Assembly: GCF_003704095.1 (NCBI RefSeq)
Contig: NW_020843698.1
Span: 114,018-144,864, forward strand
DNA from: Pocillopora damicornis
Lineage: Eukaryota
DNA: 30,847 nucleotides
Reading direction: 5' to 3'
How positions within the stretch are numbered: position 1 is the stretch's first letter; each line of letters starts with the position of its first letter. This document shows, piece after piece, positions 1-30,847 of the stretch. The translations under genes were made by a program, and so were the position numbers. The notes under the pieces were generated by a model, which saw only the letters and a list, made by a program, of their open reading frames with translations, did not search any database and was not told the origin of the DNA.

Positions 1-600
1 GACCCATCCTTGTTACTGCATTATTCTCAATCAATATTTTATTCCCTTAGATATCTTGATTAAGGTGTCATAATGACTAATACATACCCTCTCTCATGAT
101 AACTCTCCATTGGTTTTGTAGTTTGTTCAGATTGAATTTTGTGCTCTTTTCTTCTTTAATTAGTTTATCCTAGCATAACAACAAAAGAAACTCCACTATC
201 AGACATTGTTCACAGTGCAGAACTGGTAAGGGAATATCAAACAAAGTGAACAACACGAAAATTAATTAAATGTAAGGGGGGCTTAAGTTTCTGAGGAAAC
301 TGTGGTGCTGGGTGATGGGGGGTTTTACGAGACAATTTGGCTTAAGAGTTTCTTAAGCTGACTTTTTAGCATTAAAACTTTACCAAAGCAAGTAGAGAAA
401 TTGCAGGCTGTTTGTGGTTAGGGTTATTTGATAGAAAACCAAATTATCTCTCAATTAAAAGTAAATTATTTCAATGTAGAAGTAATGGTTTTCAGGTTAG
501 TCAAGTCAAAGACTGTTGTCCATGGCAGTGACTGACATTTCCATAAAGGGGTCCTGTGAACTGATATACCAATCACAATGCAAGACTCAAAAGAACAAAG

Positions 601-660
601 TGGAGATGAGGGGGAGGAGGAGAGGGGGAGAGAGGGAGAGGGAGAGGGAGAGGGGGGAAG
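601..660. repeat. Purine-only (GA/GGA)n low-complexity tract.
   Basis: 60 bp containing only G and A. The minus-strand track ORF 587-769 is its translation artefact. Confidence 0.8.
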
Positions 661-1007
661 CTATTTCATGAGAGGCAAGTAAACTGCTCGGAATCCAATT
701 TATCATAAAGAGTAATATACAATTTAATTCAGTGATACACGCTCCGGAGCTGAGCGACAGCGTGAGCAAATTATGTAAACTCTATTTAAGCTTTTAAAAC
801 TACTTCAAAATATGTATTTGAAAGATCGGTACGGTTGGCAATTGGAGAGGTTGAAATTTGTTGCATCATCCAGTCTGTCATCATTAACTTTGCAACCGCT
901 TCAAGTCGTTGCAAAATATGAGATCCTGGTAATATAACTGCCACTGAGTTTCGCGAACTTATGTAGAGGTTGAATAAAAAATACAAAGTACAATTTGTGC
1001 GATTTAC

Positions 1008-1151
1008 CTTCAAAAATTGTGTCAACATGTCCTCCTTTTTCTTCTTCATTTCTTCCTCTGCCAATCTTTTCTGCTCCATATAAAGAAGCCTCTCTTCCTC
1101 AGTCATCTTTGCAAGTTTCTTTTTGCCTGATTTCTTTTTCTTGGGAGGCAT
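1008..1151 (-). CDS. First coding exon of a minus-strand gene: MPPKKKKSGKKKLAKMTEEERLLYMEQKRLAEEEMKKKKEDMLTQFLK (lysine-rich, coiled-coil-type). Downstream exons lie beyond the window start.
   Basis: ATG is the reverse complement of cat at 1149-1151. The 48-codon open frame ends at a GTAAAT donor (minus strand; + 1002-1007). The track ORF 786-1178 reads through this intron and starts from a TTG. No in-frame phase-0 acceptor for a second exon was found inside 1-1007. Confidence 0.5.
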
Positions 1152-1339
1152 TTTTCCTCCGGAATGTATCGAAAACAAGAAAAACGATACAGATCCTGAC
1201 TCAAATGGCTGACCCCAAAAGAGTGATCACCGTTGCTTGGCGACGGGAAGGTACATCATATATGGTATCCTAGAGCATACTTAAAAATACAAAAACGAGC
1301 GCATCAGACCATTGTCTGGCAAAACAATTTTAAAAAAGT
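1152..1339. promoter_or_regulatory. Short bidirectional (head-to-head) promoter shared by the minus-strand K-rich gene and ASPDH.
   Basis: Only ~190 bp separate the two divergently oriented start codons (1151 minus, 1340 plus). It contains an RFX X-box-like imperfect palindrome, gttgcttggcgac, at 1232-1244. Confidence 0.45.
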
Positions 1340-1397
1340 ATGAACTGTGCCATTAAGAAGAAAAGACGCGTTGGTATTGTAGGATATGGACACATAG
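1340..1397 (+). CDS. ASPDH: ASPDH exon 1 (MNCAIKKKRRVGIVGYGHIG; NAD-binding Rossmann GxGxxG).
   Basis: ATG at 1340. VGIVGYGHIG aligns to the human ASPDH N-terminus RVGVVGYGRLG. Donor GTAGGA at 1398; phase 1. Confidence 0.75.
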
Positions 1398-1790
1398 GTA
1401 GGATAGTTAACATATCCACTCGATTTTACCACCATTAGATCTTGACTAATAATTAAAACTTCAGCTAATTTCCGAGGTACCACGAGCCTCATTAAGTAAT
1501 TAAGACTGGAAAGTCGTACACCCAGGAAATTTGAACCAACAGGCTTCAATAGAAGTGACGCGAGGTCTTTCTTATACGACTCGTTTTGTAGTTTTTACTT
1601 CTCATAAAGGATATCTCATCGTCAACAGATCATGATCAGTGACGCTTTAAAGTGAATTCTGCAGAAACTGCTATCCAATTTATAGCTATATAAATTATGC
1701 AATATAACAGTACCACGTGTAAGTCCCGTCAGAACAGTGTCGAGTAATTGATTAACAGATCTACAATTTTTTCAATTTTTTTTTCGGTAG

Positions 1791-1926
1791 GAAAATATTT
1801 AGTTGGGGAAATATTAAAGAGAGATGATCTTGAGCTCAGTTTTGTTTGGAACAGAACTTCTGAAGCTCTCCGGAACAAAATAGATGATCGTTACATTCTG
1901 GAAGATTTATCGTCCTTTGCAGAAAA
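1791..1926 (+). CDS. ASPDH: ASPDH exon 2 (KYLVGEILKRDDLELSFVWNRTSEALRNKIDDRYILEDLSSFAE).
   Basis: Acceptor ttttcggtag at 1781-1790. Aligns to human ASPDH LVSRLL...LELVFVWNRDPG. Donor GTATTC at 1927. Confidence 0.75.
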
Positions 1927-2311
1927 GTATTCTTGCTAAAATTAAGTTTATATTGTTTGAAAAGAGATAATACTTAACTTATAAAAGTGAAAATACCTTT
2001 AAAGGATACCAGAATCTTGTTTTAATCCATTTACACCTAGAAGTTATTAACGTATAACTTCTCTCTCAAATATTTATACATTATACAGTAAACAGGTAAT
2101 GAGAATACTCAAACGTATCAGGTAGAAGTTGTTATCTTGATCTAACACAAAGGGGCATAGCTTGAGGCTGAAGATTTTTCATTTCAGATATTTTTGATGG
2201 TCTAGCAGATTTTTCTAATCAAATACTTCTAATATTTCTATATAACATGCATCAGATCCTGGTACATATTTTGATTTAAAATAACTTTTTTTTTTTATGG
2301 TGGTTGTACAG

Positions 2312-2396
2312 GACTCCAGATTTGATTGTTGAGGTTGCACATCCTTCAATAACAGTAGAGTTTGGTGAATCATTCCTTGATGTTGCTGATTACATG
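2312..2396 (+). CDS. ASPDH: ASPDH exon 3 (K-TPDLIVEVAHPSITVEFGESFLDVADYM).
   Basis: Acceptor tgtacag at 2305-2311. Matches human [21 protein letters not shown]. Donor GTATGT at 2397. Confidence 0.8.
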
Positions 2397-2881
2397 GTAT
2401 GTAACTGATCTTTTTACATTGTTAAATTTTTATCATCTGTCACCTCGAAATATATATAGTTTTTTGTCTCTTGCTAAATGCAGCTATATTTTGATGCCCT
2501 ACCCTGCACCAGGAGCAGTTTTTAATTCTCTCTAATTGTTTTCTCAGCAAAAATGAAAGCCCAGCTATTTAAATGGTTTCGCCCCTTTAAAATAACTAAC
2601 ATTTAATTTCTTCTTACAATATCATCCCTGAATAACTTGTTAAGTATACAAAAAATAAAGGAATCGATCACCAACGAGAGAAGCTCCTGATTGTTGACCA
2701 AATTCTCCATGTCAGAACCTTAGGAAACATACTGAGAACAGTATGGAGACTATGCATACTGATGTTAGGTTGTAAAGAGTTAAGCAGAGAGAAATTTAGG
2801 GAAGTTAAACAGTCAACATTAGATATGTATTCTGTATAGAACAAAATTAGTATTAATATTTTCTCCTTAATTTTTTGGTAG

Positions 2882-3031
2882 GTGGGTTCTCCAACTGCTC
2901 TGGCAAACTCAGATGTTGAAAACCGTCTGAGGTGGAAGGCTTCTAGTGGTAGCCATGGAATTTATATACCCAGTGGCGCTCTTTGGGGTGGTGCTGATAT
3001 CAAGAAAATGGCAGATATAGGGACTCTAAAG
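2882..3031 (+). CDS. ASPDH: ASPDH exon 4 (VGSPTALANSDVENRLRWKASSGSHGIYIPSGALWGGADIKKMADIGTLK).
   Basis: Acceptor ttttggtag. Matches human VGSPSALSDQTTERQL...ARGALWGAEDIRRL. Donor GTGTGT at 3032. Confidence 0.8.
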
Positions 3032-3585
3032 GTGTGTATCTACAAGATGTATTATTATTTATGATCCATAAATTATTTGTGCTAGCCTACAAAATAAATT
3101 GAAGATGGGTGATCTGAAGATACCACCAAAGTAACATTGCTCAATTTTCAAACCTCATGTCTACTACCATAAATCTTTGTTTAAAATTTAATTCAAGACA
3201 AGATAACATTTTATGGTTGTTACAAAGGAAGGGAAATTTTTTTTTGTTTATAAAGTCATACCAGAGAAAACTCAAAAGAAAAAATATCCACAGCAAATAG
3301 TAAGCTGTTCTTGAACATTTTTTGTGCATGTTGCAAAATATTTGAAGGATAAGAAACACAGTAGCCTCTATTTTGCACCAAAATATATAAAAAATAGCTT
3401 GTATTTGGTGCAGAAATATATATGGAAATTTGTTTGTGGACATTATCTGTTCCAAGGTGAGGACAGTTTTGCGAGAGCAAAGCTTGAGGAAAACTGTGAA
3501 CTTTGGAGTTATAAATACAGTTATTCATTTGTTATGATTACATTTACTAAGAATATATACTAGTAAATTTTAATTGCAATTTTAG

Positions 3586-3691
3586 GGACTGAAAGTAACA
3601 ATGAAAAAGCACCCATCTTGTTTTAAATTGAATGAACCTCTTAAGTCAAGGAATGAGCAAGTGAACACAGAACCTGTTGTACTGTATGATG
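3586..3691 (+). CDS. ASPDH: ASPDH exon 5 (GLKVTMKKHPSCFKLNEPLKSRNEQVNTEPVVLYD-).
   Basis: Acceptor aattttag at 3578-3585. Matches human RVTMATHPDGFRLEGPL...CTVLYEG. Donor GTAGGT at 3692; phase 1. Confidence 0.75.
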
Positions 3692-4247
3692 GTAGGTTTT
3701 AAAAGATTTTTTGTTTCATAAATTACCCAAAGAATAACCTCTGTCTAATTGTTATTGAAAATAATATAGCTCTCATTTTCTTTCAAATCAAAGCCATGAT
3801 TTTTTTCACCCTGATTGTATTCCAAGACCTTCCATGAAGATTTCCTAAGGTGTATTGAGAAGTTAATAAATTCTTGATTTCATGAGGATGCTTTCCCTTA
3901 TTAAAAGAATACTCCTGAAAGGCTTAAAAAAGCCAAATTTTTTGTAGGTGGGCATGAAAAATTGGCAGCATGTGCGGTCGTCATTATTAGCATTCTGGCA
4001 CAAGTGTTTTTACCCGCAAGGAAGTATATGGCCTTTAGAAATGTGAGCCAGTAAGAGTTCTTCAAGGGGTTGAGCACTGACAATTAGTGTCAGACCCAAT
4101 GGAAGCTTCTCCTTACTTGTCTCAGATCTTCCTGTGGGCAGAGAAACACACATCCTGCAGCACTATTAATGAGGGCCTGCTTGTAGTCTAGAGAAATTGG
4201 TTGCCAGGGGTGAACTTGTCTGAGCCAGGGGGATGGTAACAATATGA

Positions 4248-4451
<204 letters not shown>

Positions 4452-5260
4452 TAAGACTGACAGATTAAATTCGTTTTGCAAATTTTGTTTGCAAATTTGA
4501 TTGAATACACTTTGCCTCTGTCCTAAATATTTCAGGCCTGAAAAGAGTTTCAGATTTTCCATCCAAAGGCAGCTCCACTTTGAAAATCATTGATTTAATA
4601 CGTGGCAAGTTCAGTCCATTTGAATACTCTTTTCAAAAAATGCTACATACTTTTGTTCTGAAATCTTTTGAGTATTCCAGTTATAATTCTATTAGTCTCA
4701 GAAATGCCTCTGTGGCAATAGAAGTTTAGTATCCTCAAGTCACAATCACTGGTTTTCTTTCTATAAGCACAGCCATTTTTTTATTCTCTCACACTTTTTC
4801 TAAGAAAAACTCTCTCAAAAGCAACATGCATGACTGCACTCATGCAAAGTGTCAATCAAAACTCAACTACATTCGGGTCCAGTCTCAGAAACTATAAGCT
4901 CTTTGCTATGGAAACCAGGATAAACTGGGTAAGCAATGGGTAATCAAGAAAGATAAGTTAACTCTGTACTCGAGTTAAGTGGCTCACCCAATCAGAGCTT
5001 GTTCCTCATCCTTTAGCAAAACGACACGAAGTATCATTACTCCCCCCCCTAGATGATCGCAAGGTTACCCCCCTTCCCCCCAAAAAAAGAAATTAACTAT
5101 TCTTCCCTGACATTTTCCTGGTACCCATTTTTCTCCTGCTTGGAGAGAGACTCTGTGAGAGTAAGGTGTTTTGCCCAACTAGATAATCAGGAGTGCAATG
5201 CTTATTAAGAAATCCTGTTTCCTGAAATCTCTTTTTTAATTATGATGTTCTATTACTTAG

Positions 5261-5409
5261 TCTAAATGCTCATATTGTGCAAGTTGATGTCTTTGGACCC
5301 GGTGATGAACAAAACCAGTTCACAGTCAAGACTGTGCGCCATAATCCAGCAGGATCTGGAGCCATCACTGGCAATGCAACATATGCATCATTTCTTTGTA
5401 GTATGCTGG
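5261..5409 (+). CDS. ASPDH: ASPDH exon 7 (F-LNAHIVQVDVFGPGDEQNQFTVKTVRHNPAGSGAITGNATYASFLCSML). An alternative acceptor lies at 5283/5284.
   Basis: Acceptor attacttag at 5252-5260, phase 2, pairing with the 4451 donor. Matches human DMHVVDVELSGPRGPTG...AVTGSATVTAFWQSLL. Donor GTAAGA at 5410. Confidence 0.6.
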
Positions 5410-5667
5410 GTAAGAACTTACACTTTTAAAGAGTTTGTGATATGGACAGCAGAACAGAAGGCATTAGGAGTGTAGAGGAATATTATAGTACATTCCAGAA
5501 CGTTCCATTTTTTACATTGTAACTCTAAAGTTGTGTGCTTAGTCAAGCATATCAGTTTGTAAATAGGATATTAATTAATTATTTAGACTGTTCTAGATTG
5601 TTACCTTGCTTTCCGAAGACTATCTCATGCTGATATTTTCAAACAAAATCTTTCTCTTTTTTTTCAG

Positions 5668-5705
5668 GAGCCCACAGTCAGGGACCTGGACTTCATCTTT
5701 GTTGA
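5668..5705 (+). CDS. ASPDH: ASPDH terminal exon (G-AHSQGPGLHLC, stop TGA at 5703-5705).
   Basis: Acceptor ttttttttcag at 5657-5667. The C-terminus GPGLHLC* matches human ...SRPGIHLC*. Confidence 0.75.
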
Positions 5706-5765
5706 ATTAGCTTTCAAAAAATTTGTATTTTTAAGAATTTTTCTTTTTTGAAAAAATGGATCCCA

Positions 5766-5771
5766 AATAAA
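5766..5771 (+). other. AATAAA polyadenylation signal, probably for ASPDH.
   Basis: Canonical hexamer ~60 nt downstream of the ASPDH stop codon. Confidence 0.45.
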
Positions 5772-6299
5772 AACACCTTTTGGTATGTACACATATCAGG
5801 GAGAGGTTAATCCTTCCACTCTCAAGATCTCATTAGTAATCCTCCTTAGTGTCTGCCATACAATTCCTATGATATTAGTTGAGAGAATAAGAGTCCTTTG
5901 GGCTGGTTAAAGGAGAGTTATGCTCCAGATACAGGGGTTTCAAAACAAGCTGGCAACCGTCAGAGTTCTACTAGCTCCTTGATAATAAGTTGCCAGTTTC
6001 ACTGATCAAAATAATTACCTTGTGGTCTTTAATCAACTTTTCAATTCCCCTACTTTTGCAGAATCTGATGCCTTCTTCAAAACATTTTGAAGAAACAGAT
6101 TTTATCTACGCAATATTTTTTGCTTGTGCTCTATTGGCTCAAATATACCATGTGATTGGATATTGTCAATTATCCATTTACAAAAAAAGAGGCTAGACTC
6201 TAAACTCTGTAGAACTTGTTAAATGAGCCATAACATTTGTGGTGTCAATTGAGTACAGGACACCTGAGAAATGCGTACCGGAAGTAACTTTGGGCTCAT

Positions 6300-6520
6300 T
6301 TCTATCCGGTGTGGGAAGAAGAATGGGCTCCCTGTGAACCCTTGGGCAACCCCTTAGCCCCAGTTGTTCGAAGATTGGATAACGCTATCCACTGGATAAA
6401 ACTCTATCCGGTAGATAACGCCATACGTTTTGCTATCACTTATACGCCGGATAGCGGTTTATCCGTTGGATAGCATTATCACTGGTTACTCGGGCTTTTC
6501 GTGCCTGTTATCTATTATCG
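6300..6520. repeat. Cluster of short palindromic GATA-type motifs (ggataacgctatcc, ggataaaactctatcc, cggatagcggtttatccg, ttggatagcattatc, ttatctattatcg).
   Basis: At least 8 GATAA/TTATC-core motifs lie within ~200 bp, mostly as inverted pairs able to form short hairpins. Read directly from the sequence. Confidence 0.5.
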
Positions 6521-8149
6521 AAAGAATGCCCTGGGAACGAGGTTACACGAAATCCAGAGCACAGGCGGAAACTTTTCAGGATGTCTTGAATAATTCACCG
6601 ATAATATGAGTAAATTGGACATCTATGCAGGTGAGAGGTCTCGTCGCTGTAAACAGTAGTAACTGATTAAGTAAGGAATAACTACTTTGGGTTCAAAAAT
6701 GGCGCGTGGTGATGACAAAGTTTCGAAAAATGTTGATAAACTCGGAGTCAACAGCTGTTGAACTGGCAGAGTTTCAAGATATGGAGAAAGATAATTCACC
6801 CCGAACCAAATAAGGGAATCAAAGTTTGTTTCGTCAATGATGTCACCAATCAGCTAATTATTTAAAATCGACCAATATTTCAGATCTGAGGTTGTAAGGC
6901 AAGAAGAAAAAGTCCAGAATCATTAGGGTTCCTCTCAAGAATTAGTTTGGCTTCGATAAGAATTTTTTCCTTCCTTTTGAAATTTCTTTATATTCAGCTA
7001 CTGCCATACCTTTTTTAAAATAAATGTCTCCCTAAGTTCATTAGTTTGTAGTTCTCACAGTCTGCTTAACCGAAAAAAAACAGTTTAATCTCTGAGAGTG
7101 TGTGTTGAGCTGGAAAATGTATCCTCTGCCAAAATGGCGACCAAAAATTGAAATTGAGTTTATGGAAACACAACTCCCATAGCAAGTAAAGGCATGGTTC
7201 ATATAGAAACTATGGAAAATGCTAAGTCAGTTCAATCCAGCTTATTAGTAAAATAACTGTTTCAAATTTGGTCATATTTGCATACTTTTGGGTTTGGCAT
7301 ACACCCTCAGCCATTCAAATGTGTGAAATTTTTTTCAAATTTTAAATAAAATTTTGTGTGGCTTGAATGATACCAGACTGGAATAGAGATGTTCTTTTAC
7401 TGAGGTCACTATGGAGTTTTTTGGAGGCTAATTTGACCCATTTAACAAGGTTATTAAGACAACCATCTAGCTCACTGCTGAGATTTGACAATTGATAAGG
7501 TAAGGTATGAAGCCAATGAAAAAGTATTCAATATATTGTATCACTATAGCTTTAACTATGACTTAAAAGGTTCAGTGACAGTTGCCCGGAATAAAAGAGG
7601 AAAGTGATTGTAAAAGCAGGGATAAGAAAAATTATAGAGGAACAATTTTAATCCTTTTTAACATGTTTTTTTATTTCATTTTCTTATCTGATCAACAGAT
7701 GCTGTAGCATGGTATGTAACATTTTGTCTATAATGTTAAATTCCTTTTAACAAAGTTCTCCAAGTAAACCTTCATGAGCAATCTATAACCTTACCTTTGT
7801 TAGGCTGGGAGAAGTAGGCATAAAGGTATTTCTAAAAAACAAGAGCCATTGTAGACTGTCCAGTGATGATAATTAACAACTACGTGAAGTCTACAACTGA
7901 CCCAAGTAGCCTAATTATTCTGTGGATGCTTTGTCTAGTTTCAACAGCATTAACTTTTTGCACCCTAAGATCAGTATACGTATTCCTCATACTGTTCTCT
8001 GTACATCTGAAATGGTATTGACAAGGAAGTTGTGTAGAACAGTCAAGAGTTTCTTGAGTAGGTGATCATCTTCTGTATTCTCACAACCTTACTGTTTGAT
8101 TCAGTGGTGGTCATGTATAGAGAGATTAGATGCCAGTCACTCCCAGGGG

Positions 8150-8350
8150 TTATATTAAGAGTCAAATACCTGCGTGGTAGACTAACTGGCTCACCGATTG
8201 GCATGGTGGACTGAGCTCATAGTGGTTTGGGATCTAAACCTGACAGGGCCATTCTGTTTCGTTCTTCAGCCAGTCACTGTTCTCTCACAGTGCTTCTCTC
8301 TACCCAGGAGCATCAATGGATACTTCTCACCTGTCATGCAAATATGACAG
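8150..8350. repeat. Family E repeat (…ttctctcacagtgcttctctctacccaggagcatcaatggatac…). A second copy is at 22140-22235.
   Basis: The shared block ttcacagtgc.tc.ctctctacccaggag.at.aatgg.tac occurs at both locations. Confidence 0.45.
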
Positions 8351-8537
8351 GGTATTTTGTCTCTACCCATTTGTATTCCTGAAAGGAAAGAAGAACTGTG
8401 TGACTAATATATCTTTCTCAAGACTAGGGAACCTCTTGACCCAGTGTAGAGTGAGCTGACTTATAGACATGCTCATCCTTTAGATAACATGTTAGACTCC
8501 AAGATTTTTGCTATTAAATTTTTTTTCTTCTTTGTAG

Positions 8538-8667
8538 GTTAGAGGGAGCTGTTTTTGAAAGTCAGAAAATGGGTCATGTTAATCTTGATGCATTAATAAG
8601 TGACTGTAAGAATGCATCCCAGTGTGTTCAGATGCTTTTACCAATAGAGGAGGATTCACTTATACGG
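8538..8667 (+). CDS. Candidate upstream exon of the VPS4-like gene (LEGAVFESQKMGHVNLDALISDCKNASQCVQMLLPIEEDSLIR), possibly part of a divergent MIT-like helical N-terminus.
   Basis: Bounded by the acceptor ttcttctttgtag and donor GTAATA at 8668. It is open in one frame, and its phase is consistent with the following candidate exons. No strong homology was recognised. Confidence 0.35.
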
Positions 8668-9040
8668 GTAATAAGTAATGTAGTTTAATTTCCTTCAGCT
8701 AGTAAAACAAAGTGCGACAGTAAATGGTGCGATATACTGGCTGAGGAGTGGAAAAATTAGGGAGGCTTGGGTCAGGTCATGCAACATCACATCTACAGGA
8801 CCCAACCCAATCTTTCCTTGTTTTTGTTCTGTTTCTACTTCTGGGCCATTCACTGTTTTGTTTTGTTTTTTAATTGAATGCCTGGAACAGGCTATAGTTC
8901 CTTTTTGGAATTTATTTCACTGGTTTTTTTAAGTCTTTTTTTTTTTTGCAACAAATTTGAAAAATGGCATGTAGTATTATGACCATGCAATAATTATTAA
9001 GCTAGCTTCAAATCTTAATTGTTATAATTTTGACCCTTAG

Positions 9041-9137
9041 AATGCCCTTGATGAAATTTCTATCTCACTGGAAAGTTATCTTGAGATTCTTCACAAGAAA
9101 AAGAGGCTGCTTGACTATGGATACACATCAGACTCAG
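9041..9137 (+). CDS. Candidate upstream exon of the VPS4-like gene (NALDEISISLESYLEILHKKKRLLDYGYTSDS-).
   Basis: Acceptor tgacccttag, donor GTATTC at 9138. Phase 0 in and phase 1 out link it to the 8538 and 9686 exons. ESYLEILHKKKRLL loosely resembles MIT helix 3 (YLDRAEKLKDYL), and the SDSE..NP linker resembles the Vps4 linker. Confidence 0.4.
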
Positions 9138-9685
9138 GTATTCTTCATAACTTAAACACTAACCCCTTTCACCTTTAACTCCAAAGAGTGACTAGCCTCA
9201 AACTTTTCCAAACAGTTTCACTGCTGAGTCAGACATTAAGGTCAAGAAAATACAGAAAATGATCACTAGACAAAAGGCTCTTGATGATAAAACACATTCT
9301 CCTTGTTCTCCTGATGTTATGGTGTAGATGGTTAAGAAGGCTAACATTCCCAGGCTTCAGCTCTGAAGACTGATGTCAAACTGTATGAGGCATTTCTCAT
9401 GTTTTCACAGACACAAAACCACAATAAATCAACATCTATTTATAATGCCCAGTTTACGAGATCTGTAAAATGCCTTAACAATCCCTTGTAAAAAACCCAT
9501 TGGTTTTAATACTTGTATAATGAAAGGAAGTAGTTTCCCTGGCAAAGGTTTCCTCATCTGCCTCTCAGCTACCCTTGCTGTGCCATTTTTATTTTTTCTT
9601 ACACATTTTGAGATCATTTATGATATTTTGCTAGACACACCCACAGCAACATGGTATCTGTTTGTCAATTGTTTTTACCCTCTAG

Positions 9686-9725
9686 AAATGAATCCAGTAA
9701 AAAGTGAAAATAATGATTGTAGAAG
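9686..9725 (+). CDS. Candidate small linker exon of the VPS4-like gene (E-MNPVKSENNDCR-R).
   Basis: Acceptor accctctag, donor GTGAGC at 9726. The phases (1 in, 2 out) exactly bridge the 9041 exon and the 10163 exon. Confidence 0.4.
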
Positions 9726-9731
9726 GTGAGC

Positions 9732-9812
9732 TAATTATTATTAATTAATTAATTATTAATTAATTTATTAATTAGCTAATTATTAATTATTAATTAATTA
9801 AGTTATTATTAG
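9732..9812. repeat. AT-only (TTAAT/ATTA)n microsatellite.
   Basis: ~80 bp of tandem taatta-type units, immediately downstream of the candidate exon ending at 9725. Confidence 0.8.
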
Positions 9813-9887
9813 AAACAAGCCAATTGTATTACCCTGTTTCTTACTTTTATCTTACAATCCCAAAAACTCAAATGACAGCCCTGGTGC

Positions 9888-10145
9888 CTTAACCCTTGAG
9901 CCCATAATCATTGGTTAAATTTTAATCTTGTTTTAGAGTGATTTAATCGTGGGTTAGCACTAATCGGCTTTCGAACAACTGGAGCCTGATTGTTAATTCT
10001 CCTTTCTAGCTACTATGCATTTCCTTATAAATTAGTTATGGGAATTTGGTGTTAGATCAAGAAGACAACTTCTGCCTGATAAGTTCCAGTATTCTCATTA
10101 CCTGTTTGCTGGATAATGTATGGATATAATAGAGAGAAGTTAATC
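9888..10145 (+). repeat. ~250-bp MITE/SINE-like element (family B: ccttaacccttgag...gattgttaattctcc...ggtgttagatcaagaagacaacttctgcc...cctgtttgc...). Other copies: 14300-14440 (+), 2040-2160 (-), 16950-17110 (-), 20150-20340 (-), fragment 24540-24610 (+).
   Basis: The copies share long stretches in both orientations (for example ggtagaagttgttatcttgatctaacac versus its reverse complement ggtgttagatcaag...cttctgcc). This copy ends about 15 bp before the acceptor of the VPS4 exon at 10163. Confidence 0.6.
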
Positions 10146-10162
10146 ACTTTCATCTCTTGCAG

Positions 10163-10299
10163 GCGAAAAATTGCAATTCAAGACACAATTGTTTCCCATG
10201 GGCTTATTAAATTCTGTGATGTTGTTGGCCTTAATGATGCTAAGCAAGCACTGAAAGAAGCTGTTGTTACACCACTTCAATTTCCACACTTCTTTACAG
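10163..10299 (+). CDS. VPS4: VPS4-type AAA ATPase exon ([46 protein letters not shown]); start of the AAA cassette.
   Basis: Acceptor ctcttgcag. Aligns to Vps4 [33 protein letters not shown]. Donor GTAAGA at 10300. Confidence 0.8.
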
Positions 10300-10493
10300 G
10301 TAAGAACTTACTTATTTCAATGTCTCTGATATGTAAATTGTAGAATCAATCTAGGGCAAACTAGAAAGATAGGGAGTGTTTAGTGAATATTGCTATTTTT
10401 GGGTTAACCATTTGACACAGTGGCCATAAATATATGCATATTTATGTTAGGGTGTAGAGAGTTAAAATGTTTCGAAATTGTGACGTTTTGTAG

Positions 10494-10544
10494 GGGGTCG
10501 ACAGCCATGGAGGCGAATACTGCTGTATGGACCACCAGGAACAG
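10494..10544 (+). CDS. VPS4: VPS4-type AAA ATPase exon (G-GRQPWRRILLYGPPGT-), first half of Walker A.
   Basis: Acceptor ttttgtag. Matches Vps4 KRTPWRGILLFGPPGTG. Donor GTACTC at 10545. Confidence 0.8.
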
Positions 10545-10819
10545 GTACTCCAGTTTAATCTACGTCACTACTAGTCCATCGTTTGCCACCAATAGACCAA
10601 AAATAATATCTATTCTAAGGAGACAAAAGATAAAAAAAATGTGATAACATTCCACACCAATAACCTTGATTTACGGGCTGGCTCTCTAAGATTATGAGCA
10701 CTTTTCAACTGAGAGTCGAAAGTAATCTGCATTTACATTGGTGTTCTTTAGAGCAATTTCCATTGAGTGTCGAAAGTTATCCGATATGGATTGATTTCGC
10801 TTTACTCCGTTCTGTGATT

Positions 10820-11170
10820 GGTCCTGTCAACCAATCAGATGCAAAACTAAAACCAATTACATCTTGGTCACCCGCGTTTTCCCGCGCTTTGGGCAGTTTG
10901 CTTGCTTTTACTTTGAGTTTTCATTGGTTCTTTAAGGGTATTTTCCTTTCTTCTGATTGGCCACCGTTGCGACAACTTTTGGTTTTGGTTTTGCAACACT
11001 TATTGAAAAGCGCTCTACTACACGTCTTCGTTGGTCCGGGAAAATTTTACCACTCTCTCGACCAGTCAGATGCAAAACTTAAAAAACTGCAATTTGTTCT
11101 CACGTATTTTTTTGCGCTTCAGGCGGTGTGCTTGGTTTTTCTTTGAGATCTCCTTCGCACCATCTCGCGT
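10820..11170. repeat. Two tandem copies of an interspersed repeat (core ccaatcagat..aaaac..ttggtcacc(c/t)gcgttttcccgcgctt..ggcagtttgc) inside a VPS4 intron; a third copy is at 13800-13990.
   Basis: Direct sequence similarity among the three copies. The 150-aa track ORF 10694-11146 runs through these copies and is not a gene. Confidence 0.6.
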
Positions 11171-11376
11171 GACTAGCCAATGTCCTCATACTTAAGGCTT
11201 GGTTTAACTTGATTAAGTCGAAAAGCGCTAAGGCCTGAGTACAACGATTAGAAAAAGTTGCATTAGTTTTAAGATTTGTTTGAAGTCATTGTCACATTTT
11301 CACTAAAATTGGTAGTCATTGCAGTTTATTTATATCGTCATAACTGAGAGTTACTGCTACTGTTTTTGTTTAATAG

Positions 11377-11479
11377 GTAAAACAAGACTCGCGCAGGCTG
11401 TGGCTTCAGAGATCAACTCTGTATTTTACAGTGTGTCCAGTTCTGATCTAGTGTCCAGTTGGGTCGGAGAGAGTGAAAA
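11377..11479 (+). CDS. VPS4: VPS4-type AAA ATPase exon ([34 protein letters not shown]-), Walker A lysine.
   Basis: Acceptor tttaatag. Matches Vps4 [36 protein letters not shown]. Donor GTACGT at 11480. Confidence 0.8.
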
Positions 11480-11612
11480 GTACGTACAGCATATGTTGCT
11501 ATTTGGATGGGTGCAATGTTCTCCTAAACCCCATAACTCCCGTGAGTGACCAAGGCAGAATTTCTCCTTACAATGTTTTCTTGTGTTTTTTTGTTTGTTT
11601 GTTTTTTGTAAG

Positions 11613-11661
11613 GCTTATCAAGGAGCTATTCCAAAATGCAAGAGGCCAACAGGTTCAATCA
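11613..11661 (+). CDS. VPS4: VPS4-type AAA ATPase exon (K-LIKELFQNARGQQVQS).
   Basis: Acceptor ttttttgtaag. Matches Vps4 LVKNLFQLARENKPS. Strong donor GTAAGT at 11662; a weaker alternative is at 11653. Confidence 0.7.
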
Positions 11662-12255
11662 GTAAGTATAAAACTTGTTTTGTAGCGCGCGAGTCAGTAC
11701 AAGGAATCTGCTTCTACACTTGTGCGACCTTCTTCATACTATTCAAGCCGATGGAATCTCAGTCCTGAAGAAGAGAGTTTTCGGATTTTTCTGTAAGCTT
11801 CGTTTTTAACTGAGTCTTATCTACGAACGGATGTGAATCAAAGATTATATTTTTTAAGCGAAGTTTAAACTTGATAACAAAAAAACTAAGACCAATTTAG
11901 GCACAGTTAGGTGTACTTTAAGTTGCACAGGTGAAGTCCTTATTAAATTTTTCTTACTAACATCAATTACTGCTCTGAACCACTTGTGTGTTCCTTGGAC
12001 TTTTTAACGAACGTATTGAACCATATTTGCCAAACAGAAATATTACCGAGGTTTCCATTGGAAAAAACTGACCAAGGATGCCATTCACACGCCGAAAGCG
12101 CGGATTTTTCTCATGGTTTCTGCATCTTTAACTCCGCTATTATTGGCTAATTTGTTCCCTTTCAAATCAAAGTAGAACTGTTCGATGCGGCACTCATTTT
12201 TGTTCACATCAAAAGCCTTTTCAAGTATTTGCTATACTCTCTTTATATTTTCCAG

Positions 12256-12351
12256 GTAATTTTTATAGACGAAATTGATAGCATCTGTAGGAAAAGAAGC
12301 TCGCGGGAAGAAGAGTACACTCGAAGAATTAAGACTGAGTTATTAAAACAG
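12256..12351 (+). CDS. VPS4: VPS4-type AAA ATPase exon ([32 protein letters not shown]), Walker B DEID.
   Basis: Acceptor tattttccag. Matches Vps4 [32 protein letters not shown]. Donor GTCGGT at 12352. Confidence 0.85.
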
Positions 12352-12676
12352 GTCGGTAGATTTTGGAAACAGATCTTCGTGTATTTAGGTTACTTATCTA
12401 CTAATCAGCTGCTGACATGTCACTCGCCTTTCGAACCACTCTGTTGACTTTTCTTGTCAGTAAAGGCCTATAGTGTTTATATAATAAACAGAGTAACACA
12501 TTGTAGCCATGGAAATTCTCTTCCCAGTCGTGTTCAGCTCAATATCTGCGAGCTCGTTCGCTGTGCTCAGATATCGGGTTGAACACTCGAAGATAAATTT
12601 TATATTTACACGCGCCCCAAGTGTTCTTCTATATTTATTTCTAAATTCTGTTTTTTTTTTCTTACTTCTATTAAAG

Positions 12677-12807
12677 ATGGAAGAGGCTGATAACCCTGCG
12701 TCAATGAACCATTTCATCTTGCTCTGTGCTACCAACTGTCCCTGGGAACTAGACTCCGCCTTCCTGAGAAGATTCCAGAAAAGAATATACATTCCATTAC
12801 CAGATAA
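12677..12807 (+). CDS. VPS4: VPS4-type AAA ATPase exon ([43 protein letters not shown]-), sensor-1 and arginine-finger region.
   Basis: Acceptor ctattaaag. Matches Vps4 [36 protein letters not shown]. Donor GTAAGA at 12808. Confidence 0.85.
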
Positions 12808-12889
12808 GTAAGATTTTGGTTATTCTGAAACGAAGCACTCAAAAGCAGAGACTTGAGCAAGAAGCATTCTAATTTATAAGGAACCAAGT

Positions 12890-13085
12890 ACTGGAACTCG
12901 CGGAAAGCGATGAACCGCGAGGTCGAAAACGAAATACCCGCAACTCAATCGAAAACGGAGAACCCCGAGCTCGTAAAAGAATTACCCGAAATCGATCAAA
13001 AGCGAAGCCGAACCACGAGGTATGAAGTACCCCGAAGTCGGTCGAAAACGAAGAACCACGAGCTCGAAAGCGAAAATTTCTGAAG
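12890..13085. repeat. Minisatellite, about 4 copies of a ~46-bp unit (GAACCNCGAG.TCG.AAA.GAA.TACCCG.AA.TC..TCGAAAAC).
   Basis: Tandem periodicity is visible directly. The minus-strand track ORF 12869-13102 (repeating RARGSSFS/RARGSPFS/RPRGSSLS) is an artefact of translating this repeat. Confidence 0.6.
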
Positions 13086-13168
13086 ACATCTTTTAACTCC
13101 AAAAAAAAAACGATGGTATCCCGAACTGAACAGAAAGAGAACTAACTACTGCTTTTGTGTTTTTTTTT

Positions 13169-13190
13169 TGTGTGTGTGTGTGTATGTCTG
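13169..13190. repeat. Short (TG)n microsatellite preceded by poly-T.
   Basis: The run tgtgtgtgtgtgtgtatgtctg is visible directly. Confidence 0.7.
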
Positions 13191-13513
13191 GGTCGGAAAT
13201 GCATCGATTTGGCTGTACGAAACACCTCTAAATTGATGAAAATTGCCATGTTTGATACAGACTGTCAAAATTCGCAAATAATAAGGTGCAACGTTTTGTC
13301 GAATTTACAGAACTCATAATTTCACTATTTTATTAATTGTGACTCTTAACTCCTGCCCGTGGACGAGGTTACTTGCGATAGTCACTGATGTATGATAAAA
13401 AGAATGATCTGAGAAATGTATTTGTTTCTATTTGTCTACGAGTATTTTACATTTCATAATTTTTAATGAAGTAAGTTTCAATTTCTAAGGGCCAGCGGTA
13501 TTTTATTTCATAG

Positions 13514-13704
13514 AGCTGCACGCATTGCGTTAATGAAAATACACTTGGGAGTCACTCCTTCATCGCTCACTGCGGAAGATTGGTACCTACTTGGTGACAG
13601 GACAGAGGGCTTCTCGGGCAGCGATTTGTCAAACTGCACCTCAGATGCCATGTTTGAACCGTTACGTGAACTTGAAAACACCTCTCGCTGGAAGATGAAC
13701 AAAG
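13514..13704 (+). CDS. VPS4: VPS4-type AAA ATPase exon (K-AARIALMKIHLGVTPSSLTAEDWYLLGDRTEGFSGSDLSNCTSDAMFEPLRELENTSRWKMNK-), small AAA subdomain.
   Basis: Acceptor ttatttcatag. Matches Vps4 [62 protein letters not shown]. Donor GTAAAA at 13705. Confidence 0.8.
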
Positions 13705-13799
13705 GTAAAATGCAGGAGATTGTATTCTACAGTGAGAGCCCTTTGAGGTTGAAATCAAAGTAAACGCAACTGCTAATGAGAGGAACGGAAAACATTGGT

Positions 13800-13990
13800 C
13801 CAGAAGATTCGCACCATTTTCCAACCAATCAGATTTAAAATTAAAACCACGACTTGGTCACCTGCGTTTTCCCGCGCTTCAGGTAGTTTGCGCGTTGCTA
13901 CTCTGAGTTCTCATTGGCCGCTCTTGACCTTTCTTGCCGTCTGATTGGCTTTTATGATTTCTTTGGTTTTGGCACCTAATAAAAAAACGC
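13800..13990. repeat. Third copy of the ccaatcag/ttggtcacctgcgttttcccgcgcttcagg repeat.
   Basis: Aligns with the 10820-11170 copies (attggtcacc.gcgttttcccgcgctt, ctgattgg inverted CCAAT-like ends). Confidence 0.55.
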
Positions 13991-14144
13991 TCCAACTATG
14001 TTACTGAAACATAGGACAAGTGGAAGGCAAGAAGGTGGCCCTAAACCATATGATTCCAAACCTAGTATTGCCGTTTGATTACACTGATTTGTCATCTATT
14101 TGTTGTCTTACGTGGCCTTTAGTTGACACCTCTCCTTCTATCAG

Positions 14145-14221
14145 ATTTGTTTTATGTGCCGTGCTCTGAAATTGAAGAAGACGTCATAAATTCATCCATG
14201 AGGGATCTTCCATCTCAAAAA
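14145..14221 (+). CDS. VPS4: VPS4-type AAA ATPase beta-domain exon (D-LFYVPCSEIEEDVINSSMRDLPSQK).
   Basis: Acceptor ccttctatcag, donor GTATGT at 14222. Aligns to the Vps4-specific beta-domain LLTPCSPGD...MTWMDVPGDKL. Confidence 0.7.
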
Positions 14222-14479
14222 GTATGTTTTATGTCCTTTTTTATCATTCAGAAGTTGCCTTAAACCTTTTACTTTACCTGTGTCTTTAAAAATAACGTTG
14301 AGGGTATTAAGTCCTGTAACTTAAACCCTTTTATACCCCAAGATCTGATTGTCAATTCTCCCCTATAGCTGCTACAGATTTCCTTGTATATTAGTTACGA
14401 GAATTTGGTGTTGGATCAGTCGTGATCTCTTCATTGAAGATTAATTGATGAAGTTGTTTTCTCTATCACTTCCATCTAG

Positions 14480-14605
14480 ATTCAACCTCGTTCTGTGAGA
14501 CTTGATGATTTCTTGAAAGTGTTGTCGCACAATACAAGCACAGTTGCCGAAGAAGACTTAAAAAAATTTGAAAAGTTTACCATAAATCTTGGACAGAGGG
14601 GATAA
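14480..14605 (+). CDS. VPS4: VPS4-type AAA ATPase terminal exon (IQPRSVRLDDFLKVLSHNTSTVAEEDLKKFEKFTINLGQRG, stop TAA 14603-14605).
   Basis: Acceptor ttccatctag. The C-terminal helix matches Vps4 [36 protein letters not shown]. Confidence 0.85.
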   Translation: MQPRSVRLDDFLKVLSHNTSTVAEEDLKKFEKFTINLGQRG

Positions 14606-15329
14606 ACCGTTACTGGAGAAATCTCATGCTAGTACTGTAACAAACAAAGTACAAAACTGAACTGAACTGAACACCCAGTTAACGCTAATTTCCGAATTAA
14701 CTTCGAAAGTCATATAAGATTGCCGATTGGGTTTGCCTTACCACGCTCCATAATTTGTCGAGGAAACTTGCGCCATCGTCTGAAACAAAACTTGAAGAGC
14801 TAAACTAAAACCAATATCGTCTGTTCACATTTCTACCTATAAAGAAGTCTGCTTGTTCTTACGATGAGTTGTTTTTTGGCTCCCTTTGATTTTTCCCTTT
14901 GTTCTGATTAACCATTGATTTGATTTTGGTTTTTTATAACACCCAATCGATTAGCGCATCAGAATGTTGCGCAAATAATTCGGGTGTCGCCTTGTCGCCG
15001 TTCATGGAACAGTTATTGCGAGATGATGTGTTACAACTGCTTCACATCGTTTTATTTTTTTTTTCAATATTTTCCTTAAATATTATATTGTACTGTATTC
15101 AGAAAACAATGTGTTACAGTTAGACACTAAGTCAATTCTGGTCACTTATAGCAAAGCGAACTGAGTTTTCGGGAAAATCTCAAACTTAGGCCATGTCGTG
15201 TTGGATATTGGGCCGTTTGCTATCACAATTCGTTTTACTCACTGAATGACCAGACCTGGAATAGACTAAAGCCGGCACACAAACCTTTTTCGAACAAAAG
15301 AGACCTTCTGACCTGAAGAACTGACCCCT

Positions 15330-15400
15330 TTCGCGCTGTTCTGGGCGGTAGGTGGGCGGCGCCGTTTAAATAGGCGCGGAAATGACCTGGGTGCTAGGCT
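15330..15400 (+). promoter_or_regulatory. MVP: Putative MVP core promoter: two GGGCGG GC-boxes (15344-15349, 15354-15359) and the TATA-like tttaaatagg (15365-15374).
   Basis: GC-rich island about 0.9 kb upstream of the MVP ATG. It is followed by a probable non-coding exon ending at a GTTAGT donor. Confidence 0.4.
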
Positions 15401-15511
15401 GGCTTTACAATGGAAAGCAAAACAAAGAACTTTCTGCAGGTTGCGTTCGACTTCGCAAGCGGCAGAAAGTGAAATATTCGGTGTCTTGCTTTCGCACAGA
15501 GCAATTTAAAG
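15395..15511 (+). other. MVP: Probable non-coding first exon (5' UTR) of MVP. It ends at the donor aaag|GTTAGT at 15512 and would splice to the acceptor ttaaactttag at 16233-16243.
   Basis: The donor lies ~30 nt downstream of a strong 40-nt hairpin. The ATG-containing exon begins just after an AG acceptor 9 nt upstream of the ATG. The TSS position is inferred. Confidence 0.3.
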
Positions 15512-16251
15512 GTTAGTGAAGATCGGAGAGATACATCCTATTACAACGGTTCGTATACTCCTCTATGGTCAACTATTTTAACACTTCAATTTTGTTGATC
15601 GAATTTGTTTACCTCAGCTAAATATTATTATGCCTGTGAGCTTGATCTCCCTTGTGTTAGTCGGTGCAAGACACTCCTTTCACTTAAGAGTTTTCTACAA
15701 GTCTGTTAAAAGTTAAAAATGCAGTCGTAACTGTGGATTTTTTAGTTAATCTTCGGTCGGTGTGCAGCTTTGAAACATAAAGATACTCGAGAATGTTTCC
15801 TAAATGGGACTAAGCCTTTCCTAAACTGCAGGCCTTGCAAATTTTGAGACATGCATAATATTTCAGTTACTCAAACCTTCCCTCTTACTTTGAAAGCAAG
15901 TGATTCAGGTAATTCGCCTGCTTTTACGAGGTAACGTTCTTGGATAAATTAGTTTGTTAGCCGATAACACATGTATTTACAAAGGTAACCTAATCCCGTG
16001 CGAAGCAGAATTTGAAGTTCTTTGTTCGAAGGGCCTGTGCAGGCCGAACTTTTGTCATGTAAAGGTTTGAAATTGAAATGACCAGCTTACCAAGTTGCGA
16101 AATGTCTCCGACCCATTTAGTCAGCTTGTCAGTTCTCGGTAATCTGTCAGCAGAGTTAAAATAACAGTGGTTGCTTTTAATGTAAATAGAGATGGAAAAA
16201 ATGTACGAGAATGAATGAAGTTTCCTTATTTCTTAAACTTTAGACTGAGCC

Positions 16252-16404
16252 ATGAGTAGTGGACGCGGACGTACTGCCCCTCATGATGAGGAGAGTATTT
16301 ATCGTATTCCACCATATTATTACATTCATGTTTTGGATCAGAACACGAATGTCACCAAGGTGGAAGTTGGTCCGAAAACCTTCATCCGTCAAGATAACGA
16401 AAAG
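16252..16404 (+). CDS. MVP: MVP exon 1 ([51 protein letters not shown]).
   Basis: Aligns to human [39 protein letters not shown]. Donor GTTAGT at 16405. Confidence 0.85.
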
Positions 16405-16743
16405 GTTAGTGCTAGTGAATCTTTCAGTTGGACAAGTATAGGATAATTTAAGGTGAATTTTCTTTGACAGGTGGACGAATGGATCTAGTTTAAAATTAAA
16501 TTAACGTCAGTCTGCAGTTAAGATTTTATTTTGCAAAACAGCTGCTAAAACAGAAACACTTTGACATTAACATATTGGCAAGATTTGCGCTCAGTTCCAT
16601 GCTTCATTATGCATACAGTTCTGTTATAAAGGAAACAATGGTGAAAACAATAGATTGCCTTTGGAACCAGGGCTTTGTTTTAGAATAGTATGTATATGTT
16701 ATACAGTAATAATTCTGATTTATTTTCTGTTCCATTCACACAG

Positions 16744-16881
16744 GTTATTCTTGGTCCAGAAAGAATGATTACAATTCCTCCTCGGCATTACTGTGTTGTG
16801 GAAAATCCAGTTCTTAGGGATAAGGATGGGCGTGTCGTTATAGATTCTAATGGACAGATCAAACTGGGTCATGCCGATCAG
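16744..16881 (+). CDS. MVP: MVP exon 2 (VILGPERMITIPPRHYCVVENPVLRDKDGRVVIDSNGQIKLGHADQ).
   Basis: Acceptor ttcacacag. Matches human [46 protein letters not shown]. Donor GTAACA at 16882. Confidence 0.9.
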
Positions 16882-17756
16882 GTAACATAGCGGTTTTACA
16901 TAGTGCTGTTAATTCAACGTAAAACCAATTTTTGAAAGTGAATTATTCCTTTAACTCCCAGATGTGATTAACATGTAACTTCTCCCAATAATATTCATAA
17001 ATTATATAGCAAACAGGTGACAAGAATACTCAAACTTATCTGGTAGAAGTTGTTATCTCGATCTAACACCAAATTCTAATAAATAAGTTATTAGGAAATG
17101 ATTAGCAGCAAGAGGGGAGCATCAAAAATCAGACTTTGGAGTTGAAAGGTTAAGGGAGGAATGCAAAATCTGATGTTATTATAAGGCAAACAGTAGAATT
17201 TAAGATTAATATTGGTCAATGAGTGTATTTCTTGCATTCACTGTGGTGAGAATATTCAAGCTTGTCTGAAAGGTTGTTAATGTTTCATTTATTAGAAGAA
17301 TGCTCAATTAACCTTGCTTTTAGAAGGATATGTCAGCCATATGGTCTACATAAAAATGCTTATTTAAGACAATACTGTTATGTTCTGAATGTTATGTGTA
17401 AATTAAGACAAGTATGGACTTTGTTTGAAGGAAAAATAAACACACAACATTTTGATACTTTAAACAAGCATTTTAGAAAATATCAAAATACAGCTTTCTT
17501 TGCTTGGTCTTGGATGTAAGGTTGTAACAAGTTGATAACAGACCCGTACTCCAGAAAAAATAACCAATCAGTGGTTGTTCATAGCAAATATTCCAGAAGA
17601 CTGGAGGTTTGAAAAAAAAAACCTGAGAATTAAATTTTGGACAGCGGAAGAGGGAAGGGAAATAGGGAAAAGAAAATAGGGAAGGGAGGAGAGGAGTGAT
17701 CGAAACTAAGGACCCTGTGGTGGACGATGAATTATACCATTTGTCATGTATTTTAG

Positions 17757-17937
17757 GATATTCGTCTTGCTCAAGACCCATTCCCTTTGTATCCTGGTGA
17801 AGTTTTGAAGCAAGGTGTTACTGGTCTAAGGGTGGTTATGGCTAACTCTGCCATACGACTCCGTGCAATGCTGGACTATGAGTCTGAATCAGGAGAGAAG
17901 AGAGTGGCTGGGGATGAGTGGTTGTTTGAAGGGCCAG
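17757..17937 (+). CDS. MVP: MVP exon 3 ([60 protein letters not shown]-).
   Basis: Acceptor tattttag. Matches human [20 protein letters not shown]...[14 protein letters not shown]. Donor GTAATA at 17938. Confidence 0.9.
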
Positions 17938-18620
17938 GTAATACTCATGCTGATTCATATCTTATTGAGAGGAAATAGTATGATTTATACTGGTAAACTA
18001 AGTGTACATTGATATAAAACCCTTGCTGAGAGGGTCTTTACCCTTTAACCCTCAGTATTGATTAGCTTGTAACTTCTTCTTGTGATACCGATATATTGTC
18101 TTGCTAACAAGTTATGAGAAGAGACAAGCTTATCAGCTAGTGGATGTTATGTTCACTTGATATAATATACATTCCCCTGTCTAATTACAAGAAACTCTGT
18201 GACAGTAAGAAGGAGGAAATACTAGTTGGATCTAAATGAGAACTAACAGGTTAATCTATCAAGCAAGGGTCTCAAGAGAGCCATTCTTTTTTAATTATAA
18301 TATGATAATTATTTAGTTTTAATTTTTAGGTTATACTTATATGTTTCTGAACATTTTGCTTCCTAACTTTTCCTGTAATAAGGGGGTATCCTTCAAGAGA
18401 ATTGTGAACTTGAAACTGAGAACATGGTGAATCATATATGATATCAGCTTCTAGTAGATAGCTTGCTGAATTAGTTTCATGCTTTTCTACTCAACTGTAG
18501 TAGTACTCTTTGGGGAAATTCATTGCATTGAAGTAGATATAGCATATAGAAATAAGTAATTCTTAATTAATCAGTATAATCTTATCACATTTTAAAAACA
18601 ATTATAAATATTTTCTACAG

Positions 18621-18724
18621 GTACATATATACCAAAGAAAGAGGTTGAAGTGGTAGAAAACATCCTTGCCACCATTATCCAGCCAAACCAAGCCATCAGA
18701 CTGAGGGCAAGAAAGGAAACCAAA
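18621..18724 (+). CDS. MVP: MVP exon 4 ([35 protein letters not shown]).
   Basis: Acceptor ttttctacag. Matches human [32 protein letters not shown]. Donor GTAAGG at 18725. Confidence 0.9.
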
Positions 18725-18961
18725 GTAAGGACTTTGAAGACAGGATTTTTTAAATTTATCATGTATAGGAATAATAATATTTGGTACATGTGCATGCAAG
18801 GACCAAACTAAACTAGAGACAGATTGGTGGTTCTGTCTGAAACATCCAGATTCTTAATTTGTTACCTTTTATCAAAGGAAGTGAGACTTAATCCAGAATA
18901 AAGGGGATAAGTGTCACAGGAAACTGTGGTTCTACATCAGTGGGAGAATACAACAAGGTAA

Positions 18962-19135
18962 TTCATTATTATCAACTGAGTTGATCACTAAATTGGCCAG
19001 TGTTAACCCTCTGTCAGAATGAAAGATGAAGGGCTAATGCTTGAAACAACATACAGCTTTAAAACTCATTATGGTGGTCCGTTCACAGAATGAACACAGT
19101 TGATGATACTAAATTACCTTAAAAGTAAAGGATCT
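18962..19135. repeat. Family C interspersed repeat carrying the palindrome tatcaactgagttgat. Other copies at 20985-21200 and 26330-26520 (all in MVP introns).
   Basis: Shared segments in all three copies: ttatcaactgagttgata, ctttatggtggccaattta and the tail actaaattaccc. Two also share cagcaccacagtttctt.agaaa..tacccccttta. Confidence 0.55.
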
Positions 19136-19207
19136 GTTTTGAGGTAAATTTGCAACCTCATCTTACTTCTTCTTTTTCTCATTATTTGAAAATTAATCTT
19201 CAAACAG

Positions 19208-19330
19208 GATCGTGATGATAACTTGCGTGTTGCTGGGGAAGAGTGGCTTGTTAAAAAGATTGGTGCTTATCTTCCTGGTGCTTATGAGGAAGTGGTTGAT
19301 GTTGTAAATGCCTATGTATTGACTGAGAAG
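19208..19330 (+). CDS. MVP: MVP exon 5 ([41 protein letters not shown]).
   Basis: Acceptor cttcaaacag. Matches human [41 protein letters not shown]. Donor GTGGGT at 19331. Confidence 0.9.
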
Positions 19331-19456
19331 GTGGGTGCAAGAACGTATTAAAAATGTATCATATTTGATTGACAAAGAAAGATAGATATATAGTGCAGAG
19401 GACAGCTACTTCATGGAATTTGATTGGGTAGGAACTAAATGCTACTGAAGAAATGA

Positions 19457-19605
19457 AAAATGGTTTCCGTGTTTACATAGCCTGATGTAAACATGCAGGA
19501 GGTTGGGAGAACACGAGATAAGCGTATCTTATCTCGTATCTTATCGAGTGTTCTCCCAACCTCCCAAGTGTTTACATCAGGCTATGTAAACACGGAAACC
19601 ATTTT
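19457..19605. repeat. Near-perfect inverted repeat (foldback) with ~57-bp arms (aatggtttccgtgtttacatagcctgatgtaaacatgcaggaggttgggagaacac / gtgttctcccaacctcccaagtgtttacatcaggctatgtaaacacggaaaccatt) around a ~35-bp spacer that is itself palindromic (gagataagcgtatcttatctcg).
   Basis: I reverse-complemented the left arm by hand. It matches the right arm apart from one 6-nt patch. Located in MVP intron 5. Confidence 0.7.
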
Positions 19606-20517
19606 ACTTTTCTTTTATAAAATAACTAATGAAAGAGGAACAAAAACCGTATTTACATATGCTCATGTAAAATGGTTTTATGGCCAATCAGAGCGTGCAT
19701 ACTATTTGAATTATTTTATAAAATATTTTTTTAAAATTCTTTGTTTGACTTTAAGCGAGTTTTTAATTTTTTTCTGAGTGTTTTTTGAAGTTGTTTCTTA
19801 GTGAAGAGTTTAAAAAGACTAAGAAGTGCTAGTGTAGGCTCTCTGTGCTGTGCATGGAGAAAGGAAATGTTTGTGACAGTTCTTCAAAATCTTTGGTCAT
19901 CTGACTGCATTCTTTGAAGATTAGGAATAAGGGAGTGAGAAGATGAAATTTTAAGGAGTTAAACCATAGCCATAGGTGTTTGTAGAATCAGTGGAGTTTA
20001 AACTTTCTGATTTGAAGACCAGTCAAAGGAAAGCAAAGTAGCTCTCCCTGGCTCATTTGAATGCTGATGAACAATGGTAAACTACAGTTATGGTATATAG
20101 TTAAAGTAACAAATTTTCTCCAACCTTTGCAGCTGTACTTTGGTTAAGAACTAAACAACCCTTAAACTCCCTGAAGTGACCAACAAGTAACTTCTCCCTT
20201 TAATATCTGTACATTATTCAGAAAACAGGTAACAAGAATACTCAAACTTATCGGGTAGAAGTTGTTGTCTTGATCTAATGCCAAATTATTGAACTTATTT
20301 ACAAGGAAATGAGTGTGCAGCTAGAGGGGAGAATGAACAATCACACATCTTGGGAGTTAATTGGGGTTATGTGCTGCAAAATATGTTCAAACACCATATG
20401 TAAATCTATGGCATTAGCCAGTACTTTAGAGGATCCCTGAAAAATGCCCCCATGAATTGTCAATATTCCATTATCCTAGTGCCTCTTTTGAGCCTCTTTT
20501 ATTTTTTCATATTATAG

Positions 20518-20643
20518 AAAGCTTTACATCTGCAATCCACACGCACATTCAAAGATGATACAGGTGTTTTACGAAAGAATGGGGAGGAGTGGTTAATTAC
20601 CATGACAGACACAGAGGCACATATTCCAAATGTCTATGAAGAG
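20518..20643 (+). CDS. MVP: MVP exon 6 ([42 protein letters not shown]).
   Basis: Acceptor catattatag. Matches human [42 protein letters not shown]. Donor GTAATG at 20644. Confidence 0.9.
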
Positions 20644-20800
20644 GTAATGTTATTCAATTGATCATCCAGACTATGAAGGCAGCCATAGATGATGAGGAGA
20701 ATTATGCCAACCCTGTAGTTAATTGATGCATTAACTGGTAACAGTTTGAGTAAAACAATTAAAATTTAATACATCAAATCTTACCTGTTCCATCTTGTAG

Positions 20801-20911
20801 GTTGTAGGAGTTGTTGATATCACAACACTGAACAACAGGCAGTACTGTGTCATTCTAGATCCTGTTGATAAAGATGGGAGGCCCCAGCTGGGGCAAAAGA
20901 GGCTAGTGAAG
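20801..20911 (+). CDS. MVP: MVP exon 7 ([37 protein letters not shown]).
   Basis: Acceptor catcttgtag. Matches human [37 protein letters not shown]. Donor GTACTG at 20912. Confidence 0.9.
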
Positions 20912-21659
20912 GTACTGGTACCTACTTGTCAATCTACAAAACAACCCTTTTTAAGGAGTATGATATGAATTGGATAATTTTATTTGTTTTATCAACTGAG
21001 TTGATAACTTAAACTGACCATTATAAAGAGTTTAAAAGCTGATGTTTCAAGCATTATAGCCCTTCGCTTTTCACTCTTTATGGTGGCCAATTTACATTAT
21101 CAACTCAGTGGATAATACTAAATTACCCTGATACACTTTCTCACTGACACAGCACCACAGTTTCTTGAGAAACCTACCCCCTTTATGATATGAATTGCAC
21201 CTTTGAACACAAGGTGACTACAAAGAGCAAAATAAAATACACAGAAAAACTTATTTTACAAGTTCACAAGTTATAAGGTCACTTAAGACATACAGGACAA
21301 GTGCAAACTCATTCTTCAATCTCTTCAGTATATTCCTTCAAGGATAGATATGTCCTTAATGATGCTAAAGAAAGCTGATGACGCGAAGACAATTTCACTC
21401 CAATGTGGATTGAATGTAAAAGGAAAATCAAAACTTTTTCTGATGAACAAAATAATTCAAAATCTTGGTTCTGAACAAGCTTACCAAGTTAAAATGGGAA
21501 TGGCATGGAGCTGGTGATTAAATTAAATAAAGTGCAGGACACCTGCAAGGATCATCTTATCATGTTCATAATGTATATATCGCCCGCACATTAAAATATT
21601 ATTTATTTCATTATATTGAGATTACTAAAAGATAACTTGAATTTGTTCCTGTCTTTCAG

Positions 21660-21791
21660 GGAGAGAAGTCATTCTTCCTGTTGCCTGGTGAAAAGCTTGA
21701 GCAAGGTATCCAAGATGTGTTTATTCTTGGTGAGGATGAGGGGCTGATTCTGAAAGCAAATGAGGCCTTTCTTGATGTTAATGAAAAGGAG
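21660..21791 (+). CDS. MVP: MVP exon 8 ([44 protein letters not shown]).
   Basis: Acceptor tgtctttcag. Matches human [37 protein letters not shown]. Donor GTAAAT at 21792. Confidence 0.9.
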
Positions 21792-21839
21792 GTAAATAAA
21801 CAAATACAACAGAACTTTTTTTCAGGATAAATGGTAACT

Positions 21840-22062
21840 TTAACAGTTAACCCTTTAACTCCCATGAGTGACCAAGACAGAATTTCTCCTTACAATATCA
21901 ATACAATGTCAACCAGACAAGCGATGAGAATACAGAAAAATATTAATTTGGGGATGATCAGTTGATCCAATACTAACTTCTCTGAACTAACATTTTAAGA
22001 ATTGTATGGTTGACATTTAGGAAAATTACAAATTTGGTCTGGGAGTTAAAGGGTTAAGAAAA
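21840..22062. repeat. MITE with terminal inverted repeats (gttaaccctttaactccc ... gggagttaaagggttaag), family A. Related copies or fragments at 2560-2800, 9155-9325, 11523-11585, 23700-23920, 26750-26940.
   Basis: Shared head motif (a)accc(t)ttaa(c)tcc...gagtgac.aa...atttctcc.tacaat.tca.ccc and tail ...gagaacagtatggaga... across copies. The TIR at this copy was read directly. Confidence 0.55.
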
Positions 22063-22820
22063 GAGATGCTCTAAGTCCTAGTTTGAGAAGTCTGAGTTTA
22101 GACATATTGAGGTCATAATGTGTTGTGTTCTTGGGCAAAACACTTTACTTTCACAGTGCCTCGCTCTCTACCCAGGAGTATAAATGGGTACCAGCGATTT
22201 GTAATGGAAAAAGGGTAACCTGGATTGGGTACTTGGCTGGAATGCAGACTTTACCTCTTATTGTTTTTTTTACAGTTGAAAATAGTGACATAACATAGAT
22301 GTTTTCATTTGGGACATATATACACAAGCTTGATTACTCCATCACAAGGAAGATGTAGGTTCAAAATATTTCAAGAGATAAATCTCATCATGGGGGTCCA
22401 TCCACTTCCTTGCCCTCTTGTGGCATGGTGGGTCTTTGATAAAATGGAATTACTTTATTTCCTCGGATAAGTGTCTGGCTAAAGGAGGGGTGCTTATTGG
22501 AAGGAGGGCAGTTAATCATGGAGCACTTTTTAAGAATTAAACTATTAACCTACACTGATTCTGCTGTGGTTGAAGCTTAAAAAAAGTTTCAAATTAAGTG
22601 ACAATAGAAACAGTTTTTCCTTGTATCCCCTCTAATAGACAAAGTGAGAGAAGGAGAAAAGGGGGCGTATCTGTTCAAGAGGGCATTTATTTGATATTAT
22701 GGCTTAGGGGATAAGTGCTTTCCAAGAGAGGGCACTTTTAAGAGTATTTGTGCTTATTCAAGGAAATTCAGGAAATGTACATTCATCTCAGTAAGCTTTT
22801 AATAAGTATTTTTTTTGTAG

Positions 22821-23127
22821 AAAGAGATACCAAGACGGCCTGGTGATCGCTGGATGATCCGTGGACCCAGTGAATATGTTCCACCAGTAGAGGTAGAAGT
22901 TGTTGCACGACGGAAAGCTATTCCTCTGGATGAAAATGAAGGAATCTATGTGAGAGATATCAAGACTGGACGGGTGAGAGCTGTGTGTGGTCAAACCTAC
23001 ATGTTGACCCATGATGAAGAACTCTGGGAGAAAGATCTGCCTCCAACAGTTGAGCAACTTCTTACTGGGGGGAAGGATCCACTGGCTGACCGTGGCACAA
23101 GGAATATGTTTTTACCACCTGAATTGA
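22821..23127 (+). CDS. MVP: MVP exon 9 ([102 protein letters not shown]-).
   Basis: Acceptor tttttttgtag. Matches human [83 protein letters not shown]. Donor GTAAGG at 23128 (phase 1). The exact 3' end is less certain than the 5' part. Confidence 0.8.
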
Positions 23128-24006
23128 GTAAGGCCTTTTTAAGGGTGACTGGGGCCTCGCACATTTTATCTGTATTTTTATCAGTATCCATATACTCTAT
23201 ACTTTTCTCTATACATTTTCTTTGGTACTATAATTGTTTCAAATCTATGATCATAATAATTCCTAATTACTAAACTAATATTATAGTATATGTGCAATCA
23301 GCATGGCAGATTTGACAATTTTGAGTAATTTAAGTCAAATTCATCAAAAGGGAAATCAGCTTGGTGGATTTGATGATTTTGATGAATTTTTTGCTATTTT
23401 TTGTTACTGCATGCATTTCTGGACATACTTCAGAAAGGGTAGGGTAAATCTTGTTCTAAAATCTCTCTAGGTTATCAGTCTCTTTCCACCCACTGGGATG
23501 AAAGTTCCAAGATGGAACTAAATCAAACTTCATCAAGAAGGCCTGGACAAAGAGGTGAACAAACAGCAATGCTTTCAGCTCAGTCATTACTAAAAGCCCT
23601 TGATAGAAAGTTGATTTTATGATAGTTGGAAAAGTATTCATGTTTAAGTTATGCACTCTTTTAAAAATCTAACATTCCTGCCATTTTAGCGATGCTTGAA
23701 ATCAATACTAACCATTAACATTATTCAACATTAACCCTCTGAACCCTAAGAGTGACTAACATCTAATTTCTCCTTACAATATCACCCCTGAATCACACAT
23801 TAGGGTCACGAGAATAAAGAAAATGATAACCAGTCTTGAAAAGAGGCCCCTGATTGTTAAACAAATTCTCCTTGTCAGCACCTTTGTTAATGTATAGAGA
23901 ACAGTATGGAGAATAGGGTTTTAAAATTAAGTCATAATTTACTTCAATTTTTTTTGTCTTAAAATTTAACAACTATATAACAATTTTAATCATTTTTGAC
24001 TTGCAG

Positions 24007-24118
24007 CACAAAGAGAGCCAAAAAGCAGCACTGGTAGGAATAAAACCAGAGTTGTGACTTTTAGAGTCCCTCATAATGCAGCAGTACAGATTTATGATTA
24101 TAAAGAGAAGACTGCCAG
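24007..24118 (+). CDS. MVP: MVP exon 10 ([37 protein letters not shown]-).
   Basis: Acceptor tttgacttgcag. Matches human [28 protein letters not shown]. Donor GTAATA at 24119. Confidence 0.85.
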
Positions 24119-24873
24119 GTAATATGCAAGGGTGAACATCATACATTTAGTTTATCTAGGAACTTCATTAGACTAATTAACTTGAGTTTCATGTAATTAT
24201 GTTGGAAATCTGTGGCAGAATTGTGTTTGAATTCCTGTTATTAGCAAACCAGAACTCACAGGTGCTCTTAAATTTTTTTGCTTTCAGGAGTTAATATAAT
24301 GTAATTTCGAATTCTCCTCCCAGTATCAATATATTTTTAAGCACATGCAGGAAGGTGATGAAAATAAAGAAAAATATAATCTAGGAAACTATCTTTCTTG
24401 TTAACAAAACAATTTCCAAACTTAGAAATTTCCAGAGATCTAACTTATGGCAGATAATAGAAGGTGGAGGACTTACCAATATTTAGATCTTGAGGGTGTT
24501 GAAAGGGTTTATTCTTTCATTCCCATAACTCTCTTTATTGTCTGCTAGACAATTCTTATGTTGTGAGTTTGGATGATTTGGTATTGGATCAACTGATAAT
24601 CCCCTAATTGATGTTTTCCTTTATTCTCATGTATTGTCTGCATGATATTGTATCGAAATTGTGAGGAGAAATTCTGCTTTGGTCACTTAAAGGAATTAAA
24701 GGGTTAGGCTATAGGATGCAGCTTAACCTTACTTTAATTATACAGGTGTATGGTAATGTATGGCAGGAAACTCTCCCACCCCTCCCCATGGAAAATTCTT
24801 CTAACTCTGTGACACATTACAGACCTAGTTGAGTAGCATTTTAAGTCATGATAGTTTTGGTACCTCTTCACAG

Positions 24874-25071
24874 GGTTGTGTTTGGTCCTGAGTTGGTTAT
24901 GTTGTGCCCAGATGAACAATTTACTCAGCTCAGTCTGTCAGGTGGAAAACCAAAGAAACCCAATGTTATTAAGGCATTGTGTCTTCTCCTTGGCCCAGAC
25001 TTCTGTACTGATATCATCACTGTGGAGACTGCTGACCATGCAAGACTGCAGCTACAGCTTTCTTACAACTG
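24874..25071 (+). CDS. MVP: MVP exon 11 ([67 protein letters not shown]).
   Basis: Acceptor cctcttcacag. Matches human [66 protein letters not shown]. Donor GTAATT at 25072 (phase 2). Confidence 0.9.
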
Positions 25072-25443
25072 GTAATTGGAATTTTACTTTTCTTATGATA
25101 AATTGTTGACGGTCATTAGTTTAACTTTGTGATAGGTCGTAGATCTTTATAGGTTATTATAGTCTTTTAAAAGTTATAGCAGCACAATTTCACTAAAATT
25201 TCCAATGTCATTCAACCTTGTTTTGATTTTTTATTCTGAGGGAGAGTCATGTTGGTCATAGTTGTATAGAATGCACTAGACAATGAATCAAAAGGTCCAG
25301 AATTGAGCCCCTGTTATTACACTTGTTGGTGATTCTTCATGACTAATAAATCAACTAAGTACTGACTATTTTATTGACTGACAGATCAGTCAGTTCTGAA
25401 AAAGAAAATCATGCAATGGCCGTACATTAACCTTACTTAACAG

Positions 25444-25585
25444 GCATTTTGATGCTGGAGAGAGGAAGCCAAAAGATGCAGCCAAGTTGTTTTCAGTTCC
25501 TGACTTTGTTGGAGATGCATGCAAAGCAATTGCTTCAAGAATCCGTGGTGCAGTAGCGGGTGTCCAGTTTGATGACTTTCACAAG
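25444..25585 (+). CDS. MVP: MVP exon 12 ([48 protein letters not shown]).
   Basis: Acceptor ttacttaacag. Matches human [48 protein letters not shown]. Donor GTGCAG at 25586. Confidence 0.9.
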
Positions 25586-25913
25586 GTGCAGATCATAAGC
25601 AATTTAAGCTTTAGTTGGCACCAGCTAAACTGCATTGATTATACACTTTTGAGGTGACAGTCACCAAAGTTTTTGGAAGTGTAAAAAAGATCTGATGTTT
25701 ACTTTAAGCAAGATCAAGACTTATTTGTTACTATTAAGGGTAACAGACTGAGTTGAATTTTTTTTTTTCTTAATTTTACTTTTAAAAAAATTTGGAAAAG
25801 GAACTTGCTTTTAAATCAGCTCCTTCCCCCCTCAAAAAAGGTGACAAAATTAAAGCTTAGGTTCTTGAGGGGATAACTAAAATATTTGCTAAAATAAATC
25901 AATTTCCCTGCAG

Positions 25914-26125
25914 AACTCAGCAAAGATCATTCGCACTTCAGTATTTGGCATAGATGACAACCACAAAATCCGAAATAAGTTTACTTTCCCAGCCAATAAT
26001 CTAAACATCACTAGTATTGACATCCAATCAGTGGAGCCAGTTGATCAACGCACACGAGATGCTTTGCAGAAGTCTGTTCAGTTGGCCATTGAGATAACAA
26101 CCAACTCTCAGGAAGCCACAGCAAG
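25914..26125 (+). CDS. MVP: MVP exon 13 ([70 protein letters not shown]-).
   Basis: Acceptor tttccctgcag. Matches human NSARIIRTAVFGF...[37 protein letters not shown]. Donor GTATGG at 26126. Confidence 0.9.
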
Positions 26126-26995
26126 GTATGGGTCATTAGCTTGAAGCTTTGAACGGAACTAAAGCCGTTAAATTCTAGCCTTAGGAAAAAATTTATCTTT
26201 CAAACAGCACTCTTAATCCCCTTGGTATGAACGAGCACTTTTCATTCAACTGATTTATTCCTGTTTTCCTGTCACCTATTTACACCAATACCATAACTTC
26301 ATTTTCTGCATGTAAACATACACAACCCTGTGGCTCTGACAAAAGGGCTAACACTGGCAATGTCAGCCTTAAAACTCTTTACAGTGGCCAATTTATGTTA
26401 TCAACTCAGTTGATAAAACTTTATTGCCCTGCTATACTCTCTTACCAGTTCAGCACCACAGTTTCTTTAGAAATTTACCCCCTTTATTCATTTGAGCAGA
26501 ACTGTTGTGTTGTGCAGACTGCAGAACTATTTAAGGGAAATATGCCTTAGTTTTAGCATATCATTTATCATTTTCAGTCCCTTTTAAATGAAATCTCTTC
26601 TTTACATTATTTTACATTATTGTTCCTTCAGTTCTTCCCTTTGTCATATTTTGCAGTGACTTTCTTTCACATTGAGGATAGATTTCTATAACTCACACAA
26701 AGAAAATAATCAAAATACTTAGAAGTGGGGTAATCTTAGTAATGGCAAATTTAGCATTTGGACCCCTAAGAGTGTTTAGCATCTTATTTCTCCTCACATT
26801 GTCATCCTTGAATCAAACAGTTAAGTCACGAGAAATAAGGAAATGATCACCAATGAAAGAAGCACTTATCAGTGCCTTAAGAAATGTACAGAGAACAGTA
26901 TGGAGAAGAAGCATATGGAGAAGGGTGTAAAGAGTTATAAACATGAACCTGTTGCGAGACAGCAATGATCTGATGGATTATTGTGTTTGTTTTAG

Positions 26996-27239
26996 GCATG
27001 AAGCAGAGAGACTTGAACAAGAAGCCAAAGGTCGCCTGGAGAGACAGAAGATCACAGATGAGGCTGAAGCAGAACGTGCTAGGAAGGACCTGTTAGAACT
27101 CCAAGCCCAAAGTGCTGCAGTGGAGTCAACAGGGCAAGCCAAAGCTGAAGCTCAGTCACGAGCAGAGGCAGCTCGCATTGAAGGGGAGGCTGCAGTTCAG
27201 CAGGCAAAGTTGAAGGCAGAGGCAGCAAAGATTGAGGCT
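26996..27239 (+). CDS. MVP: MVP exon 14 ([82 protein letters not shown]); start of the cap-helix coiled coil.
   Basis: Acceptor tgtttgttttag. Matches human [80 protein letters not shown]. Donor GTAAGC at 27240. Confidence 0.9.
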
Positions 27240-27424
27240 GTAAGCATTTTCCTATCCTGGTACTTTCTCATGCCATAGTAATTGTTTTCCTTGGAGAAAA
27301 GAAATCTTCCTTGGAAAAAGCCTGTGAGCAGGCTGTTGTTATCAGAACTGCAATGATCTTGCTAAATGTATGTACCATTATTATGTATGTTCATGTTTTG
27401 TCTTATTACAACAACCTCTTTAAG

Positions 27425-27613
27425 GAATCAGAACTACAGCGTCTGAGTAAAACTCGAGAGGCCGAGTTGAAGTACCAGCATGAACAGAATACTTTAGATG
27501 TCACCAAGGCCAAAGAAATGTCCAGCATCGAAACTGACAAATTCAAAAACATGGTTTCATCCATTGGTTCTGATACAATTCAGGCAATAGCTACAGCTGG
27601 ACCAGAGATGCAG
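27425..27613 (+). CDS. MVP: MVP exon 15 (ESELQRLSKTREAELKYQHEQNTLDVTKAKEMSSIETDKFKNMVSSIGSDTIQAIATAGPEMQ).
   Basis: Acceptor acctctttaag. Matches human [63 protein letters not shown]. Donor GTATGT at 27614. Confidence 0.9.
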
Positions 27614-28090
27614 GTATGTGCTGCAGTAACTTGTTGCTTTCCAGATTTGTTTTCAACTAAGTATTAAAAGTAATCCAGGGTTGTGATAAGCAGAATCTCC
27701 CAGAAAAGGGTTGCATTGGGTTGTCTTCTTTTTGATGAGTGATTGTTCTTGGAAATTTACATCATCCTCTCAACTGATTAGATGGAAAATGAAAACCTGA
27801 TTGACATCATTTCCTGAAACTTCTAGTTCTTTTTCTCTCCTCATCAGCTTCTGGTGATTTTTATTATTTTGTCCTGTTTTTCTGACACCATTGCTTTTGT
27901 TTTGATTTTTACAAGACTCAGTGGAAATGTGCTTTGTTTTTGCCAAAATCTACAAGTGATAAACCTCGTTCTTATTTCTGTATGTTGTTGGGAGTGGGGA
28001 AAAAGGGGTTTGAAAATTATTTGATGAAGGAACTTGAGTTTAATGGAAGGGAAATGGGTCAGTGGCTGATTTCTGGTCGTTACATTGTAG

Positions 28091-28222
28091 GTGAAACTTC
28101 TACAGTCATTAGGACTGAAGTCTACTCTGATAACAGATGGTAGCTCGCCTATCAATTTGTTCAGCACAGCACAAGGCTTGATTGGTGCCCTTCAACAGCC
28201 TGGCTCCTCCGAGGACTTCTGA
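28091..28222 (+). CDS. MVP: MVP terminal exon ([43 protein letters not shown], stop TGA 28220-28222).
   Basis: Acceptor tacattgtag. Matches human [34 protein letters not shown]. It is shorter than the vertebrate C-terminal tail. Confidence 0.85.
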
Positions 28223-30847
28223 TGCATCATGATTGACCGACATGTAGCGACCTCATCGTTTGCATAATTGAATGCTGCAAGTGCAATTAATTTAAACATC
28301 TTTAATCACATACTTTGATATTAGTATTATGATTAAGAATTATTATCATAGTTTTGGAACAATTAATATAACTGTAGTTTGCTTACTATTAATAGCAAAA
28401 AACAATTGCACCAGCAATTTAAAAAGTAATTTTTCCATTGTTATAATTATGCCTATTTGCATCATTGAAATGATTTACACTTGATTTAAACTGGAAGAGT
28501 CACTTAAACTAAAATTAAGGGAAAAGAAATGCAGGAGATGGACGTGCATTAACTATGACAAACTTGAAAAAATTCAGCCCTAATTTGACATGTTTCTTGC
28601 CTTGTATTTAGTTCCCTAACAGAGTCAAAATTAGTCTTTGTTTTACACCCTGGAACTATGAATTCAGTAGCTAACTCTGAAACTCTAAACATGCCACAAA
28701 TAATTTTCTGGGTATTCAAATTCAAGTGAAAAAAAAAAGAGAGAGGAAGAAGTTATGTGCCTTAACCGCACAATAAGAGATCCTCTCTAATGTTGACTTT
28801 CCACAGACCTTTTCACTATTGTTTTCTTGTGGGTTCCTCAGTGCATCGAATTCTCAATATCCTGATGCATCTGGTAATTCTGAGATAAAAGGTGCTGTAA
28901 ATCTTTAGAGAAGCACCATTTAACAAAAGCGAATGTAATGTTGTTAAGAATCTACTGAAAAGATTTCCATTTCATGCACTTCGTTTTCTCTGGATGTAAT
29001 AACATTCCTTAGTGAATTAAGATATATTACGACTGATTTCCTACAATAATTAATAAATTTGTCACTAGCCCTTGGTAGAATGATTTATCTGTTTAGCATT
29101 TCCAACTTTGAGTGTTGCGTAAAGTTATGTTTGCTTCCTTCAAGTTGGCAAAAATGTCAGCATCATTACCCCCTTCATGATCTGACACCAGAAGATAAGT
29201 GGAGGGGAAGGGAACTATTCCTGTTACAGTCTGAAAAACTCTGGAGGCTGATGAGTTCATAAGGCTGTTTTTTTACAATGTGCATTGCATTTCAAATGCA
29301 ACGCTTACTTGGGGTGTCCCTCAATAGCAATATCTCTCTTATATGCTTCACCAAGTCAAGGGATGGTGCCTAATCAAGTGAACAATCATCAGATGGTGTA
29401 TTTTTCCAAAACTTTTGTTATGGCTGAGAAACAGAACAACTCCAATGTCACCCAACTCTTTTTAAAATTAATTAATTACTCAGTTTAAGGCTACTACTAT
29501 TTGACAGTAATAGTGACCTACGAAGAAACCTTCACACAACTGTGTTCCTATTTTACATACAAAATCTATTCGTAACAGAGGTCATAATATCAGTGAAAGT
29601 GTTCTAACAAGAGAGTGTAAATACGGAGGAAGTTTTTCTTCTCCTGAGGAAAACCCATTAGTCCCTGTGATAATTAAGAGTTGAAAGGTGTGTTGGAAGA
29701 ATTCTGAAGCTCTTTCTATAGCTGGATGATCTTTGATGATCTAATGATCTTTTACCATCTCACAACAAAAGATGTTGTTCACCTCTACGTGCACTAAGCA
29801 TAGTGCTGAGTGGCCTTACGTTTGGCCACCGAGCCAGCACATTCTTTCTCTTGACTCCTTTCCCAAACAGCAGCTAGTTATTGTGCTGCTTTCTGGAGTA
29901 ATGTAGAGTTCGTTATCTTTTGACAGTGGATGTAGATTACGTTTGTCTTATCTACTCCTCATCAAAGTATGACTTAACAAAACATGCTCAGACAACCAAA
30001 AGTGATGCCAGGGAACAATACTTGAAAGATAAGCATAATTATAAAGTATATAGTTCTCTCTTTATATGCCTTTTAGATCAAATAAAGATGCTTATGGGTA
30101 TAAAATACTATGCCAAGCAGATTTGTAAGCAACAAACTAAGTTTACATATGGGGATGGTAAAGTCTTAGATTTTCTCAAACTTGCCCCAATATCATTTCA
30201 AAAATAGTTGCAGTCTTTATTTTGCCAGTTTTTTCCATAAGGACATAAGCGCAGCAATTTCTACGTAGATGATATTCTATCCTAAAGATTGGATAGTCGG
30301 TGATAGTTCCTGTTCGGCTATTATGCCAACAAAATATATATAAATCTTAATTCCCAACTTTATTTTGTAAGAACAAACAGAATGCTACAATGTACAAAAA
30401 CACGTCTGGTTTAGCCGGTCTTCATGTACGCGCATGGTATAATGGCTCGTAGCACATGATGGCTAAGACAATGAAAACTCCTGAATTGCATCATTCAGTG
30501 GTCCAGTTTTCGCTAAAAGTGGTTATTTACTGAGCTGCTGAGGTCAATAGCAACCAACACTGAAGTGAGTAGTTGTTTTATTATGTACTAAAACAGTGCG
30601 ATAATATGCCACAAAAAGATGTTTTTAACTCATTTATGAATGCAATGATTACAAACTTTTCAGTCAAAAATCCTACATGAGTTGCATGGAGGTGAATAGC
30701 AAAGGATATTTTGAGTTTAAGTAGCCAATCACAGCGTACCTTCAAAGCACTCTACTGTTTAAGGGATAGATTAATAAATGATTATTCACCAATGTGAAAG
30801 AGAATAGTGGTGGATATTTACCGAGCTGCATAGCATATTTACTCACA

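Follow-up and report, generated by a model that had tools for sequence, protein, structure and literature searches.

The window, by which we mean the whole stretch of 30,847 nucleotides that was analysed, carries on its plus strand the gene of the major vault protein (MVP). All matches in the protein search have vault domains, and the closest ones come from two stony corals, Acropora digitifera (88%) and Desmophyllum pertusum (87%). The identity of the gene comes from this database search and not from the human MVP sequence with which the exons were placed by tblastn and which served for exon mapping only. The GC content of the window is ~36%. Upstream of MVP, fragments of open reading frames typed by eye only indicate plus-strand genes at ~1750-4000 and ~10100-13700; one fragment resembles an aspartate-dehydrogenase-domain protein (GKYLVGEILKRDDLELSFVWNRT...) and another a katanin/fidgetin-type AAA-ATPase (IFIDEIDSICRKR...). 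The part of the gene that concerns us is the following:

19205..19330, plus strand: MVP coding exon 5 (context)
19331 to ~20517, plus strand: fifth coding intron of MVP, beginning with GTGGGT
20518..20649, plus strand: MVP coding exon 6 (context)

A large foldback begins in this intron, 118 nt 3' of its 5' splice site. The original prediction had described a near-perfect foldback at 19457-19605 in MVP intron 5, and both the structure and the location hold: the exons match vault-domain proteins, the intron is the fifth coding one, and the arms are found by repeat search as well as by RNA folding. The repeat search gives arms of 75 nt (19448-19522 and 19540-19614) that are 89% complementary and lie 17 nt apart. 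Folded as RNA, 19440-19620 forms one long stem with a minimum free energy of -114.1 kcal/mol, against -35.4 ± 4.1 kcal/mol for dinucleotide shuffles of the same segment (z = -19.1; 0/200 as good); as single-stranded DNA the hairpin alone reaches -72 kcal/mol. Within 19457-19605 the stem is perfect save for one 3x3 internal loop (19495-19497 / 19565-19567). The small palindrome gagataag/cttatctc reported in the spacer is present too, inside a 12-nt tandem duplication (19523-19534 / 19535-19546). A partially related segment had been noticed at ~19660, and it exists as well: 19647-19671 matches 19467-19491 at 84% identity, and forms a 38-nt palindrome of its own.

Short interspersed repeats are plentiful in the window. 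Another dispersed repeat of ~130-180 bp, of the form AACCC..AACTCCC..GTGACCAA..TTCTCC, has at least five copies, mostly in MVP introns (2027-2154, 16948-17075, 18042-18169, 20160-20287 and 21852-21979, with further matches at 11527-11574 and 23733-23780). Some of its copies are inverted relative to each other (14330-14417/17060-17147 and 21848-22028/24526-24706), and the family is also matched in an orthologous scaffold, L054 (784-980). A second, weaker foldback lies at 20983-21121, in the intron after coding exon 7 (20801-20911), with 54-nt arms that are 80% complementary and a 31-nt spacer. It overlaps a 114-bp repeat (21073-21186) with a second copy 5.3 kb downstream (26374-26487), and is therefore probably another hairpin-forming repeat family.

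The repeat family and its insertion sites

There is no second copy of the arm inside the 30.8-kb window. A degenerate 25-mer, CCGTRTTTACATANNCTNATGTAAA, built from the positions common to the arm and the third segment, matched 51 contigs in metagenome collections, one of the sources being a Cyphastrea coral metagenome (Ga0126343); neither viral contigs nor prokaryote genomes (596 Gb), which served as specificity controls, had any match. A pseudo-ORF running across the window copy matched 461 protein clusters, all of them from ENA coral holobiont assemblies, including Tara Pacific samples, the source of loci L054-L076. In BLAST searches against the contigs the homology stops sharply at 19448 (21 alignments) and at 19720-19724 (12 alignments), and alignments of the termini show conserved ends, AAGAAATATAAAATGGTTTCCGTGTTTACAT... 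and ...CCAATCAGAGCACGCGTACTATCCAAATTATTTTATAA, in flanks that are unrelated between copies. Up to three further nucleotides (CTG, 19445-19447) are perhaps element sequence. The termini can also be given as AAGAAATRTAAAATGGTTTCCGTGTTTACAT... and ...CCAATCAGAGC-N20-TTATTTTATAA; on the plus strand they read AAGAAAT... and ...TTATTTTATA(A)n, and on the minus strand T(n)ATAAAATAA... and ...ATTTCTT. The foldback is one part of an element with the following anatomy:

19448..19723, minus strand: complete ~276-bp copy of a non-autonomous dispersed repeat, in a short form with an internal deletion
19448..19614, no strand assigned: terminal giant stem-loop, that is, the foldback; homologous to the 150-214-nt hairpins of at least 19 other copies
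19448..19522, plus strand: outer arm, adjoining the element terminus; retained where the inner arm is lost
19470..19493, plus strand: mini-palindrome TGTTTACAT-N6-ATGTAAACA in the outer arm, in nearly invariant alignment columns
19495..19497, plus strand: left side of the internal loop (partner 19565-19567); asymmetric, its position identical in all copies of the two subfamilies
19523..19546, plus strand: hairpin apex with the 12-nt tandem duplication (cgtatcttatct / cgtatcttatcg), from comparison with L055
19540..19614, plus strand: inner arm, deleted in several other copies with differing junctions
19613..19625, plus strand: subterminal short inverted repeat (TTTTATAAAATAA), abutting the hairpin; position conserved in other copies
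19641..19682, plus strand: second, smaller palindrome (AAAAACCGTATTTACAT..ATGTAAAATGGTTTT), the related segment, in the other end region of the element
19711..19723, plus strand: short inverted repeat at the terminus, TTATTTTATA, with an A-run (read as T on the minus strand) of differing length among copies

Only one end of the element has the giant hairpin. The subterminal short repeat (19613-19625, TTTTATAAAATAA) and the terminal one (19711-19723, TTATTTTATAAAA) are complementary over 13 nt at 100%, and such a pair occurs at matching positions in other copies, including those of the second subfamily. When the whole element is folded as single-stranded DNA, the short inverted repeats pair with each other and the giant hairpin is left terminal. 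The element contains three mini-palindromes of the TGTTTACAT-N6-ATGTAAACA type: that of the outer arm, one in the inner arm (19569-19592), and a related third towards the opposite end, where the 38-nt palindrome is built on the same TGTTTACAT...ATGTAAA motif that is found within each arm. The apex duplication stands in place of a ~40-nt apical stem of other copies. Between the second palindrome and the terminus (19684-19723) lies a CCAAT-box-like GGCCAATCAG, conserved as ACCAATCAGAG in other copies, and ~25-30 nt 3' of it, at the very terminus, a TATA-like TTTTATAAAA; the two face outward on the plus strand, and could be an outward-reading or circle-junction promoter, or a coincidence in AT-rich DNA.

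Copies range in length from 234 bp to 1.7 kb and have both ends in common. At independent loci there are short copies, 292-295 bp long, that show the deletion junction of the window copy, which indicates that the short form, hairpin plus tail, is itself an amplified subfamily. No coding capacity was found in any copy, whether among the ORFs of the loci or inside the longest copies. Several copies have no inner arm, with junctions that differ, so the full hairpin is perhaps not strictly required.

These copies bear directly on how the palindrome arose. It could in principle be a locus-specific inverted duplication made by replication template switching, with no mobile history; the arms are nearly identical, and the 12-nt apex duplication private to this copy is typical of replication slippage. 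But in several coral metagenomes this hairpin recurs at many loci that are unrelated to each other, with its boundaries and its asymmetric loop unchanged. The dispersed copies refute a template-switch palindrome, to which we give next to no credence. Similarly, the evidence for a multi-copy family makes it unnecessary to invoke a cruciform or a recombination hotspot at this single locus, as had been suggested, and the notion of a special structure, which the original prediction had itself set against many dispersed copies, fails now that such copies have been found.

We saw no target-site duplication in at least eight complete copies. A search with flank queries for empty sites returned a single paralogous one: the subfamily-B insertion L024 interrupts another coral repeat, of which L053 is an uninterrupted paralog. 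In L053 the flanks join inside a T-run with no duplication longer than 2 nt, although this paralog, the only empty site, is just ~80% identical and the junction is therefore known to ±2 nt at best. The target repeat itself spans L024 455-1017 and L053 1033-1285 (GAAAACGCAACAAT...GAGGAAAACTCGGGCGGGAAAAT...). The A-run at the non-hairpin end measures 0-6 nt among 33 independent copies, and the first non-A base beyond it on the plus strand is a T in only 20 of the 33. At the hairpin end, 22 of the 28 independent copies have A-N-T-T/G before the element (plus strand). On the minus strand this pattern would amount to a host T after the hairpin end in 22/28, only if the three variable nucleotides are counted as element. 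The flanks of one copy, L045 (~1211 and ~513), show an imperfect direct repeat of ~15 nt (CATTTGTTTTTCAGTC / CATTTTTTCAGAC), displaced by 2 nt relative to the end of the element. It is absent from the other copies, and we rejected it as a target-site duplication and treated it as chance in T-rich DNA; it could be that, or a rare event like the one-ended transposition reported for Helitron2, with its variable duplications.

Among the options of the original prediction, a transposon is therefore right in that the foldback belongs to a dispersed multi-copy repeat, and wrong in that the arms do not delimit a whole foldback element or MITE: the element goes on to 19723, takes in the related segment, and has the hairpin as a module at one of its ends. 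A classical MITE or foldback element of a cut-and-paste (DDE) transposon would have the long inverted repeat as its termini, bound as double-stranded DNA. The likeness is considerable, as the coral repeat, multi-copy and resident in introns, is short, lacks coding sequence and has AT-rich ends and a long inverted repeat; hairpin folding is frequent in MITE families, and foldback elements form long hairpins of this kind. We nevertheless find this origin unlikely, on four grounds. First, homology continues past the inner arm for ~110 bp (to 1.5 kb in long copies) up to a second and different terminus, so that the inverted repeat sits at one end only. Second, the outermost ends do not form an inverted repeat, the other terminus (19644-19723) being different in sequence. 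Third, a target-site duplication is missing both from the complete copies and from the paralogous empty site. Fourth, copies with one arm only are common.

Covariation of the stem and divergence at the MVP locus

To describe the stem across the family we aligned 19 oriented hairpins, from two subfamilies, on a consensus structure of 44 pairs. Over these pairs 92.7% of the cells are paired, against 40-52% with slid partners. Seventeen pairs have changed on both sides, giving 103 such cells versus 47 ± 6 in shuffles (0/500 reach this value), although these compensatory changes mostly separate the two subfamilies and thus represent few independent events. Both the outer stem (AAGAAATATAAAATGG vs AAGCAATAGAGCACTT) and the inner stem (GAGAACAC vs GAGAATTC) differ between the subfamilies and are still complementary. 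The TTTACAT motifs are nearly invariant, and the TGTTTACAT motifs and the position of the internal loop are fixed across the family. The loop consistently reads GC on the left arm and AA on the right in subfamily A, and GA and GA in subfamily B. Copying from arm to arm could have contributed to the complementarity; the conserved asymmetric loop argues against a wholesale homogenisation. The maintenance of pairing through compensatory changes between subfamilies indicates that the structure matters to the transposon, for which the hairpin is probably functional. Together with the fixed motifs and loop, the covariation fits a single-stranded DNA signal recognised by a protein.

At the MVP locus, the window copy can be compared with its ortholog. 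A Tara Pacific scaffold (L054) contains the orthologous intron, 94.0% identical over 1.17 kb and with identical flanks, and the element occupies the same site in it, down to the private apex duplication. Since the insertion is common to both corals, it is older than their split. Nine of the 167 hairpin positions have changed between the orthologs, and 34 of the 883 in the remainder of the intron (Fisher p = 0.39); for the whole element there are 17 substitutions in 276 bp against the same 34/883 (p = 0.13). None of the differences in the hairpin is compensatory, and two are C>U changes that give G:U pairs. In this comparison with L054 there is no sign of a host function, that is, no constraint above the neutral intron background. 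The element at the MVP locus is an old neutral passenger, an ordinary transposon relic.

This matters for the suggestion that the foldback is a hairpin-RNA precursor, or more broadly that the host uses it at this locus, either through Dicer, as the intronic precursor of a hairpin RNA or a miRNA-like RNA, or through regulation of MVP splicing by its structure. What speaks for such a use is the near-perfect duplex of ~75 bp that sense pre-mRNA would contain 118 nt from the 5' splice site, the equal stability of the ortholog RNA folds in spite of nine differences (-112.3 vs -112.1 kcal/mol), and sub-threshold matches to generic miRNA hairpin models. On the other hand, no Rfam 15 family reaches its gathering score in the window, the best sub-threshold matches being generic long-hairpin miRNA models at 43 bits where 71 are required and at 39 where 76 are; substitutions accumulate in the hairpin at least as fast as in the remainder of the intron and without compensation; and the stem far exceeds the length of animal pre-miRNAs. 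The MVP loci of A. digitifera (L001) and D. pertusum (L002) can be aligned with the window at the exons alone, and their introns hold no counterpart of the hairpin, an alignment so limited being uninformative on the presence or absence of the insertion. There are hundreds of similar hairpins elsewhere, and nothing singles out the copy in the MVP intron. A full-text search found the arm sequences in no paper. The precursor option thus finds no support in Rfam gathering scores or in the neutral divergence from L054, and we regard host use at this locus as very unlikely. For the MVP gene, the foldback is of little consequence, being a neutral old relic and not a dedicated regulatory RNA. Even so, the element would, by its predicted fold, still give a ~75-bp duplex in MVP pre-mRNA, and hundreds of such duplexes in coral pre-mRNAs are potential substrates of Dicer or ADAR. 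A word of caution follows for other loci: striking intronic hairpins of coral genomes are likely to be repeat-derived.

A probable relation to Helitron-like elements

The group that best accommodates the coral family is that of the Helitron-like elements 2 (HLE2), which comprises Helentron/Helitron2 and the non-autonomous HINE/DINE-1 elements (PMC3627910, PMC4067079, PMC11417382). These elements have short asymmetric inverted repeats, the subterminal one being followed by a stem-loop, and palindromes near both ends; they insert without duplication at a T-rich T-T target, have terminal T strings of variable length and leave many deletion derivatives (PMC3627910, PMC4067079, PMC11417382). Elements of the HLE2 type occur in cnidarians (PMC4067079, PMC3627910, PMC11417382), and Helentron proteins are on record from Acropora and Nematostella.

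A number of traits speak for placing the coral family there. First, HLE2 inverted repeats are asymmetric, ~11-16 nt long, one terminal and one subterminal, and the coral element has this arrangement in a partly palindromic repeat, with the caveat that its repeat is AT-rich and only 11-13 nt long. Second, a stem-loop lies between the subterminal repeat and the adjacent terminus, a topology that the coral element shares at an atypical scale. Third, it has no target-site duplication. Fourth, like HINEs, the family consists of non-coding deletion derivatives of many sizes with both termini in common. Fifth, it has the second palindrome near the other end, the T-rich target and the terminal T-run of variable length. 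The main difference is one of size: the hairpin measures 167 nt in the window and 150-214 nt elsewhere, with arms of ~75 bp, whereas published stem-loops are of 5-20 bp. As a consequence of the oversized stem-loop, the distance between the subterminal repeat and the end is ~170-190 nt, compared with 20-60 nt in HLE2. The central tandem repeats of some HINEs were also searched for in the coral element, and none was found. The T-T insertion rule can be demonstrated for the family in part only.

An autonomous partner encoding Rep/helicase, with or without an AP endonuclease, was sought among the ORFs of at least 130 aa in the 51 metagenome loci, among the ORFs inside the longest copies and in the Pfam labels of neighbouring genes. 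No ORF or Pfam match (Helitron_like_N, PIF1) was present in the 51 loci, nor was any partner found in the ~570 kb of coral DNA retrieved or within ±10 kb of the copies examined on long contigs, so it is the architecture that assigns the family to its superfamily. Weighing these traits, we take 19448-19723 for a non-autonomous copy of a DNA transposon, most likely of HLE2 type and a passenger at the locus, with the foldback as its terminal stem-loop; we give this a probability of roughly 0.62. Canonical Helitrons (HLE1) resemble the family in lacking target-site duplications, in having a subterminal hairpin at one end, presumed to be a termination signal on single-stranded DNA, and in their abundant non-autonomous derivatives. 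Unlike them, the coral element has neither the 5'-TC and 3'-CTRR ends nor the insertion between A and T, and it has short inverted repeats, of which Helitron1 has none.

If the family is of HLE2 type, its mobilisation can be pictured as follows, the superfamily, the transposase and the role of the hairpin on single-stranded DNA being what we infer from the architecture. A Rep/helicase (HUH) transposase acting in trans would move the element as single-stranded DNA by rolling-circle transposition. On the minus strand, the element runs from the variable T-run through the 11-13-nt terminal inverted repeat and the small palindrome to a body, which is deleted in the window copy, and then to the inverted partner of the repeat and the giant stem-loop ending in ...TTTCTT. 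The terminal hairpin would fold in the single-stranded form. It may then, with the conserved internal loop and the TGTTTACAT/ATGTAAACA motifs that are repeated in it, mark the end at which the strand is cut or replication terminates. One copy inserted into MVP intron 5 before the host coral split from the related species.

The size of the stem-loop also raises the question of whether the family belongs to an undescribed or different class of mobile elements, in which a long terminal hairpin is the origin of replication or resolution (rolling-hairpin elements, other HUH elements or tyrosine recombinase elements). The terminal palindromes of the AAV ITR, of the MVM left-end telomere and of IS200/IS605 have mismatched bubbles and repeated motifs, and are read on single-stranded DNA by HUH endonucleases. 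In its long, imperfect terminal palindrome, its bubble and its repeated motifs the coral element is like them, as an analogy of mechanism only; it differs in being a eukaryotic chromosomal repeat with a hairpin at one end and without viral or IS coding sequence. A hairpin of 170-190 nt whose asymmetric bubble is conserved, and whose internal mini-palindromes could give a branched form on refolding, is nearer to parvoviral terminal hairpins than to the 5-20-bp stem-loops of Helitrons, and the coral DNA examined yielded no RepHel partner. Yet the hairpin occurs at a single end, nothing viral or coding is associated with any copy, and a variable T-run, short inverted repeats that pair and a duplication-free T-rich target are specific traits described for Helentrons and HINEs. 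A different class seems improbable to us. By the same analogy one might imagine a lineage of elements mobilised as single strands, with the ~180-nt hairpin as a rolling-hairpin or resolution origin and with intronic copies that might feed a coral siRNA pathway, a scenario that we think quite unlikely.

The family is modestly useful to transposon biology, offering an abundant coral repeat with Helentron/Helitron2-like termini and a stem-loop ~10x the usual size. Its pattern of conservation is the one expected of a single-stranded DNA signal that a protein recognises, and for this reason the family could help to establish which features of element ends are read by Helitron-like transposases. One neighbour of a copy of the family is a coding element: on a 726-kb coral contig (L073), 2 kb from the copy, a DIRS-like retroelement (3930-8210) with Phage_integrase (tyrosine recombinase) and RVT_1 domains, which appears unrelated to the hairpin family.
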